Source of the DNA: an uncultured archaeon
GTDB lineage: Archaea > Asgardarchaeota > Thorarchaeia > Thorarchaeales > Thorarchaeaceae
DNA: 64,000 bases
Direction: 5' to 3'
Assembly: GCA_964610875.1 (NCBI GenBank)
Contig: CAZSWP010000012.1
Span: forward strand, 23,056-87,055
The notes under the pieces are model-generated. The model had not been told where the DNA came from. It did no database searches and saw nothing but the letters and a program-made list of their open reading frames with translations. Made by a program: the position numbers and the translations under genes. Below, in pieces: positions 1 through 64,000 of this stretch (within the stretch, counting starts at the first letter, position 1; each line of letters begins with the position of its first letter).

Positions 1-849
1 TGGTGTCATGAAGTTCTTGTCCGTGCTTTGTATAATAGCGTCAACTCGTCCAGCATCAATTGCTGATTGTAGCAGTTTCATAATCTCTTCAGACTGCACA
101 CCATATGCATTGTTGACTATGTGTGGAATGTCGTTTTCTTGACATAAGCGTGCAACTGTCTTTACTGGGTCAGTTTCCCTTGGTGGAAAGAAAGTAGTAG
201 TAGTCAATACTACAAAATCATCTTTTCTCTGTATCATTGTTTCAAAAGCAGAAAGATCCATCCCTACTGCATCATCTTTCAATATTGTAGGGACCACTAT
301 CTCTTCAAATCCAACAAGAGCAATCCCTCTGTGGGGAGAACGATGGTCTATTCGTGGAAACAATACTTTGTCCACATTATAGGTTCTACGGAGTGCAGCC
401 AAGACCAAACCAATTGTCATCCCTGTTGAGATGGGAAGGACAAAACCTGACTGAATATTTGGAAGTCCCAACTTTCGGAGTGCATCGACAGCTACATTGT
501 TAGCAATACCTTGCATTATTGAGGCGCCAGTTGCTTTTGGTTGAGGTGCTATCAATTGCCCACTCCGACCAATCCCGTGATTAAATCCAGCTGCAAGTTG
601 TTCTACAAACGGTGATGCCACCCTGCCTTCTCTTTCACCCACTCTTGCTGCATCTGGGTCTTTATCAGTGTCCATGGATGAGAGGAGTTTTACAAGTAAT
701 TCAATCTGCGAATCCTTCAATGCCTTGTCTGGGAATTGCTTCCTGTTCATTAGGTCACGAATTGGTGCCAGAAATGCATCAAGAGTTGTTTCTGCTCTCT
801 TTAGCATGCTTTCTGGAATTATACTGGTCAGTATTTTATCAATGTCCAA
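1..849 (-). CDS. spcS: O-phosphoseryl-tRNA(Sec) selenium transferase (SepSecS); 3' end runs off the window
   Basis: Not in ORF track. Manual minus-strand translation from TTG at 849 gives ...SMDTDKDPDAARVGEREGRV...GFNHGIGRSGQLIAPQPKATG..., a SepSecS signature; overlaps the selB stop. Confidence 0.9.
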   Translation of the reverse strand, partial: MDIDKILTSIIPESMLKRAETTLDAFLAPIRDLMNRKQFPDKALKDSQIELLVKLLSSMDTDKDPDAARVGEREGRVASPFVEQLAAGFNHGIGRSGQLIAPQPKATGASIMQGIANNVAVDALRKLGLPNIQSGFVLPISTGMTIGLVLAALRRTYNVDKVLFPRIDHRSPHRGIALVGFEEIVVPTILKDDAVGMDLSAFETMIQRKDDFVVLTTTTFFPPRETDPVKTVARLCQENDIPHIVNNAYGVQSEEIMKLLQSAIDAGRVDAIIQSTDKNFMTP

Positions 850-2245
850 ACGAATACTCCTCCTCAATCCATCTCTTGTAATAAACCTCCTGCGATTCCT
901 GAACCTCAGAATCGAATGTGACTGCCAGGACTCCTCTAGTTCCAAAAGGCTGTTTAATCTCCCCTCTTATGCCCTTCTCAGTTTCTACAGTCTTACCAAT
1001 AAGATGCTCTGATCGTATTTTATCTGAAGCCAAGCCTTCGACTAAGACATCATTGTCGCGTAATCTGGATATTCTTCCAATGCGCGTCTTCTCTCGTTTT
1101 AGGCGTACAATATCAGGTAAGTCAGTAATTTTCCCAGACCCCATGATTCTCATTGCAGTCGGTGGGAGGTCTGTTCTCATAAGTAGTATCTTCATGCTGG
1201 TATCAATAGGTATAGCAGTCTGCAGCAATAAAGCAAGATAAGTTGTTTTGCTTAGTGCTTCATTACCTACAAAGTATTCATTATTCTCTGCGGTGATTGG
1301 TATGACCTCACATGTAACAGATGACATTCCTATCATGGCATTGACAACCATACGTTGTGAAATACGTCCTTTATACAATGGATTCCTATCAAATGAACAG
1401 ATGAGATTCTTGGATACCCGCATACCGTTTGGAACTGAGAGATAGTCTCCTCTGTGTATTTCAGAACTATCGAAATCTGGGATGTTGATACCTATTCTGT
1501 CACCTGCATTTGCTATTCTTCTAGTTTCACCAAACACTTGAATTGACCGAATCTTTGCAGCCTTCATATGAGGAACTAATTGCACTGTATCGTTGGTCTG
1601 AATTTCTCCTCGTAATACTGTCCCGGTCAGAACCGTACCATACCCTTTCTTTGGAAATGCATGATCGATGGGCATCATGAATAGTGCTTCCACAAGTCTG
1701 TTACTGGGTTTCAGAATCTCAGCAAGTGCATCCTTTAAATCTGGAATTCCCGTTTCTGTGATTGCTGAGATTGGTACAATCTGACTCTCTGGATATCCTG
1801 CACTCACCATGAGTCGTTTGATTTCATCCTGCAATGTGTCCAACTGCTTTGGTTCTACTAGGTCTATCTTCGAGAGTGCCACAATTAGTCGCTCGATTCC
1901 AAGTGATTGGAGGACTATTAGGTGCTCTCCAGTTTGTACTTTTGGCCCTTCATCTGCTGCAATTACAAGGATAGCTGCATCAATGATGTTTGCACCTGCA
2001 ATCACACTACGTATGAGGTCTGCATGTCCAGGTGCATCAACTAAGGTCACGAGATAATTATCTAGAGTAAACATCGTGAAACCCAAGTCTATTGTTATCC
2101 CTCGTCTTTTTGATTGAGGGTGTTTGTCCAGCCCCGCCGTTGATATTTTTTCACTGAGGGCTCGCGCTATCTCGGTCTTTCCATGGTCAATATGACCAAG
2201 GAGACCAACATGCACTGGTATTAGTTCATTCATCTCCAACAACAT
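839..2245 (-). CDS. selB: Selenocysteine-specific translation elongation factor (archaeal/eukaryotic type)
   Basis: GHIDHGKT, RGITIDLGF and DAPGH GTPase motifs; C-terminal GEIKQPFGTRG domain; adjacent to SepSecS. Confidence 0.92.
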   Translation of the reverse strand: MLLEMNELIPVHVGLLGHIDHGKTEIARALSEKISTAGLDKHPQSKRRGITIDLGFTMFTLDNYLVTLVDAPGHADLIRSVIAGANIIDAAILVIAADEGPKVQTGEHLIVLQSLGIERLIVALSKIDLVEPKQLDTLQDEIKRLMVSAGYPESQIVPISAITETGIPDLKDALAEILKPSNRLVEALFMMPIDHAFPKKGYGTVLTGTVLRGEIQTNDTVQLVPHMKAAKIRSIQVFGETRRIANAGDRIGINIPDFDSSEIHRGDYLSVPNGMRVSKNLICSFDRNPLYKGRISQRMVVNAMIGMSSVTCEVIPITAENNEYFVGNEALSKTTYLALLLQTAIPIDTSMKILLMRTDLPPTAMRIMGSGKITDLPDIVRLKREKTRIGRISRLRDNDVLVEGLASDKIRSEHLIGKTVETEKGIRGEIKQPFGTRGVLAVTFDSEVQESQEVYYKRWIEEEYSFGH

Positions 2246-2333
2246 CTAGAATACTCGATATCTGTTAAAACCTTGGCTTAGAGCCGTCGTCCTGTCAGTG
2301 GTACTTATTTGGTGGGTTGCTTGATGTAAAGGT

Positions 2334-2741
2334 ATGGTATCGCGCTCTCTTGAGAAGATGATGTTGATTGCTATTGGACTCACAACAGTTGTTGTTATTG
2401 GTGTTCCTGTGTTAATATTTGCAATGGATACCATAAATACAACAACCCGAATCCAAGCAGCTGAATCGTTTGCCCAACAGATATTCAACGCCTCATTGCA
2501 GGTAGACTCGGGAGAGGTTGAAGAGAAGACGATCCAAGTAGTCGTACCATCTAATATGACCATTGAGGCTATAGGTGAGAGTCTTATTGTGACTTATACT
2601 AGGGTGGGTACTGAGGATCTGACCTGGTCTCAAGACTTTTCGCATCAGGTTCATGTTCTCACTCCTACTACTCCAGGTGCCTATATACTTCATATCATAC
2701 TAGATGAAGACAGATTAGTTCTTGAGTTTAGTCAGGTATAG
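2334..2741 (+). CDS. Hypothetical protein with N-terminal hydrophobic helix, possibly pilin-like
   Basis: MVSRSLEK followed by about 20 hydrophobic residues; beta-rich C-terminus. Confidence 0.5.
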   Translation: MVSRSLEKMMLIAIGLTTVVVIGVPVLIFAMDTINTTTRIQAAESFAQQIFNASLQVDSGEVEEKTIQVVVPSNMTIEAIGESLIVTYTRVGTEDLTWSQDFSHQVHVLTPTTPGAYILHIILDEDRLVLEFSQV

Positions 2742-2824
2742 TACATCTATTATTCTTAACACAACTCTTTTAAGCTTGGTAAAGCGTTCGCCGTGAATAG
2801 CGCCTAAGGCGAGGACTAATTGCA

Positions 2825-3883
2825 ATGGCAGAGGATGCCGAAACCCCTGAACAAATGGATGCAGAAGAAATCGAGTCTGCATCAGTAGAAACTCATGAAC
2901 CAGAGGGAAAAAAGAAGAAACGAGAGTTTAAACTCAAGAACCCACTTGGCTTCATATTTAACATAAGAATGCTAAGAAGAGTTGTTCAAATCTTCTTCTT
3001 ACTTGTGTTGAATGCGTACATATTCGGGGCTTGGTGGGGACAAGAGGCTATAACTCAATTCTGGGTTGATGTGAGAGCATATCTTCCCACATTACCTATT
3101 ATTGCTCCTCTTGAAGCACCATTCGCAATAATCGCAGGTTCATTTGATATCATGCAGAGAGAATTGACCGGAGGACTTTTCCCCTTCTTCACTCTAGGAG
3201 CTATGATTATAATTTTGACCATTTTGGGTCGTGCTGCTTGTGGTTGGGTGTGTCCAATTGGGACAATTCAAGACTTTGCAACATTGCCGAGCAGATCAAA
3301 AATACGTCCAGCTCCGGGAACTGAGAAGGAGCTCAGACGAGTGAAAGGTTACATTGGTGTGATTGTCTTGTTCTTTGTCGCTTGGATTGGTATCAGTGTG
3401 ACCCTTGGTACTGCGGACGCTCTAATTGAAGCGATGGGAATGTTTGCAAACGCACCTTTTGATCCGTTCAATCCTGCGTACATTGTCTTTGTAAAGATAC
3501 CAGAAATGATTGAGTCAGAATACTGGCCAAAAAGTATAGAAACGCTCTGGCGACTCGGTTACTGGACCCCTATTTTCTGGTTACAAATCTCTTTTGTATT
3601 TCTAGTAGCAATTGTATCATTCTGGTTCCCAAGATGGTTCTGTCGTTGGATCTGTCCTGCAGGATGGTTCTATGGACTCTTCTCAAGAGATGCACTGGTT
3701 GGAATTGGTAGAAATCCTGCTAGATGTACTCCTGATGTTTGTAATGTCTGTGAAGTAGTATGTCCAATGAACATCAGAATTAGAAGATTCCCCTATCAGC
3801 ATGTATACAGTCCAGACTGTATCATGTGCTTGGAATGCAAGAGTCATTGTCCCAATAACGCAATTGAGATAGCGTTCTTGTGA
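2825..3883 (+). CDS. Membrane 4Fe-4S binding protein, NapH/MauN family
   Basis: CGWVCPIG and FCRWICPAG motifs, several TM helices, two C-terminal ferredoxin Cys motifs. Confidence 0.85.
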   Translation: MAEDAETPEQMDAEEIESASVETHEPEGKKKKREFKLKNPLGFIFNIRMLRRVVQIFFLLVLNAYIFGAWWGQEAITQFWVDVRAYLPTLPIIAPLEAPFAIIAGSFDIMQRELTGGLFPFFTLGAMIIILTILGRAACGWVCPIGTIQDFATLPSRSKIRPAPGTEKELRRVKGYIGVIVLFFVAWIGISVTLGTADALIEAMGMFANAPFDPFNPAYIVFVKIPEMIESEYWPKSIETLWRLGYWTPIFWLQISFVFLVAIVSFWFPRWFCRWICPAGWFYGLFSRDALVGIGRNPARCTPDVCNVCEVVCPMNIRIRRFPYQHVYSPDCIMCLECKSHCPNNAIEIAFL

Positions 3884-4237
3884 TCAAATCTTAGAAGAAT
3901 CCTTAATGACATCTTCAAAGGAATCATTGATATTAGCATAGAGTTCCATAAGACTTAGTGCATAATCTGTCACCCTTGCACCACCGCCACCAACCGTGCC
4001 CCCACGATATGAATCAAGGAGTTTCACACCTATTTTTTTTTCTATATCTCTTATTACACCCCATGCATATCGATATGACATACCTATATTCTTAGCCCCA
4101 GCAGAAATGGTCCCTGCATCCTGTATACTCTTTAGAATCGCATAAGCACCAGGTCCAAAAACATACTCTCCCTCATGTTCTAGCCATAGCTTGTAGTTTG
4201 GACGCAACTCAGGTAGACCGTCGGTACTCTTTGACAT
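3884..4237 (-). CDS. ModE N-terminal-like winged-helix regulator
   Basis: GTISAGAKNIGMSYRYAW and RGGxxGGGAxVT motifs; likely start ATG at 4237. Confidence 0.82.
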   Translation of the reverse strand: MSKSTDGLPELRPNYKLWLEHEGEYVFGPGAYAILKSIQDAGTISAGAKNIGMSYRYAWGVIRDIEKKIGVKLLDSYRGGTVGGGGARVTDYALSLMELYANINDSFEDVIKDSSKI

Positions 4238-4294
4238 AATGTCTTTGACTCCCCTGCAAACTTGTAACAAAAAGTGGGGCTTCTTGGAGTGGGT

Positions 4295-4537
4295 CTAGGG
4301 ACCCCAGCGCATTCTCTCGCCCTTTGTGTCCTTTTTGTAAGCTTTCTTGACCTGTTTCCAGTGTTCTTTGCAGAGGTAAGTTTTTCTCTTCCTGGAGTCC
4401 TTGACTTTAAGACCACAGGATGCTACACTTGGACCTATCCTCTGAGATGACATAGATTTCATAGCTTCTTCGTTACAGCCAGCAATACTACAGATTTTCT
4501 TACTTCTTGTTGCCAAGGTCCACACTTCTTGTAACAT
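4295..4537 (-). CDS. Small zinc-finger-like hypothetical protein
   Basis: CSIAGC ... YLCKEH pattern; basic. Confidence 0.65.
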   Translation of the reverse strand: MLQEVWTLATRSKKICSIAGCNEEAMKSMSSQRIGPSVASCGLKVKDSRKRKTYLCKEHWKQVKKAYKKDTKGERMRWGP

Positions 4538-4579
4538 AGAAAAGAAGACATCATTTAACTATAGCGACGAAGGCGATTC

Positions 4580-5569
4580 TTATGGAGTGCCTCTCGGAAT
4601 TAAAACAGGTCCTTTTGAATAATCGAACATTATATCCTCATTATCACCCTGTCGCAAGCGGAGTGTTTTTTGGGAATCAACATATCCAATTTTTAACATT
4701 TTCATTCCATGAGATATTGCAATTTCCTCAACCGTAGATAAACTATTTTCAGGTACTGACAGTAAGAAACCAAGAGAAATGAACATTCTTAGCCAGTCAT
4801 CCATCTCAATCTCTTCAGGTCTTGACCTTTCAATCCAATCAAGAACTAATACTCCACCAGTTCCTGAGTATTCCAACATCATTCCAGCTGTACCGACGAT
4901 GCCTGAAACAGATACATCCTTTGATGCAGAAACTAGTTTTCTCTCAGCTAATTCATTCATTACAGATAGTCTTGTCGTGACAGTATCCGAGTCCCGTCCA
5001 GTGACAGAGTCCCAACCAAGTCGATAGCTAGATCCACGTCGGCCGGTGCTATCAAAAAGTAGTACAAGACTCTCTCCTGCTTTTGCACCACCCGAGGTAA
5101 GCATTACCTGTTTCTTCACTGTACCAGTAGCAGAACCAACCACGTAAGTTGATTCAGATGCCGGATTTGTATGACCTCGAACAATTGGTACTTCAAAAGT
5201 ATTTGAACCCTCAATGACGCCCTCTAATAGCTTTTCTCCTACCGTTTCATCAGAATATGATAGTGCTATTGCAAATGAGGTTGGCACACCACCTGCTGCA
5301 TAAATGTCCATTATGTTTGCAAGTACTGCATTAAATCCAGCTGCGTGAGGGTGATGCAAGCATAATTCTTCAACGATTGCATCTGTGGTCAATAAGACAA
5401 CATAATCTGTGTCAGTAAGAATTGCTGCAGAGTCCTCTCCAAGCGAATGAGGACTATTTCCATTATATGATGTCGCCCGTAATTTAGAAAGAATATTGGG
5501 AATCACAAACTTTCTTGAGATACCATCAAAACTTCGAAGCATCTCTATAGTCTTTTGTAAATCCCTCAA
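4580..5569 (-). CDS. AIR synthase-related (PurM/SelD/ThiL fold) protein
   Basis: GEDSAAI, ANIMDIYAAGGVP, GHTN and SKDVSxxG motifs. Confidence 0.8.
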   Translation of the reverse strand: MRDLQKTIEMLRSFDGISRKFVIPNILSKLRATSYNGNSPHSLGEDSAAILTDTDYVVLLTTDAIVEELCLHHPHAAGFNAVLANIMDIYAAGGVPTSFAIALSYSDETVGEKLLEGVIEGSNTFEVPIVRGHTNPASESTYVVGSATGTVKKQVMLTSGGAKAGESLVLLFDSTGRRGSSYRLGWDSVTGRDSDTVTTRLSVMNELAERKLVSASKDVSVSGIVGTAGMMLEYSGTGGVLVLDWIERSRPEEIEMDDWLRMFISLGFLLSVPENSLSTVEEIAISHGMKMLKIGYVDSQKTLRLRQGDNEDIMFDYSKGPVLIPRGTP

Positions 5570-5598
5570 CGACTATCACTCGATGAACTAGTGAAGAC

Positions 5599-5724
5599 TT
5601 ACGGTCCTCCCATAAATCCTATTGCGAACGCAATCTGACCGAGAATGTATCCAATTGCGAGAAGTGACATACCTACCATGAAATAAATCAACGCACGCAT
5701 TTCATGTCTAATTTCTTCGAACAT
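5599..5724 (-). CDS. Small (41 aa) single-TM membrane protein, not in ORF track
   Basis: GGTGA RBS then ATG: MFEEIRHEMRALIYFMVGMSLLAIGYILGQIAFAIGFMGGP*; fills a gap in a minus-strand gene run. Confidence 0.65.
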   Translation of the reverse strand: MFEEIRHEMRALIYFMVGMSLLAIGYILGQIAFAIGFMGGP

Positions 5725-5796
5725 CTATGTTCACCTTCGGGTGCTCCGAAAATTCATTGTGATGCTTATAGACGTTGTGGGATGTCAGTTAAACAT

Positions 5797-6105
5797 CTAC
5801 AGATTGCCTTTACTACGGATTTTCTTTTCGTATTTTTTGGGTATGTGTTGTGGGTCTACAAAATCATCTCGTTCATCGACCTCACCTTTCTTCGTTGCTA
5901 GTCGTCCTCTGCACTTCCCAGCATCCCCCATGCGTCGTATTCTGCACTTAGCGTATTGACACCATCCGCCATCACATGTATCCTCAAAAGTAGCACACCA
6001 TGCCACTTTTTTTCCCTTTTCTTTGCGAAACAGTAGCACGCCCTTCCCCTGATCACAGACAAATTCTGGACAGAAGGGAGTGCAATCTGATTGACCTTTC
6101 TGCAT
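5797..6105 (-). CDS. Cys-rich hypothetical protein
   Basis: Eight Cys in 102 aa; GGAG RBS; co-oriented with neighbours. Confidence 0.65.
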   Translation of the reverse strand: MQKGQSDCTPFCPEFVCDQGKGVLLFRKEKGKKVAWCATFEDTCDGGWCQYAKCRIRRMGDAGKCRGRLATKKGEVDERDDFVDPQHIPKKYEKKIRSKGNL

Positions 6106-6136
6106 GAGATCAACTCCTGACCGTAACCATTCGGGT

Positions 6137-6997
6137 TTACTTCTTACTTGCTAATGTTATCATCTCATCCAACATCTTATGGCCACCAAGAATGACATTC
6201 TCAAATCTATCAATCAATGATTTTTTGGAATCATAATTGGCAGTAGAGATATCTCCAATCTTTAGTTTAGCTTCTAGACGACTTCGTTCTTTTCGAAGAT
6301 TCTTGAGCTTTTCATTCATTGATTTCAACCAAGTCTTGGACACCTTTATTGCTGTCTTAAGACCACGCCGTAAATCTCTGATTTTGATAAGAATCCTAGT
6401 CTTCTCCTCTTCAAAGACTTCAGGGTCAAGTTTTTTCTCAATCCCTTCCAGTTTCGAGAGTTTTGATTCATGTTCCTCAAGTTCGTCGAATATTCGTTTG
6501 ATTGGCAATATGCCTTTGACTTTTCTCAGGTCTTGTCTTCTATTCTTAGTCTGCATGAGTCTCTCCTTGAGGTTCTCTGCACGTTCAGTTAGAAGTTCTT
6601 TATCTGCATGTTTCAAGTCTAAAGCATGGCGTGTAGCACGAATCTGTTCAATCAGGCTGTCCAATTCTTTGTCTAAGACATCTAATTCCGACTTAGAGAA
6701 CAAACGGGCCATATCTCGTGGATCCATTCCATCAATATGAAATCCAAAATCAGGAAGATGCTCTTCCACATCCACTAGGACTTCTGATGTGGTATCTTCT
6801 GATATAAGCTTAGTTTCTACTATGTCTTGTGAAGAATCTGAGTCTTCTTGCCCTTCCTCCTTTTCAGGATGAAGAAGTTCTCCGCAGTACTTACAGTACT
6901 TACCATCAGACACTTCAAGACCACAATTCGGACATACAATGAGGTCCTCAGCCATCAACAGCCCTCGATATAGATTATTGAATCTTGATGGACACAC
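6137..6997 (-). CDS. Double zinc-ribbon plus long coiled-coil protein (C-terminus CdvA-coil-like)
   Basis: CPNCG...CKYCG, acidic linker, heptad coils, LEAKLKIGDISTANY motif. Confidence 0.65.
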   Translation of the reverse strand: MCPSRFNNLYRGLLMAEDLIVCPNCGLEVSDGKYCKYCGELLHPEKEEGQEDSDSSQDIVETKLISEDTTSEVLVDVEEHLPDFGFHIDGMDPRDMARLFSKSELDVLDKELDSLIEQIRATRHALDLKHADKELLTERAENLKERLMQTKNRRQDLRKVKGILPIKRIFDELEEHESKLSKLEGIEKKLDPEVFEEEKTRILIKIRDLRRGLKTAIKVSKTWLKSMNEKLKNLRKERSRLEAKLKIGDISTANYDSKKSLIDRFENVILGGHKMLDEMITLASKK

Positions 6998-7022
6998 CCA
7001 TCAAACCGTCATGATACTTAAG

Positions 7023-7340
7023 TTAAATCAAAGTTCCAAGTTTTGCTGCCGCTTGATCAAGCTTTCCTTTTGAATTCACAATTGTATCTGTTCCGTATGA
7101 AGGTAGGACCTTCAATTCCTCCACAAGGAGAGCTATTGCTGTCTTGGGGTCAATTTCTTTCTGATCCAATGAACCGTCTGGAAAAGTAATTGATGCTTCA
7201 ATCCACTTCTCCTTTGTTTCATCAGCAGGAAAGATACAATAGATATAGTCATCATTGCTGCAGATGAAAGAAGGTGTATTCTCCCATGCTTGAGCCAGTA
7301 CCGCTCCAAAGTTCTTTGCATTCTCTGCTTTGTCTGCCAT
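7023..7340 (-). CDS. Hypothetical protein
   Basis: 105-aa ORF with GGTGA RBS. Confidence 0.7.
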   Translation of the reverse strand: MADKAENAKNFGAVLAQAWENTPSFICSNDDYIYCIFPADETKEKWIEASITFPDGSLDQKEIDPKTAIALLVEELKVLPSYGTDTIVNSKGKLDQAAAKLGTLI

Positions 7341-7435
7341 CGATATTCACCATCGTCGGCTAGATGAGATTGTAGCTTGCTAGTATCTCAACCTTATGAC
7401 CTTTTCTGACATATCATTTCAGTTGTACCATCCTA

Positions 7436-8011
7436 TTATGGCTTATGCCAGACAAAAGAGTAGTATGCTACATCGCCTGAGTCTTTGACTGTGGCAATAA
7501 TAAATTTCTTACGAACACTGGTCGCAAGACGTCCTGCCCTTACGATATCAAGAGGTACAACCCCTTTTCTTTGTGGAATCACATGTACAAGGAATGGTGC
7601 ATGATCCTTTCCAGGGCCGTGCTCATATACTGAGAAATCAGTACCAAACTTCAGTCCAGGTCTCACAATATATCCAAGAACTCGTAGTTTTCTATAGACC
7701 GTTAATATATCTCGAAAATCTTCTGAGGTCTTTAAGCCTCTCTCAATTACGTCCTCAAAAGATAGGATATTGCCTGTTGATGCATCAACCACAGATATCT
7801 TCCCAGCTTCAAGTAGATAAGCGGTTTCAATCAGGGACAATTCTAACGGCTTCTCAAACTCTGGACTCTTTGGCTTCCTAATGCCTACTGGTTGTCCAAA
7901 ATAATCATCTGCATAGAGTTGCGTCCCTTCTTCAGGATTCCACACAATTGCTCTATCACCGGCAAGTTCGGCATGAGCTATCTTCTTATCATCTGACACA
8001 AGATGCACCAA
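7436..8011 (-). CDS. endA: tRNA splicing endonuclease (tRNA-intron lyase)
   Basis: LSLIETAYL, GLKFGTDFSVY, catalytic Y/H/K (HAPF, SVRKK). Confidence 0.92.
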   Translation of the reverse strand: MVHLVSDDKKIAHAELAGDRAIVWNPEEGTQLYADDYFGQPVGIRKPKSPEFEKPLELSLIETAYLLEAGKISVVDASTGNILSFEDVIERGLKTSEDFRDILTVYRKLRVLGYIVRPGLKFGTDFSVYEHGPGKDHAPFLVHVIPQRKGVVPLDIVRAGRLATSVRKKFIIATVKDSGDVAYYSFVWHKP

Positions 8012-8017
8012 TGTATC

Positions 8018-8692
8018 TCAAGTATTGAGAGTTAATGATAGACTTCTTATTGTAATTGCTGCGTCTTCACTCAGATTTGAAATATCTTCCATCATATTCA
8101 AGAAATCTCTGAATCTCAAGAGGATGGCTATTTCGATATCTGAGTTATAGAGCAGACTCATAATCTCACGCTGTATAATATCTATTTGTTTTTCTAAGAT
8201 ACAGATTTGATTTGCGCGTTTCATAGAATTTTCCATGTTGATAGATAGAAATCTCACAGCTTCACGCTGTTCTGTTATCTGATTGATTACCAGTTCTCCA
8301 AGTCTTGATACTTTTTCTCTGAGTTCGCCATCCGGCGTCCAACCTGAATGCTGAACGGCTGCTAGGTGGTAACATGCAATCTCTGCACCATCAACGAGTT
8401 TGTCATTATAGTGAACCAAGCGGAGTAGGTCCTCTCTTTGTAACAGTGAATTTGCATTTGCAAGCTCGCGTAGTATTTGTCTCTTGAGGTCATCACCCTG
8501 CTCTTCAAGATGAGTGATCTTTGTGAGGTCTTCCTTTTCCATGCTCTTGCCTTCATTCAGCCAATCAATAAGTGCTCCAGAAATGATTCTATTTGCGGTA
8601 AGTGCAACTCGGAAATGTTCCTCTAGCATCTTAGTGATATTTCCTAGTTCTGAGCTTATGTATCGTCCATTATCTAAGACCAATAATTGCAC
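8018..8692 (-). CDS. DUF47 / PhoU-like phosphate transport regulator
   Basis: ITHLEEQGDDLKRQI, REDLLRL and LEKQID repeats. Confidence 0.8.
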   Translation of the reverse strand: MQLLVLDNGRYISSELGNITKMLEEHFRVALTANRIISGALIDWLNEGKSMEKEDLTKITHLEEQGDDLKRQILRELANANSLLQREDLLRLVHYNDKLVDGAEIACYHLAAVQHSGWTPDGELREKVSRLGELVINQITEQREAVRFLSINMENSMKRANQICILEKQIDIIQREIMSLLYNSDIEIAILLRFRDFLNMMEDISNLSEDAAITIRSLSLTLNT

Positions 8693-8768
8693 CTCAACGA
8701 TATTCTCGTGCCTATTGGAGTAGATTTAAGTCTTCGGTAAAGTGCTTTCGCCGAGAGGTTTTTCCATA

Positions 8769-9566
8769 ATGGAGCCATGGCAGATTATTGTGGCACTAAT
8801 TCAGGGACTAGTTGAATGGTTGCCTATCTCCAGTGAAGGGCAAGCTGTATTATTCGTTTACAACTTTGGAGATGTTTCTGTGGAATCACTCATCACTTTG
8901 GTTGCTTGGCTTCATCTAGGTACCGCTCTTGCAGTTATCGTTCGTTATCCCAATACAATATTCGAAATAATCTCCCTCAAAGATCGTAATCTATTCAGAC
9001 AGTTGCTCCTAGCCACAGGTGCAACAGCTATTACTGCGTTACCCATGTACTTTCTTCTCAGAGAAGGACTGTTATTTTTCAATGGTGAGATTGTAAATGT
9101 TTTAGTTGGTGTTTTCCTACTTGTAACTGCAATTCTCCTATATCTTCCAACCCGAAATGTTACAGTTCTTGAAATACCTGATGAAGTTGTAGAACCTGAT
9201 GACAAAATATCCACAATAACAGGTCTGGCTCAAGGATTCTCAATACTACCTGGATTAAGCAGGTCTGGAACCACTATCTCTGTACTTCTAATGCAAAAAG
9301 TGAACAAGGAAACTGCTTTACGCTTCAGTTTTCTAATGAGTGTGCCAGCAGTTCTAGGTATTTTCACAATTGAACTCTTACTGGGAGGAGCTGTCTTACC
9401 AACAATTGCACCGATTGATCTACTACTAATGGAAATTATTGTCTTCTTTACAGGGCTCCTTTCAATGGAGATTCTTCTGCGAATTGCGCAAAGAATCAGT
9501 TTTTGGAAGTTCTGCCTAGTCCTTGGTGTGGTTGCAATCTTGTTTGGAACGCCTGCCTTTCTATGA
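8769..9566 (+). CDS. uppP: Undecaprenyl-diphosphate phosphatase family (BacA/UppP)
   Basis: QGLVEWLPISSEG, HLGT, PGLSRSGTT and RFSFLMSVP motifs. Confidence 0.88.
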   Translation: MEPWQIIVALIQGLVEWLPISSEGQAVLFVYNFGDVSVESLITLVAWLHLGTALAVIVRYPNTIFEIISLKDRNLFRQLLLATGATAITALPMYFLLREGLLFFNGEIVNVLVGVFLLVTAILLYLPTRNVTVLEIPDEVVEPDDKISTITGLAQGFSILPGLSRSGTTISVLLMQKVNKETALRFSFLMSVPAVLGIFTIELLLGGAVLPTIAPIDLLLMEIIVFFTGLLSMEILLRIAQRISFWKFCLVLGVVAILFGTPAFL

Positions 9567-10283
9567 TTCACGCTTTTGAAACATGATGGCAATAGGTGCG
9601 TTGGCCTTCCTCCACTCTGCCAGTTTTCCCTCATAATTGAGAGGTATAGGATGTCTACCGTGATTTCCAATAACCATGAATAAAGTGTCTGGTCTTGCCT
9701 GTTTATAGAGAACTTTTATCCAGTTATCGGTCCGCTTCACTATTTTTTCAAGAAGTTTCTTTGGAGGTGTCCTGTGTCCATACTGAGCATATAGACTCTC
9801 AAAATCTAGAAAATGGATGTAGAGTAGCTGACATTTGAAAACATGTTTTGTAGACTCGATATATGTTGACATATCATCACGGACACTTATTGTATACGAT
9901 CTATCAAAATCAAATGTTTCCCGGTCATCTTCTCGACAGACTGCACGAACCACTAAGTTCGAGTCTTGAGCATACTCTAGGACATTGAATCCTCCCAAGG
10001 GGTTTCCTGAGATTATGTTTTTAATTATTGATGCTGCATATGGATCTTCACTTTCAATAACTGCAAGGACTTCCATGTTTTTGATAAGTCCCTCAGGTTT
10101 GTAGACAACAGCCTCGAAGAGACCAAAATTATCAATCATTACGACAACAATGGATTTTGGACTGAACCTACTAGCAATTTCAGTATTTACAGAAGAGAGA
10201 CTGATTGGAAGTTCAATCCCTAACATTTTCAATATGGTCGCAGGATATTCTCCTGCACTTGTTCGTACTTGAGGGAATGACAT
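9561..10283 (-). CDS. Divergent alkaline phosphatase-superfamily-like protein
   Basis: IVVVMIDNFG and VIGNHG resemble the AP/PglZ core motifs. Confidence 0.5.
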   Translation of the reverse strand: MSFPQVRTSAGEYPATILKMLGIELPISLSSVNTEIASRFSPKSIVVVMIDNFGLFEAVVYKPEGLIKNMEVLAVIESEDPYAASIIKNIISGNPLGGFNVLEYAQDSNLVVRAVCREDDRETFDFDRSYTISVRDDMSTYIESTKHVFKCQLLYIHFLDFESLYAQYGHRTPPKKLLEKIVKRTDNWIKVLYKQARPDTLFMVIGNHGRHPIPLNYEGKLAEWRKANAPIAIMFQKRES

Positions 10284-10436
10284 GCTATTGTCCTCTTCTC
10301 ATGAGTATGAGAGGTCAATAAAGGTAGTGGCCTATTGTAACTTTCATACGTTTCCTGAAAAAGTGATGTGGTCTTGACTCCTGAGTTGAAACTTGACTTA
10401 TGGAAGGATTAATAGACCTATAGAAAACTGACGTTC

Positions 10437-11405
10437 TTGATACCAATGCCTACACTACAAGAGATTATCAATAACGATTCAATAAAATTCATACTTAGCG
10501 GTGGAAAGGGTGGTGTTGGAAAGACCAGTTGTGCTGGTGCGATGGCCGTACTATCTGCTAGAAGAGGTCTACGAACCCTCGTGCTTTCAACCGATCCCGC
10601 ACACAGTCTAAGTGATAGTTTCCATCAAGACCTCTCAGGGGGAGAACCAGTTCCCGTTGAGGGAGTTGAACATCTCTGGGGAATGGAGCTTGATACCGAA
10701 AAGGGCATGCAAGAATTCCAGGATACAATTGGTGGTGGAGGAATGGGTCCAGAGATGGAGATGGCCTCTTCTCTGATTGGTGACATGAGTGGTATGTCCC
10801 CTCCAGGTTCTGATGAAGCCATGGCATTTGGCAAAATACTGGAGTTCATTGAGGACTCATCCTATGACAGAGTAATCTTTGATACTGCTCCAACAGGGCA
10901 TACTCTCAAACTCCTTGAACTACCAGATTTATTGGACAGCTGGCTAGGAAAAGTACTGACCATCAGACAGCGACTGAGCTCGATGATGTCTGGTCTTCGT
11001 GGTATGTTCGGTGGTGGTGGTGATGAGGAAACGCCATGGGAGATGTTACAGGCTACAAAGGAGAAGATCAAAGCAGCCCGTATCGAACTCTCTGACCCCA
11101 ATATGACCCAGTTTGTTGTGGTAATGATACCTGAAGCTATGGCGGTCTTTGAAACCCAGCGTTTGTTTGGGAGTCTAAATGCTTGGAATATTCCTGCTTC
11201 TAATATCATTGTGAATCAATTAGTACCAAAGAATACGGATTGTAGATTCTGTTCGAGTAGACGTGAAATGCAACAGAGGAACCTAGTTGATATAAAGGAC
11301 CTTTACCAAGATTTGAATATAACCGAAGTGCCTCTGTTTGAGAAGGAAATAAGAGGTGTGGATGGTCTCATAGATCTTGGAAAGGTGCTTATTAGCGAGG
11401 CATGA
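10437..11405 (+). CDS. GET3/TRC40/ArsA family ATPase (single-domain, GET3-like)
   Basis: GGKGGVGKT, STDPAHSLSD, DTAPTGHTL, Met-rich groove segments, CRFC dimerisation motif. Confidence 0.9.
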   Translation: MIPMPTLQEIINNDSIKFILSGGKGGVGKTSCAGAMAVLSARRGLRTLVLSTDPAHSLSDSFHQDLSGGEPVPVEGVEHLWGMELDTEKGMQEFQDTIGGGGMGPEMEMASSLIGDMSGMSPPGSDEAMAFGKILEFIEDSSYDRVIFDTAPTGHTLKLLELPDLLDSWLGKVLTIRQRLSSMMSGLRGMFGGGGDEETPWEMLQATKEKIKAARIELSDPNMTQFVVVMIPEAMAVFETQRLFGSLNAWNIPASNIIVNQLVPKNTDCRFCSSRREMQQRNLVDIKDLYQDLNITEVPLFEKEIRGVDGLIDLGKVLISEA

Positions 11406-11509
11406 TCAAAATGCGGTATAAAACTAAACGGAAAATTTACTCTGCGATATTTGTGCTGCTCTTCATAGCCTCAATTCTGGCTGCTGCATATCTAGTGTTC
11501 AAGGGATAG
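11402..11509 (+). CDS. 35-aa single-TM (tail-anchor-like) protein coupled to the GET3-like gene, not in ORF track
   Basis: ATGA overlap with the ATPase stop; MIKMRYKTKRKIYSAIFVLLFIASILAAAYLVFKG*. Confidence 0.65.
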   Translation: MIKMRYKTKRKIYSAIFVLLFIASILAAAYLVFKG

Positions 11510-11513
11510 GAAA

Positions 11514-11657
11514 TTATACTCCCTTTACACGTTTAACGACTGGTGGACGAATCTTGTAGAGGATTCTACCTCCACAGTAGGGACATTTGACTCCTGGGAG
11601 TTGTTCTAATCCCTCTGGAGTTACTTCACGTTTGCAGGAATGACATACATAGACCAT
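11514..11657 (-). CDS. rpoP: DNA-directed RNA polymerase subunit P (Rpo12)
   Basis: YVCHSC...KCPYCGGRILYKIRP; start at ATG 11657 after a GAGG RBS. Confidence 0.92.
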   Translation of the reverse strand: MVYVCHSCKREVTPEGLEQLPGVKCPYCGGRILYKIRPPVVKRVKGV

Positions 11658-11749
11658 GGAGATAACCTCGAATAGTAATCGGTGTTCTTTCACCACTACT
11701 ATCTGGAATCAAAGGTTGCCAATATGAGGTTTTTCATTGGGCACTTTGA

Positions 11750-13342
11750 TTATTCCTTATTCTGAATGACTTCTCCTTCTACCAATCCTTCACTCAGAAC
11801 TTTGAATATTCTAACACAAAGAAGGGTCCCTGGACTAAAACCTCCACGAACTGTCATCAGAGGCCCTTCATTCAATGGATACACCATCGTAAAACCATGA
11901 TGTGTTCCAGATGGCTCTGCAGCAATCCCCCTCATTATCTTACCCACGTACTCTGTCTTTCTTGACCTATTGATTCGTGCGGCTTCCTTCTTGAGTCGCA
12001 TTCCCAGCGGGTCCTTGGCACTTGATGGACGTGCTTCTGCAAAAGCTGACTCTGGTAGTGGGCGGAAACCATAAAGAATTATTCTCTCGGCTCCGGCTTC
12101 ACTCACTTCTCGCATGAGTCTTATGGATTCTTCAACGGTCTTGGGCGTCTCTCCTGGTAGTCCATATATAAAGTAGATATGAGGCCTTAATCCATATTTA
12201 GATGATATTTTGACTGCTCTTACAATATCCTCAGGGGTGCCACATTTTCCTATATCTCGCATATGTCTTGCCGAACCTGTTTCTAATCCAATATTTGGAG
12301 ATGTCATTCCTGCGAACTCTGAAAGAATACGTGCAGTATCATCATTCAATAAACAAGCTTTGACATTCTCTATTGAGAGATGGGCCTCTCCGCTTTGCAT
12401 TTGTTTAATCTCAGATATCTTCTCAAGAAGCAAGCGTATTGCATTCACGTTGGGTTTTGGACTGCAAGGCGTTCTCACAGGATAACCACCTCGCATATAG
12501 TCAAAGAAACCTGGTGCTTCCAGTACAATTCGACGTACTCCTAAATCTAAGAGTTCCTCTACTTCTTCGATTATGGTGTTCTGCATTTTGCTACGCGGAG
12601 GTCCCCAAACTGCAGGGACGCTGCAGAATCCACAACCTGGTGGGATATCTTCTGGACATGAAACTCTGTCCTCAGATTTATCAGAATCGCAATTACCACA
12701 GTCACTACACATGCGGCCATCTGGTAATTCTAGGCGGGTTCTATTGAAATTTGAACAACCCCTCAATACCTCAACATAGACCTTACTAGCCTGATAGTAG
12801 GGATAATCTATGATTCTGGAAGTCGAAGGGTGATATTCCTTGGATAGTTCTTCAGGACTCAGAAAGGGTCGTGGGTCATTTACTTTGACTGCTTTGCCCT
12901 TCCGATAAGCGATACCTAAAACATGTTCCAGTTGCACATCATTCTCGAGAAATCCAATATTAATCAACTCTGAAAGTGTTGCTTCGCCCTCTCCTCTTAC
13001 AATGAGGTCTGGATTTATTTCTCTCAATAATCTATCAGCATCTGTAGCAATCGGTCCTCCTATCATAATTCGTCCTTGTTTTCTACGTTTTTTCCAACTA
13101 TCAACTAATCTCTTTGTAGCCGGAAAGTCCATGCTCATCGCACTTATTGCGAGATGGTCAAAGGAACGGAGTTTGAATTGTCCTGCTAGAACTACCTCTG
13201 CTCTTACTATTCTACATGGAATTCGATATTTTTCAAAGACTCCTGCAACACTTCTAGGACCACACCCAATGGAATCACGTGAGCTGGTACGTTGTCCTCT
13301 TCCAGCACTCAGCGCATCAATGATCAGTACTTTTCCGGGCAT
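11750..13342 (-). CDS. B12-binding-domain radical SAM protein with C-terminal TRAM-like domain
   Basis: GGP, GEGE, split RGCSNF...GCGFC motif, GLETGS, YGLPGET. Confidence 0.82.
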   Translation of the reverse strand: MPGKVLIIDALSAGRGQRTSSRDSIGCGPRSVAGVFEKYRIPCRIVRAEVVLAGQFKLRSFDHLAISAMSMDFPATKRLVDSWKKRRKQGRIMIGGPIATDADRLLREINPDLIVRGEGEATLSELINIGFLENDVQLEHVLGIAYRKGKAVKVNDPRPFLSPEELSKEYHPSTSRIIDYPYYQASKVYVEVLRGCSNFNRTRLELPDGRMCSDCGNCDSDKSEDRVSCPEDIPPGCGFCSVPAVWGPPRSKMQNTIIEEVEELLDLGVRRIVLEAPGFFDYMRGGYPVRTPCSPKPNVNAIRLLLEKISEIKQMQSGEAHLSIENVKACLLNDDTARILSEFAGMTSPNIGLETGSARHMRDIGKCGTPEDIVRAVKISSKYGLRPHIYFIYGLPGETPKTVEESIRLMREVSEAGAERIILYGFRPLPESAFAEARPSSAKDPLGMRLKKEAARINRSRKTEYVGKIMRGIAAEPSGTHHGFTMVYPLNEGPLMTVRGGFSPGTLLCVRIFKVLSEGLVEGEVIQNKE

Positions 13343-13487
13343 GGGATACTACCTACTTGATCTTCTTCTTTCTGTCATCTATTCTTATTGCTAAGGACCA
13401 ATAGAAATCACTTATATGTCACGCCTGAGTCATACTGAAAATAGCATAGTTGCTAAATCATAGAATAATTAGGAGTACGATTGATTA

Positions 13488-13826
13488 GTGTCGGAAGACG
13501 CCGGAATTTGTCCAAACTGTGGCCTCCCCTCCGATTTGTGCGTGTGCGAGACCATCGCACAGGAGGATGCCCAAATCACTGTAACAATTGAACGACGCAA
13601 ATGGGGCCGTTTGTATACTGTCGTCGAGGGTTTTGATAAGAATATTGACCTTGGCGATTTGGCATCCAAATTAAAAAGCAAGCTTGCTTGTGGTGGAGCC
13701 GCCAAACATGGTCATGTTGAACTTCAAGGAGACCATCGAGGAGTCATCCAGAATGTTCTCTCAAAACTTGGTTTTCCGGAAGATCAAATTGTTATTGACT
13801 GGTCCTTTGTTTCACGTAGACGTTAG
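13488..13826 (+). CDS. sui1: Translation initiation factor SUI1 / aIF1
   Basis: CPNCGLPxDLCVCE, LKSKLACGG, ELQGDHR. Confidence 0.92.
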   Translation: MSEDAGICPNCGLPSDLCVCETIAQEDAQITVTIERRKWGRLYTVVEGFDKNIDLGDLASKLKSKLACGGAAKHGHVELQGDHRGVIQNVLSKLGFPEDQIVIDWSFVSRRR

Positions 13827-13895
13827 CCCTATCACTGATTTGTGCAAGCAGAGCCCTAAATTCACGTGGATGGATGCGAACTAGTTCAGTGATTA

Positions 13896-14864
13896 TTAGG
13901 TCATTGATAGGGAATCTATCTCCAACTTCTTCACAATTTCCTTGTATCGATTTCTCACAGTGACCTCAGTCACTCTAGCCACGCTTGCAATCTCTCGTTG
14001 AGTCCGCCTCTCATCTAACATGATGGATGCTACATAAATTGCTGCTGCTGCGAGACCTAGTGGGTCTCTACCTATGGTAAGACCGAGGTCTCTACTGCGT
14101 TTCAGAATTTCGATAGTTCGAAGCTGTACTGGACTTGATAGTTCTAATTCCGAGGCAAAACGAGATATGTAATCAACAGGGTTTGAAAGAGGTATTCTAA
14201 CCTTCAGACTCCTCAACAGTAGACGATAACACTGTCCGAGTTTCTTCTTATCCACCCTGGATGCATCAGCAACTTCATCCAATGGTCTTGGTTTCATGCG
14301 AATTCTACAAGCTGCATACAATGTGGCTGCTACCATCGCCTCAATCGATCTACCACGAACAAGTTTCTTGATTATTGACTTGCGATACAAAAGGGCAGCA
14401 AGCTCGCGTATCGGTTTGGGTATACCTAACTGTGAAGAGAGCCTCTCCAACTCCGACATAGCCTGAGCTAGGTTCCTATCCAATGAACTGTGTACTCGGC
14501 TGCGGATTTGCCACTTGCGCAAACGATAGATCTCTGACCTACGTGTCGGACTAAGTCTTTTCCCAGAAGTGTCTCTGTCCCGCCAGTCGATGATGGTGGA
14601 CAATCCTTTGTCGTGCACTGTATATCTCATAGGTGCGCCAACTCTGCTTCTTGAGTCGGCTTCTTCAGAACTAAATGCTCTCCACTCCGCACCGGTATCA
14701 ATCCGATGGTCGGAAAGAACAAGACCACAATCACCACAGACACTTTCTCCCCGTGTCACATCCTCCACTACGGATGTTGAACCGCATTCAGGACATACAA
14801 GAACTTTTTCTGAATCTGAGTCAACCCCTGTAGTCGGTACCGACTTAGCAGACCTACCCACCAT
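13896..14864 (-). CDS. tfb: Transcription initiation factor IIB
   Basis: Zinc ribbon CPECG...CGDCG, EWRAF, two cyclin repeats, TEVTVRNRYKE. Confidence 0.95.
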   Translation of the reverse strand: MVGRSAKSVPTTGVDSDSEKVLVCPECGSTSVVEDVTRGESVCGDCGLVLSDHRIDTGAEWRAFSSEEADSRSRVGAPMRYTVHDKGLSTIIDWRDRDTSGKRLSPTRRSEIYRLRKWQIRSRVHSSLDRNLAQAMSELERLSSQLGIPKPIRELAALLYRKSIIKKLVRGRSIEAMVAATLYAACRIRMKPRPLDEVADASRVDKKKLGQCYRLLLRSLKVRIPLSNPVDYISRFASELELSSPVQLRTIEILKRSRDLGLTIGRDPLGLAAAAIYVASIMLDERRTQREIASVARVTEVTVRNRYKEIVKKLEIDSLSMT

Positions 14865-15046
14865 TGCTCCTCCATCACGCTTAGACCCGGAGTACTCATG
14901 GTTGTCAAGGATAATACGATGAAATCAAAAGATAATCTCCCGGACCCACTAGCATTAATATGAAAATATGCTTTTAATGATTGTGAATTTGTCGAAGAGC
15001 TCTTCTACACTTTTAGAAGTGGATACTATAGTATCCTCTCATGACA

Positions 15047-16027
15047 TCATGTGGTCTGGATGTACCCATCTTCAATGATGATGACCGTATGCTCGTGCTG
15101 TGATACAAAGTGTCCCTTCTCTTCTGCAAGGATGTGGTGAGAGATCAAAGCACCATTTTGAGAGAGTTCTCGCACTGCCATCTTCATTGTGGCATGCCCC
15201 ATCCTCTCTGCAATCCAACGTTCAGCAAAGGGGAACTCTTTGTACCCCTTCCTTGCAATGCTCAAAAATTGGCGCGTTCCTTTGAATCTAACTGGCACAC
15301 GAATTGGAAGAAGTTGATAGATGACTGGATTCGGAAGGTCCGATACATTCCCCGAGCCAGTGCTTGCAAAGGTTTCAATTGCATATACTTCTCCTTCTTC
15401 GACAAGTACTTCAGACTTGCCAGATACACATGGCACTTGTTTCTCAGAGTGCAGTTCATATTCCATCATCTGATGACCAGTCAATTGTTTTACCGGTTTG
15501 AATCCTGCACTGACAATGGTGTCCTCAATGAGTGCTCCAATTGTGTTCAATTTAGCTCCCGGCCGCATCATCTTGATGGCAACGTTTGTTGCATCTACTG
15601 ATGCTTTCACCAATGCTTCATGATCAGGATTCAAAGCAACAGTGAACGCAGAATCAGAGATACACCCATCGATGTGGGCGCCAATATCTACTGTAACGAG
15701 GTCTCCTTCTTCTATGACTGTTTCATCATTGAGAGGCGAGGTATAGTGTGCCGCTACGTTATTGATTGCAACATTGCAGGGAAAAGCAAGTCCTGTGGCA
15801 TTCTCAAGCACATGGTCTTCTGCTGCCTTAATAATATCAATGACCTTTGCGTCTGGTTTTATCAATGGTCGGGCAATCTTAAGTGCCTCCTTTGCAATAA
15901 TTCCTGCTTGCTTCCACTTATCCCACGGGTCATCTGATTCCTCGGCTGTTTCTGATTCAGTAGGTTTCTCTTCTGGCACTCTGTTCACCTTGTCATGTAT
16001 ATATCCCTGCTGAGAGGATTGGCACAT
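15047..16027 (-). CDS. map: Methionine aminopeptidase type II
   Basis: AFPCN, AAHYT, DIGAHIDG, LTGH, AIETF, QHEHT; true start probably a few codons downstream. Confidence 0.92.
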   Translation of the reverse strand: MCQSSQQGYIHDKVNRVPEEKPTESETAEESDDPWDKWKQAGIIAKEALKIARPLIKPDAKVIDIIKAAEDHVLENATGLAFPCNVAINNVAAHYTSPLNDETVIEEGDLVTVDIGAHIDGCISDSAFTVALNPDHEALVKASVDATNVAIKMMRPGAKLNTIGALIEDTIVSAGFKPVKQLTGHQMMEYELHSEKQVPCVSGKSEVLVEEGEVYAIETFASTGSGNVSDLPNPVIYQLLPIRVPVRFKGTRQFLSIARKGYKEFPFAERWIAERMGHATMKMAVRELSQNGALISHHILAEEKGHFVSQHEHTVIIIEDGYIQTT

Positions 16028-16098
16028 AAAAGTGACGGAATAATCACTTTATCAAAATGCATTATGTCTTACTATTGCAGAGAATGAATAATATGGTA

Positions 16099-16491
16099 TT
16101 ATAATGCTTGAGCAATTTGTCTTGCAATCTTACTCATCATAAAGAAAAGATATCCAAGGTTTACTCTACGATTAGTGAGTACTGCAAGAATTGCTGCTTC
16201 TCCTGCTCCACCAATAATGACATAACCGTTGTTCCCTTCGATTAGCATTCTTACGAGAGGGCCCCTCCTCAGTTCTTGGAACACTTTTCCGGTTGCCATT
16301 TGAATCTGGATGCAGCGGCCGGCAATCACATTTTCATCGGGTATTGTCACACCCGGTGCATCAGGGGGATAATGTGAACATATTGTAAGTCCCTGATCAC
16401 GGTCAATGACTAGACTTGCCTGGATATTTCCTTGGGAAGCTCTGCTAAGGTCCTCGAGGAGTGATGTGAGTATTTCGGTCTTGGAAGACAT
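16099..16491 (-). CDS. Roadblock/LC7 domain protein
   Basis: ASLVIDRDQGL...ELRRGPL..MLIEGNNGYVII...ILAVLT...NLG pattern. Confidence 0.85.
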   Translation of the reverse strand: MSSKTEILTSLLEDLSRASQGNIQASLVIDRDQGLTICSHYPPDAPGVTIPDENVIAGRCIQIQMATGKVFQELRRGPLVRMLIEGNNGYVIIGGAGEAAILAVLTNRRVNLGYLFFMMSKIARQIAQAL

Positions 16492-16579
16492 GTAAAATAT
16501 ACCTCCCTGGGCAGGCTCTCGACAATAGAAGATGTTTCGAGTATTTAAAGATGCTCAGGATAGACTCAGTATTATAAAG

Positions 16580-17353
16580 TTAGACTCTTTTTGCTCCAGC
16601 GGCCTTCAAAGCCCTAATAATCTTCTTGAGCCCATCTCCCATGTCATCCTCAACATGATCTTCAAGATATGTGCCCTGAACAATGATTGAAGCTCCTGAC
16701 TTTACACCACGAACAACATCGTCTGCTGTATTGAAACCGCCGCCGGTAATCACGGGTATGTCAATGTAGGTTGAAACCGTAGAAATCATCTCGCTAGGCA
16801 CACCACCTCCATCAGCTCCACTTCCTGCCTCAAGATAGACCAGTTTGAAACCAAGGAGTTCTGCTGCCATTGCATACATGAGAGGAATCTTTGGCTTGTC
16901 TCGTGGGAACACTTTTGCATCACCCACCCATGCCGCGGTCTTTCCAGGAGCGACCATCAGGTAGGCCATTGGTATCGTTTCGATCTCGGCCATTTTCACA
17001 CCTGCTGATGCAAGTGCCTGTGCTCCAATGATCCAATATGGATTAGTGGAATTCAGAAGACTCATGAAAAACATTGCATCTGCGTACTTGGAAACACCCG
17101 ATATATTGCCTGGGAATAGAATGGTTGGAATTTCAACAGCGTCAGTGATTGCCTTTACTGCCTCATCAATGACACCAAAGATTGTACTACCACCTATCAT
17201 TACTGCATCAGTGCCAGATTTTTCGGCAATCTGTGCAATATTGACGACACGGTCAATTGTCATCTTTAGTGGGTCGGGGTCAAGTAAGGAAAAATGACAA
17301 GCGCCATCTGTGGCAATCTTTTCTTCTATGTACTTCCACACTTTTCCGGGCAT
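16580..17353 (-). CDS. Geranylgeranylglyceryl phosphate synthase (group II)
   Basis: LLDPD, MIGGS, LFPG, SLLNS.NPYWIIGAQ, YLEAGSGA. Confidence 0.92.
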   Translation of the reverse strand: MPGKVWKYIEEKIATDGACHFSLLDPDPLKMTIDRVVNIAQIAEKSGTDAVMIGGSTIFGVIDEAVKAITDAVEIPTILFPGNISGVSKYADAMFFMSLLNSTNPYWIIGAQALASAGVKMAEIETIPMAYLMVAPGKTAAWVGDAKVFPRDKPKIPLMYAMAAELLGFKLVYLEAGSGADGGGVPSEMISTVSTYIDIPVITGGGFNTADDVVRGVKSGASIIVQGTYLEDHVEDDMGDGLKKIIRALKAAGAKRV

Positions 17354-17426
17354 CTAACAGCCTCCAAATGGTGTGCATCGACCGATTGACCTGCTTTTTA
17401 CGCTTGTGGTATATAACGGAAAGGTA

Positions 17427-18068
17427 TCACTCACTTGGTTTCCCAGTTCGTGGAAACGGAAGGATTCTGCCAGTATGCTCCATATATTCTGCGTACTCTT
17501 CTCCAAACACTTGTAGTAGGTATTTTTCTTCATAGAGTATCACGTTATAGTAACCCGGAATACCAATCAACAGTATCAGTGAAACTACGGAAGGCACTAA
17601 GAATACAATTCCCAGGAAACAGAGAATATACGACGTATATGAGGGATGTCTCACTTGGGAATAGGGACCACGTGTGATAAGGACATGTTGATTACTCATG
17701 GCCCATGACGAAGCCATGTCATGACGTACGTATCTCGACCAACCATGAATAACAATACCAATGGTAAGGAGTATTAACCCAATAAACCATAGTGCAAATG
17801 GTGCATCGTAGAGGGGTATCATTAGCATAACTAAAAATTCTCCAGTATTACTGACCCAAGCTATTGGAAACAACAGTGCCAGACAAAAAGATAGGAGTGT
17901 TGCTATCGTTACAGCTGCCATAGTACCATTGGGCACACTGGTTGCGGGTTCTGAAAACACTGTACTATTTTCTCGGTGTATTTTTGCCAGGTCAAGTTTT
18001 AGATGAAGTAACACATCCACTGTTGCAAAAATTCCTATGACAGGTCCTACCAAGAAGAAATCAAGCAT
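17427..18068 (-). CDS. Isoprenylcysteine carboxyl methyltransferase (ICMT/PEMT) family membrane protein
   Basis: LITRGPYSQVRHPSY and EEKYL..FGEEYAEY..TGR..P motifs. Confidence 0.85.
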   Translation of the reverse strand: MLDFFLVGPVIGIFATVDVLLHLKLDLAKIHRENSTVFSEPATSVPNGTMAAVTIATLLSFCLALLFPIAWVSNTGEFLVMLMIPLYDAPFALWFIGLILLTIGIVIHGWSRYVRHDMASSWAMSNQHVLITRGPYSQVRHPSYTSYILCFLGIVFLVPSVVSLILLIGIPGYYNVILYEEKYLLQVFGEEYAEYMEHTGRILPFPRTGKPSE

Positions 18069-18219
18069 ACCGCAAACTCTACTGCCTTCATCAAAAACCT
18101 ATCCCTGAATATAGGTCATAGACTGCTGGAACGTGATTATCACAGGATACCACGTCAGCAGCAAACGTGAGCGAGAGATCATTTATGCGTAACTCTGATA
18201 TTAATCGATGGTGATTCTC

Positions 18220-18513
18220 ATGCAGACTGCGGATGAGGTAAAGTGTACCATTCATCTTCATAAGAGGGATTTGAAGCAGCAGTATAAATTGAAGAGTATT
18301 GCCATCTTCGGTTCCTATGTTAGAGGACAATAGAGAGAGGATAGTGATTTAGACATTCTTGTAGAGTTTTCCGAACCATTCATTCTGCTAGATATTGTTT
18401 CCCTTGAGAACAATCTCACAGACCTATTGGGTATTCAAGTTGTTTTCATCTCCAAGAAGAATATACGCAAGGAATTACGAAGCACGATACTAGAGGAGGC
18501 TGTTCCTCTATGA
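18220..18513 (+). pseudogene. MNT (minimal nucleotidyltransferase) antitoxin with internal TAG
   Basis: IAIFGSYVRGQ*REDSDLDILVEF; in-frame TAG at 18331-18333. Confidence 0.85.
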
Positions 18514-18860
18514 AGAGGTCCTTTCTGATCTACATCGATGACATTATCAAATACATGGAATGAGCTGAAGAATACGTTGATGAAATGTACTTCAAGGAAT
18601 TTTCAGCTGACCAAAAGATGTGTGATGCAACGATACGGTGCCTTGAAGTGATAGGAGAAGCCACCAAAAAGATTCCGGAGGATATCCGTACGAAACATAA
18701 GGATATTCCTTGGCGTGCGATGACGGGAATGCGGGATAAAATAATCCATAGTTACTTTACCGTTGATCTAGAAGCGGTGTGGCTTGTGATTAAGGAAAAC
18801 ATACCTGAACTAAAGATATTACTAAAACAGATTCGTGAAACACACAAGGATTCTATCTGA
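18510..18860 (+). pseudogene. HEPN/DUF86 toxin with internal TGA
   Basis: MKRSFLIYIDDIIKYME*AEEY...LEVIGEA...IPW..M.GMRDKIIHSY; in-frame TGA at 18561-18563; ATGA overlap with MNT. Confidence 0.85.
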
Positions 18861-18985
18861 TATCATCAAGTATGACAGACAATACCTGATAGAATAATAA
18901 CAACTCTTTCATTCAACAGAAACTTCACATATACCCAAGCTTCAATGACTGATTGTAAGGCACATCATCATCTGAGAAAAATGAT

Positions 18986-20947
18986 TTATTCCACATTTGA
19001 CAGGTACTCTGTGATCATCGCAGCAATCTGCCCATCTGTATAATGCTGCGAGCTGATTGCACCACTGGGACAGGTTGAGGTACAAGTGCCACATCCCTTG
19101 CACAGGGCGGGATTTATCTCAGATACACCACGCTCATTGAGTCTGATTGCATTGTACGGACAGACCGAGATGCAGACCTGACACCCAGCACACTTCTCTT
19201 CATCCACCACGCTGTAATATGGTTCAACAGAAACCTTACCCTTGCCCATCAGAGCCATAGCACCGGCAGCTGCTGCTTTAGCTTGCGCAACTGTATCAGG
19301 GATGTCCTTTGGTCCCTGAGCCATCCCTGCCACAAAGATACCATCATTGAAGGAATCTACCGGTCTGAGTTTGGGATGTGCTTCAAGTAAGAATCCATCA
19401 GGAGACTGGCTTAGATTCAAGACTTTTGCAATATCTTTCGCTTTTGCAGGTGGAACAACTCCAGTGGACAGAACAACAACATCAACATCACTAAGAGTGA
19501 TTGGCTTTCCAAGCAGGGTGTCTTCACCACGGACTACAAGTGAATGGTCCTCGTTCTCAAAAATCTCACCAACACGACCACGGATGAATGTTACTCCTGC
19601 ATTTGCTGTACTCTCATAGAACTCTTCGTATCCCTTTCCAAAGGTACGCAGGTCAATATAGAATATCCAGATTTGAGCACCTGTCTTGTCACGGATCATA
19701 CGAGCTTGTTTTATAGCTGTCATACAACAGACTCTGCTACAGTAACGGTTTGTGCGCTCATCACGACTTCCAACACATTGCACGTATACGATTTTCTTTG
19801 GCTCCTGTAAATCCGAGGGACGAACGATATGACCCTGAGTAGGACCTGAAGCACTGAGCATCCTCTCAACCTCTGCCAGATTGACAACATTGGGAAACTC
19901 TCCATAACCATATTCTTGCTTCTTAGTGGCATCGAATATCTCGAAGCCCGTAGATACAATAATGGTGCCGACCTTGACCTTTATCTCCTTTTCAGCATCA
20001 TCATAGTTGATTGCTCCAGCCTCACATGCATCCTTGCACTTACCACAGCGAACAGCATCAACACCTAAACAGTTGTTCATATCCAATAGGTAAGCTGAAG
20101 GTACAGCCTGAGCGAAGGGAATGTAGATAGCTTTTCGATATGCGAGATTAGCATCAAACTCACTGGGAATATCAACCGGACATATCTCAGAACAATCACC
20201 ACAAGAGGTACATGTTTCAACATCGACATAACGGGGTTTCTGTTTGATGGTCACTTCGAAGTTGCCAACAAACCCATCGAGTTTGGATACTTCTGCCATA
20301 GTGATGAGGTCAATATTGGGATGTGCACCGGCCTCAGCCATTCGTGGTGTGAGAATACAAGATGAGCAGTCCAAAGTCGGGAATGTCTTATCGATACGTG
20401 CCATATTTCCGCCAATAGTAGGTTCTTTTTCTATCATGTACACTTTGAAACCAGCGTTTGCAAGATCAAGTGCAGCTGAGATACCAGCGATGCCAGCACC
20501 AATAATCAGGGAGGTCTTCTCGATATCAACTTCTATCTCGTCGAGGGGTTCGAGAAGACGTGTTCTAGCAATAGCCATTCGTGTGAGGTCTATCGCTTTC
20601 TGTGTGGCTGCTTCGGGATTGTCGGCATGGATCCAGCTCACATGCTCGCGGATGTTCGCAATCTCCAATTGATATGGATTGAGACCTGCTTCCCGCATGG
20701 TCTGTCGAAAAGTAGGTTCGTGCATCCTTGGAGAGCATGCAGCAATGACAATACCATCAAGTCGATGTTCCTTGATTCTGTCTTTCAATATCTGCTGTCC
20801 CGGTTTGGAACAGACATATTTGTAGTCTTCAGCATGTTCAACATTTGGTAGGTCTTTGACTGCTTCAATGACCGCATCGACGTCCACGACGCTAGCAATG
20901 TTGGATCCACAGTGACAGACGAATACACCGATCCGTTTCTCAGGCAT
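18986..20947 (-). CDS. hdrA: Heterodisulfide reductase subunit A (Cys-encoding)
   Basis: GVFVCHCG, ACSPRMHE, NIREH, GAGIAG, KTFPTLDC, QCVGSRD, YCSRVCC, ferredoxin inserts. Confidence 0.95.
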   Translation of the reverse strand: MPEKRIGVFVCHCGSNIASVVDVDAVIEAVKDLPNVEHAEDYKYVCSKPGQQILKDRIKEHRLDGIVIAACSPRMHEPTFRQTMREAGLNPYQLEIANIREHVSWIHADNPEAATQKAIDLTRMAIARTRLLEPLDEIEVDIEKTSLIIGAGIAGISAALDLANAGFKVYMIEKEPTIGGNMARIDKTFPTLDCSSCILTPRMAEAGAHPNIDLITMAEVSKLDGFVGNFEVTIKQKPRYVDVETCTSCGDCSEICPVDIPSEFDANLAYRKAIYIPFAQAVPSAYLLDMNNCLGVDAVRCGKCKDACEAGAINYDDAEKEIKVKVGTIIVSTGFEIFDATKKQEYGYGEFPNVVNLAEVERMLSASGPTQGHIVRPSDLQEPKKIVYVQCVGSRDERTNRYCSRVCCMTAIKQARMIRDKTGAQIWIFYIDLRTFGKGYEEFYESTANAGVTFIRGRVGEIFENEDHSLVVRGEDTLLGKPITLSDVDVVVLSTGVVPPAKAKDIAKVLNLSQSPDGFLLEAHPKLRPVDSFNDGIFVAGMAQGPKDIPDTVAQAKAAAAGAMALMGKGKVSVEPYYSVVDEEKCAGCQVCISVCPYNAIRLNERGVSEINPALCKGCGTCTSTCPSGAISSQHYTDGQIAAMITEYLSNVE

Positions 20948-21458
20948 TTTTGTAATCCTCTGGACGAGCTCAAATCCTGTCGAGCTTTTGAGTCGAGAAT
21001 CACGTGAAAGTAATAAAGCGTTCGGATAGGGGGCTTAACAATGTGAAGTCCAATATGACCATAATCCATCATCATTTTCGTTTTTGCTTATCGCTAGAAT
21101 CAGAGGAATAGACATTGATGAAATTTTCAATTGCCTTCCGTTTGTTCTCCGCCTTCTCAAGTAATTCAATTGTTAGTTTCTTGTATGTTCTTGGTTTCGA
21201 ATCAAGAACCGTTTACATAGCTCTCGCACTTCTGGTATCAGTCCTTCTGGATGTTGCTGTGTTTGTTACTGGTACTCCTTTCCCATTAGAGAAGCTTGGA
21301 ATGAACACCTGGGCATTCATCACGTTAGGACTGATGATGGCTCTGTGGTCATAATACAGTAGCAAGGGAACGCAAATACTGTATTCATCCTCACCTTTTT
21401 CCTAAATCCTCATAGCTTATCAGGCACAAATGCACATCAGAAATATGGGTGTCAAATC

Positions 21459-22799
21459 ATGACTCAGGATAAACTCCCCACTACTGCTGTCTTCTGGGAT
21501 ATAGAAAACGTGCAGGACGATCAAGTCACTCATGAGCGACTCACAAAAGCTGTAAAGGAGTCTGGGGACATAATACGTGCATACGCATTTGCTGACTGGG
21601 ACACTCGCCGATTTGTGGCAGAGAATCTGCACCAGTTAGGATATGATTTGATACATGTTCCAGATTATCGTGATAACGCTGCAGACTACAAGATGGCTGC
21701 GTATATTCTAGAGCATCTTGTTCGCTATCCTGAAACAAAGAAATACGTAATGGTCACAGGAGATGGCGATTTCAAACTGATTGCTGGAGCTCTGAGAGAA
21801 AAGGGCTTGGACCTCTGGATAATCAGCAATCCCATCATTACATCCTCGGAACTGACAGATATTGCTACACAGTACTCGGATATCTACTCTTTTAGACCGA
21901 TCACTCTAGAGTGCTCTACACCGGAAGACTGCAAAGCTCTCGGAATGACGATGGAGGAGATTAGGGAGATTGCGGTGACAAAACTGCAAGAAGCGGTCTT
22001 GGAGATCAATGAGTCCGGAAATAGTCCCGGGATTGGACATGTTAAACACGTCATGACCGCACTCAACCCTGGCTTCAATGAGAAAAGATTGGGTTTTAAG
22101 AACTGGTCTGATTTTCTTACATGGGCGGAGTCTAAGGATTACATTGCGTTAGAAGGCGAAATGCCTGGTACTATCATCAAGATACCTGAAGATATGACTT
22201 CGCAAGTACAGAAGCACTCAGAAGAATCCACGCGTGCATTCAAGAGTTTCTGTTCTCTTGTTGAACAACACGTAGATGAGGGACAAGCCCCTAGCCTAGA
22301 GATCCTTAGCACTTCATTAGAAAAGCCCGATATAGATTTTCAAGAACTAGGTTATACCACTCTTGCAGACTTTATTCTTGCAGCGGAAAAAAGGGGATTT
22401 GTACGTATCATCTCAGATGGGTCAGAAGACTCTGTTGAAGCGCCAAAGATCATACCCGGAATGAATCCCGAGCGAGTGAAGGCATGGTTTGAAGAAAAAG
22501 TCACTGAACTCTATGGAGAGTCGGTAAATGTGCCGAAGAGAGGATTTCTCGAACGCATCTCCGATATGCTTCTTGAAACTCGAATCACTCTTGGAAAATT
22601 GGAAAACTACTTGAGGGATGAGAATCTCCAAAAACAATACCGCGCTATTCTTGACGCAAGTGACCTACCGTTCTTGCCACCATACCAGATGTCCTTCTTG
22701 TATATCCTTCTTGGACAAGGTCTGAGTTGTGAGAAAGCAATAGAACGTGTAAACAGAGAACTGGAACCTCTCGCAATAGTTCTGTCTTGTCCAGAATGA
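21459..22799 (+). CDS. NYN-domain protein with OST-HTH/LOTUS domains
   Basis: FWDIEN, NAADYKM and TGDGDF (NYN); PGFNEKRLGFKNWSDFL and DFQELGYTTLADFI (LOTUS). Confidence 0.85.
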   Translation: MTQDKLPTTAVFWDIENVQDDQVTHERLTKAVKESGDIIRAYAFADWDTRRFVAENLHQLGYDLIHVPDYRDNAADYKMAAYILEHLVRYPETKKYVMVTGDGDFKLIAGALREKGLDLWIISNPIITSSELTDIATQYSDIYSFRPITLECSTPEDCKALGMTMEEIREIAVTKLQEAVLEINESGNSPGIGHVKHVMTALNPGFNEKRLGFKNWSDFLTWAESKDYIALEGEMPGTIIKIPEDMTSQVQKHSEESTRAFKSFCSLVEQHVDEGQAPSLEILSTSLEKPDIDFQELGYTTLADFILAAEKRGFVRIISDGSEDSVEAPKIIPGMNPERVKAWFEEKVTELYGESVNVPKRGFLERISDMLLETRITLGKLENYLRDENLQKQYRAILDASDLPFLPPYQMSFLYILLGQGLSCEKAIERVNRELEPLAIVLSCPE

Positions 22800-22947
22800 A
22801 GTTTTATCTTGAATTCTACTATATCCCCAGTCAACTATCAAGAGATATGTTCAGGTTGTTAACAGGCGCCATTGGAAGGTACAACTGTTAAACACACGTA
22901 GCCTTTTTCTTCTTCCATGTACTATACATGTATGAGGTTGGAAATTA

Positions 22948-23100
22948 GTGTTGGATTCGGATTCAAGACCTAAAACACCATTACCCGATTGTTATGGCGG
23001 GTATAGTTCAAAAGAGATTTCTTGTCAAAATTGTGACTGGTCTGCTGACTGCAGAAAAACAACCGAGGATACACTAAGGAAACTGGGGGAAGACATCTAA
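22948..23100 (+). CDS. 50-aa four-Cys metal-binding-like protein, not in ORF track
   Basis: GAGGT RBS then GTG: MLDSDSRPKTPLPDCYGGYSSKEISCQNCDWSADCRKTTEDTLRKLGEDI*. Confidence 0.6.
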   Translation: MLDSDSRPKTPLPDCYGGYSSKEISCQNCDWSADCRKTTEDTLRKLGEDI

Positions 23101-23252
23101 TCCGCGTATAATCCTGACCTAAGATGTGAAAACATCAGCTGGTAGATAATCAGCAATCATGAGCATTGGACTCGCAATACTAGAGAACTGACTATATTAG
23201 GTATCTAGCACATTATGTAGTATAAGCACCACTCTGGAGTGTGTCATAACAG

Positions 23253-24686
23253 ATGGAAGATCTCTATGAAAAGTATGGTTCTGCAGTGGATAGACTAGCA
23301 GACACTTCTGCATCTGTTGATGTGTTCCAAAGGCAATTTGGTGCAGAGCTTACTTCTTGGGAGCTAGAACATCAGAAACGGTTTCAGCGGCGGATATCTT
23401 CAACCAAGAGCTCCTACCGTGGATATGTACATTACACAAGGGATACATCCGTTGTCTTACTCAGTCCGAGTCCTTGGCTTCTTGAGGGAGTGCTCGTATA
23501 CATACAGCGGGACCAAGAATTACCTCCTGAGAATATATTAGTGGAGATAACAGGTCGGAACATTCTTGCTCCTAGAATACTTCAAAACAGAGGTGACTCG
23601 GTGAGAGCTATTTCTGTGGATGAGATTCAGATTATTGGTGAAAACATAACCGACAACATTCATCCTAATACAAACCTTAGAGACCTCTCAAAGATGTTGT
23701 TTGAGCATGTTGGTATGGCTGAGGCGAGTAAACGAGTCTTTGCTAGGTTGTTTGTGTCCAGTCCGCCACATGAAGGTGCAATCGGTGGTCTGACAACGGG
23801 TATCCAAGCACTAGCATCGGAGAGAAAGGTGCAGCGCCTCTTCTCATTGATCAAATCTGTCGTTCCTCCAGCACTTAGAGGTAAAGGAGCTACCTCTGTG
23901 AACTTCAGAGGTATTCGCGTTCCCAAACCGAAGATATGGCGCTTAGAGTCTGGAAAGACGGTGAGGTCCAAACTTGAGGAATTATGTATCAGGCGAAGAG
24001 ACCCTTCTGGGTTCAGTGAGGTCTCTCTTGGTACAATGACCACGCAATCTACAGCAGCATTACCAGATGTTCCGATTGCTCTCACATCTGAGGAATTTTG
24101 GATAGAAACTCGGAATGCGTCAGAATTGCGATTACCCATCACTAAAGCAGCGATTACTTACAAACTGTTGAATCCAAGTGTGTCCCATCAATCAATTGAT
24201 GCAGGAACGAAACACGCTCTAAAACGATTAGAAGTCATCAAAGAGAGTTTTGGACTTGAAAACTCTGCACTTAGTAGAGGTAATGTCCTAGATGCAGACG
24301 CGCTGGGTAGACCAATGAGTATGATACGACTAGCATTATCCTCAGCACGAGCATATTGGAAAGAAAAGATAACAGTGAAGCAATTGAAACGTGAATGGGA
24401 CCGAGTATTGGAACCAGCCTTGCGTGAGTTTCTTGAGTTGTCTGACATCAAGGAGAAAGCTGAGGCAAGATGGGGCAAAGATAGTCGCTATGACCGTTAT
24501 GATAGTCGAATTCTAAAAGCATTAGAAAAACTGGACGCAGGAAAGACTGGGTCTCTTGGACCAAAACTAGCTGAGATTGCAGAAGAAGCTGGAGTTGAGC
24601 AGCACGAGACTGCTCAGACTCTTACAAAAATGAAAGAAGATGGAACTGTATATGAACCTCGCATCGGACATTACAGACTTGTATAA
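23253..24686 (+). CDS. Divergent MCM-like protein (possible OB fold, degenerate AAA+ with lid helix, C-terminal winged helix)
   Basis: GRPMSMIRLALSSARA resembles the MCM lid; MKEDGTVYEPRIGHYRLV resembles the archaeal MCM C-terminal WH; no Walker A/B visible. Confidence 0.55.
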   Translation: MEDLYEKYGSAVDRLADTSASVDVFQRQFGAELTSWELEHQKRFQRRISSTKSSYRGYVHYTRDTSVVLLSPSPWLLEGVLVYIQRDQELPPENILVEITGRNILAPRILQNRGDSVRAISVDEIQIIGENITDNIHPNTNLRDLSKMLFEHVGMAEASKRVFARLFVSSPPHEGAIGGLTTGIQALASERKVQRLFSLIKSVVPPALRGKGATSVNFRGIRVPKPKIWRLESGKTVRSKLEELCIRRRDPSGFSEVSLGTMTTQSTAALPDVPIALTSEEFWIETRNASELRLPITKAAITYKLLNPSVSHQSIDAGTKHALKRLEVIKESFGLENSALSRGNVLDADALGRPMSMIRLALSSARAYWKEKITVKQLKREWDRVLEPALREFLELSDIKEKAEARWGKDSRYDRYDSRILKALEKLDAGKTGSLGPKLAEIAEEAGVEQHETAQTLTKMKEDGTVYEPRIGHYRLV

Positions 24687-24693
24687 TGATTCA

Positions 24694-25290
24694 CTATTTG
24701 AAATAGTCAAAGAATTCTTCTGGCTCACTACCTTCCTCGATGAGTTCGATATCTTGAACTCCTACCCTCTCTGCATCGTAACGTCTTGCAATGATGGTTG
24801 CATCAAACTTCTCTCTGGCAGAAGCTTCTTCGCCACGCCAGACAAAGATATCATCCCAAGTATCCAACACAAAGACGTCATCGCTCTTTAGAGAATCGCG
24901 TGAGAGTGGTACTTCAGCAAAGAAGGTTTCATCACCTTCTCTATGTACGCGCCAGAGCTTGTACTCTTTGGTTTCCAAACGGACCTTTTTCAGAATTCCC
25001 TCTGTATCCTCATCAGTAAGCTCAAAGTCATCGAAAAGGCTCTTGAAGTGTTCTGGTTCCTGTCCGCCATCTATTCTATCAATGTCGGCATGTCCCTTAC
25101 GTGCGGTATCTCGAAAGACCGCCTCTGCTGCTGTAAGGAACTTTTCATCTACTGAACTGTTCGGACCTATCCAGAGATAGATTTTAGGTCCTGCATCAAC
25201 TAGATAACAGTCCCCTCGTCCAAACTTTCCAGGGTCCTTCATCAGAACAAGATTTCCCTTTTGCACGTGGTATACATCTGGTTCTCCCAT
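24694..25290 (-). CDS. Two-domain gelsolin-like actin regulator
   Basis: Two gelsolin repeats: GDCYLVDAGPKIYLWIG..SSVDEK...GQEPEHF and DDVFVLDTWDDIFVWRG..ASAREK...GSEPEEF. Confidence 0.9.
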   Translation of the reverse strand: MGEPDVYHVQKGNLVLMKDPGKFGRGDCYLVDAGPKIYLWIGPNSSVDEKFLTAAEAVFRDTARKGHADIDRIDGGQEPEHFKSLFDDFELTDEDTEGILKKVRLETKEYKLWRVHREGDETFFAEVPLSRDSLKSDDVFVLDTWDDIFVWRGEEASAREKFDATIIARRYDAERVGVQDIELIEEGSEPEEFFDYFK

Positions 25291-25387
25291 ATACTGCTCT
25301 CCTGAGTATTTTATTTCACTCGGACATACCTAGAATGAGCCTTAAGTTATGTGTGGATGAACCTAAGTAGTATCTGTGTGATGGATA

Positions 25388-26380
25388 ATGCCTGAACTAC
25401 CTGAGATTGAAACAATTGCTCACAAACTCTCAGAATTACTCATTGGAGAGGTAATCAAGAGAGTGCGTGTTGAGAATCATCTACTCATCTGTGGTAGTAC
25501 AGTGGAAGACTTTGAAAAGATGTTGCTTGGAAAGGAGTTTCAATCGTTTAGGGGCGATGGCAAGTTCTTGGTAATGAAATTAGACTCTGACATTGAGATT
25601 GTGATTAACCGTTCATTGCAAGCTGGACAGATCTGGACACCGGAGTCTTGTCCGTCCAGAAATGGTACTGGAACGTTACTCCGTGGGGTCAGCACACAGA
25701 TGTCAGGTGACCTATGAATTTATTCCGTTCTGAAGTATCTAAGCTCCCACAAAAAATGTCTAGGATTGTCCAGGTTTTTGGCAGCTGTTAACAACCCCAT
25801 GCTTACTGGACGCATCAAGTTGACTAGTCCTTCTAAGAAACCCGGAAAGCAGGATGTGTTCAGAATCTTGGTGAGCAATCAGACACTGTGGTATACAGAT
25901 AGGAAACAGATTGGACGCGTCTATCTTGTGAGAGATTCTGATTATTCCACTGTTGCGGAGTTTGAAGGTCGTGGCCCCTCTGCATTGAGTCCCGAACTCA
26001 CACTTGCTGTATTCAAAGAGAGGATAAGACGACACAGAGGACAGGTCAAAAATGTCCTGCGCAATCAGAGATTCGTAACAGGTGTTGGCAACGCCTATGC
26101 AGATGAGATTCTACTCTATGCCGGAATCCTACCTTTTAGAAAACGCTCTACACTTACCGACGATGAAACAGAACGTTTGTATACTGCCATGAGAGCAGTC
26201 CTCTCGAAGTTCAAGGAGATACTTATGGGGCGGTCTCTGAAAGAGATTGGTCTTGAAAAGCGTGACTTCTTAATGATTCATGGCAAGACAAATGGAGCCT
26301 GTCCATTATGTGGCAATAGAGTTTCTGAGGTCAAATCCAAGCGATTCAAGACAAATTACTGTCAGAAATGCCAAGTATGA
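25388..26380 (+). pseudogene. mutM: Fpg/Nei DNA glycosylase interrupted by a 186-bp in-frame insertion carrying one TGA
   Basis: MPELPE start, GKFL, H2TH GVGNAYADEIL, C-terminal CPLC...CQKCQ. Both track ORFs share one frame; removing 25610-25795 gives ...IEIVINPMLTGR.... Confidence 0.85.
25610..25795. mobile_element. Small non-coding structured insertion (MITE-like or intron-like)
   Basis: Interrupts conserved fpg sequence; imperfect subterminal IRs ctggacagatctggaca / tgtctaggattgtccag; internal hairpin tctggac..gtccaga; AACC at both junctions. Confidence 0.65.
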
Positions 26381-26436
26381 TATAACTCGCAAAGCTAATC
26401 AATAGGGTGTACTTCTTTGTTTGATTGATTTGAGGT

Positions 26437-27624
26437 GTGATATTGATGGATGACTGGGAAGAGAGCTTCTTGCGTGATATGGTGCAACTTGACACTAACA
26501 GTGACGAAAGGAAAAACTATGAAGAATGCTCCACTGTAGTCAAAAAATATTGCGAGGGAGCCGGCTTAACAGTTGAGGTTTTTGATTCGCAACATGATGG
26601 GATACCGCAACCTAACGTTGTTGCCATGCTAGATGTAGGTGCTAAAGAGACCATCCTGTTATGCACTCATTATGATGTAGTTCCTGCTGGTGATGTTGAG
26701 AAGTGGCAGTATCCTCCTTTTGATCTAACAAAGAAGGGCGGAAAGGTCTATGGACGAGGAGTCACTGACAATAAGGGTAACGTCGTAGCTGCAGTAAGTG
26801 CGGCAAAGACTCTTGCAGAGAGCGGTAAATCGAAAGCGAACCTGAAGATTCTCATCTCTCCCAATGAAGAGATTGGTGGTGTCTGGGGCATCGATTATCT
26901 CATCAATGGACCTGCCAAGATACGCGGTGATTTTGCGATTGTAGTTGACTCAAGTCCAAACTATGTGAGTGTTGGCGCTAGTGGAGTTGTTGCAGGAACA
27001 ATCACGGTGCATGGTACTCAGGGACATGCGGGATACCCCTTCAAATTCAACAATGCCATTCATCTCTCTGTTCCCCTCCTTACAGTCATGTTGGATTATG
27101 TTGATGTACGAAGGAAAGTTACTTCGAAACTCCCAGCACCGCCAGGAAGTCCCTATCAGGAACTGTGGGGTCGCTTTTCCTTTACTATCTTTGAAGCAGG
27201 TAGCAAGACAAATGTGATTCCTGGAAAGGCTGGGATATCCTTTGACTGCAGATTGATACCAGAAGAAGACCCAGACACTGTTGAGAAAGAGCTTGAGGAG
27301 TTTCTTGCACAGGCCTGTGAAGAGACCGGTGTCGAGGCTGATGTCACGTTCAAAGTTGGTGTGAATGGCTGGAGCTCCGACTCTGAGAACAAGTTTGTCA
27401 AAATATTCCATGATGCTGTCAAAGAGGTTGCTGGTCCGTCCATCCCTCTGTCTGCAGATTTGGGAGGGAATGATGGTCATTATTTCACAAAGGTAGGAAT
27501 TCCGACAGCGTGCTATGGCACAATTGCTGATGACAGTAATTTCCATGGGATTGATGAGTGGTTGGACTTGAATGACTATGAGCGTGTGAAAAACGCTCTA
27601 ATTCTATTTGCAGAGAAGTGTTAA
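26437..27624 (+). CDS. M20 family metallopeptidase (ArgE/DapE-like)
   Basis: HYDVVP, GRGVTDNKG, EEIG, GHAG, GGNDG. Confidence 0.9.
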   Translation: MILMDDWEESFLRDMVQLDTNSDERKNYEECSTVVKKYCEGAGLTVEVFDSQHDGIPQPNVVAMLDVGAKETILLCTHYDVVPAGDVEKWQYPPFDLTKKGGKVYGRGVTDNKGNVVAAVSAAKTLAESGKSKANLKILISPNEEIGGVWGIDYLINGPAKIRGDFAIVVDSSPNYVSVGASGVVAGTITVHGTQGHAGYPFKFNNAIHLSVPLLTVMLDYVDVRRKVTSKLPAPPGSPYQELWGRFSFTIFEAGSKTNVIPGKAGISFDCRLIPEEDPDTVEKELEEFLAQACEETGVEADVTFKVGVNGWSSDSENKFVKIFHDAVKEVAGPSIPLSADLGGNDGHYFTKVGIPTACYGTIADDSNFHGIDEWLDLNDYERVKNALILFAEKC

Positions 27625-27626
27625 TC

Positions 27627-28751
27627 ATGCCTGATATTCATGATCTAGAGATAGGTGCACCTGGACCCTTTCTCCCACCCTGGGAGAATGTCAAGAAGAA
27701 TGCAAGACTGATAGATACACTTGGTTATGACAGTATGGCCTTTCCTGACCATTTTGCAGGATTTGTGCCTGAAAGTATCTGGACGCCTGATATTACACCT
27801 CTTGCGATTTTTCAGGAGTCTCCACATACCTATTTCGAATTAGCAAGTGTGATGGCTGCATGTGCTGCAGTCACTGAGAATACAAAACTGATCTCCGCAG
27901 TCACGGAGCCCCTTCGAAGACATCCTATCCTCTTGGCTCAAACCTTTCTGACTATTGACCATATCAGCAACGGACGGGTAGTCATGGGTATAGGAGCTGG
28001 TGAGATTGAGAACGTTGAACCCTATGGTCTGAACTATAGAGGACAGGTGGGGAAACTACGTGAAGCCCTTGAAATAATCCGACTAGCCTTTACACGAGTT
28101 GAGCCTTTCACTTTCGATGGAAAATATTGGAGTCTCAAAGATGCAGTGATGTCCCTCCGTCCCGCTGTTCAGGATAAACCTCCCCCAATCTGGATCGCTG
28201 CACATGGAACCAAGATGCTAGAGATAACAGCAGAATATGGAGATGGCTGGATTCCGACTCTGCTTCAACCGAAAGACTATGGGGAAAAGCTGTCCGTGAT
28301 ACAGCAACATAGGAAAAAGAAGGGTCGAACTGGTTCTTTCAAATCAGCACTCTGGAACTGGTGCATTCTTGATGGCGATATCTCTGAATGTGAACGGATA
28401 ATGAGAACACCTCTTGCAAGGGCCTTTGCATTATTATACCCTTCATCAGAATGGAGAAAGCTGGGATTTGAGCATCCCTTTGGAAACGATTTCTACTCGC
28501 TTACCGACTATGTGCCTATGCGGTATTCAAGAGAACGAACATTGGAGGCGATAGAGCAGGTGCCCGATGCAGTGCTTCGGGAGTTCTATATGCTAGGAGA
28601 TGCCGAAACCATCATTTCCAGACTTGAAGAGTATGTCCACGAAGGATTACAACACATCATTTTGTGGAACTCTACGGGTATGTTCGACCTTGAGAAGACT
28701 AAAGACTCATACCGCATCATGAAGGAGATTCTTACTTATGTCAAAGGATGA
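27627..28751 (+). CDS. LLM-class (F420/flavin-dependent) oxidoreductase
   Basis: PDHF, RRHP..LAQ...T.DHISNGR..GIGAG, PPIWIAAHG, YGDGW. Confidence 0.88.
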   Translation: MPDIHDLEIGAPGPFLPPWENVKKNARLIDTLGYDSMAFPDHFAGFVPESIWTPDITPLAIFQESPHTYFELASVMAACAAVTENTKLISAVTEPLRRHPILLAQTFLTIDHISNGRVVMGIGAGEIENVEPYGLNYRGQVGKLREALEIIRLAFTRVEPFTFDGKYWSLKDAVMSLRPAVQDKPPPIWIAAHGTKMLEITAEYGDGWIPTLLQPKDYGEKLSVIQQHRKKKGRTGSFKSALWNWCILDGDISECERIMRTPLARAFALLYPSSEWRKLGFEHPFGNDFYSLTDYVPMRYSRERTLEAIEQVPDAVLREFYMLGDAETIISRLEEYVHEGLQHIILWNSTGMFDLEKTKDSYRIMKEILTYVKG

Positions 28752-29301
28752 ACTTGTCTTAGTCACACAGAATGAACACAAACTCAGAGAGCTACGACCA
28801 ATATTCAGGGAGTATCATGTTCATTTCACTACATCTGGTCTCGAAAAGATGGAGATACGGTCTGATAGTATAGAGGAGATTGCAGAGGCAGCTGCAGAAC
28901 ATGCCTTCAATACTGTAAAGACGAGAGTGGTAGTAGACGATACTGGTCTCTACATCACCTCCCTGAAAGGATTTCCCAAATCATATCCTGCGTTCGTACT
29001 TGAAACAATTGGACGAATGGGAATACTGAAACTTCTTGAGAGTGAATCAGATCGTTCCGCACACTTTGCCACAGCCGTTGGATACTGTGATGGAACAACT
29101 ACAAGATCATTTGTTGGGGAGATGAGGGGAAGCATCTCGTATGAAGAAAAGGGAGATGAAGGATTTGGATATGACCCCATCTTTGTTCCAGAGGGATATA
29201 ATCTCACATACGCCCAGTTGAGCTTTGAAGAAAAGACTAGCATATCACATAGAACACGTGCGTTTCGTAAGTTCCTGCAATGGTATTCAACTCAATCCTG
29301 A
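28738..29301 (+). CDS. rdgB: Non-canonical purine NTP pyrophosphatase (RdgB/HAM1)
   Basis: TQNEHK, DDTGL, GFGYDPIF, SHR. Confidence 0.92.
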   Translation: MSKDELVLVTQNEHKLRELRPIFREYHVHFTTSGLEKMEIRSDSIEEIAEAAAEHAFNTVKTRVVVDDTGLYITSLKGFPKSYPAFVLETIGRMGILKLLESESDRSAHFATAVGYCDGTTTRSFVGEMRGSISYEEKGDEGFGYDPIFVPEGYNLTYAQLSFEEKTSISHRTRAFRKFLQWYSTQS

Positions 29302-29338
29302 GTGACAAAGCCTTAAGGATACGAATTCGAAGAATAAG

Positions 29339-29377
29339 TTGGAGATAAGTGAAGCAAATTGGAGATAAGTGAAGCAA
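29339..29377 (+). repeat. Tandem 19-bp direct repeat TTGGAGATAAGTGAAGCAA (period 20) spanning the trmB start
   Basis: Exact copies at 29339-29357 and 29359-29377. Confidence 0.9.
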
Positions 29378-30135
29378 CACTCAAGGCACTAAAGGAACTC
29401 GGTTTGACCGAGTACGAATTGCAGGCTTATGTTGCATTAGTTGATGGTGGCCAGATGACTGCATCCGATGTTGCTTCTGAATCCAATGTGCCCTTCTCAA
29501 GGGTATATGATGTCCTTGGGCGGCTGGAAGAACGTGGGTTCATCCAGATTCAAAGAGGCAGACCCACCAACTATATTGCAAAAGCACCAACAGAGATTGT
29601 AAGACTGGTGAAGATCGCATGGGAACAGAAATTCGAGAATGCGGGTAAAGTGATTGTTGATGAGTTACAGCCTCGTTTCGAGAAAGAGACCCACGCCACA
29701 TCAAGAGACGTCTGGTTACTCTTTGGAAGGGCAGCAATATTAGCCAAGGCTCTTGAGATGCTTGATAGTGCAAAGGACTCGATTATGCTCTCAATCCCTA
29801 GTCTTGACATGAGTGATGTCGACGAGGGTATTGAGATGGATGACCTGAGTGATCTCATTGAGAAGATACTCGGACTGAAGACACAGACCTATATTCTCAC
29901 TGCTAATGTGCCAGATGATATCAAAGACATGATACCTGACAGAATACAATTACGGACACGTGACAGAGTTTTCGGAGCCGGGCTAGTGGTTGACCGTTTA
30001 CATACTCTCATTATGCTGTCTGGTCAGAGTATTGAAAGTGATTTCATGGGAATATATTCCTCACATGCTGTCTTTGCAGAGATGGCAAATTCATACTTCG
30101 ACTCTCTCTGGAATGAGTCTGAACCTGTAGAATGA
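29359..30135 (+). CDS. TrmB family transcriptional regulator
   Basis: LGLTEYE..AY..L, VPFSRVYDVL..LEERG, GRP. Confidence 0.9.
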   Translation: MEISEATLKALKELGLTEYELQAYVALVDGGQMTASDVASESNVPFSRVYDVLGRLEERGFIQIQRGRPTNYIAKAPTEIVRLVKIAWEQKFENAGKVIVDELQPRFEKETHATSRDVWLLFGRAAILAKALEMLDSAKDSIMLSIPSLDMSDVDEGIEMDDLSDLIEKILGLKTQTYILTANVPDDIKDMIPDRIQLRTRDRVFGAGLVVDRLHTLIMLSGQSIESDFMGIYSSHAVFAEMANSYFDSLWNESEPVE

Positions 30136-30212
30136 GCCCGATGTGGTTTTCTGGGCAGCTTTTATTCAATTATTAAGACAAATCTATGTATTACTAGCAC
30201 CTTTGTAATCTA

Positions 30213-31634
30213 TTGTGGGGTGTATCATTGACAGAGCTTGAACAAAAAAAGGATGCCAGAGATATGTCATATGACCCTGGAGAGGAGTTCCTCTCTGCAC
30301 TAAGCCCATCTGCTAGAGCTGTTCTACGCGCATTACAGAAATTGGAGAACGGAGAGGAAGTATCTAGATTTCAACAGGGCCGAGACACCGACATGGAACG
30401 TCTCATATCCATTGTTTCTAATTACAGGGGTAGTATTTGTCGTCTTGTGAGAAATAGATTGAAACAGGTGATTGAGCAGGGGGGCATCTCGATCATCACA
30501 CAACCAGATTTGATGGGCTTAATTGAGGAAGTCTATGCTGGTAATATTTCCAGAATCACATCGAACGAACTCAAGGTTCTGGAAGGTTCTTTGAAACACT
30601 CTGACCACTCAATTGCTGATCTTGCCAAGAAGATAGGTCTCTCATACAGCAAGATACGTCGTGCTCGTGACCACCTCTTATCAACCGGCACCCTGCGTGT
30701 GGAGGGGCGACTCAATGTTGCAGAGCTTGGGCTTGACCGCATATTGATCATACTACAGGACCCTGATTTTATTCCGATATGTCCCTATTTTGAGAAGACC
30801 TTGTTCATTGATGGTGCACCAAGATTTGTCTTCCTAACGGGCTTGACTCCCAGCTATCGAAGGGAACTCATTCATGACACAATCAGGTCTCTCAGAAACG
30901 TTACAGGTTCAGTCTCCATCTGGCATCTCTCTACAGGTAGGCCCTTGGTGGGCACCGCTTACCATTCTAAGAAATCAAAACGCTTCTCATTTGACAAGTT
31001 TCATTATCGACTCTCTCTGGCTGACACCACTGAGATCACAATTGGCGAGTTCGCCGCAGGGTTGCCTAATCCCCCTGCTCAACTGACTAAGGCTGAAGTA
31101 AAAATCCTTGACCACCTCACAAAGAATTATGATGATACAGCACAAGAGATTGCAAAGGCTACAAAATTATCCGAGTCAACAGTATTCAGAAGAAAGGCTC
31201 ATCTCATCAATAAGGGCTATGTATTGCCACGTCCTATCGTTTCCATTCCAGACCTGAGTGACAGAGTGATAGCAATCCTTGACCCTGATTGTGCAGGTAG
31301 GGTGATGAACAGCTGGAGAATGCTTCCAGTCACTTACATGTCCAAAATAGAAAACCTGGAGAATATGAGAGAGAAAAAGATACTACTAGCTACCGCGTTA
31401 CCGAGGGCATCTGCCTCGGAACTCGTTGATGTTCTTGAATCTGAGAAATCAAAAGCAGATGACTATAGTCTCTATACTGTGGCAAGTGCATCAGAAAACA
31501 GGTTGAGTGTCAGGTCGTTATATGATTCGAAACAAAACCTGTGGAAGTTTGAGAGTTCTTTCATTGATCTGATTCACTATGGCGTTTCTAGGAACGACTC
31601 GAGTGCCACCGATATGCCGCTTGATTTGGCTTAG
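30213..31634 (+). CDS. Tandem winged-helix / Lrp-AsnC-like regulator
   Basis: Two HTH segments (SIADLAKKIGLSYSKI; TAQEIAKATKLSESTVFRR), each followed by a RAM-like region. Confidence 0.65.
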   Translation: MWGVSLTELEQKKDARDMSYDPGEEFLSALSPSARAVLRALQKLENGEEVSRFQQGRDTDMERLISIVSNYRGSICRLVRNRLKQVIEQGGISIITQPDLMGLIEEVYAGNISRITSNELKVLEGSLKHSDHSIADLAKKIGLSYSKIRRARDHLLSTGTLRVEGRLNVAELGLDRILIILQDPDFIPICPYFEKTLFIDGAPRFVFLTGLTPSYRRELIHDTIRSLRNVTGSVSIWHLSTGRPLVGTAYHSKKSKRFSFDKFHYRLSLADTTEITIGEFAAGLPNPPAQLTKAEVKILDHLTKNYDDTAQEIAKATKLSESTVFRRKAHLINKGYVLPRPIVSIPDLSDRVIAILDPDCAGRVMNSWRMLPVTYMSKIENLENMREKKILLATALPRASASELVDVLESEKSKADDYSLYTVASASENRLSVRSLYDSKQNLWKFESSFIDLIHYGVSRNDSSATDMPLDLA

Positions 31635-31687
31635 CTGAACATCCAGTCCATAAGCCATATCAGAACAATCTACATTGATAGACTACC

Positions 31688-32623
31688 ATGATAGAAGTGA
31701 TAGTGCTAGGATCTGGTGGAAGTATTCCCACAGCAAAAAGAAATCACCCTGCCATTCTACTTCGTCATGAATCGTGGAATTTCTTGTTCGATGCAGGTGA
31801 GGATGTTCAACGATCTTTTGAGAAGGTTAAGGCTGGACTCAATCGAAAGCTCGCTGTATTCATTAGCCATACTCATCTTGACCACTTGTTGGGTCTCCCT
31901 GGTCTTATGTTGAGGATGTCACTTCTTGGACGGACCGAACCTTTGAATGTCTATGGACCCCAAGCCCTCCTTGAGTATATCAAGGTCAATCAAGCTTCAA
32001 TCAATCTGGGGACTACCTTTCAGACTGTGGTCTTTGCCACTGCCGGTGGTGTGTTGTTTCAAGAGAATGGTGCACGGGTAAGATCTTTTCCAGTAGACCA
32101 CCGTGGTTTGGCGCTTGGTTATGAGTTCACATATTCTCGAGCTACAGGCACTTTTCTTCCTGAGAAAGCTTCTGCGTTAGGTGTTCCAAAAGGACCACTC
32201 TGGGGAAAGTTGGCCTCAGGAGAATCAGTAGAAACTCCGCACGGAAAGGTTGTGAGACCTGAAGATGTCACTGATACACCAATGACTCCACTCAAGATAG
32301 TCTATAGTGGTGACACACGTCCATGTGAGAATGTTCGGCATGCAGCCAAGAATGCAAATCTCTTGATTCACGAAGCAATGTACACACGTGATCATGAGGA
32401 CCTTGCTCAGGAACGAGGACATTCCACAGCAGCCCAAGCTGCACAGCTTGCCAAGGAGGCAGAGGTTGGCACACTGCTTCTGACACATTACAGTCCAAGA
32501 TATGAGGGTCCTGAGATAATAGAAGAAGCACGTAGTATCTTCCCAAATTCCATTCTTGCAAAAGACTTCCTCCGTCTAGTAATTACCCTTGACGGAAACA
32601 TCACAGTCGACGAAATTGATTGA
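31688..32623 (+). CDS. rnz: Ribonuclease Z
   Basis: LGSGG.IP..RN, SHTHLDH, flexible arm GVPKGP, YSGDT, HEA, HST, HYSPRY. Confidence 0.93.
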   Translation: MIEVIVLGSGGSIPTAKRNHPAILLRHESWNFLFDAGEDVQRSFEKVKAGLNRKLAVFISHTHLDHLLGLPGLMLRMSLLGRTEPLNVYGPQALLEYIKVNQASINLGTTFQTVVFATAGGVLFQENGARVRSFPVDHRGLALGYEFTYSRATGTFLPEKASALGVPKGPLWGKLASGESVETPHGKVVRPEDVTDTPMTPLKIVYSGDTRPCENVRHAAKNANLLIHEAMYTRDHEDLAQERGHSTAAQAAQLAKEAEVGTLLLTHYSPRYEGPEIIEEARSIFPNSILAKDFLRLVITLDGNITVDEID

Positions 32624-33829
32624 TCAGAAAAGCAGTCTTAGTGCTTTGACAGGATGATGCCGAAGCAGTCTTTTTGTGATATCCTTCCTAACATTGGAAA
32701 CCGGTCGTATACCTAGACCGAAATCGATGATGTACTCCTTCATCACAGGATCATTCTCTACAATCTCTATCAGGAGTTCAATATTACTCAATGATTTGTA
32801 GATCACTCCTGCCACAAAGTTTGCTGCACTGAGGTCTGTTCCAAATTCTGCCTTTATCCTCTTATCATACTCCACGACATGCAATGGGGAGCGTATTTCT
32901 ATGGTTTCAGCAGCAACTGTACCAGCTATTATGCCAGAACGTAGCGCGTAGTATATTCCTTCACCTGTTAACGGGGAAACAAGGCCCGCAGCATCTCCCA
33001 CAAGCATTGTCCTTCGACTGGTCAAGCGTTCATCGATCTTTCCTAAGGGTATGCGAGCTGCGCTTCTTCGAGATAGGTCAAGTTTGACATCCTTTTCATC
33101 CTCAAAAAATGACACAAATCCCTTCCATGCTCCCCTAAGATCAATAATCTTGTTCATTGGAGCGCCTATCCCGATGCTAATCTCATCCTTTCTTGGGAAA
33201 CACCAACCATAGCCACCATCTATTGCCCATGGATAAAACTCCAGAGGAAGAGTTGCATTATCTCCTGGAATCGAGAGGATTCTTTCTATCTCTGATGACT
33301 CCATGGGAATGTCCGCAGCTATACAGAGTGCAACCTTATCATCTTTCCATTTAGAATGCATATGCAATGAACGGGCTACTGTACTGTTCACACCATCTGC
33401 ACCAATGAGGAGTCTTGCTCTGAAGGAATCTCCTTTAGCTAGGACTCGAACAGCTTTTTTCACCTGCTCTACAGCTAGTACGGGTATGTTTTGAATAATC
33501 TCCACACCTGCTCTCTCGGCTTTTTTCAATAGATGAAAATCCAATGTCGAGCGTTTCACTGTACCAGCTGATAGTTCTGGCTTCACACAAGAGATACTCC
33601 TATTTTTTGGTAGACGAAAAACTCCTGCGTTAATTCTCCTATCTAATAATTGGTCAGCATCAGAACCAAGTAGACTATAGGTGCGAGGACTAATAGCACC
33701 GCCACATAGTTTCTGTCGGGGATGTTCTTCCTTCTCAAGTAACAGGACCTCTAATCCGTGTGATGCCGCTGTGATTGCACTCATACAACCAGAGGGTCCT
33801 GCTCCTACAACCACTAGGTCATACAACAC
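32624..33829 (-). CDS. Geranylgeranyl reductase family flavoprotein
   Basis: GAGPSG, PRQKLCGG, GADG, GYGWCFP, GDAAG..PLTGEGI; likely start GTG at 33829. Confidence 0.88.
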   Translation of the reverse strand: MLYDLVVVGAGPSGCMSAITAASHGLEVLLLEKEEHPRQKLCGGAISPRTYSLLGSDADQLLDRRINAGVFRLPKNRSISCVKPELSAGTVKRSTLDFHLLKKAERAGVEIIQNIPVLAVEQVKKAVRVLAKGDSFRARLLIGADGVNSTVARSLHMHSKWKDDKVALCIAADIPMESSEIERILSIPGDNATLPLEFYPWAIDGGYGWCFPRKDEISIGIGAPMNKIIDLRGAWKGFVSFFEDEKDVKLDLSRRSAARIPLGKIDERLTSRRTMLVGDAAGLVSPLTGEGIYYALRSGIIAGTVAAETIEIRSPLHVVEYDKRIKAEFGTDLSAANFVAGVIYKSLSNIELLIEIVENDPVMKEYIIDFGLGIRPVSNVRKDITKRLLRHHPVKALRLLF

Positions 33830-33900
33830 TTCAACACCCAACCATCTTACTCTACTATGCATCAATACATTGATTTCATCTTTTCGTATTCTTAGCATAG

Positions 33901-34941
33901 GTGTCTTACGTGAGTGAACCATTGAGAGTATGCGTCCTTGCCACAGGTGGTACAATTGCGAGTGTTCAGGACTCCTCTAGTGGAGGATTGCGTCCTAGTC
34001 TTTCTATCGAGGATCTTGTTTCTACCCTGCCAAAAGGTATGAGTAACATATCTGTGGAACAGAGAGAGTGTTTTCAAATTGATTCCTCGAACATGCAACC
34101 CTATCATTGGCAAAAGATGGCTAGCGAGATTCAGGAAATTGACAAGGAGATGCCTGACTTGCAAGGAATCGTTGTGACACATGGTACTGACACTATGGTA
34201 TATTCTGCTTCAGCTATCAGCTTAATGGTTCAAGACTTTGGCAAACCAATCGTGTTCACTGGTTCTCAGATTCCTGTGAGTATTCCTTGGAGTGATGGCC
34301 CGAGAAATCTACTGGATGCAATTCGCGTAGCAGCGTTCTCCAATCTCGGTGAGGTCTGCATGGTGTTCAATGGAGAGATTCACAGACCAACGCGAACGAA
34401 GAAGGTCCGCGTCAACACCTATGATGCTTTTGATTCAATGGACCCTCGTCCTCTTGGTTTTCTTGCGCGGGAGATTGTCCTCTTTGATGGCATTCGCAAA
34501 AGACATAACCTTGTTCCAAAGTTCGACACTAAAATAGATGACCGTGTATTCCTCTTGAAGATATTTCCTGGCATGCCCCCAAGAATCATATCTAGCATCA
34601 TTGAAATGGGCATTCGTGGAATTGTCATTGAAGGCTATGGGTCTGGGAACATTCCCACTCAGGAAAACAGTCTGACTGGTACGATAAAACAAGCGATACA
34701 GCAGGACTGCACAGTCGTGATCAGCTCACAATGCACCTTTGGACAGACGGACCTCTCCCTCTATGAAGTGGGAAGAGCTGCTCTCAAAGCAGGAGCGATA
34801 AGTGCGCATGATATGACCTCTGAGGCTGCCATGGTCAAGCTTGCTTGGGTGCTCGGTCATACGACTGACAAGACGAAAATTGAGGAAATGATGCTCAACG
34901 ACTACGTGGGAGAGATCTCATACCATATAGGAAGTGGATGA
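33901..34941 (+). CDS. L-asparaginase type I
   Basis: ATGGTIA, HGTDTM, TGSQ, DMTSEAA. Confidence 0.9.
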   Translation: MSYVSEPLRVCVLATGGTIASVQDSSSGGLRPSLSIEDLVSTLPKGMSNISVEQRECFQIDSSNMQPYHWQKMASEIQEIDKEMPDLQGIVVTHGTDTMVYSASAISLMVQDFGKPIVFTGSQIPVSIPWSDGPRNLLDAIRVAAFSNLGEVCMVFNGEIHRPTRTKKVRVNTYDAFDSMDPRPLGFLAREIVLFDGIRKRHNLVPKFDTKIDDRVFLLKIFPGMPPRIISSIIEMGIRGIVIEGYGSGNIPTQENSLTGTIKQAIQQDCTVVISSQCTFGQTDLSLYEVGRAALKAGAISAHDMTSEAAMVKLAWVLGHTTDKTKIEEMMLNDYVGEISYHIGSG

Positions 34942-34942
34942 T

Positions 34943-36262
34943 TTAGCACTGATATGGGAACACATAGCTCTCCTTCTTAGGAAAGAGGACTTCGAGGAGG
35001 TTCCTGTACCAGCCTCGTACTATGAAGTCGATGTCCATTTTATTGAGTTCATCAATCGTGTTTGCGCCTAGTATCAAGCGTACAAGACCCTTTGAAGGTA
35101 TTCGTATCTCTGTCTTCTCATATATGTCTTGCATACCAATGTCCTTGATACTCTTAATCTTACCATTCACAAACTCGAGATGATAGCAATTGCGATATGT
35201 GTTGAGAAAGATATCTCGACTGAGTCCTTCAAACATTGTTCCTTTGATTCGTTCCTCAAGGACTGGTTGAATAGTCCTAAGAAAACGGACGACATTGGGA
35301 ATCCTGACCATATATTTCCAACCCGACCACATCCGTCCGCCATAGTTGAGTACTATCTTGCAGAGATTAGACTCAAGTGCACTATGTGTAGCAAAATAAT
35401 GACAATTCTTTTCTATCGTAGCTTCCTTCGCATAATAGAGAGCACGCATCACAGAATCAATAGATCGAATACTTGACTCTAGAATCTCAGCACAATCACC
35501 ATATGGAAAGAGTGAGTCATATTTGCGAAATACTATCTTGAAATAACCATCAATTATCCCGTCCTTCTCCAGTATCATAGTGCGATAGGGGGTGCCAATT
35601 TCCATTTTGATGTTTTCTTGGGTTCTCCAGAGCTCTTTACTTCTGTGTCCTGTGACCAAGAATCTCTGTAGAAGTTCCTGATAGAGTGTTTCGATAGCAT
35701 CCATATCTTGTTCATTTGCCTCTCTCACTGTTATCGACATGAAGTCTGGTGAGTCTTCTTCCTTGAGTTGTGGGAGTTGTGCGTTATGTAGAGTGACACC
35801 TCGGTTTAGTGGGATGATGAAGTCGTAACCAAAAGCGTGTCTATAGAAGTAAGGGATTCCCTGAATTGTAGAGATATCGTACTCTCCGTTTTGCAGTTCT
35901 CTCTCGAAGTAGGTGTATAGAACGCGAATCAATCCTTTCTTACGGTATTCAGGCTCAGTTCCAACATAACCAAGCTCAAGATTTCGAAGATGTACTCCAT
36001 CATAGTTCCATATACTTGGTATGGCATTCACAGACGACACTATCTTTCCTGTAGATGAGTCACGAATGTAATAATTCATCTCCGGAGAGAAACCCGGCAG
36101 ATGTTCGAGCCATCTTTCCAAGACCTCTGCTGATGTATCTTCGTGGATATGCGCATTGAATGCAATAAGTTCCTCCACTTCTTCATCGGTTTCAACGACA
36201 CCAAACTCAAAACCATCAGGGAGATTCAACTCAGCTACATCTCTGACCGTCATATCCATCAT
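34943..36262 (-). CDS. GNAT family acetyltransferase (Eis-like)
   Basis: VGTEPEYRKKGL motif A; GIPYFYR.FGY. Confidence 0.8.
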   Translation of the reverse strand: MMDMTVRDVAELNLPDGFEFGVVETDEEVEELIAFNAHIHEDTSAEVLERWLEHLPGFSPEMNYYIRDSSTGKIVSSVNAIPSIWNYDGVHLRNLELGYVGTEPEYRKKGLIRVLYTYFERELQNGEYDISTIQGIPYFYRHAFGYDFIIPLNRGVTLHNAQLPQLKEEDSPDFMSITVREANEQDMDAIETLYQELLQRFLVTGHRSKELWRTQENIKMEIGTPYRTMILEKDGIIDGYFKIVFRKYDSLFPYGDCAEILESSIRSIDSVMRALYYAKEATIEKNCHYFATHSALESNLCKIVLNYGGRMWSGWKYMVRIPNVVRFLRTIQPVLEERIKGTMFEGLSRDIFLNTYRNCYHLEFVNGKIKSIKDIGMQDIYEKTEIRIPSKGLVRLILGANTIDELNKMDIDFIVRGWYRNLLEVLFPKKESYVFPYQC

Positions 36263-36391
36263 CGAGCTTCGGATGCGAATATATCTTATCCTTAGCTATC
36301 TCCGCCAAAATATGGAACCTAGAAAATAATCTATGTTCACATGTTCAACAGCGACATTCTTAAAACTGGATTGTAGGCTGATTTCAACTGT

Positions 36392-36511
36392 GCCAGGGTA
36401 GCCAAGCCCGGTTTACGGCGGCAGCCTGGAAACGGCGGTCACTGACGGCTGTTCGCCCAGGCAGCTGCTCTCCAATAGGAGGCATGAGTTCGAATCTCAT
36501 CCCTGGCGCCA
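36392..36511 (+). tRNA. tRNA-Ser(GGA) with a 31-nt intron (36432-36462) at position 37/38 and encoded CCA
   Basis: Acceptor GCCAGGG/CCCTGGC, anticodon stem GCAGC/GCTGC, loop CT-GGA-A|A, long variable arm, TTCGAAT T-loop; relaxed BHB with CUGG/CCAG central helix. Confidence 0.93.
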
Positions 36512-36512
36512 T

Positions 36513-37121
36513 CTACTCATTCTGTATTAGTGTGCTTAGAGCAACTAGTCCTACAAACACTAGGGACCCGAAAACAGTATACCACTCAAGAAGTGGTCCA
36601 CCTGTTGTAAATGCAAAGATAAAGGTTGAACCATCAAGAATAATACCATAGAGGGCAAAGAGTCGATTGAAATCGGGATGGAATCCTAACGCGATACACA
36701 GAATCAGCAGGACAAAGAAGTTCAGTAGAAAAAAGATACTTGAAGCGGCCATGTGTGGTGCACCTTGGTCTTCTGAGAACACTCCTATCAAAATGAGTGC
36801 AACTCCTGATGCAAGCCCTAATACTTGTCCCACTATCATCACAGCTCGGTGCATTAGCTCTTGTCGGTGCCATCGGTAGAGGCCCACGAAGAATGGAAAA
36901 AGAGCAATACCTGTGACAATACATCCAATGTTGTAAAACCACGCACCAAATGAACTGTAATTGAGATTTCCCAGACGGCTGAGGTAGTTGTCCCATGGCG
37001 TATACGGTAAAGGATAGAGTGCCCAAGATATCAGTGTGAACACACAATAGAAGACAATGACCAATATGCCTCCAATAACTGACATGTCTCTCTTGATACT
37101 AAGTTCTCTCATCCATCTCAT
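36513..37121 (-). CDS. DUF998-like membrane protein
   Basis: Y.PW.NYLS.LG, GVFSED...H; about 5-6 TM helices. Confidence 0.75.
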   Translation of the reverse strand: MRWMRELSIKRDMSVIGGILVIVFYCVFTLISWALYPLPYTPWDNYLSRLGNLNYSSFGAWFYNIGCIVTGIALFPFFVGLYRWHRQELMHRAVMIVGQVLGLASGVALILIGVFSEDQGAPHMAASSIFFLLNFFVLLILCIALGFHPDFNRLFALYGIILDGSTFIFAFTTGGPLLEWYTVFGSLVFVGLVALSTLIQNE

Positions 37122-37126
37122 CTCCT

Positions 37127-38320
37127 CTAAATCAGCAGGTCTTCAAGTTCTCGTGGGTAGTCTGTTAGACACTCAATACCATCTTCAGTCACGACAAAAG
37201 TGTCACTGTGACGAAATCCGCCTAAGTGTCTCTCATAGATGCCCGGTTCACAGGAGAGAATCATGCCTGGTTTGAGCACTTCATCTGAACCGATGTCAAG
37301 AAATGGTCTCTCATGCCCCTCAAGTCCAAGACCATGTCCTGTGTGGTGTCGAACAAGCTCTAAGACTCCTCTCTCCTTGAATACCTTCCTGACTGCTTTA
37401 TCGACCTCTGCGCATGGTACATCTGGTCCGGCAGCCTGAAATGCAGCGTCTTGAGCTTCAAGCATTATTCCAAAGAGTTTCTTTTGCCTATCATTAGGAC
37501 TCCTCATGAACATCGTACGCTCTAGTTCTGACTGGATACCGTAGACGTCAGAAGAAGCTCCTGTCACTAATGTGTCGCCTGGTGAGAATATGAGTCCTCT
37601 TGATAGTGCATGGGGAAAGAACGAGTTGGGCCCAATCTGCCCTCGATAGAGTGCAATTGCAGGGAACATTGAGAAGCCAGTCGGTCTATATGCATGTCCC
37701 AGTTCCTTCACCATGTCTTCTGAACCTTGCGTACTTGCTCTTATTGTGACATCAATCTCATTGAGGCCAACTTCTGTGAAGCCTTGGAGATACGTATGAG
37801 CTCTTGCTGCCCATTTGCAGGACTCTCTCATCAATTTAATTTCTTCAGGGTCCTTAATCAACCTCATATTCGCGACAAGGTCTGATAATATCTTGAATTT
37901 GAGTCCGGTTGCACTCTCCAGACTAGGTCCCTGATAGCCCCAATATGCAGGTGCTCCGTTCCCTTCTGCAGCTACCTTGTTAGGTTGTACCTTGAGTTCT
38001 TTATGGAGTATATCGGCAAGATGATACATTGGATGTTTCTCGTCAGGGTACTCAAAATACGAGAAAATCTCAGTCACAAAGGGGACCTGATGATGTATAT
38101 GGTCAATCTCTAATGATGGTACAAAGAAGTAGACATCTCCCTTGTGTATGATTAGAAAGATAGGTCTCTCAGTTGGGATGAATGATAGCCCCGTGAGATA
38201 GAATATGTTCTTTGAATTGACAACGAGATAGGTCTCTAGATTCTTCTCGTCTAGGTCTTGTTTGACTCTCTCAATTCGCTTCTTATGATGATTTGGAGTA
38301 AGAAATGTGAGGCCCGGCAT
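37127..38320 (-). CDS. Xaa-Pro peptidase (M24B)
   Basis: HHTGHGLGLEGHE, EPGIY, GFRHSD. Confidence 0.9.
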   Translation of the reverse strand: MPGLTFLTPNHHKKRIERVKQDLDEKNLETYLVVNSKNIFYLTGLSFIPTERPIFLIIHKGDVYFFVPSLEIDHIHHQVPFVTEIFSYFEYPDEKHPMYHLADILHKELKVQPNKVAAEGNGAPAYWGYQGPSLESATGLKFKILSDLVANMRLIKDPEEIKLMRESCKWAARAHTYLQGFTEVGLNEIDVTIRASTQGSEDMVKELGHAYRPTGFSMFPAIALYRGQIGPNSFFPHALSRGLIFSPGDTLVTGASSDVYGIQSELERTMFMRSPNDRQKKLFGIMLEAQDAAFQAAGPDVPCAEVDKAVRKVFKERGVLELVRHHTGHGLGLEGHERPFLDIGSDEVLKPGMILSCEPGIYERHLGGFRHSDTFVVTEDGIECLTDYPRELEDLLI

Positions 38321-38391
38321 CCTAACGCACCTTGTTCACAGCTCATGTGAAACGAAGCAATAAAGGTTCTCAGACACGCTTCAGAATTGCA

Positions 38392-39099
38392 TTAGTCAAC
38401 TTTACGGAAAACCATCACATACCTGATGAGATTCCCAAGCTGCCTTTCATAGACAAGTCCTGCTGCTTCACACCATTTACGCATGGTGCGTCGAAGGGGG
38501 TAGTCTGGATCCATGATCAACTCAGCATCGGCAAAGATACCATTTACTTTTATGAACTGTTTCAGTTTCCTGATGACTTCAACAGGGTCTTGGATCTCAG
38601 GAATGACCGTCACAGAGAACACTCCATCTGTAATCTCCTCCTCCAGTGGAATCTCCTGTTCCGCATCAGCAAGAACCGGTATTATGTTCTCCACACCTTC
38701 CCGGTCCATCCTTGCTCGAAGTCTGTCCAATATACCTTGCTGAATGTCCACAGCATATACAATACCGTTCGGTGCGATAGCCTTTGCTACCGCTATAGTA
38801 TAGAAACCTGAACCACAACCAATCTCTACGAAGGTCATTCCCGGTTTGGCTTCCAATGCTTCAATGATCATTGATGGTGGCTGTACTCGTCTTCTATACG
38901 GTCCTGCTGCAATCGCATTCCCTATTCTGGCTGGTGCAGGGAACTTCCAGAAATACCGTATAGCACGGACAATTATGCATACCCAGAGAAAGAGTGCTAG
39001 AAAGATGAGAATAATAATCTCAATTATCCAATGAACCCCTACAAAGAGAAAGTCCTGCAGGAATAGTACTTGCTGAGGGATAACAGTCAAGGTAATCAC
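38392..39099 (-). CDS. Class I SAM-dependent methyltransferase with N-terminal TM helix
   Basis: VEIGCGSG and VYAVDIQ motifs. Confidence 0.85.
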   Translation of the reverse strand: MITLTVIPQQVLFLQDFLFVGVHWIIEIIILIFLALFLWVCIIVRAIRYFWKFPAPARIGNAIAAGPYRRRVQPPSMIIEALEAKPGMTFVEIGCGSGFYTIAVAKAIAPNGIVYAVDIQQGILDRLRARMDREGVENIIPVLADAEQEIPLEEEITDGVFSVTVIPEIQDPVEVIRKLKQFIKVNGIFADAELIMDPDYPLRRTMRKWCEAAGLVYERQLGNLIRYVMVFRKVD

Positions 39100-39100
39100 A

Positions 39101-39126
39101 GATACTGGGGACCGCCCCCCAATATC
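39101..39126 (-). terminator. 10-bp stem-loop just 3' of mvhA
   Basis: Minus strand gatattgggg-ggcggt-ccccagtatc. Confidence 0.45.
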
Positions 39127-39138
39127 TTTTCGTATATT

Positions 39139-40449
39139 CTAAATCATGGGATCTGGTAACTTGAGGCTCTCATGAGCTTTATCTTCAAAGACCTGTTTTG
39201 CAGTCGCAAGAAGACTCTTCTCAAGACCTGCTATGTTGTTATTTGTAGCAACGACCATGTTGACCTTGGTAATGATACCTCTCTCATCAGTCCAATAGTG
39301 ATGAATCAATGTTCCACGAGGTGCTTCAAGACAACCCACACCGTTACCTTTTCTGGGGTCAACATCTGTGAGCTTGACATCGGTACTCACTATCTCTGGA
39401 TCCTTTAGCAACATCTCTATCTCTTCTATTGCTTGAACCAGTTCGATAACGCGTGCCCAATGGTAAGCGAAGGTCGCATGGATTGGTCTACCCAGAGCAT
39501 CTCGCATTTCTTGCAATGCCTCCTGTGCTATGGGTGTTCCCATCTTGTCTGCTACATTCACACGTGCCAATGAGTTAGCACGCCAGATTCCTTCTGGGTA
39601 TCCAACTGGTTTGTAATAGATATGAGTGGCGTATGAATGGTTTGGCACGTATTCTCCGTAGTATTTACGATATTGCTTTGGAGAGAAGTCTTCGACAATC
39701 TTGCCATCAGGGTCCATGACCCGTAGCTTTCCATCAAAGATGTCCAATGCTCCATTATTGTGCATTCCAAGGTAATATGTTGGAACAACAGCAAGCTTGG
39801 TGATTGGGTCCCAGTAGTCCTGGACTACTTTTTTAGCTAGATCCACGGTCTGAAGTGTCCATTCCTTTGCATCCTGCACACGTTTCAAATATTCATCACG
39901 TTTTTCTTCTGAGAACGGATTCAACATACCTCCTGGTGTTGCAGTGACAGGATGAATTGCTTTTCCTCCTATGGCTGCGCAGAGGTCCTGTCCGAATTGC
40001 ATGACTTGTAACGCCATTTTTCCAACATCGGGGAGTGCCTTGATCACTGACACAACATTTCGTGTTGCTGGGTCTGCAAAAGGTCCAGCTAAGAAATCAG
40101 GTGCCGCCAAGGCAAAGAAATGAATCGCATGACTACTGTACTGTTTCGCATTAATCAGTAATCGTCGCAACTTGACTGCAGCTGTAGGCGGAGTCACCTT
40201 CCACGCGGCTTCCACTGCTCTGACTGCTGCAATATGATGTGGTTCTGGACAGATTCCACAAATCCTTGGTGCAATTCTAGGGGCTTCCTCAGCAAACCTC
40301 CCCTCAAGGAACTTTTCAAAGAAGCGAGTACTGCTAACATTGAACTGAACGTCCTTGACTTTCCCAGTCTTGGTCAGCTTGACAGTTATCTCACCATGGC
40401 CTTCTAGTCTGGTGACTGGTGCAATTCGAATTGTCTTCTCGTCAGTCAT
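39139..40449 (-). CDS. mvhA: [NiFe] hydrogenase group 3c large subunit lacking the C-terminal DPCxxC motif (VhuA-type split subunit)
   Basis: TRLEGH, RICGIC, EAPRGTLIHHY, ATNNN; ends ...PDPMI* without the L2 motif. Confidence 0.9.
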   Translation of the reverse strand: MTDEKTIRIAPVTRLEGHGEITVKLTKTGKVKDVQFNVSSTRFFEKFLEGRFAEEAPRIAPRICGICPEPHHIAAVRAVEAAWKVTPPTAAVKLRRLLINAKQYSSHAIHFFALAAPDFLAGPFADPATRNVVSVIKALPDVGKMALQVMQFGQDLCAAIGGKAIHPVTATPGGMLNPFSEEKRDEYLKRVQDAKEWTLQTVDLAKKVVQDYWDPITKLAVVPTYYLGMHNNGALDIFDGKLRVMDPDGKIVEDFSPKQYRKYYGEYVPNHSYATHIYYKPVGYPEGIWRANSLARVNVADKMGTPIAQEALQEMRDALGRPIHATFAYHWARVIELVQAIEEIEMLLKDPEIVSTDVKLTDVDPRKGNGVGCLEAPRGTLIHHYWTDERGIITKVNMVVATNNNIAGLEKSLLATAKQVFEDKAHESLKLPDPMI

Positions 40450-41360
40450 TTCTTATCCTTCTCCTTCTTCTTCCCGCTTATCTTTGAAAGGTATGATGTT
40501 GCATAATCTGTGAAATAGAACGACCCGATTGGGTCTGGAAATGCTGCTTCAAGCTCTTCAGGTTCCATGTCAGCTATTGAACCAAGAGCTGAAATGATTT
40601 TTGCACCATGGTCTGTAATTACAGGTGTTGGACCGAAGCAACCCTTACAGGGCGTATTGACTTTAGGACACTGAGCACCACACAGGCCTATGGTGGCAAA
40701 GCCAAGACAGAGGTATCCTTGGTCAAGTAAACATTTAGTAGGGTCTATGTGTCCCTCATGGGTCCGTTTGAACTTCTTAATATGCTTCTCCTCTCTCACC
40801 TTGTCACACTGATCACAGACAGTCTTGTTAGGCAAGTCATAAGGTTTGTTTGTCAGCAGAGCTGTGAGTGCCTCCAGTGTATTATCAGGTGTCGGAGGAC
40901 AACCCGGAAGAATCACGTCACAGGGGACAATATCAGGATTGGGAGTGATGTGCTCAGTAAAGCCAGGTAGATTCTCTTCAGGTATACGTGCATCAGTAAT
41001 GGTATCTGCTTTCATGAACTTTCTATCTAGGAGCTCATCTAGGGACCATTGGTTCCCAAGTCCCTGCACTCCTCCAAAGGCTGAACATGAACCCCACGCA
41101 ACTAGGATCTTGGATTTCTCACGCATCACCTTGAGAAGATGTTCATCCTCTTTTGTTCGGCAGCTCCCTTCAACAAGACCGATGTGGACAGAGCCCTTTG
41201 GCAGAGCTTCAAGGTCTGCTAATTTGAAGTCTACTACTGCAGGCCAGTATACAATATCCAGCATTGGTAAAACATCTAGAAGTCTTAGATGAAGATCTAC
41301 AAGTGATTGGTCACAGCCCCAGCAGGAGCTGAGTTGTGCCAGCGCGATTCGTTTTGCCAT
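40446..41360 (-). CDS. mvhG: F420-non-reducing hydrogenase small subunit
   Basis: SCWGC, GSCSAFGG, PGCPP, VCDQC, CLLDQGYLCLG, PCKGCFG. Confidence 0.9.
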   Translation of the reverse strand: MAKRIALAQLSSCWGCDQSLVDLHLRLLDVLPMLDIVYWPAVVDFKLADLEALPKGSVHIGLVEGSCRTKEDEHLLKVMREKSKILVAWGSCSAFGGVQGLGNQWSLDELLDRKFMKADTITDARIPEENLPGFTEHITPNPDIVPCDVILPGCPPTPDNTLEALTALLTNKPYDLPNKTVCDQCDKVREEKHIKKFKRTHEGHIDPTKCLLDQGYLCLGFATIGLCGAQCPKVNTPCKGCFGPTPVITDHGAKIISALGSIADMEPEELEAAFPDPIGSFYFTDYATSYLSKISGKKKEKDKK

Positions 41361-41370
41361 TGTCTTCGAC

Positions 41371-41838
41371 CTACCTCACCGGGTTGGGACCGAGTTCCTT
41401 GATACGTTCAACCATCTCTGTTACTCCCACAGTGAACACATCCCCTTCCGCAGCACTTGCCCATTGAAGATGGATACGTCTTGGATCAATTCCTGCTTCT
41501 TCTAGCAGCTTTCGCAGCAGTGCGAATCTTCCTCTCATCTTCAGGTTACCACTGGTATAATGGCAGTCTCCTGGATGACATCCAGATATGAGTACACCAT
41601 CTGCACCTTGGTTCAGTGCATCCAGTATGAAGACCGGGTCGATTCGTCCGGTGCAGTTCACTCTAATAATTCGTACATTCGGTGGCATCTGCATCCGACT
41701 AGTACCAGCCAAGTCGGCTCCAGCATATGAGCACCAGTTGCAACAGAAAGCAACGATCCTTGGCTCAAAACCCTTGGACTTCTTTGACTTAGATCTCTTC
41801 TTTGAGTCCGCCTTTGTTTCAGGGTTGGAAAGTGTCAA
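41371..41838 (-). CDS. mvhD: F420-non-reducing hydrogenase [2Fe-2S] subunit (Cys-encoding)
   Basis: FCCNWCSYAGAD, CTGR, GCHPGDCHY, WASAAEG. Confidence 0.93.
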   Translation of the reverse strand: MTLSNPETKADSKKRSKSKKSKGFEPRIVAFCCNWCSYAGADLAGTSRMQMPPNVRIIRVNCTGRIDPVFILDALNQGADGVLISGCHPGDCHYTSGNLKMRGRFALLRKLLEEAGIDPRRIHLQWASAAEGDVFTVGVTEMVERIKELGPNPVR

Positions 41839-42086
41839 AGCTCTGTTAGACCTCCTAGAGGGAGTCTAGCCCCGATTTGGTACATCCCTATTAACATTCC
41901 CCTTATGGGAAAAAATAATGAACACATTAGAAACGTTCGAACCTGAAAACACATTGCCCTAATGACTCACAATTTGCAACATTGCAGCTTGGAAAGACCG
42001 TACTCTTTAATCCTTCAACAGGAACAGTTTTTATGCTGGCAGACCATCTAGTACATGTAAGTTCGTTTCAATGACAATACCGATGG

Positions 42087-42338
42087 GTGATATCAAAAAT
42101 GGCGATTCTAGCATTCATTATGGCGAAAGTGGAAAGCGTAAAAGCTCGCAATGTTTTAGATTCAGTGAGAGCACTAGATGAAGTCGAGGAGGCTCATCTA
42201 ATCTATGGTGCTTATGACCTGCTCATAAAGGGGCAATTCAAGACTCCTGAAGCTCTGAGCTCCTTTGTGGTAGACTCTCTCCGTAAGATCGAAGGTGTCA
42301 AGGACACAGTTACAAATGTCTGTGCTACTTGTGAGTAG
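42087..42338 (+). CDS. Stand-alone Lrp/AsnC ligand-binding (RAM) domain protein
   Basis: EAHLIYGAYDLL...LRKIEGV.DT.T. Confidence 0.85.
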   Translation: MISKMAILAFIMAKVESVKARNVLDSVRALDEVEEAHLIYGAYDLLIKGQFKTPEALSSFVVDSLRKIEGVKDTVTNVCATCE

Positions 42339-42350
42339 GGAGGCATAGAA

Positions 42351-42668
42351 TTGTCAGAAGTCCGTTCAAGACGTATCTATCGGTTTAAACCTCGCTTTGA
42401 TCATCAGCTGCACATGGGAGCTGCTGAGATTCGGGCAGCAATTCTCAATATAGGTAGCGAAGTACTCGGCAGTGAGTTCACCGTAGATATTCTCTCAGAA
42501 GAAGATAACACCATCGTTGTACAATGTGCTGCAGCGACTGGTGAGCTTGTGTATCAAATGGACTCACAATTGATGTATAAGATAATTCGCTTCTGTGAGG
42601 TCAACAACATGGACTTCAGTGCTGATGATATGGACGCGAAGACACCTGGCATGGAAGATTGGATTTGA
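42351..42668 (+). CDS. Hypothetical protein
   Basis: GGAGG RBS, TTG start, co-oriented with upstream gene. Confidence 0.65.
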   Translation: MSEVRSRRIYRFKPRFDHQLHMGAAEIRAAILNIGSEVLGSEFTVDILSEEDNTIVVQCAAATGELVYQMDSQLMYKIIRFCEVNNMDFSADDMDAKTPGMEDWI

Positions 42669-42672
42669 CTTG

Positions 42673-42697
42673 ATGCCCCTACTTTCTTAGGGGGCAT
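42673..42697. terminator. Hairpin between convergent genes
   Basis: atgcccc ... ggggcat inverted repeat. Confidence 0.45.
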
Positions 42698-42705
42698 GCT
42701 CTTAC

Positions 42706-44589
42706 TTATTTTGGTAAGTATTTGATTTCCTCCTCAAGTCCTAGACGTCTAAGGGTCTCTGGTTTAGGGACACCAGTTTTTACATCCCACCCTCTTGCCT
42801 TGTAATACTCATCAAGCATCTGATTAAGTTCAACTACTTCTCCAACAGAAGGCCCTTTAGGTGCTGGTTCATCAGTAAGACGCTTTGGCAGTTGGTCATC
42901 ATCACGTGTGATGCCACGGCGTACATTGAACATGCGATTGAGGCTCACAATACGTTCCCCAATGAGTTGAATCTGTTCCCTAGTCAATTCAATACCATTA
43001 TGGACCTTCAGTGCTAGTGCGACATCATCATAGTAGAATTCGGGTGGTATCTGAGTCCCATACTTACAGAGTCCGAGACTCTCTACTACGACCATGTAGT
43101 CCTCGCATTCCTTTACCATAATTCCTTTGTACGTGGGATTCAGCCTATCAGCCATCTCAGGAAGATATTCTTCACCGAACCTTTCTCGTATCTCATCATC
43201 AAATCCAGCTTCATCTAGGACTGGGAATGCATAGAGATGGTCTGCACCACGTGCAGCCGTGACCGCCGCAAGACCCATTGACTTCTGTGCCCGAGGTTCT
43301 TGACCTGCAATCTCTTGTTTCTTCACAGTCATCACGAACCTCTCTGTCCCTCTTCCTATCTTCTCAGCAGCCTTGGCACTCCCCTCAGCAAGAATGTCGC
43401 CAAACCCTTCTCTGAAGGCGATCATCTTTGTGAGTTTCACTACAGTTTCATGATTACCCCATGAAAGGTCAATACCACCTGTATCTTCTGCTGTTATGAG
43501 ACCCTCATCCCATGCCTCCATAGCCCATGATATCGTCCCTCCTAGTGATATTGTATCCATTCCATATTGGTTGGACAAATGATGGGTGAAGAGAACAGAC
43601 TCTAGATTCTCATTACCACATCTGGATCCTAGTGAGGATTGACTCTCAAACTCCGGTGACCCTCCAATATAGGCATAGGGTCCCTTCGGAACTCGAGTGT
43701 ACCTACCACACCGCTGCAAACAGTTCCAATCCGCTCTTGGTTTCACCAAGTAGTCTTCATTGATAGCCTCTCCACTAATCTTTTCATATTCATCAAAGAC
43801 ACCCTGTCTCATGTTGTAACTTGGTAGTCTACCAATGTGTTGCATCAGTTCCACCAAGTTGGTGGTCCCGTATCGTGCTCTGCCCTCTGTGAAGGGGTTG
43901 TCAAGCATCCGTCTATGGAAAATATCCATCTCTTTGAGATAGTTTTTCTTGTCTGCTACTTCGATCTTGCCAGTCCCTCTGACAGACACTGCTTTGATCT
44001 TCTTGGAACCCATCACTGCTCCAAGACCCGAACGTGCAGATGCCCTGTCTCTATCATTCATGACTGCTGCAAAACGGACCAGATTCTCTCCTGCCTGACC
44101 AATACCAAGGGTCCTACATTTCTTTCCGTGCTTTTCTTTCAGATAGTCATCGGTCTCAAAGACATCCTTTCCCCATATCTTGTCTGCACTCAAGAGGTCA
44201 ACCTTAGAATCCTCTATATTCAGGTAAAGTGGTTTTTTTGAGGCTCCCGTGAAGAAGATTGCATCATATCCTGCTAGCTTCAATTCCGGTCCCCAGAAAC
44301 CAGCTGCATGACTCTCTCCCCAAACATCTGTCAACGGTGAGAGACCTGCAACTAGATGTCTAGATGATTGCGGGAACATTGATGCGGTGAGTAGACCCGT
44401 CGCGATACCTAAGACATTCTTTTCACCGAGTGGATCCATGCCTACTGGAATCATGTCGTATAGGACACGAGAGAGATATCCTGCTCCAAGCAAGTAGTCT
44501 TGAACAATGTCCTCTTCAATTGGTCTTTTCTCAATCCTACTCTTTGTCATATCGACCCAGAGAATCTCGCCTCCTACTCCAGTTATCAT
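42706..44589 (-). CDS. aor: Aldehyde:ferredoxin oxidoreductase family (W/Mo-bis-pterin) protein
   Basis: SPLT, IGQAGENLV, RSGLGAVMGSK, GMDTIS, RGADHL, LDEYY.ARGW. Confidence 0.9.
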   Translation of the reverse strand: MITGVGGEILWVDMTKSRIEKRPIEEDIVQDYLLGAGYLSRVLYDMIPVGMDPLGEKNVLGIATGLLTASMFPQSSRHLVAGLSPLTDVWGESHAAGFWGPELKLAGYDAIFFTGASKKPLYLNIEDSKVDLLSADKIWGKDVFETDDYLKEKHGKKCRTLGIGQAGENLVRFAAVMNDRDRASARSGLGAVMGSKKIKAVSVRGTGKIEVADKKNYLKEMDIFHRRMLDNPFTEGRARYGTTNLVELMQHIGRLPSYNMRQGVFDEYEKISGEAINEDYLVKPRADWNCLQRCGRYTRVPKGPYAYIGGSPEFESQSSLGSRCGNENLESVLFTHHLSNQYGMDTISLGGTISWAMEAWDEGLITAEDTGGIDLSWGNHETVVKLTKMIAFREGFGDILAEGSAKAAEKIGRGTERFVMTVKKQEIAGQEPRAQKSMGLAAVTAARGADHLYAFPVLDEAGFDDEIRERFGEEYLPEMADRLNPTYKGIMVKECEDYMVVVESLGLCKYGTQIPPEFYYDDVALALKVHNGIELTREQIQLIGERIVSLNRMFNVRRGITRDDDQLPKRLTDEPAPKGPSVGEVVELNQMLDEYYKARGWDVKTGVPKPETLRRLGLEEEIKYLPK

Positions 44590-45077
44590 TCTCTCATCTC
44601 CTTAGTGTATAGATCATCCCAGTTTTCTTTGTACAGCCGTTCCAATCTGCCATCCTTGTCTTTCTCTTTCAACCCTTCTTCAGTAGTCATCCAGATTGCA
44701 AATACAGGACATCTCTTCACACACTGACCACACTGAATACATTTTATGGCCTTGTTTGTATCTGGGTTTATGTGAATGGCATCATAAGGACACGCCTCCA
44801 CACAGTTTCCACAACCTGTGCAGCGTCTGTTGTTGACAACGACTATTCCTTTTGATGTACGGGAGATTGCATCCTCTGGACAGGCTTCCATACATGGTGC
44901 ATCTTCACAGTTCCTGCAAAATAACGGAAAATCAAGTCCCGGTTCTACCCGGACTGCTCTGACTCGTGCTCTCTCAGGACTGATGACCTTGAAATAATAC
45001 ATACTGCAGGTGTTAACACAGATCATGCAGCCTGTACAGACTTCTGGGTCACCAAATACAAATTTTAATTCAGTAAT
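44586..45077 (-). CDS. 4Fe-4S dicluster (AOR partner) protein, apparently starting at ATT
   Basis: The first CTGCMICVNTC motif begins upstream of the track ATG; GGAGG-N8-ATT at 45077; no ATG/GTG/TTG in frame between the upstream TAG and the motif. Confidence 0.8.
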   Translation of the reverse strand: MTELKFVFGDPEVCTGCMICVNTCSMYYFKVISPERARVRAVRVEPGLDFPLFCRNCEDAPCMEACPEDAISRTSKGIVVVNNRRCTGCGNCVEACPYDAIHINPDTNKAIKCIQCGQCVKRCPVFAIWMTTEEGLKEKDKDGRLERLYKENWDDLYTKEMRE

Positions 45078-45080
45078 TGT

Positions 45081-46463
45081 CTACTCCTCCTGAATTTCTC
45101 TTGTCCCGCCCATCGGTTGGAACTTTCCATGTCCTGATTCTCCAATAATATCGCCATCTCTAAATACAACTTCTCCTCGCACTAATGTAATCTCTGGCAC
45201 TCCCTTTAGAGTCATTCCCTCATAGATACTCCAGTTGCATTTTGAGAACATCATTTCTGTAGTGATTTTCTGTTCTCGTGTATGGTCGATGAGCACTAGG
45301 TCTGCATCCGAACCTACCTGAATGACTCCCTTCTTAGGATAGAGTCCGAAGATTCTTGCGGGATTTCTCGAAAGGATGCGCAATAGTCGATGGAATGAGA
45401 GTCTACCGCGATTTATGCCTTCAGACAATAATATTCTGAGAATCGTCTGGACTCCGTCTACTCCTGACCATGCTTCTCTGATGTCCTCCTTTCCTATCTC
45501 TTTCTTTTCTATCGGACAGGGTGCATGGTCGCTGACAACCATATCGATTGTACCTCGTAGAAGTGCTGACCAGAGTGCTGCTCGGTCTTCCATCGTTCTG
45601 AGAGGCGGATTCAATTTTGATCTTGGTCCAAAGGTATTCATCTGGTCCCGATGGAACATGAGGTGATGTGGACAGACTTCTGTAGTGACAAGTATACCGG
45701 ACTGTTTTCCCCTTTCAATCTCAAGTACTCCTTGACCGGTGGTGATGTGTGCAATATGTAGATGTCCACCTGTGTTCTGTGCGATGGCAATATTCTGCTT
45801 CACTGCTAACACTTCTGCTAAGATAGGTCTTGATAGAGAATGGCTAATTGGAGCATCCCAGTCGTTTTCCATATCTTTTGCAAACTCATCCAGGATTCCT
45901 TGGTCTTCAGAATGAATTGTGAGATGGCCTCCATATTCAGACACCTCACTCAGACTTCGGGTTATAATTCCTGCATTGGCTTTGAAAGGCTCACAAGTGA
46001 AAGCCTTGAACCCTGCTACTCCGAGTTCAATGAGTTGTTTAATTCTGAAGATGTTGTCTTCATTCATCATCCCTCCATAGAGTGTGAAATCAACATATGA
46101 CATCTCTTCTCCTGATTTGATTTTCTCTCTGATTACCTCTGGGGAATCCGTTTGCGACACAAGGGGCATATCCACAACAGTAGTCACTCCTCCCGCTGCC
46201 GCAGCCTGAGTGCCTGTCCTGAAGTCCTCATGTTCAAGCATTCCGTCATCATGAATATGTGCATGCCCATCAATCAGGCCTGGCACCAGAATCATCCTTT
46301 TTGCATCAATAATCTGCTCTGAAGGGGGAAGATGCTCCTCGGTAGCAATTGCTGTAATCTTTCCATTCTTTATTGCAACACCTGCATGCACAATACCTGA
46401 CTCAAGAAGGACCCGTGCATTTTGAATCACCAGGTCTGCTTGTTCTGTCATCCTTTCTGTCAC
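45081..46463 (-). CDS. Cyclic amidohydrolase (allantoinase / dihydropyrimidinase / dihydroorotase family)
   Basis: PGLIDGHAH, AAAGGVTT, HSED, HIAH, EVCPHHL, NPPLR, SDHAP, GSDAD. Confidence 0.88.
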   Translation of the reverse strand: MTERMTEQADLVIQNARVLLESGIVHAGVAIKNGKITAIATEEHLPPSEQIIDAKRMILVPGLIDGHAHIHDDGMLEHEDFRTGTQAAAAGGVTTVVDMPLVSQTDSPEVIREKIKSGEEMSYVDFTLYGGMMNEDNIFRIKQLIELGVAGFKAFTCEPFKANAGIITRSLSEVSEYGGHLTIHSEDQGILDEFAKDMENDWDAPISHSLSRPILAEVLAVKQNIAIAQNTGGHLHIAHITTGQGVLEIERGKQSGILVTTEVCPHHLMFHRDQMNTFGPRSKLNPPLRTMEDRAALWSALLRGTIDMVVSDHAPCPIEKKEIGKEDIREAWSGVDGVQTILRILLSEGINRGRLSFHRLLRILSRNPARIFGLYPKKGVIQVGSDADLVLIDHTREQKITTEMMFSKCNWSIYEGMTLKGVPEITLVRGEVVFRDGDIIGESGHGKFQPMGGTREIQEE

Positions 46464-46480
46464 CTCGTGGGACTACTATT

Positions 46481-46762
46481 TCATCCTCCACCTACTGGTG
46501 GGAAGAGTGCCACTGAATCTCCATCACTCAGCTCTGTATCATAGTGGTCAATAAGCTCAATACGTTTTCCGTTCACCATACAAGAGAAGAACCGTTTCAA
46601 CACTCCTGTATCAGGGTCAATGACAGTATCTGTGAATTTCTTACCGTAACGTTGCTTCAGGATTTGTAGTATTTCATTTATATCCACGGCTTCAAGTTCT
46701 ATACTCTTCTCTCCAACTGCTTCTCGTACAGATGCAAAGAACTTCACAGTGACTTTTGCCAT
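46481..46762 (-). CDS. MoaD/SAMP ubiquitin-like sulfur carrier
   Basis: VKFFA..RE..G; C-terminal FPPVGGG. Confidence 0.9.
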   Translation of the reverse strand: MAKVTVKFFASVREAVGEKSIELEAVDINEILQILKQRYGKKFTDTVIDPDTGVLKRFFSCMVNGKRIELIDHYDTELSDGDSVALFPPVGGG

Positions 46763-46851
46763 ACTATCACAACCTGTGGAGTAAGTAACAAGGGATTTTA
46801 ACGCTTTAGATGTATTATAAAGATGAATTCATTGGTCAGGAGTCGTCACAA

Positions 46852-47736
46852 TTGGAGATCGTCGTCATAGGACATTTGAGTAGGGACTTAATCATCACAC
46901 CTAAAGAAAGGCGTGAGGCTCTCGGTGGTGGCACAGCATATGCTATGCTTGCCCCTTCCATTGGTGCTCTCGGAGCAGGCATCATCTCAAGGGTGGGATC
47001 CGATTTTGAGCAAGATTATATTGATACTCTGAAACAAGCAAATCTAGACCTTTCTGGTCTGAGAACATCTGGGACAACCACTACTCGTTTTGTAAATGAA
47101 TACGATGAGGACGGAAAACGCACGCAGCACGTTGAAGGGTTAGCCCCAGAATTACGGTCCAGCGACCTCTCCCCCAAGCATCTACAGGCTAACATCCTCC
47201 ATTTCTCTCCTTTGTTAAACGAGGTCCATCCATCCTGTGTTGAGGCTGCGAGAACATATGGTGTTCTTGTGTCATTAGATGTACAGGGATACACACGTCG
47301 ACTTGAGAATGGCCATGTGGTCCCACATCGATGGACTGAGAGTGATGCGGTACTGAGATATGTCGATGTGGTAAAAGCTGATGCAAAAGAATTGGAGCTG
47401 ATGGTTGATGTGAAATCAGAGAGTGGTGCAGCTGACCACATTCTTTCACTGGGACCAAGAATCGTCCTTGTGACAAAGGACCGTGCTGGGTCCACCATAT
47501 ACACTAGAAACGCACAGGTCGATATTCCCCTTGTTCTAGCAAAGCGATTTGTGGACACCACTGGTTGTGGGGACACCTACACAATCGGCTTTGTTCTGGA
47601 GTATATGAGGACTGGTGATGTTCGACGATCTGGACTTTTTGGAGCCACATGTGCTTCCTTCAATCTTGAAACCATTGGACCGTATGACATGCCTAATCGG
47701 GATGCAGTGGAAGCGAGGATGAAAGAATATCTCTGA
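46852..47736 (+). CDS. PfkB family sugar/nucleoside kinase
   Basis: GGGTAY, LDVQG, DTTGCGDTY; likely start TTG at 46852. Confidence 0.88.
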   Translation: MEIVVIGHLSRDLIITPKERREALGGGTAYAMLAPSIGALGAGIISRVGSDFEQDYIDTLKQANLDLSGLRTSGTTTTRFVNEYDEDGKRTQHVEGLAPELRSSDLSPKHLQANILHFSPLLNEVHPSCVEAARTYGVLVSLDVQGYTRRLENGHVVPHRWTESDAVLRYVDVVKADAKELELMVDVKSESGAADHILSLGPRIVLVTKDRAGSTIYTRNAQVDIPLVLAKRFVDTTGCGDTYTIGFVLEYMRTGDVRRSGLFGATCASFNLETIGPYDMPNRDAVEARMKEYL

Positions 47737-47802
47737 ATCAAAAACAGCATCACTGGAAACTGTTATTATCAGGTCATCGTTGTCTGTGGTTGGGTTAGTA
47801 GC

Positions 47803-48987
47803 TTGATTGCAGACCTTGATTCGTATATGGAAGAGGAAGGTGTTGATACGCTCATTGCGGTTGGCAATGCATTTGAAACTCCTGATATTTTCTGGTTGAC
47901 AGGATTCCGGTCCCCAGACATGATTTTCTATATCAAGAACAGAGGGTCAGATGCCACAGTAGCTAGTTACTTCCACACATTGGGGCGAGTGAAGAAAGAG
48001 AGCTTCATTAAGGATACCTATGATTTTACCGACCTCTTCCTCTCTCTCAGGAAGGAGGGCAAAAGACTCCTTCAACATCCTGAGCTACTCATGAAGGAAC
48101 TTCTTGGGAATCTTTTCTCAGGTAAAGTCATTGGCGTGCCCGATTATTTTCCAGCATCTATACTAGTTGCAGTCCAATCGCTTGGATACGAGGTAAAGGT
48201 CGTTCCCAATTTGATAAAGAACGCTAGAGCAACTAAGAGTTCTAGAGAGATTAAGATGATACAGAGGGCAGGAACTGCAACCATCAGTGCAATATCGAAA
48301 GTGTTTGATATAATCAAAGAATCTGATATTGGACCAAACAAAGTGCTTCAATACAAGAAGGAACCATTGACAGTGAATCACATCAAACTCACATTGGAGC
48401 ATTCACTTCTTGATGAGGGTGCTGAGTCTGCTGAAGATGCTATTGTGGCAGTAGGTAAGAAAGGGTTTGATTGGCATTATCTTGGGAAGCCTGCTGATAA
48501 GCTCAAGGCAGGTGTTCCAATCATTCTTGATGTCTTTCCACGACTAAAACGCGAGATGTATGTTGCTGATGTGACTAGGACCGTTGTCAAAGGTACTCTA
48601 AGTCCCAAGGTCAGAAGTATGTTCGAAGCTGTGCAAGAAGCAAAGGATGCGGTCATTGATACACTCAAACACGGTGTGAAGATAGATGATGTCAATCTCG
48701 CCTGTTACGAAACATTGCAGGATAATGGGTTCGACTCGAGCCGTTTGAATCCCGAGGCTGTTGAAGGAATGACCCACGGGCTTGGACACGGGATTGGTCT
48801 AGAGGTCCATGAGAATCCAAGCTTATACTCACGTGATGCTCTCTTTGAAGAGGGCAATGTTGTCGCTATTGAACCAGGGGTCTATCTGAAAGCAGTAGGT
48901 GGCGTCCGTCTGGAGGATGACTACGTTGTCAGAAAAGGCAAACCAAAACGTCTGACTCCAGGTATTGATGACATGTGGAGCCTATAA
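47803..48987 (+). CDS. Xaa-Pro peptidase (M24B)
   Basis: ADVTRT, THGLGHGIGLEVHE, EPGVY, GVRLED. Confidence 0.9.
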   Translation: MIADLDSYMEEEGVDTLIAVGNAFETPDIFWLTGFRSPDMIFYIKNRGSDATVASYFHTLGRVKKESFIKDTYDFTDLFLSLRKEGKRLLQHPELLMKELLGNLFSGKVIGVPDYFPASILVAVQSLGYEVKVVPNLIKNARATKSSREIKMIQRAGTATISAISKVFDIIKESDIGPNKVLQYKKEPLTVNHIKLTLEHSLLDEGAESAEDAIVAVGKKGFDWHYLGKPADKLKAGVPIILDVFPRLKREMYVADVTRTVVKGTLSPKVRSMFEAVQEAKDAVIDTLKHGVKIDDVNLACYETLQDNGFDSSRLNPEAVEGMTHGLGHGIGLEVHENPSLYSRDALFEEGNVVAIEPGVYLKAVGGVRLEDDYVVRKGKPKRLTPGIDDMWSL

Positions 48988-48995
48988 TACCGTTC

Positions 48996-50087
48996 TCATC
49001 GACTGAGTGCATTATATGGACATACTGAGATACACATACCGCATTGCGCACAGAGTGATTCATCAATCTCGAAGATGTCCTTCTTCTTATCTACGGTGAT
49101 TGCATGATAGACACAGGACTTCTCGCAGAGTGCACATCTTGTACATTTTTCAAGGTCTACTGTGGGGGGATACTCAAGTTCTTTTGATTTTCCAATATGC
49201 TCCAGCGCCATGCCTCTTATTTCATCAAGAGCGTCATAATCATGCGATTCTAACCAAGATGCAATCTCCTGAGCAATTCTTCCATAGACTGTCTGACCTT
49301 CCATAATCGCTGCCGTACAGACCTCTACAGCAGAAGCTCCCGCCATGAAATACTCAATTGCATCTTCTCCTGATGTAACACCTCCCACTGCAACAACCGG
49401 CAGGTCTACAGAGCTTGCAATGTCCGCAATACACCGCATTGCAATCGGTTTTAGTGCAGGGCCACTCAACCATCCTTGTCCAGTTTCTCCACCCAGCAGA
49501 GGCATCCCTGTTTCGATATCAATTTTCAAGCATGGTCCATATGTATTGATTCCCACGATTCCATCAACATGTGGTTCCAGAGATTTAGCGACCTTTGCCA
49601 CATCTACCTTAGGACTGATCTTGGCAAAGATTGGGATGTCCACCGCATCTCTCAATGCTTTTGCTATCTCAACATGCCCTCCAACATAGTGCGTACTGAA
49701 TTCGATTGCATGCACACCGACCCCCTCCAGTTTGGGCGCAATCTCGGACACTTCTTCGGGCGTATATCCAATGCTAGCTATGAGAGGTAGACCTGCACTG
49801 AGAGCGATGGGGTATTCTCTCTCAAGCCATTGTTCAAGAGGCAGTTCAGTCCATAGTTCAGCGTTGAGCATACCCTGTCGCGAATTGACTCGCCCTCTGC
49901 CAATGGCTGCCATATTTGGATGGGGAATCTCTGCTGGCTTAGTGCTGACAGTCTTTGCCACAAGTCCACCTGCTCCTCCTGCAGCTGCACTTAGCAATGT
50001 ATCCCCATCTCGAGCTGCTGGACCAGCTGCAGTAAGCACCGGGTTCTTAAGATGAATTCCTGCAAAATCGACGCTGATATCGACCAT
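48996..50087 (-). CDS. Dihydropyrimidine/dihydroorotate dehydrogenase-like FMN protein with C-terminal 2x[4Fe-4S] (PreA-like)
   Basis: LKNP..AAGP, KT, INT, GWLSGPALKP, GGV, MAGA, CTRCALC, CAQCGMC. Confidence 0.82.
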   Translation of the reverse strand: MVDISVDFAGIHLKNPVLTAAGPAARDGDTLLSAAAGGAGGLVAKTVSTKPAEIPHPNMAAIGRGRVNSRQGMLNAELWTELPLEQWLEREYPIALSAGLPLIASIGYTPEEVSEIAPKLEGVGVHAIEFSTHYVGGHVEIAKALRDAVDIPIFAKISPKVDVAKVAKSLEPHVDGIVGINTYGPCLKIDIETGMPLLGGETGQGWLSGPALKPIAMRCIADIASSVDLPVVAVGGVTSGEDAIEYFMAGASAVEVCTAAIMEGQTVYGRIAQEIASWLESHDYDALDEIRGMALEHIGKSKELEYPPTVDLEKCTRCALCEKSCVYHAITVDKKKDIFEIDESLCAQCGMCISVCPYNALSR

Positions 50088-50181
50088 AGTTGAACTATAT
50101 ATCGACAACATATGAATCAGTCGACAAAACTTCAAAAGGGAAGAGAGTTTTTATGCTTCCTGTCACATATATAGACAAGGA

Positions 50182-50556
50182 GTGGGTGGCTCTATGACGC
50201 TTACTACAAAGAGAGTTATTACCATCGGCGATGTGTTGAAAACGCTTGAAGGGGTTGAGATTGATTTTACTTCGTTGGAATATCTTACAAATATGCTGGA
50301 GAAAGAGTGGTATCTTCTTGAGGAGAGATTTGGTGGAGCTCACTCGATATCGTCAGAACTTCATGGATTTTTAGATTATATCAAACGTTCAGTCATTCCA
50401 CAAGTAGCTATGTATGATAACACAAAAACCTCTGATGAACTGAGGAAGTTCATAGACTCATATGTGGAGAACAAGATATCCCTTGAAACGCGGGATCATA
50501 TCTTATTACATGCATCTCCATTTACAATCAGGACCGAATTGAAGCAACTTGCATAG
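50182..50556 (+). CDS. Hypothetical protein
   Basis: 124-aa ORF filling the gap; no motif recognised. Confidence 0.55.
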   Translation: MGGSMTLTTKRVITIGDVLKTLEGVEIDFTSLEYLTNMLEKEWYLLEERFGGAHSISSELHGFLDYIKRSVIPQVAMYDNTKTSDELRKFIDSYVENKISLETRDHILLHASPFTIRTELKQLA

Positions 50557-50564
50557 CAGTTCGA

Positions 50565-52496
50565 TCAAGATGCGAGCATTCCTCTTTTGGAGAGGTCTTC
50601 TACAACATCCTCCAAATCCACATCCAAGAGGGCATCTCGTTTAGGATAGCCTGTTTCCTTATCGCATCCTCTATACTCGTAGTACTCATCTAACATGATG
50701 TCCAGATCTGGTAGTCCTCCCTTTGAAGGTCCAGTTGGCATGGGGTCTTTCAATAGACGCTTTGGTAGAGTCTCATCCTTTCTGGTGATGCCTAATCGGT
50801 GATTATATGCTCTGCGTAGATGATTGATTCGCTCTGCAACTTTTCTTACGAATTTGGGGTCGTTCCACTCAGTCATTCCGGTGAGAGGACCGATGACATT
50901 ACTGAATGTGTCCATGTAATATACCGGAGGCCACATCACTCCATATTTGCAAATGACAGCTGAATCTGTCAGTGCATAGAGGTCTTCCATGTCTTTCACT
51001 AGTTCGCCTTTATGAGCTGGATTCAGGATCTCTAGAATTTCTTTGGCCTTGTCCTCGCCAAATCGTGATGCAGCAATCTCAGGGTACCCCAACTCTTCAA
51101 GACTTGATAGGCTCCTGAGATGGTCTGCTCCCCTGACATTTGTTGCATAGGTCAGTCCGATTGATTGGTGTGCTCGTGGGTCCTGTCCTGATGCCTCAAG
51201 ACCCTTCACGTGGACTGCATATTGCCATGCATCTCCACCAATGACCTCTGCAGCTTTGCGAGTGCCTTGTGCAAGAAGCTTCCCAAAACCTTCTTTCTTT
51301 GCTATCATGTCTACAAGCTGGACCATTGAATCTACGTTGCCCCAGCTGAGGTCTATGCCCCCCGTGTCCTCTGCTGTGATTATTCCCTGCTCCCAGAGGT
51401 CCATAGCGAAACTGATTGTCTTCCCACAAGAGATGGTGTCCATTCCGAGAAGGTCACAGCGTTTACCGAGATGAAAGACTGCTTCAATATCATTATTCAT
51501 GCAGTTACTACCAAAGGCCATTATGGTCTCATATTCTGGACCGCCTATTGGACCTGTAATGAAATCTCCTTCTGAAACGCGAATGATATACTTGCATCCT
51601 ATCTCACATCCATGACATGCTTCTTGTGCGATGCGGTACTTGTTAGCAATTATCTCTGGACCTATATCATCGGCATCTTCAAAATATCCAGTCCAATGAT
51701 TCTTGGTAGGTAACCTCCCTATCTCGTTAATCATAGAAACTAGGTCAGTTGTCCCATATCTACGCAATGAGGCAAGAGAGTCCGTCCACAATGGGTCTCT
51801 CAACTTCTCCATCTCTTCGGCATTTGCTGCAAGATATCCGTCCATATCATGAGCTTCTAATCCGAGTGAACCACTGGCTGCTATGGCTTTCACATTCTTT
51901 GCACCCATAATTGTACCCAGTCCAGCTCGACCTGCAGCACGGTAGAAGTCAACAATAAGGGAACTATAGAGGACGAGATTTTCTCCTGCTGGTCCAATCA
52001 CTGCTGTCTTGATTGCGGGGTCTTTATGCTGTTCTCTGATCATCTTCGTAGTATCATCAGTCTCTCTTCCCCACAAGTGTGATGCATCCAAGAGCTCTGC
52101 TTCTCCATCTCTTAGGAAGAGATATACTGGCTTAGGTGATCGACCATTTAGGATTATGAAATCAAAACCCGAGTACTTAATCTCCGGGCCAAGAAAACCA
52201 CCAACGTGACTCTCTGCCCACACACCGGTCAGTGGTCCCTTTCCAGCAAACATCATTCTCCCAGAGGGTGAGAACATGACACCGGTCAGAGGACCGGTAC
52301 CTACAACCAACACATTGTCTGGTGATAGTGGGTCGGTGTCAGGACCTGTTCGGTCCCAAAGAATTCTCGAAGCAACGCCTGTACCACCTAGATAGAGGCG
52401 TGCCCACTCCTTCTCCATCTCTTTCTTGTGGACCTTGCCTCTTGTTAGGTCGATATCTAGATAGTTTCCTGCATATCCTTTGTATAGGAACGTCAT
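50565..52496 (-). CDS. aor: Aldehyde:ferredoxin oxidoreductase family protein (second paralog)
   Basis: IGPAGENLV, GRAGLG..MGAK, CHGCEIGC, GPEYET, GMDTIS, RGADHL. Confidence 0.92.
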   Translation of the reverse strand: MTFLYKGYAGNYLDIDLTRGKVHKKEMEKEWARLYLGGTGVASRILWDRTGPDTDPLSPDNVLVVGTGPLTGVMFSPSGRMMFAGKGPLTGVWAESHVGGFLGPEIKYSGFDFIILNGRSPKPVYLFLRDGEAELLDASHLWGRETDDTTKMIREQHKDPAIKTAVIGPAGENLVLYSSLIVDFYRAAGRAGLGTIMGAKNVKAIAASGSLGLEAHDMDGYLAANAEEMEKLRDPLWTDSLASLRRYGTTDLVSMINEIGRLPTKNHWTGYFEDADDIGPEIIANKYRIAQEACHGCEIGCKYIIRVSEGDFITGPIGGPEYETIMAFGSNCMNNDIEAVFHLGKRCDLLGMDTISCGKTISFAMDLWEQGIITAEDTGGIDLSWGNVDSMVQLVDMIAKKEGFGKLLAQGTRKAAEVIGGDAWQYAVHVKGLEASGQDPRAHQSIGLTYATNVRGADHLRSLSSLEELGYPEIAASRFGEDKAKEILEILNPAHKGELVKDMEDLYALTDSAVICKYGVMWPPVYYMDTFSNVIGPLTGMTEWNDPKFVRKVAERINHLRRAYNHRLGITRKDETLPKRLLKDPMPTGPSKGGLPDLDIMLDEYYEYRGCDKETGYPKRDALLDVDLEDVVEDLSKRGMLAS

Positions 52497-52498
52497 TA

Positions 52499-52981
52499 TT
52501 ATGCATCCTCCTGAATAAGTCCAATCTTTTGAGTGGCGAGAAGTGTAGCTTCGCGTCGCTCTTTTGCCCCTCTCTTTTGTTCTATCACACTTATTGCACC
52601 ATACTCACATGCAGCGACACATGCTGGGTCTCCATCACAGAGGTCACACTTGACGGCTTTCTGGGTGTAGGGATCCAGTGTGATTCCGCCATAGATACAA
52701 GCTGTGGCACAATTCAAACAGCCAACACAGACGTCTTCTTTGACGGTCAGTACTTCTGTACTGTTCTCTACTATCGCACCGTTCGGACAGGCATCTTGAC
52801 AGAGTGGTTCCTCACACTGAAGACAGACCATCGGGAGCAAGAGGTTCTTAACCTCATCTTTGAGTACCTGTATTCTTGACCTGCTAGGATTGAATGACCG
52901 TGTATTCCTAACAGAACATGCTAACTCACAGTTCCGACATCCTGTGCATTTCTTCAAGTCAACTACAAGTACCTGTTTCAT
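52499..52981 (-). CDS. 4Fe-4S dicluster (AOR partner) protein
   Basis: CTGCRNCELAC, CLQC..P.C..ACP, CVGC..C..AC, KCDLC. Confidence 0.9.
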   Translation of the reverse strand: MKQVLVVDLKKCTGCRNCELACSVRNTRSFNPSRSRIQVLKDEVKNLLLPMVCLQCEEPLCQDACPNGAIVENSTEVLTVKEDVCVGCLNCATACIYGGITLDPYTQKAVKCDLCDGDPACVAACEYGAISVIEQKRGAKERREATLLATQKIGLIQEDA

Positions 52982-53172
52982 CGGTTTTCACTCCAAATCA
53001 GATATGTTGGCCTTTAAGTGACTACCTTTACGACTCTTTAATTTGTTGCAGTAGCAGCTGGGAGGTATCAACCACACAAAGATATTAGTGCTTAAATCTC
53101 ACAGCAGAAGATGCTCTAGAGGGTGAGTTACGAATTGTAGGTGGAATAAAGTAACTAGTTGGTTCACAACAA

Positions 53173-54966
53173 ATGGCCGGAATAACAAGCAACAAACTGG
53201 CAGAAGTACGGAAGGACTTCAGAAATGCCGCTGACACCATGATAATCCCGGTTGTAGAACTTGATTTGGATCACAATTTGGCCTATGCAAACAACAGTGC
53301 TCAACAGATGCTTGGCATTGGTCCTGAACATTTGACATCCGGTTTGAATGTTTCAGATATCATCGCTCCTGAACAAATTGGGCTTGCTAAGGAAGGGCTC
53401 ACTCGGTTGAGAGAAAGAGTTGACTCCACTCCCCTCACATTGAAAGTAAAGACTCTAGGTGGCACTGAAATTTTTGTTGATACTATTGCTGATGCAATAA
53501 TAGTGAACAAAAAAGTAGAAGGTTTTGTGGTCTATGTCTTCGACCTCACAAGGCGCATGGCTCTTGAGGAGAAAATACGACAACGTGAAGGGATATTCGA
53601 ATACATTGTCGAACAGTCCAGTTTTGCAGGACTGTTTGTAGTGGGTGGGAACTATCGATTCGAATATGTAAATGACAAAATGGCAGATATTCTTGGGCGC
53701 ACTCGCAGTGAAATACTTGGCCATGACTTTCGAGAGTTCCTACATCCAGATAGTGTGGAACTAGTGGCAGACAGATATCGTCGGCGGCAGAGAGGAGAGT
53801 CCGTGCCAAGTATCTATGAGTTCGAAATCATTCGTGGTGATGGCGCTGTACGTAAGGTAAGACTGAGCAGTACCGTGACAAAGACGGGTGAAGGGACAGC
53901 AAAGACCATTGCCCAGATGGTAGATATCACTGAAGAGATGGAACGGCAGCAAGCTCTGAAGGAGAGTGAGCAGAGATATCGTACTCTTGTTGAAACCATG
54001 GACTCTGGTTTTTGTGTTGATAATGAAGATGGAATCGCAATAATGGTAAACCAATCACTAGTAGATATGCTCGGGTTTGATTCAGTTGATGACCTGACTG
54101 GTGAATCTGTTACTCTCTGGACATTGGATATGAGTGAAGAGGACCTCAGAAAGAAGGTTGATCTTAGAAAGCAGGGTGTAGCAGAACATTATGAGGTGAA
54201 ACTTATCCATAAGACCGGAAGAATTATCCCCGCTATAGTTCACGCTTCGCCTGTTTTTGATATTGAAGGCACCTATATTGGAAGTCTAGCAATCTTCACT
54301 GATATCTCTGAATTGAAAGCAGCAGAAGCAGAAGCACGCTTTCTCTTGGATTTGCTTCTACACGACATTGGCAATCAGATGCAGCTCATCATGGCAGGAG
54401 CTGATATGTTAGAAAGAGGTTCGACTCCTGAACAAGTTATGAGGGCAAGACAGTATGTACTTGATGGAGCAAAACGGTGTCTTGCACTGATTAACAATAT
54501 CCGACACACAGAGGAAGCTAAGAGTGAACCTGTCAGACCAGTTGACCTCACAAAAGCATTGAGAGCTGAGATTCAGGTCTTCTCAGGACAATATATGATG
54601 AAGCCGGAAGTGTCTGGACTCTCTGAGTCCATTCGAGTCTATGCAGACAGTGCACTTGGACATCTCTTCTGGAACTTGATGGAAAATAGCATAAAACACA
54701 ACAAGAAGGATGAGAAAAAACTCTGGATAACCGGAGATCGTGATAATGGACGTTTCATCGTGCATTTTGAAGACAATGGACCAGGTCTTGTCGATCGTAA
54801 GAAGGATGCACTTTTCGATCCAAAAGCCCGTGCAAGCGGTGTAGGTCTACATCTCGTCAGACGTATTATCACAAAGTATGGTGGACAGTTATTTGTAGAA
54901 GACCGCGTACCAGGCAAACCTGATGAAGGCCTCAGGATGAGTATTCAGTTTCAAATAGCGACATAG
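53173..54966 (+). CDS. Cytoplasmic 3xPAS sensor histidine kinase
   Basis: Three PAS/PAC repeats, HDIGN H-box, NLMENS.KH, EDNGPG, GVGL. Confidence 0.9.
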   Translation: MAGITSNKLAEVRKDFRNAADTMIIPVVELDLDHNLAYANNSAQQMLGIGPEHLTSGLNVSDIIAPEQIGLAKEGLTRLRERVDSTPLTLKVKTLGGTEIFVDTIADAIIVNKKVEGFVVYVFDLTRRMALEEKIRQREGIFEYIVEQSSFAGLFVVGGNYRFEYVNDKMADILGRTRSEILGHDFREFLHPDSVELVADRYRRRQRGESVPSIYEFEIIRGDGAVRKVRLSSTVTKTGEGTAKTIAQMVDITEEMERQQALKESEQRYRTLVETMDSGFCVDNEDGIAIMVNQSLVDMLGFDSVDDLTGESVTLWTLDMSEEDLRKKVDLRKQGVAEHYEVKLIHKTGRIIPAIVHASPVFDIEGTYIGSLAIFTDISELKAAEAEARFLLDLLLHDIGNQMQLIMAGADMLERGSTPEQVMRARQYVLDGAKRCLALINNIRHTEEAKSEPVRPVDLTKALRAEIQVFSGQYMMKPEVSGLSESIRVYADSALGHLFWNLMENSIKHNKKDEKKLWITGDRDNGRFIVHFEDNGPGLVDRKKDALFDPKARASGVGLHLVRRIITKYGGQLFVEDRVPGKPDEGLRMSIQFQIAT

Positions 54967-55036
54967 TTCTTCTACACCAAAAGCGTTATGTCAAGAGGGA
55001 CTATTTGATTTCTGACTCGTTTCAGAAGGCAGGTCT

Positions 55037-56431
55037 ATGAAACCTAATTCAATACTGATTGAGAATGGCTATATCCTGACACTGAATCCAAAGAGGGAGA
55101 TCATTAAGAATGGCTCTGTCCTGATTAAGGATGGTATCATCACGCAAATCGGCAAGACATCTGATATCAAAGCAAGAGATGCTGCAATCACCATTAATGC
55201 AAAGGGTAATGTCGTCATGCCGGGTCTTGTTGACACTCACGTGCATCTTGCTCAGGCACTCATTCGTGGGTGTGCTGATGATGTATCTCTTGTGGATTGG
55301 TTGAAAAACTATGTGTGGGTTCTTCAGGGAAATTACACAGCTGATGATGGTCGGTTATCTGCAGAACTCTGCATGGCTGAAATGATCCGCACCGGCACAA
55401 CTTCCTTCATAGAATGCATGATTCACACAAGGTATGGATTTAATGGAATTGCTGAAGCAGTAGAAAAAGCAGGAATGAGGGCTGCTCTATCAAAGATAAT
55501 AATGGACTCTACTGGATATGCTGACAACCCTGATATCATGTATCCTGGGATGGTGGAGGATGCTGAAGCCAGTCTCAAAGAGACCGGTGCCATGATGAAG
55601 AAGTGGCACCTACAGGACGAGGGGAGAATACAGGTCTGGTATGGGATACGGTCACTTGGAGCGGTCACTGATGATTTATTTAGAGAGGTTGTTCAACTTG
55701 CACGAGAGAAGCAGACTCATATGACCATGCATCTCGGTGAGGTTGAGGATGATGTCCGCTATGTGAAGGAGAAGGGATATGATACACTTACTGCGTTCGC
55801 AAAAGACATGGGGCTTCTCGGTCCCGACATGGTCTTTGCACATGGTATTCATTTTGAAGACCAAGAGATTGATGTCCTCGCTGCCACGCAGAGCAATATT
55901 TCACACTGTCCCTCAAGTAACACAAAGCTAGCATCCGGGTTTGCTAAAGTCCCATTGATGTTGGAGAAGGGTGTTCCTGTATCTTTGGGCTGTGATGGCG
56001 GTCCAAGCAATAATACGTATGACCTGATGAGAGAGATGCGCCTTGCCGCCTTAGTCCATAAGGCTGTTGTGAGAAATCCACTTATTGTACCTGCAGAGAA
56101 AGCCATAGAAATGGCTACTATCAATGGAGCAAAAGCTATGGGTCTTAAAGAACAAATAGGCTCTCTTGAGAAAGGCAAGCTAGGTGATGTGATTATTGTG
56201 GATATGGATCAGACCGGTCTAGTACCTGTAACAAATCCAGTTTCAAATCTTGTATATGCAGGGAATGGACTATATGTTGACACAGTCATTGTAAATGGCA
56301 GGTTGTTGATGCATGAGAAAAAACTTCTAACATTGGATGAGGCTCGAATTAAAAAAGCAGCAAATGAGCGAATCTGGGATTTGCTGGAGCGCTCAGAAAT
56401 TGATATTGAACCAAAATGGCCTTTGAAGTGA
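55037..56431 (+). CDS. Amidohydrolase (MTA/SAH deaminase, AtzA/TrzA or guanine deaminase family)
   Basis: PGLVDTHVH, HLGE, AHG, HCP.SN.KL, LGCDG, GSLE.GK..D. Confidence 0.88.
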   Translation: MKPNSILIENGYILTLNPKREIIKNGSVLIKDGIITQIGKTSDIKARDAAITINAKGNVVMPGLVDTHVHLAQALIRGCADDVSLVDWLKNYVWVLQGNYTADDGRLSAELCMAEMIRTGTTSFIECMIHTRYGFNGIAEAVEKAGMRAALSKIIMDSTGYADNPDIMYPGMVEDAEASLKETGAMMKKWHLQDEGRIQVWYGIRSLGAVTDDLFREVVQLAREKQTHMTMHLGEVEDDVRYVKEKGYDTLTAFAKDMGLLGPDMVFAHGIHFEDQEIDVLAATQSNISHCPSSNTKLASGFAKVPLMLEKGVPVSLGCDGGPSNNTYDLMREMRLAALVHKAVVRNPLIVPAEKAIEMATINGAKAMGLKEQIGSLEKGKLGDVIIVDMDQTGLVPVTNPVSNLVYAGNGLYVDTVIVNGRLLMHEKKLLTLDEARIKKAANERIWDLLERSEIDIEPKWPLK

Positions 56432-56434
56432 GCT

Positions 56435-58072
56435 CTATAGATCATCTATTTCTTCATTCACTGAAGCAAACCAGGTTCGTATTGCCTCTTCTGGACATCC
56501 CCAGCACTGATCTTCTACACTCCAGAGCTGAAAATTGAATTTTTGTCCATAAACAATCGGTGTGCCAAGTAAGCCTCCTATTATCCCATGGCCAAGAGAT
56601 CTAACAGCTTTGGTAAACCCATATGCGCCTCCTTTTGGAAGATTTGCTCGTATCTGAGTTGGACCTTCCTTGGAAAAGATTACCCGGGAATGTGGAAGAC
56701 GTTGGACCCATGCTGCAAGACTCCTACCTTTCATTGTATCATCGGTCTGTATAAGCACCGACTCGTTAAGTCCAATATATCTTAACTCCCAGAATATTGC
56801 AATAAGTCCTCTTCTCCTCAGTTTTTGTAATTTTTCAATTACTTTGTTTTGTCCTATACCTAGATGTTTCCGAATTTCTCTAACTGTTGTTATCCTGCTT
56901 CGAACCATGGATATGATTTCAATATCGTGCGAGTCCAACTCAATTTCTATTGGCTGAATAGGTTTCATTTTCAAAGGTATCACATCTGCTAATTCCTCGT
57001 TATGGATCCGCACAAGCTCGAGTTCAAGAATATTCCAAGGAATTTCCCATTTTCCTATATCTGTTGAATAGAAGTCAAACGAACGAATATTTCCTGCAGA
57101 TTCAGTTTCTAGATTGTGAACCTCTACTCCTATTTTCTTCAGTGTACGATAGAACTCCTCGATGGCTTTGTTATTCATCTTGTTCTCAGGAACCGCAAGA
57201 AGCACGAAAAGGTCCCAATCCTCAGTTAAGACTGGTGTTGTAGAGTAAACAAATGGAGATTGTGTGAGTAATGAATTGAGATTTAGATTACTATTGTCCG
57301 CTTTCAAAAGCACATTCCGGATGCCAATACCGATTTTTGAATATGGTACATGATCATATCTGATGAATACCAGATGGTCCATCAACGCTGAAAGCCTCTT
57401 TGACACCCATTGCGGGGTCATACCTATCTTACTAGCCAATTCAGTCACAGTTATGTCCGGTTGCTCATAGACCTCATCTACCATAGCGATCTCTGTCTGG
57501 GAGAATCTTCTTGAGAAAAGACGTTGTCGACGAACATAATACTCTCCATAGTCATGATCATCTAACCTGACGCTCCGTTTTGCCATTGAAAGCAGTTCCC
57601 TCAGGATTGTCTTTACGCCACTATCTTCTGTAACGAAGTAGAGGTTCTTGTAGGAGAGTGCTGGGTAGATTGCAATATTCTTACCAAATTCAACTCGATG
57701 TTCGAGGTTATTCCATCTCTCAAACCACTTCGACCGCTCAGATTGGTTCAGGTAATGAAAGGAGAGACCTAGTGACAGGTGCTTGTGTGCCTTTGGACTG
57801 AGTCCTCTTCTTGCAAGTGCTGAATATATGCAGGTGGATATGGTGGCACCCTTCTTGTACGCATCTGAGTCTGAACAGGAAACATCAAGATGCAACATAT
57901 TCTGCTTCAGTTGTCCGCCAACTACTCGATGCCGCTTCGGAATTTTGGAATACACTATATCATCAATTTTGATTTCATGAATGAGTCCGACTGATTGGTC
58001 TAGATCCTCTAGCACATTCTTCCAAATGTGTCTAAGTTCTGTGACTTCTGAACTGCTTATTTGATTGGGCAC
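56435..58072 (-). CDS. Large tandem winged-helix / Lrp-AsnC-like protein
   Basis: Two HTH segments (TVTELASKIGMTPQWVSKRL; TVREIRKHLGIGQNKV), each followed by a RAM-like region; FDFY....W linker; extra N-terminal domain. Confidence 0.65.
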   Translation of the reverse strand: MPNQISSSEVTELRHIWKNVLEDLDQSVGLIHEIKIDDIVYSKIPKRHRVVGGQLKQNMLHLDVSCSDSDAYKKGATISTCIYSALARRGLSPKAHKHLSLGLSFHYLNQSERSKWFERWNNLEHRVEFGKNIAIYPALSYKNLYFVTEDSGVKTILRELLSMAKRSVRLDDHDYGEYYVRRQRLFSRRFSQTEIAMVDEVYEQPDITVTELASKIGMTPQWVSKRLSALMDHLVFIRYDHVPYSKIGIGIRNVLLKADNSNLNLNSLLTQSPFVYSTTPVLTEDWDLFVLLAVPENKMNNKAIEEFYRTLKKIGVEVHNLETESAGNIRSFDFYSTDIGKWEIPWNILELELVRIHNEELADVIPLKMKPIQPIEIELDSHDIEIISMVRSRITTVREIRKHLGIGQNKVIEKLQKLRRRGLIAIFWELRYIGLNESVLIQTDDTMKGRSLAAWVQRLPHSRVIFSKEGPTQIRANLPKGGAYGFTKAVRSLGHGIIGGLLGTPIVYGQKFNFQLWSVEDQCWGCPEEAIRTWFASVNEEIDDL

Positions 58073-58229
58073 TCGACTTGCACCAATTACTGAACTGCAT
58101 AGTCCTAGAAAACTCTTGAGTCTGGCACTATGAGAAAGGTGAGGGTCCCCCCCTTTTCTACCATTTACAAATTCGTAACCTCGTTACAAATCTACAATCC
58201 CACGATACAATGCATCCCTAATGCAAAGA

Positions 58230-58283
58230 TTAGCAGTAAATGCCAGAAATAAAGAGGAGATCCTCAATCGTGGGATTCCTCAT
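58230..58283 (-). CDS. 17-aa peptide MRNPTIEDLLFISGIYC, not in ORF track
   Basis: GAGGGG RBS 4 nt before ATG; TATA-like TAATATATA at 58338-58330; TAA stop. Confidence 0.5.
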   Translation of the reverse strand: MRNPTIEDLLFISGIYC

Positions 58284-58329
58284 GCATCCCCTCAAACGCA
58301 TGAAGTTAATTCATGTTATGCATTCAGGG

Positions 58330-58338
58330 TATATATTA
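58330..58338 (-). promoter_or_regulatory. Putative TATA box for the peptide transcript
   Basis: TAATATATA on the minus strand about 47 nt upstream of the peptide ATG. Confidence 0.4.
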
Positions 58339-58473
58339 TGCAGGGTGATTCTAGAATGAGTCTAGACGCCGTTTCCTTCCCATATATGAGGGGCACTCTC
58401 CACGGTGTCTTCTAGCTACAGGAAATCTCGTATCAAGATTAAACTGGAATGCTCTCTGTAGGCAAATTCGTTA

Positions 58474-59691
58474 CTATGCAATTATCGCCTCGCGTTCGAA
58501 GAGTTTTGCTCCAATTATCAGAAACACTAGTGTGAATCCTAGAAGGTACAGAATGTTCCCCAATAGCCCGAAGAATGTTGCAGTTCCTGCAAGTATTGCG
58601 TTCAGTATTATCACTGCATGACTGAATGGGATTGCCAGAACAAAGAGTCCGAAGATCCCTCCATATTGAAGAATACTACCTGTGAAACCAAGAATGCCTA
58701 TGACGAAGGTTGGGACCAGCATTATGAGATTGTTTACGGACTCTGCAGTTGCTTGGTCTTTTGCTAGACAGGATATCACCACACCAATCCCGATTGCACA
58801 GAGTAGGATCAGAAATTGACTGAAGAAGATTGCTGGTAGAGTTTCCACGCGGACCGTATACAAATTGATGAAGTAATTGGCTGCAACCTCTGGGAATGGT
58901 GCAACTCTAACAATTATTGACCAGTTGTAGACTAGGATTCCTACAATCGTGAACACCGAGTAGATCATTGTGAGAAGTAATCCTGCTACCAACTTAGATC
59001 CCAGAATCTTCACTCTACTCATTGGTACTACAAGAAGTGCTTCCAGCGTGTGCTGTTCTCTCTCTCCTGCGAATGACTTACTGACATAGGGTGCCGGAGC
59101 CAGGACTGAGGTTAGCATCACGAGAAAGATTGCCAACTGATGACCATAACTTGCTTCTGGTGAGATTGTGTGCCAATTCACCTGTAAATCTCTGACTACA
59201 ATTATCTCATTGATAGTTTGCTTTGAGAAAAAGTCAATGCGTTGGGCTGCGGCAGTTGCCCTGAAGTTTCCTGTGTTAACCCAAATTGTCAATGTACTTT
59301 TGTTCGAGTTCTCAAGTTCCTGCGTGAAATTCTCAGGTATATATACCCACACTGACACCGTTTTGTTATCCACAAGACTCTGACCAAACTCCCGGGTCAC
59401 ATTGACTAACGGATCGATGAGTAACAGATCTGTGTTTGCTTCAATTGCATTGTACAGGGTCTCACCCCAAATGCCATTGTCTTCATTTGTAATATAGACC
59501 ATTTCTGGTTCTTCTGTTGTTTGAGCTACAATAAATGAGAGGAATGCCCCTTGAAACAACCAGGCGAACAAGGGACTGATCATGAAACCGAGAAGTAACC
59601 ATCTTGACCTGAGGACTGATTTGATCTCTTTTCGTAGCATCCAGACCATCTTTCTATCAACATATGGTAGTCTCATCTCATCACTCTCCAT
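58474..59691 (-). CDS. ABC-2 type exporter permease
   Basis: KEIKS..R, GEREQHTLEALL..P, GSKL, PFSHA; 6 TM helices plus an extracellular loop. Confidence 0.9.
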   Translation of the reverse strand: MESDEMRLPYVDRKMVWMLRKEIKSVLRSRWLLLGFMISPLFAWLFQGAFLSFIVAQTTEEPEMVYITNEDNGIWGETLYNAIEANTDLLLIDPLVNVTREFGQSLVDNKTVSVWVYIPENFTQELENSNKSTLTIWVNTGNFRATAAAQRIDFFSKQTINEIIVVRDLQVNWHTISPEASYGHQLAIFLVMLTSVLAPAPYVSKSFAGEREQHTLEALLVVPMSRVKILGSKLVAGLLLTMIYSVFTIVGILVYNWSIIVRVAPFPEVAANYFINLYTVRVETLPAIFFSQFLILLCAIGIGVVISCLAKDQATAESVNNLIMLVPTFVIGILGFTGSILQYGGIFGLFVLAIPFSHAVIILNAILAGTATFFGLLGNILYLLGFTLVFLIIGAKLFEREAIIA

Positions 59692-60448
59692 AAACTCCCT
59701 CGCCGGTGATCAGTCCGGTGAACACTTCCTCAAGATTAGCGGCCATGTACTTCTCTTCAAGCTCGGATGGTTTTCCAATGGCAATCAGCTCGCCCTCATT
59801 CAGAATGCCTACTCTATCACAGAGTTCAGAGACCTCGTTTAAGTCGTGAGTTGTGAGTATGATTGTACGATTCTCTTCCTGACTGAGCTTCTTCAGTACA
59901 TTCCGGACGACGCGCGCACCAATCGTGTCTACGCCCGTTGTAGGTTCATCCATGAAGACAATCTCAGGTTCGATGATGAGTGCCCTTGCAACCAGAACCT
60001 TTCGTTTCATCCCACCACTGAAGCTCTTGACTTGGTAGTCTTCTTTCTCCTTCAGACCGACGGTCTCCAATAAGTGATCTGCTCGTTTGTTCAGCTCCCT
60101 CTCAGGGATGCCGTACAATCCACCGTAATAGACAAGATTCTCCCGTGCCGTCAGACGTTCATAGATGCCTGCCTCTTGTGGGAGGAGAGCCACACGTTCT
60201 CTGATATAGTCTATGTCCTGTTCAACATCCTTTCCCAGAACGTACGCTTTGCCACTCGTTGGAGTCAAGAGACCTACGAGGACACGAATCAGAGTGGTCT
60301 TACCTGCTCCGTTTGGCCCTAAGAGACCAAACACTTCTCCTCTCTTTATCTCTAGATTGACTTCATCGAGAGCGATAACCTCTCGTTTCTTGCCTTTCTC
60401 AAAGATCTTTGTCAATCCCTCTGTTCTAATGACTCTGTCCAACTCCAT
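59681..60448 (-). CDS. ABC exporter ATP-binding subunit
   Basis: GPNGAGKTT, FSGGMKRK, DEPTTG, TTH. Confidence 0.93.
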   Translation of the reverse strand: MELDRVIRTEGLTKIFEKGKKREVIALDEVNLEIKRGEVFGLLGPNGAGKTTLIRVLVGLLTPTSGKAYVLGKDVEQDIDYIRERVALLPQEAGIYERLTARENLVYYGGLYGIPERELNKRADHLLETVGLKEKEDYQVKSFSGGMKRKVLVARALIIEPEIVFMDEPTTGVDTIGARVVRNVLKKLSQEENRTIILTTHDLNEVSELCDRVGILNEGELIAIGKPSELEEKYMAANLEEVFTGLITGEGVYGE

Positions 60449-60472
60449 GTTTCAACCCTCATCAGTTCAACA

Positions 60473-61240
60473 TCATTGTACGTGTTTGACCTCTGGAAAT
60501 GGTGGTTCTCCTTTTAACATCTCAAGAAATTCGTGAGCTCTAGCAATCCCAGCGTCTTCACCTTGGATGAAGAATGTGACTGAGCCTTCTGCTCCATTGA
60601 TGCCACCTGCCGCAATTGGGATTGTGAGCACACCGAAGAGTGCCTGAAGAGCATCTATCTCTGTGAATGGAATACCCTCAGGAATTGCGATTGCACCCAC
60701 TGGCCAACCGATTGTATAGTCCCACTCGTCCTTCCCAAACTGGCCTACAAAATCATCATAGGAAACAGGAATGAACTTCTCAAATCCTCCTGGCATCACA
60801 ATCGTCACATTCTTAGCGGCAGCGGCACCAATGAATGAACCCACAGTTCCACCAGTTTCGCTAGCAAGCAGGACTATCGGTGTCCAATCCCTATCAAATG
60901 CATTGACACTCTTGATTATGACATCCTTGGGGCCGAGCTCTGAGAGGACATCTATCACTTTCTTCTCATCCAGATATTCTCCTCGATGAAATATGGCATC
61001 ATGAGCACGATGTTCTTTCTGAGTGATTGTCATTCCCTCAGGCTTCGTCAGCCCTGCGATATGCTTTGTCTTATCGTAACTACCCAGTATCTCTTCAACA
61101 AGGTAACTGGAGGTTGTGCCAAGCGTGACGCAGAGATATCCTTCTTGTAGTGCAGTAGTGACCTCTTCTGTAGCGAGTAGGCCTTTTGCAATCAGTCTCT
61201 TACTTTCAGACACTGTGAGGGTGACAAGTAGCTTCTTCAT
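60473..61240 (-). CDS. Conserved-looking hypothetical protein
   Basis: 255-aa ORF with TLTVSESKRLIAK, GTT, GGTVG and GGINGAEGS motifs. Confidence 0.7.
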   Translation of the reverse strand: MKKLLVTLTVSESKRLIAKGLLATEEVTTALQEGYLCVTLGTTSSYLVEEILGSYDKTKHIAGLTKPEGMTITQKEHRAHDAIFHRGEYLDEKKVIDVLSELGPKDVIIKSVNAFDRDWTPIVLLASETGGTVGSFIGAAAAKNVTIVMPGGFEKFIPVSYDDFVGQFGKDEWDYTIGWPVGAIAIPEGIPFTEIDALQALFGVLTIPIAAGGINGAEGSVTFFIQGEDAGIARAHEFLEMLKGEPPFPEVKHVQ

Positions 61241-61449
61241 TCATTTTCGCCTATCGACTCACTATTGAGATTGCATTTTACTTTGTCGTATCGGACAAGG
61301 AGAACTACCACAATGAATGCATGTTCTAGAAACTACAAATTCTGACATATTTCTAAATAACCAAACATTGGAAATGTAAGAAAAATAGTAAGATTTCCCT
61401 GAAATATATGACCTTACATAGCAACGACCATCACAATATCTGAATCACC

Positions 61450-62934
61450 ATGCCTGACGTCTTCTGCTCTGTGAAGGTACCCATTGCATATGCTCAGCTG
61501 AGCGGGTACGAGAAACAGCGGCTGCGACAGATGTTAGGTAGGGACAGTCGCTGCATCAAGGACTTCCTTGGTGTCATCGAGGAACATGAGAAAGAGCTGC
61601 TTACAGGCAAGAACAATGACAGGGTCGAAAAGGGCCAGTTGGCGAAGCTCACCATGACCGCTATCAAAGGCGTGCCTGTACGTAAGCAACGCCTCTCAGT
61701 CCCTCATGACATGAAGGCGAGATACAGGCGTTCCTCGGTGCATGAGATATACGAGTGCATGGATACGGCCATTGCCATGTACGAGGCATATCTGAAGCTC
61801 AGGAAGAAGCTCGGTGCATCGCGTCCCTGTGCTGTGAACAAAAGTAGATGCGTACCACGGAACGCATACACTCGGTGCTTCGAGCTTATTGAATCTGAAT
61901 CCAGTAGATGGACCCTTGACCTGCGAGACTCCTTGGACTCGTCACCACAGGGTAGGTTCAGGCATGACAGACTGAAGATTCCTCTGAAAGTCTCAGACTA
62001 CCATCGAGAGAGGTTACAACAGGGTGAAGTGAAATCGTTAAAGATATTCACTGATTCATCTGGAAAGTGGTGGGTGTCATTCTCTGTGAAAGTTGACATA
62101 CCAACACCTGAAGAGGAAGGAAAGCCTGTTTCTGTGCTCGGCATCGACCTTGGTATCAAGAAGGCTGCTGTAACCACTTTGGTGACACCTGAGAAGGTCA
62201 GAGGGACGAGGTACTTCATACAGGAAAGCAAGGCTCTGCTCATCGAGAAGTACGACAGGCGAGTGGCTGAGCTCCAACGGGAGCTTGCTACTCGAAGGAA
62301 CAATGGTCTTCCGTACGATAGTGTCGCAAAGGAACTGAGACGAATCCGTCACAAGCGGTTGGATATCGCGAAGAATTATGATAGTGTGTTGATAACACAT
62401 CTCCTTGACTATATCGAAGAGCTCTCAAAGGACTATACGCTGTACGTGTCCATTGGGAAATTGAAAGGTATCCGAAAGCTGGCTCGTAAGGGCAACTACC
62501 GCGGAAGAAGGTTCAGAGGTATGCTACATTCGTGGGCATTTCACAGAATCACTGAGACCCTGAGATTCAAGCTGGAACTCCTCGGTTGGCCTACGAAAGG
62601 AAAGAGCTCATGGTTCAGAGTGGTGTCAGAACATGGGACATCAAGCAAATGCTGGAAGTGTGGGAGGAAAGGTATTCGACCATATCAGAACTACTTCGTG
62701 TGCCATACCTGTGGACACAGGACCAACGCTGACAGGAACGGAGCTATCAATATAGCTGCGAAAACAATCACGCTCACTCCATTACTTCATGAAGTGAGAG
62801 GACTAGGCAATTGGGCCAGCTCGGTGGAGCGCGGTCTGCGGCTGAAGACCCGAGGGACTTCTTTAGAAGAGGTCTCGGAGGAGGTCCTGACCCTCTACAA
62901 TAGAGAATCATCAGTCTCGGAGGGAGCGCGGTGA
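61450..62934 (+). CDS. tnpB: RNA-guided endonuclease TnpB (IS200/IS605/IS607 family) with rearranged RuvC-II; no transposase nearby
   Basis: GIDLG (RuvC-I), SIGKL, VSEHGTSSKCWKC...CHTC zinc ribbon, NADRNGAINI (RuvC-III). Confidence 0.9.
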   Translation: MPDVFCSVKVPIAYAQLSGYEKQRLRQMLGRDSRCIKDFLGVIEEHEKELLTGKNNDRVEKGQLAKLTMTAIKGVPVRKQRLSVPHDMKARYRRSSVHEIYECMDTAIAMYEAYLKLRKKLGASRPCAVNKSRCVPRNAYTRCFELIESESSRWTLDLRDSLDSSPQGRFRHDRLKIPLKVSDYHRERLQQGEVKSLKIFTDSSGKWWVSFSVKVDIPTPEEEGKPVSVLGIDLGIKKAAVTTLVTPEKVRGTRYFIQESKALLIEKYDRRVAELQRELATRRNNGLPYDSVAKELRRIRHKRLDIAKNYDSVLITHLLDYIEELSKDYTLYVSIGKLKGIRKLARKGNYRGRRFRGMLHSWAFHRITETLRFKLELLGWPTKGKSSWFRVVSEHGTSSKCWKCGRKGIRPYQNYFVCHTCGHRTNADRNGAINIAAKTITLTPLLHEVRGLGNWASSVERGLRLKTRGTSLEEVSEEVLTLYNRESSVSEGAR

Positions 62935-63120
62935 CGGTAACACACCGTGCACGAAATACTATGGAAATACCTTCTGCTGCTGGAAGTGATGGTCCAGATA
63001 CAACAGCAGGGGACAGAAGCCAGGACTGGCGTTCGTAGAACGTCAATCAAAGCTCTCATTGAGTTCGTACGTCCTCTCGAGGACGATCGAGGCGGCGACG
63101 CTGGTGAGGGAAGGGTGGAA
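62850..63120 (+). ncRNA. Candidate omegaRNA/reRNA scaffold (boundaries approximate)
   Basis: GC-rich tract overlapping and following the tnpB 3' end, with stems cggtg/caccg, ctgctg-ctgga/tccag-cagcag and cgtcctc/gaggacg; abrupt shift to AT-rich sequence near 63119. Confidence 0.55.
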
Positions 63121-63508
63121 TATAGAAGAGTCTTATAGGAATGTAAGATTTGTGTTATCTAGAATACGTGTCTTTTCGTTGATGTCCTTGATACTCATCT
63201 CAACGAGATTCTCTCTATTATATCTGTATCCGAGGATTCCAATGTATTTCAATACGCAAGATGTAGTGTCATGAATTCTCTCTTGGTAATAAGATGAGGT
63301 TCCAATTGTTATATCAATAAAAACACCAATATCACAAAAAGCATAATAGAAGAAAGACTTGTCAATATGGAATGAACTGATATGGACACATTGAGGAAAT
63401 CCCGATGAGGAATAGTACTGGTAGGAGAATGATTGAGGAACGGGGATGGCTATGACACAATTGCCATATCTTCACTTTTATCAACAACGACTATTACCTA
63501 ACCATGTT

Positions 63509-63877
63509 TCAAGATGAAATGACATTCTTTTTCTTCAAGGTCAAGTACATCCAAATCATTACAAGTTTTGTAATTATGATAATCCCAAGAAAGAACCAAG
63601 ATGCTATCAAAATAGTAATTATATCGATTGACACATTGACTAAAATCATGATGTAAAATAGTTGGCGTTGTTTGCTAGGTTGGTCATGTATTCTTCTGGA
63701 TAATTTTTCTTTCCAAGATTCGTCTTTATCTTCCAATGATAGCTTTAGTATATCAATCATAGTGAATAGAATAACCAAATTTACAATTTGGAAAACAAAA
63801 CCAATTATGATATCAATGTACAAAAGAATTTCGTCAACTATCGCCATTTTTTTGTTTCTCCTTTTTTCATGATGCAA
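63509..63877 (-). CDS. Hypothetical membrane protein (AT-rich)
   Basis: Three hydrophobic segments; real start probably MAIVDE after an AGGAG RBS. Confidence 0.55.
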   Translation of the reverse strand: MHHEKRRNKKMAIVDEILLYIDIIIGFVFQIVNLVILFTMIDILKLSLEDKDESWKEKLSRRIHDQPSKQRQLFYIMILVNVSIDIITILIASWFFLGIIIITKLVMIWMYLTLKKKNVISS

Positions 63878-63888
63878 TAAATTAATTG

Positions 63889-63911
63889 GAGAGAGTCATA
63901 TCGACTCTCTC
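63889..63911. terminator. Perfect 9-bp hairpin
   Basis: gagagagtc-atatc-gactctctc. Confidence 0.45.
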
Positions 63912-63930
63912 ACGAATCGATTAATACTTT

Positions 63931-64000
63931 TCAGAACGCCATATACAAATGCCATAGAGCTGTACCAAGAATAGCTATACCAATCGCTGCAATGAGAATG
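63931..64000 (-). CDS. 3' end of a probable membrane protein gene (partial)
   Basis: ...ILIAAIGIAILGTALWHLYMAF* open to the window edge. Confidence 0.4.
   Translation of the reverse strand, partial: ILIAAIGIAILGTALWHLYMAF

Follow-up and report, generated by a model that had tools for sequence, protein, structure and literature searches.

A candidate attenuator-like leader RNA in front of an orphaned tandem-Lrp regulator gene in a Thorarchaeaceae genome

Described systems and the locus

Bacterial attenuators and riboswitch-type leaders share a layout in which a promoter, a folded 5′ leader and an intrinsic terminator precede the gene. In archaea a hairpin is not generally needed for termination, and to our knowledge few cis-acting RNA switches are known there; in the literature on Asgard archaea we found none. 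RRNPP and Rgg/SHP are peptide-regulator pairs whose regulators carry TPR repeats. The CreT components of CreTA modules are small RNA toxins (PMC8501985), and a CreT toxin that acts through proline codons has been described (bioRxiv 10.64898/2026.06.02.729485).

The window analysed here is a 64,000-nt stretch of a Thorarchaeaceae genome, in which a gap of 401 nt separates an ABC-2 permease gene from the gene of a 545-aa regulator-like protein (Table 1). A preliminary description, made from the sequence alone, had read the locus as a possible peptide signalling module of exporter, 17-aa peptide and regulator. The features that it named are present in the sequence: the ATPase, the permease, the ORF and the 545-aa gene are all on the minus strand, the ORF has an ATG start, 17 codons and Cys as its last residue, and both the TATA-like box and GAGGGG (58293-58288) are found. 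No variants of the locus were seen in three DNA contig sets from one study, which may be the source sample. Our own reading, which we hold to be about an even chance, is that the gap comprises the promoter and an attenuator-like structured leader RNA (~58310-58125) of an orphaned cassette gene. Like the bacterial attenuators, the locus has a promoter, a folded leader, a hairpin with a pyrimidine tract before the gene and a predicted alternative fold. Unlike them, it has an archaeal TATA promoter, matches no Rfam family, has a body free to vary in sequence and length among loci, and its ORF lacks a run of regulatory codons.

Table 1. Genes, promoter and leader elements at the locus (window positions)
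Feature	Position	Strand	Basis or remark
Unknown 255-aa gene preceding the ABC ATPase	60473-61240		
ABC ATPase	59681..60448	−	Part of the permease's exporter operon
ABC-2 permease	58474..59691	−	Family-wide neighbour
TATA box common to all leader-type loci	58329..58337	−	Anchored alignment, 13 loci
5′ hairpin H1	58278..58305	−	Fold; GAGG in loop, ATG in stem
Conserved TGAGGG	58294-58289	−	Inside H1
17-codon ORF	58230..58283	−	Mostly covered by the 11-bp-stem junction
11-bp stem closing a three-hairpin junction	58196..58277	−	Inverted repeat I2, fold; 58277-58267 with 58206-58196
Leader hairpin H3	58169..58193	−	
G-rich hairpin, then pyrimidine tract, terminator-like	58133..58159	−	GGGGACC within 58152-58144
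GGTG Shine-Dalgarno-type motif	58081..58084	−	8 nt before the GTG start of the 545-aa gene
545-aa regulator-like protein	56435..58072	−	Pfam HTH hits, AF2, Foldseek, VIA, alignment A3
Amidohydrolase (deaminase-type)	55037..56431	+	

The 17-codon ORF and the exporter

Comparison across loci suggests that the ORF probably does not encode a genuine signalling peptide. The peptide is missing at 10 of 10 other loci that share the promoter and leader layout, the sister clade included, and tblastn found no second copy in its own genome. BLASTN of the gap against the same genome and 60 relatives gave a single match, which lies within a coding gene. The ORF had been credited with a TATA box and ribosome-binding site of its own; since TATA and GAGGG are kept at the 10 loci that have no peptide, these signals cannot be ascribed to it. 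Codon-level conservation, named earlier as a test of the proposal, is not seen, as the ORF is not kept and orthologous loci tolerate both stops and frameshifts. The GAGG-to-ATG spacing is 6 nt, slightly outside the genome peak of 7-10 nt (18 genes at 6 nt versus 112 at 7 nt), and the start ATG is buried within a 12-bp hairpin in the predicted fold. Among 246 gaps that measure 300-500 nt, 54 contain on a given strand an ATG ORF 10-40 codons long together with an SD-like 4-mer. Adding a TATA box reduces this to only 3-6 of the 246; the presence of a real promoter is what makes the combination uncommon. The codon-usage score of the ORF is −0.08, a value as low being found in only 2% of real 18-codon stretches, and falls on the 31st percentile among chance intergenic ORFs; by this measure the ORF resembles non-coding sequence in its codon use. 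Its counterpart at the corresponding position of the sister genus shows 2 synonymous versus 5-7 non-synonymous codon changes and a stop/Arg switch, as compared to 116-151 synonymous versus 13-18 non-synonymous changes in the permease. The ORF is lineage-specific and probably incidental, or at most a sequence-independent uORF, and its 17-aa product, if made, would be a by-product. Another mini-ORF, within the long-form RNA described below, was rejected as it is not kept in one of the long-form loci (L095) and its stop reads TGA or CGA.

The proposed module also included the exporter. The permease is present in 68 of the 86 genomes of the family, and in most relatives the amidohydrolase converges directly on it. 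On inspecting 30 permease loci, we found the amidohydrolase directly abutting in 16 and the regulator behind the permease in only 7. Cassettes recur at the permease/amidohydrolase junction, which is where the window copy sits; the permease marks an integration site and is not a module member. It is highly improbable that the 17-aa product is a pheromone, secreted or lipid-modified, which leaves the cell through the ABC-2 exporter and is sensed by the 545-aa protein. The co-orientation of the genes fits such a module, and the modelled peptidase-like fold of the regulator's N-domain could bind a peptide; against these stand the usual lack of a regulator beside the exporter and the finding that neither the orthologous loci nor any other part of the genome has the peptide. 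The suggestion of a lipid-modified C-terminus finds no support either, because the ORF ends Ile-Tyr-Cys-stop, with no CaaX or CC/CXC end, and the methyltransferase gene at 17427, brought in earlier as ICMT-family, scores better as PEMT than as ICMT. That gene adjoins a PcrB gene and its product looks lipid-related. Five PF00432 repeat proteins are encoded in the window genome, which is 95% complete, and the prenyltransferase alpha subunit (PF01239) gave no match in it above the Pfam cut-off.

Promoter and proposed structured leader

What is conserved among the loci is a non-coding order of TATA, TGAGGG, a folded body whose length varies, the GGGGACC hairpin, a pyrimidine tract and the regulator. 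TATA, TGAGGG and the G-rich 3′ hairpin are kept even where the regulator proteins are only 27-38% identical to that of the window. Exact GGGGACC is present at 10 of 16 leader-type loci, three of which were picked by eye for the motif, versus 1 of 41 peptide-type loci, with 0.005 expected per 350 nt. The bodies between these ends measure ~45 to 330 nt and have unrelated sequences. The TATATAC of the promoter is nearly palindromic, and genome statistics support its direction only weakly. Between the G-rich hairpin and the regulator start we see no second TATA box, and the GGTG-type motif before that start is spaced as in the genome at large, where the peak is at 7-8 nt.

The window leader has a fold z of −4.45 (0 of 200 shuffles equally stable), and among 70 gaps of this size folding as strong is seen in only 5. 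Its G-rich hairpin has a pairing probability of 0.81; the hairpin is weaker than that of the long form and is followed by no clean U6 run. In the long form (4 sequences, z −3.5 to −5.4) there are 7 double-sided pair changes, a count reached in 0 of 500 shuffles of these only four related sequences, and its ORFs are crossed by a frameshift. Leaders of the sister genus, a group with tree support of 97/95, are 82-86% identical; the corresponding values are 38-49% for permease four-fold sites and 65-70% for the sequence preceding the TATA box. Their variable pairs are mostly swaps to or from G-U on the leader strand, with covariation not above shuffles in the 3 sequences, and an H1-like loop position is possible there too, with a different stem. 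The window body is 50-53% identical to theirs (48% in shuffles) and hence not alignable, so that the homology of the leaders rests on the two ends.

On the reading as an attenuator-like leader, transcription would start ~25 nt past the TATA box and would usually end at the G-rich hairpin and pyrimidine tract, the regulator being reached on read-through only. The leader would thereby keep the orphaned regulator low, and the likeliest trigger may be a DNA- or RNA-binding protein, for example the 545-aa regulator itself. A leader peptide controlling the HTH gene had been offered earlier as an alternative to the pheromone; of this, the leader before the gene stands, with the evidence favouring RNA structure over the 17-aa peptide. 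If the ends of such leaders are fixed and their folded bodies exchangeable, the class would offer a direct test of whether hairpin-based attenuation operates in Asgard archaea.

It is rather unlikely that the ORF is a translated uORF of irrelevant sequence, in which a ribosome at the start opens H1 together with the 11-bp stem, so that the leader switches out of the terminator fold. In the predicted fold a 26-nt mask over the start lowers the pairing of the terminator from 0.81 to 0.01, an alternative 14-nt helix, I1, being favoured instead (0.86, predicted for the window sequence only), masks deeper within the ORF leave the terminator intact, and an ATG lies near the 5′ side of the main stem in 3 of 3 sister-genus sequences. 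But masks downstream of the stop give the same flip, so that it is what breaking one stem generally brings about. The off-peak SD spacing in the window, the 16 nt between GAGG and ATG in the sister genus and the lack of any ORF whatever in the short-form leaders also count against it. We consider it quite improbable that a CRISPR-Cas island was lost and left the gap as its decaying relic, with promoter and terminator persisting around an idle body. Other regulator copies in the window genome (contigs C3 and C77) are truncated or split, short leaders resemble deletions between G-rich repeats, and a repeat-like relic occurs at the same junction in one relative (G034); yet the sister-genus leader is far more conserved than neutral sites, the window regulator is full length and folds well, and the leader body folds strongly.

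Searches for known elements gave little: Rfam returned chance matches only for the gap and four related loci, with no known riboswitch or ncRNA, and look-alikes of RNase P, SRP, TPP and cobalamin RNAs were considered and dropped as their motifs are missing. GGGGGACC was rejected as a general terminator of the window genome since it lies mostly within genes. For the family-wide pattern GGTAG..GGGGGACC, total matches were not above control, and meaning attaches only to the six that are linked to the permease. The idea that the G-rich motif represents Gly-Pro-Pro codons left from a decayed micro-gene of the opposite strand was given up because the ORFs are inconsistent and the starts are lost in 2 of 3 sister loci. 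One metagenome pattern scan gave 52 matches, 0 of them relevant.

The regulator and its cassette family

The 545-aa protein consists of an N-terminal zincin-like domain (~aa 1-185) followed by two units of wHTH plus Lrp/AsnC type, so that the earlier assignment as a double wHTH/Lrp-like gene is borne out by Pfam HTH hits and the tandem Lrp fold. The protein is full length, and its AF2 model folds well (pLDDT 91.5). As in NirDL/AhbAB there are two Lrp-like units, which match NirDL in Foldseek (E 5e-7), although at only 13% identity. For the N-domain, the VIA match of the model to M1/thermolysin peptidases (Z up to 9.7, range 8-9.7; rmsd 4-5) supports a zincin-like identity with moderate confidence; Foldseek gave nothing at E <=0.001, and PprI only at E 0.3. 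The fold would be similar to that of IrrE/PprI-type zincin-HTH regulators, except that the HExxH zinc-binding motif is missing. In the alignment, the family consensus at the zinc-motif helix is ARE and the window protein does not have even the Glu. Peptidase activity is therefore not expected. No relatives of the regulator were found on viral contigs.

At 41 of 71 family loci the regulator is back-to-back with a real Pro/Trp micro-gene, and these loci often also carry type I-D cas genes and a CARF-HTH gene of the Csa3-like kind. The 545-aa gene belongs to this cassette family of Pro/Trp micro-gene, CARF-HTH and tandem-Lrp genes, whose divergent micro-gene is, on comparison of the loci, the ancestral partner of the regulator. 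The micro-gene has consecutive prolines; that these are encoded by all four Pro codons, and that Trp is kept, suggests that selection acts on the peptide. The peptide is acidic and Pro-rich. At the window locus no divergent Pro/Trp micro-gene lies 80-220 nt upstream, leader-type loci in general lacking it, leaving the regulator without the partner that relatives among Asgard archaea carry beside CRISPR-Cas genes. The expectation of a peptide-regulator pairing thus holds for the family, with a different peptide and at other loci. As in RRNPP and Rgg/SHP systems, the conserved micro-peptide gene of the relatives is divergent from its regulator, which is not so at the window locus; in contrast to them, the regulator has Lrp and zincin-like folds, with no TPR peptide-binding domain in the model or fold searches, and the Pro/Trp peptide lacks an export signal.

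The loss of the micro-gene from leader-type loci could also mean that a stand-alone small RNA gene, such as a CreT-like toxin or trans-acting RNA, replaced it as the cassette effector, with the regulator transcribed via leak or a weak promoter of its own, which we think unlikely. The long form agrees with it, having a closed 330-nt fold with a perfect hairpin and T6-7 at the position of the G-rich hairpin, and lying directly behind CRISPR arrays at two loci (L095, L108). So does the ORF start, which overlaps a stretch that aligns to the CRISPR repeat of a relative with 22 matches in 26 columns (score 32; 0 of 150 shuffles and 14 of 8877 genome windows as high). This likeness is, however, post hoc and missing in the ten other leaders tested, that repeat type was not found in the window genome, and 23 array spacers match the gap over at most 9 nt. 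The varying lengths and unrelated sequences of the bodies also tell against this reading. In common with CreT, the locus has a mini-ORF followed by a stable stem-loop, and the regulator family a CRISPR-Cas context; it differs in that no two consecutive rare or Pro codons follow the start. No cas gene or non-degenerate CreA mini-array was seen near the locus. The family's real micro-gene shares consecutive prolines with CreT, but with four Pro codons and a kept Trp.

Put together with the attenuator-like leader, these loci tentatively suggest, though we find it doubtful as a whole, that Thorarchaeota possess a CRISPR-linked cassette whose pseudo-peptidase/tandem-Lrp protein would sense or control a Pro/Trp micro-peptide in the cytoplasm. 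In derived copies such as that of the window, a structured RNA switch gating read-through into the regulator would have replaced the peptide gene, and the 17-codon uORF would serve as a ribosome sensor. If true, this would be an undescribed control cassette and an archaeal attenuator of a new class. For testing a peptide-regulator pair, the candidates are the Pro/Trp micro-gene and the zincin-like N-domain, rather than the 17-mer, at loci such as that on contig C77, where the window genome's own micro-gene is found (C77:5420-5473).

The reading frame in the gap and its leader

The gap from the permease stop to the GTG at 58072 of the 545-aa regulator-like gene is 401 nt long and does contain the 17-codon ORF, TATA-like box and GAGGGG motif reported in the preliminary description, where the product (17-mer) was put forward as a possible signalling peptide. 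The spacing from GAGGGG to the ATG is 6 nt, slightly off the genome's peak of 7-10 nt. Among 246 gaps of similar size, 54 have a short ORF with an SD-like 4-mer on a given strand, and 3-6 have a TATA as well. Codon use lies at the 2nd percentile of real genes and the 31st of chance ORFs, i.e. it resembles the latter and differs from the former, and no second copy of the ORF was found in the genome. In the tree, the 545-aa protein has three loci from a second genus as its sisters (support 97/95). These retain the TATA, an equally spaced GAGGG and a G-rich element on the 3′ side, but their ORFs, which are 19, 19 and 29 codons long and switch between TGA and CGA, are unrelated to the 17-mer. Codon changes per pair in these ORFs are 2 synonymous vs 5-7 non-synonymous, as against 116-151 vs 13-18 for the permease in the same comparison. 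In a third genus the leader is short (~45 nt) and without an ORF, and at four further loci a 330-nt version carries a frameshift across its frames. The orthologous loci and the chance-like codon use both speak against a peptide gene; the ORF is not conserved, and the conservation lies in the nucleic acid.

Coordinates of features in the window and on contig C77 of the same genome
Feature	Position	Strand or orientation	Basis
17-codon ORF	58283-58230, within 401-nt gap	-	read in sequence
TATA-like box	58337-58329	-	read in sequence
GAGGGG	58293-58288	-	read in sequence
Folded leader segment	58310-58125	-	predicted
CRISPR-repeat-like stretch	58262-58286		
AGTGCC-like word	58390-58400		
255-aa gene	60473-61240		
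TnpB/Cas12f-like gene	61450-62934		
Methyltransferase gene	17427-18068	-	
Region with methyltransferase and PcrB/GGGP-synthase genes	16580-18068	both genes co-oriented	
Pro/Trp micro-gene, 17 codons (L119)	C77:5420-5473	divergent from CARF-HTH gene and split tandem-Lrp paralogue	

The leader segment folds with a z of -4.45, beating 65 of 70 same-size gaps. Its predicted fold begins with a 5′ hairpin in which the ATG is buried; an 11-bp stem then encloses three hairpins, another hairpin follows, and the last one, G-rich, stands ahead of a pyrimidine tract. Leader identity in the sister genus is 82-86% vs 38-49% at four-fold sites, and 96% of the predicted pairs hold there, which for three sequences is not above shuffles; four related sequences of the long form show 7 double-sided changes, more than any of 500 shuffles. 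The bodies of the three leader forms are not alignable with one another. Exact GGGGACC occurs in 10 of 16 leader-type loci (three of the 16 chosen by eye) vs 1 of 41 peptide-type loci, where the regulator relative has a divergent micro-gene. The promoter-like and terminator-like ends are thus conserved around a folded body with an unconserved ORF; the regulator start has its own SD, and no TATA is visible after the G-rich hairpin. We infer, with about even confidence, an attenuator in which transcription would begin at the TATA and stop mostly at the G-rich hairpin, regulator expression depending on read-through. The same segment might instead be a stand-alone small RNA, which we hold to be rather unlikely. 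In predicted folding, a 26-nt mask over the ORF start lowers the terminator from 0.81 to 0.01, as if a ribosome there would remove it, but masks past the ORF stop also do so, so that a ribosome-driven switch is possible, if unlikely. Attenuator leaders are the closest in working to this leader, which matches no Rfam family. CreT requires consecutive rare or Pro codons, which the ORF lacks, and the locus does not pass as RRNPP. No published description of the leader or of the micro-gene cassette was found, weak evidence given the limited coverage of the literature.

The ORF 5′ end matches, in 22 of 26 columns, a CRISPR repeat found beside the regulator family in relatives (G006, G031 and L095); 14 of 8877 windows score equally high, and the likeness is absent from the other leaders compared. 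The comparison is post hoc, and the likeness is possibly a repeat relic, possibly chance; that the whole gap is a relic seems unlikely. Several permease-linked loci share the AGTGCC-like word ~60 nt ahead of the TATA, and the permease-to-TATA distance is almost constant (138-147 nt).

The exporter and its junction

The exporter had been proposed as part of a pheromone module with the 17-mer and the regulator. Of 86 family genomes, 68 contain an orthologue of its permease and 54 a member of the regulator family. Among 30 permease loci inspected, a convergent amidohydrolase directly adjoins in 16, the 545-aa gene follows immediately in 6 and behind a CARF-HTH gene in 1, and other genes follow in 7. 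The exporter is a neighbour of the regulator gene, and the module is highly improbable. A lipid-modified C-terminus finds no footing either: the 17-mer has no CaaX end, and the methyltransferase scores higher as PEMT than as ICMT and lies next to PcrB/GGGP-synthase, which suggests lipid metabolism. Since CRISPR arrays and cas operons occupy the permease/amidohydrolase junction in several genomes, it behaves like an integration site.

In the sister genus (L094:1073-3278, L096, L097) ABC ATPase and permease are separated by two inserted genes, one of 283 aa with no assigned function and one for a B12-binding radical SAM protein. The 255-aa gene ahead of the ATPase is kept family-wide at 57-70% identity, with no match in Pfam or NCBIfam; the TnpB/Cas12f-like gene just upstream of the operon shows no similarity to the gap. 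Further regulator paralogues adjoin ABC-2 exporter genes at L120:5293-9930 (contig C3 of this genome, where the paralogue is cut short by a stop) and L102:6474-10480. L035 (G034) has, ~210-230 nt past the end of its permease gene, the opening 10 nt of the G006/G031/L095 repeat, closely followed by a repeat-like 3′ end adjoining a GGGGGGACC hairpin, likely a repeat relic. Behind the permease of yet another genus (L033:291-338, G015) lie a Pro-rich micro-ORF ending PPW and a two-repeat unit.

The regulator family and its Pro/Trp micro-gene

The model of the 545-aa protein (pLDDT 91.5) matches in its C-terminal part the tandem-Lrp fold of NirDL and Lrp/AsnC proteins, and in its N-terminal 185 residues M1 aminopeptidase and thermolysin folds (Z 8-9.7). 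HExxH is absent from these residues, so the domain is probably inactive and possibly peptide-binding. Of 71 loci whose upstream DNA is long enough, 41 (one of them entering the count twice) have a divergent micro-gene of 12-19 codons that starts 82-218 nt upstream of the regulator on the opposite strand; inspection by eye adds ~7. Pro and acidic residues abound in its product, which ends in PW or PF; all four Pro codons are used at conserved positions, and Trp is kept in 36 of 39. This signature, present in the micro-gene, is missing from the 17-mer. Many such loci carry an HFX_2341/Csa3-like CARF-HTH gene and form the tail end of type I-D operons (Csa1, Cas6, Cas3, Csc1, Csc2 and Cas10d-like genes). 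On C77 the micro-gene precedes a TM1812/DxTHG CRISPR-associated gene and an array of 11 repeats. In the midpoint-rooted regulator tree, peptide-bearing loci occupy the deeper branches; leader-type loci fall within these, forming up to three groups, with some forks open. New here are the connection of peptide-bearing with leader-type loci, the common leader ends and the zincin-like N-domain.

At L042, L043, L047-L050, L054, L055, L068 and others, a TAGTTCA-like motif lies between hairpins 40-70 nt past the micro-gene stop, then a G/C hairpin and T run, probably a conserved RNA tail of the transcript. In another family (L122, near 5151-7238; G041), a longer, 26-codon Pro/Trp-rich micro-ORF is divergent from a distant regulator-family member, close to cas6 and an array.

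Follow-up and report, generated by a model that had tools for sequence, protein, structure and literature searches.

A solo TnpB with an alternative RuvC-II glutamate and a shortened ωRNA-like scaffold in a probable Thorarchaeota archaeon

The open reading frame at 61450–62934 on the forward strand of the window, which is the whole stretch of 64,000 nucleotides that was analysed, encodes a protein of 494 aa that, judged from its sequence and predicted fold, is a TnpB (OMEGA) RNA-guided DNA endonuclease belonging to a Thorarchaeota-wide family. It is a further member of a large, already catalogued family of Asgard-archaeal TnpBs, and it very probably comes from an archaeon of the Asgard group (Thorarchaeota); an Asgard host had also been proposed in a first-pass annotation of this DNA. 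The window copy, together with one close relative, is a stripped-down solo form of this family: it has no aCas1 neighbour, neither of the two terminal repeats, and an ωRNA that lacks the 5′ domain and the apex of a hairpin. The most probable reading is that of a family TnpB with a relocated glutamate, whose solo form in the window is immobile and still makes a working nuclease–RNA complex; from the features described below we infer activity, RNA ends, guide and immobility.

Nuclease fold and active site

The reading frame matches the NCBIfam model NF040570 (guided_TnpB) with 107 bits (cut-off 100) and, in the zinc finger region, PF07282 with 44.8 bits (cut-off 26.3; 1.4e-11). Its AF2 model (pLDDT 90.5, pTM 0.84) contains the WED–REC–RuvC–zinc-finger fold, with WED/REC at residues ~1–225, RuvC and the zinc finger at 226–445 and a short helical end to ~466, beyond which the tail is out of frame. 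In fold comparison (VIA, residues 1–466), Cas12f is matched with a Z of 21.4 (rmsd 4.5 Å, 380 residues aligned), ISDra2 TnpB with 18.5 (5.5 Å, 347 residues) and Fanzor2 with 17.1 (4.5 Å, 370 residues). The limits, length and TnpB identity of the frame had been given correctly at first pass, as had all residues and coordinates, including GIDLG (62146), the Gly of VSIGKL (62455), the Glu of VSEHGTS (62629) and NADRN (62731).

The RuvC-I aspartate is Asp233 in GIDLG (62146–62148, forward strand like all features below), a D-L-G and not a D-P-G motif, at the end of model strand 227–234. At the canonical RuvC-II position, where TnpB is expected to carry a Glu, stands Gly336 of VSIGKL (62455–62457; end of model strand 330–337), invariant in the family, and 58 residues further on lies the alternative catalytic glutamate, Glu394 of VSEHGTS (62629–62631), directly after model strand 389–393 and six residues ahead of C401. 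The latter opens the zinc finger CWKC-x13-CHTC (C401–C421; 62650–62712; PF07282), followed by the RuvC-III Asp428 in NADRN (62731–62733). In the AF2 topology, the strands at whose C-terminal ends D233, G336 and E394 lie are adjacent, and D428 stands at the start of a helix. In this family the RuvC-II Glu would have left the end of strand beta4, where Gly336 now stands, for that of strand beta5, where Glu394 is found. The predicted catalytic triad is therefore D233–E394–D428, as in TvTnpB and Fanzor2, a prediction supported by strand topology and sequence equivalence. The window TnpB looks catalytically competent.

Among 76 aligned sequences of relatives, the canonical RuvC-II Glu is found in 14, in all of which (14/14) the second Glu is absent, and it is missing in 62, all of which (62/62) possess the second Glu; as read from this alignment, such an either-or pattern is not chance. 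The zinc ligands C401, C404, C418 and C421 are conserved over the 76 relatives, as are D233 and D428, while G336, E394, D233 and D428 are invariant within the close family. Hundreds of Thorarchaeota homologues, as well as a broad prokaryotic clade, show the Gly with its relocated Glu without exception. In HMMER alignments, E394 corresponds to the Pro of (V/I)DPxxTS in canonical TnpB/Cas12f chains. The spacing in the window protein, DLG-x158-E394-x6-C401xxC404-x13-C418xxC421-x6-D428, matches the published pattern for the alternative glutamate (Ealt), D{P}G-x(120,160)-E-x6-CxxC-x(12,18)-CxxC-x(4,8)-D (PMC10711439). In a tree of database relatives, the canonical-Glu set stands apart and the window protein is nested among Ealt sequences; by sequence it appears to fall within the large Ealt/D-hydrophobic-G clade. 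The pairing of Gly with a relocated Glu had been presented at first pass as a mark of Fanzors and of the prokaryotic TnpB clades nearest to them. The position is indeed the one at which a Glu binds Mg2+ in the solved Fanzor2 (E467; RuvC-III D501), an equivalence between the window protein and Fanzor2 (9B0L) obtained at range level, but the arrangement is widespread in prokaryotes.

Family architecture, gene end and guide RNA

In its usual form, the family has tnpB bracketed by a ~17-nt inverted repeat with GTTCACTC (repeats GAGTGAAC...GTTCACTC). Downstream of tnpB, 61 distinct loci of the family carry the motif GTTCACTCA, and the inverted motif is found at the left end in 55 of 68 loci and at the right end in 45 of 68. 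TTCACTCA might be taken for a conserved hairpin loop at the terminus, an interpretation that was dropped; since the same motif recurs in inverted orientation ~55 nt ahead of the start codon, an inverted repeat is the better reading. Beside tnpB, in 37 of 54 relatives' loci, lies a gene for a giant divergent protein of 1400–1900 aa, Cas1-like and Cas4-like (aCas1), the presumed integrase of the usual form. Its N-terminal domain matches Cas1 catalytic domains with Z 8.5–8.7 (115–122 residues aligned) and the next domain matches Cas4 with Z 8.5, values that are middling for a helical domain, fold comparison being the only method that pointed to Cas1/Cas4; the Cas1-like domain has invariant E/H/D residues and a PLNALLNYAG motif. 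The Pfam Cas1 model retrieved only two ordinary Cas1 genes, the giant neighbour not being among them, and neither Pfam and PADLOC searches of the giant protein nor a profile search of it against the PDB gave matches. Its hhalign comparison with the genome's own Cas1 was insignificant, though the PxNALL motif was aligned.

Around the window copy the setting is different. The giant neighbour is not beside tnpB, GTTCACTCA does not occur near the gene, neither the left-end nor the right-end inverted motif is present here or at locus L099, and no tRNA adjoins the copy. Upstream, at 61370–61409, there is a block AAATGTAAGAAAA.T.GTAAGATTTCCC, common only to the closest relative, with a TATA-like AAATATAT, and the left-end motif of the family, GAGTGAACTCAACTG, is absent from this region. 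The absence of tnpA from the window, recorded at first pass, is confirmed, and a search for one acting in trans found no Y1 transposase in the 95%-complete genome. A count of genomic copies revealed none near-identical to the window gene. The closest relative has 66% aa identity and occupies a different genomic site with a different gene neighbourhood; neither a set of 5.8 billion proteins nor 12 genomes from the same family yielded an orthologue with more than 66% identity. The solo form is most likely immobile.

The end of the gene has to be read as RNA as much as protein. Relative to all relatives, the window copy has a 7-nt insertion, sited approximately at 62860–62870, which shifts the frame so that the last ~25 residues of the ORF are not homologous to those of the relatives; the ORF stop is at 62932 and a second in-frame stop at 62938. 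The C-terminal extension attributed to the protein at first pass is consequently no true one, because the family is ~558 aa long and the window copy (494 aa) is frameshifted and truncated in its tail, which is disordered in the AF2 model. In the family tail the codon positions are equally conserved (0.82/0.88/0.59 in the family core). The conserved 'C-terminal extension' of the family is ωRNA-encoding DNA, kept as RNA and not as protein; in other words, the conserved protein tail is really the guide RNA.

The family ωRNA consensus (~310 nt) has 74 pairs, 48 of them with compensatory changes. In the window, the ORF end overlaps a shortened ωRNA-like scaffold, located at 62925–63157, which keeps 34 family pairs in five helices (z = -2.7). 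Its closing helix, TAACA (62938–62942) paired with TGTTA (63153–63157), is preserved via two double compensatory substitutions, and a mini-hairpin pairs TCTTA (63131–63135) with TAAGA (63144–63148). About one-third of the family ωRNA has been lost, namely the 5′ domain, the hairpin apex and a small hairpin at alignment columns 167–179; the same two large deletions are shared with the closest relative. An Rfam search of 61200–63600 (E <= 1) returned no family. The guide RNA would lie on the same strand as the gene, overlap its 3′ end and run to ~63157, to be followed by a ~16-nt guide and a T-run. The candidate guide of 15–16 nt, TCTAGAATACGTGTC(T), which is followed by a TTTT run at 63173–63176 (63158–63176 for both), was placed by the end of the family scaffold (...AGGTYA); in the window copy, and likewise in three paralogues within its genome, a T-run is seen 15–18 nt past the scaffold. 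For this candidate no exact match to a second genomic target was found, and matches with two mismatches came near the control rate. A naturally shortened scaffold, ~230 nt versus ~310 nt in the family, could guide the engineering of a compact nuclease.

Alternative readings

The window protein is under purifying selection, with a dN/dS of 0.086 against its closest relative (residues 1–465), a comparison in which dS is saturated, so that a recent loss of function is possible. It is unlikely that the copy is a decaying relic, left without transposase partner, ends, tail and RNA parts, devoid of a functional nuclease and with a frame just not yet broken. Such decay would agree with the 7-nt frameshift and the premature stops in the tail, with the loss of both terminal motifs and of the ωRNA 5′ domain, hairpin apex and one small hairpin, with the lack of a genomic target for the candidate guide, and with several obviously broken copies in the genome and in relatives; the missing third of the ωRNA and the hairpin at columns 167–179 could equally mean decay. 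Yet 494 codons are open with all catalytic and zinc ligands intact, the dN/dS is low, the closing helix has been kept through compensatory substitutions, and the lost tail is one that is conserved as RNA, not protein, and is disordered in the model. Both large RNA deletions are, moreover, common to the 66%-identical relative at another genomic site, and the short form has therefore long persisted. Distinctly unlikely, too, is a domesticated nuclease, an immobilised TnpB with a fixed guide that serves some function of the host, such as defence, regulation or cutting at a specific site, and not transposon maintenance. Both repeats have been lost along with the aCas1 partner, yet purifying selection and maintained RNA helices are evident, the T-run recurs within 15–18 nt in the three paralogues, and near-identical copies are wanting in the genome, which is weak evidence because metagenome assemblies collapse repeats. 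With no orthologue above 66% identity in the protein and genome sets searched, there is no sign of a vertically inherited, syntenic gene; the gene neighbourhood of the closest relative is a different one, and no target for the guide was found in the genome. There is little probability that the window copy and its close relative represent a lineage of the family turned into a fixed host gene, a still-catalytic TnpB that has shed the Cas1-like partner, both terminal repeats and about a third of the guide RNA but retains a hard-wired guide of 16 nt on a minimal scaffold; if true, this would be domestication without nuclease inactivation, unlike that of the TldR-type dead TnpBs.

Far less credible than either is the view taken at first pass, of a pro-Fanzor-like enzyme in the archaeal lineage nearest to eukaryotes and bearing on the origin of Fanzors, which we regard as highly improbable. 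The window TnpB shares with Fanzor2 the Ealt position and the distance of 34 residues from this Glu to the RuvC-III Asp, the host is an Asgard archaeon, the term 'TnpB2/pro-Fanzor' is used loosely in some papers for all Ealt TnpBs, and IS607-type elements are also present in the same genome. The strict fingerprint of Fanzors and pro-Fanzors, however, pairs D-P-G with Ealt and is described for IS607 elements of cyanobacteria (Yoon et al. 2023, PMC10711439), whereas D-L-G is found in 76 of 76 aligned relatives of the window protein and D-P-G in none (0/76). Among the clustered family loci, no IS607 serine-recombinase TnpA is a recurrent neighbour, and the two IS607-type TnpAs of the genome lie beside another TnpB, which is 731 aa long and has the canonical Glu. 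The family profile reaches Fanzor2 with E = 0.008, versus 1e-12 for canonical-Glu TnpB/Cas12f chains, and the structural Z to Fanzor2 is below that to Cas12f or TnpB; a 24-residue query meant to align Fanzor2 matched only retroviral zinc knuckles. Because its RuvC-I motif is D-L-G, no IS607 serine recombinase is linked to the family in the clustered loci and the hosts are archaeal and not cyanobacterial, the window TnpB does not qualify as pro-Fanzor-like under the strict published definition. Nor, probably, is it a Fanzor ancestor; by shared features its family matches the known aCas1-associated Asgard TnpBs. It is of little weight for the origin of Fanzors, the relocated Glu being common in prokaryotes and the other part of the fingerprint missing. 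An immobile solo TnpB that still forms a working complex with its RNA is, in our view, the probable reading.

Comparison with known systems

A functional precedent is the Ealt archaeal TvTnpB of Thermoplasma volcanium, which cleaves DNA in a TAM- and guide-dependent manner without collateral activity (Jiang et al. 2023, PMC10530073). RuvC-II-rearranged TnpBs are known as the 'TnpB2' or RIIr clades (PMC10691335), and the rearrangement has already been experimentally tested in TvTnpB (PMC10530073). Like TvTnpB and 'TnpB2', the window protein is archaeal, lacks an acidic residue at the canonical RuvC-II position but has a compensating Glu ~45–58 residues downstream, and has a D-hydrophobic-G motif in RuvC-I. 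In contrast, TvTnpB is encoded in an IS605 element together with a Y1 TnpA, of which none was found in the genome of the window, and the window protein is larger and stems from a family that is linked to a Cas1-like protein and is known from sequence. With ISDra2 TnpB and Cas12f (PDB 8H1J/8EXA, 8DZJ, 9NZS), it shares the WED–REC–RuvC–zinc-finger organization over its whole length (Z 18.5–21.4) and the overlap of the guide RNA gene with the 3′ part of the ORF; it differs in having Gly336 in place of their canonical RuvC-II Glu, and the family ωRNA is longer (~310 nt), that of the window being a shortened version. Fanzor2 (ApmFz2, PDB 9B0L) likewise has a TnpB-like overall fold (Z 17.1), and its Glu precedes the zinc finger by six residues and the RuvC-III Asp by 34 (E467–D501). 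The window protein differs from Fanzor2 and the cyanobacterial pro-Fanzors by its D-L-G instead of D-P-G, its archaeal host and its lack of an IS607 TnpA and of an N-terminal NLS or extension, and its sequence and structure scores against Fanzor2 are below those to canonical TnpB/Cas12f.

The family as a whole matches the already described aCas1-associated Asgard TnpBs, groups Cas1H-Asgard-1/-2 (Altae-Tran et al. 2023, PNAS, PMC10691335), an assignment made by shared features: an Asgard host, a Cas1 homologue adjoining tnpB in most family loci and a conserved GTTCACTCA downstream of it. The window copy departs from these groups in having neither the aCas1 neighbour nor GTTCACTCA. The motif itself is understood differently here, as one arm of an inverted repeat around tnpB alone, whereas it was tentatively proposed to be the edge of a hypervariable guide (PMC10691335). 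At the level of the family, and outside the window, the more interesting lead is a Cas1/Cas4-like giant beside a Cas12 ancestor with a CRISPR-repeat-like motif, in an Asgard aCas1-linked TnpB family that uses the alternative-Glu active site throughout.

The relocated RuvC-II glutamate

The TnpB open reading frame at 61450-62934 (+) encodes 494 residues. The protein scores above the cut-off of the NCBIfam curated TnpB model (107 bits, cut-off 100), has a Cas12f1-like TNB domain and carries a CxxC-x13-CxxC finger between E394 and D428. The four motifs named by the first-pass annotation are all found at the codons it assigned to them: on the forward strand, translation gives RuvC-I D233 in GIDLG (codon 62146), G336 at the canonical RuvC-II position in VSIGKL (codon 62455), the alternative glutamate E394 in VSEHGTS (codon 62629) and RuvC-III D428 in NADRN (codon 62731). 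Its placement of E394 where ordinary TnpBs have VNPxxTS is borne out by alignment, in which E394 falls on the proline of (V/I)DPxxTS in canonical TnpB and Cas12f chains. In the AlphaFold2 model (pLDDT 90.5, pTM 0.84), D233 ends strand 227-234, G336 ends strand 330-337, E394 directly follows strand 389-393 and D428 starts helix 427-442. These predicted strand positions are those of the beta4-to-beta5 glutamate relocation by which rearranged TnpBs are described (PMC10691335). Structural comparison of the protein gives Z values of 21 for Cas12f, 18.5 for ISDra2 TnpB and 17.1 for Fanzor2.

Among 76 aligned relatives, ranging from 64% down to ~21% identity, the canonical RuvC-II glutamate is present in 14, none of which has a glutamate in the second column, and absent in 62, all of which have one there. 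D233, G336, E394 and D428 are invariant in the close family. In a tree of these relatives, the canonical-Glu proteins split from the remainder, and the window protein and its sister (P0002) are nested deep within the alternative-Glu radiation. TvTnpB, an archaeal rearranged TnpB, reportedly has TAM-dependent nuclease activity and no collateral activity. The TnpB tree contains RuvC-II rearrangements in two major clades and in eight large branches, including some confined to archaea (PMC10691335). Given these many lineages and the active archaeal example, the rearrangement is correctly described but not rare, and its type is already known.

The Thorarchaeal family, its giant neighbour and its RNA

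Homologues of the window protein number in the hundreds at 53-66% identity, nearly all in Thorarchaeota metagenome bins and typically ~558 aa long. All 12 genomes searched within the same taxonomic family hold 1-10 copies, the best being 59% identical to the window copy. A copy count, suggested by the first-pass annotation, finds six further full-length but diverged paralogues (43-55%) and several fragments in the genome carrying the window. A 233-aa open frame in that genome (G000:C19:56321-56947, L008) matches only TnpB residues 4-215, the WED/REC half.

Clustering of every flanking open reading frame of family tnpB copies reveals one recurrent neighbour, a divergent gene 230-300 bp upstream of tnpB with a product of 1400-1900 aa. 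It lies beside 37 of the 54 copies with enough upstream sequence (for example L021:314-5731, minus strand) and also adjoins paralogues of the window's own genome (C78:3518-7789, C3:150817-152415, C37:35032-35769). Pfam and PADLOC scans of this protein give no match. Its alignment shows invariant E102/H167/D174-D177 with a PLNALLNYAG motif, and a nuclease signature D420...K450, Q503xxxY507. A model of residues 80-640 (pLDDT 75.5) resembles, over its initial 145 residues, Cas1 catalytic domains (5VVK, Z 8.7; 3NKE, 8.6) and also a casposase; its next domain resembles Cas4 (7MI4, Z 8.5) and RecB-type nucleases. In the full protein, another ~1200 residues follow the nuclease domain. A Cas1-like catalytic domain followed by a Cas4/RecB-like PD-(D/E)xK nuclease is therefore only the probable assignment, since for a helical domain Z values of this size are middling. 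The combination of a Cas1/Cas4-like protein with a neighbouring Cas12 ancestor and a motif resembling a CRISPR repeat deserves separate study.

The family motif GTTCACTCA, conserved downstream of tnpB, recurs in inverted form (GAGTGAAC-TCAACTG), with a small hairpin and a TATA box after it, ~55 nt upstream of the tnpB start codon in 55/68 loci; its counterpart CAGTTGAGGTTCACTC, the inverse of GAGTGAAC(N)TCAACTG, lies ~100 nt downstream of the stop. The two arms (for example L022:5922 (+) and 7779 (-); L047:5928 (+) and 7761 (-)) form a ~17-nt inverted repeat that brackets tnpB only, the Cas1-like gene remaining outside. A large structured RNA makes up the tnpB 3' region. For 43 non-redundant copies, RNAalifold predicts 74 pairs, of which 48 show compensatory changes; among them is a long-range helix that closes the scaffold at ...AGGTYA, beyond which sequences diverge. 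Conservation by codon position is 0.82/0.88/0.59 in the protein core and 0.83/0.84/0.82 in the C-terminal tail, which is disordered in the AlphaFold2 model; this conserved tail is ωRNA-encoding DNA.

The DNA immediately after the scaffold is often tRNA-like (L028:~7440-7474, L066:~7790-7806, L062:7871-7946, L097:7848-7925), with a 3' half ending in CCA at one locus and T-arm-like pieces at others; genes for tRNA-Arg(TCG) are present within 100 nt. Either insertion beside tRNA genes or targeting of those genes by the guides could account for this.

The window copy as a solo short form

The window tnpB is solo, its neighbours being an ABC transporter and small unknown genes, and both family inverted motifs are absent from it. 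The C-terminal extension proposed earlier does not hold, the family being typically longer and its tail being RNA: here an insertion of 7 nt near 62860-62870 throws the tail out of frame, leaving ~25 non-homologous last residues and a stop at 62932. Missing from the RNA region are the entire 5' domain (alignment columns 13-69), the terminal-hairpin apex and one small hairpin. Five family helices are kept, the closing helix being TAACA/TGTTA versus TGACC/GGTCA in the family (two double compensatory changes), and the stretch folds better than 200/200 shuffles (z = -2.7). This form is not fresh damage, since its two large RNA deletions and an upstream block are common to the window copy and its closest relative (L099), which is 66% identical in amino acids and lies in a different gene neighbourhood; the short form is thus an old, maintained variant. 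Between these two genes, dN/dS over residues 1-465 is 0.086, with dS saturated.

A candidate guide of 15-16 nt (63158-63173, +) follows the scaffold, with no other exact match in its own genome. A T-run of 3-5 nt lies 15-18 nt past the scaffold end in 4/4 own-genome copies (L002, L003, L007 and the window copy, 63173-63176), which suits an archaeal terminator setting guide length; in other genomes its presence is inconsistent.

As to mobility, the first-pass annotation had seen no tnpA in the window, and no Y1 TnpA is found in trans in the genome (95% complete). Two ordinary Cas1 genes are present, one a fragment at a contig end and the other within a group of small collinear ORFs resembling a candidate adaptation module. 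Contig C18 carries two units of ~8.5 kb each (L112:3219-11705; L113:2670-9782), both made up of three genes: a serine recombinase of the IS607 type (MerR-HTH plus resolvase), a giant Cas1-like gene (product 1838 or 1764 aa) towards which the recombinase gene converges, and, divergent from the giant gene, a TnpB of 731 aa that has the canonical RuvC-II Glu (FENL). The giant protein is thus associated with TnpBs of two different lineages. Action in trans on the window copy by any of several giant Cas1-like genes is conceivable in principle, but the repeats that presumably serve as their recognition sites are gone from this copy.

Comparison with Fanzors and catalogued Asgard TnpBs

The solved complex of Fanzor2 has a Mg2+ ion surrounded by the triad D324/E467/D501 (PMC11832414). 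HMMER ranges (query 335-436, chain 415-509) place E394 on E467, and both proteins space this glutamate 34 residues from the last aspartate. This part of the pro-Fanzor-like claim stands. The Fanzor/pro-Fanzor fingerprint of Yoon et al. pairs a RuvC-I D-P-G with the alternative Glu, a combination of <1% of TnpBs found in cyanobacterial IS607 elements; alternative-Glu TnpBs that have D-hydrophobic-G instead fall in a clade of their own (PMC10711439). The window protein has D-L-G, and none of the 76 aligned relatives has D-P-G, so the strict pro-Fanzor label is rejected; it exactly fits the authors' second search pattern (x158, x6, x13, x6) (PMC10711439). Some authors use 'TnpB2/pro-Fanzor' loosely for all alternative-Glu enzymes. 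With the family profile, TnpB/Cas12f chains that have the canonical Glu score 1e-12 to 1e-9, against 0.008 for Fanzor2. The gene does not specifically support an Asgard route to Fanzors.

The published aCas1-associated groups Cas1H-Asgard-1/-2 combine an Asgard host, an adjacent Cas1 homologue and the motif GTTCACTCA (PMC10691335). The family studied here shares all three, with exactly this motif conserved downstream of tnpB, and is therefore already catalogued; one arm of the tnpB-bracketing inverted repeat may be what was published as 'hypervariable region plus GTTCACTCA'. The window gene is probably an active and probably immobile solo member of this known Asgard TnpB family.
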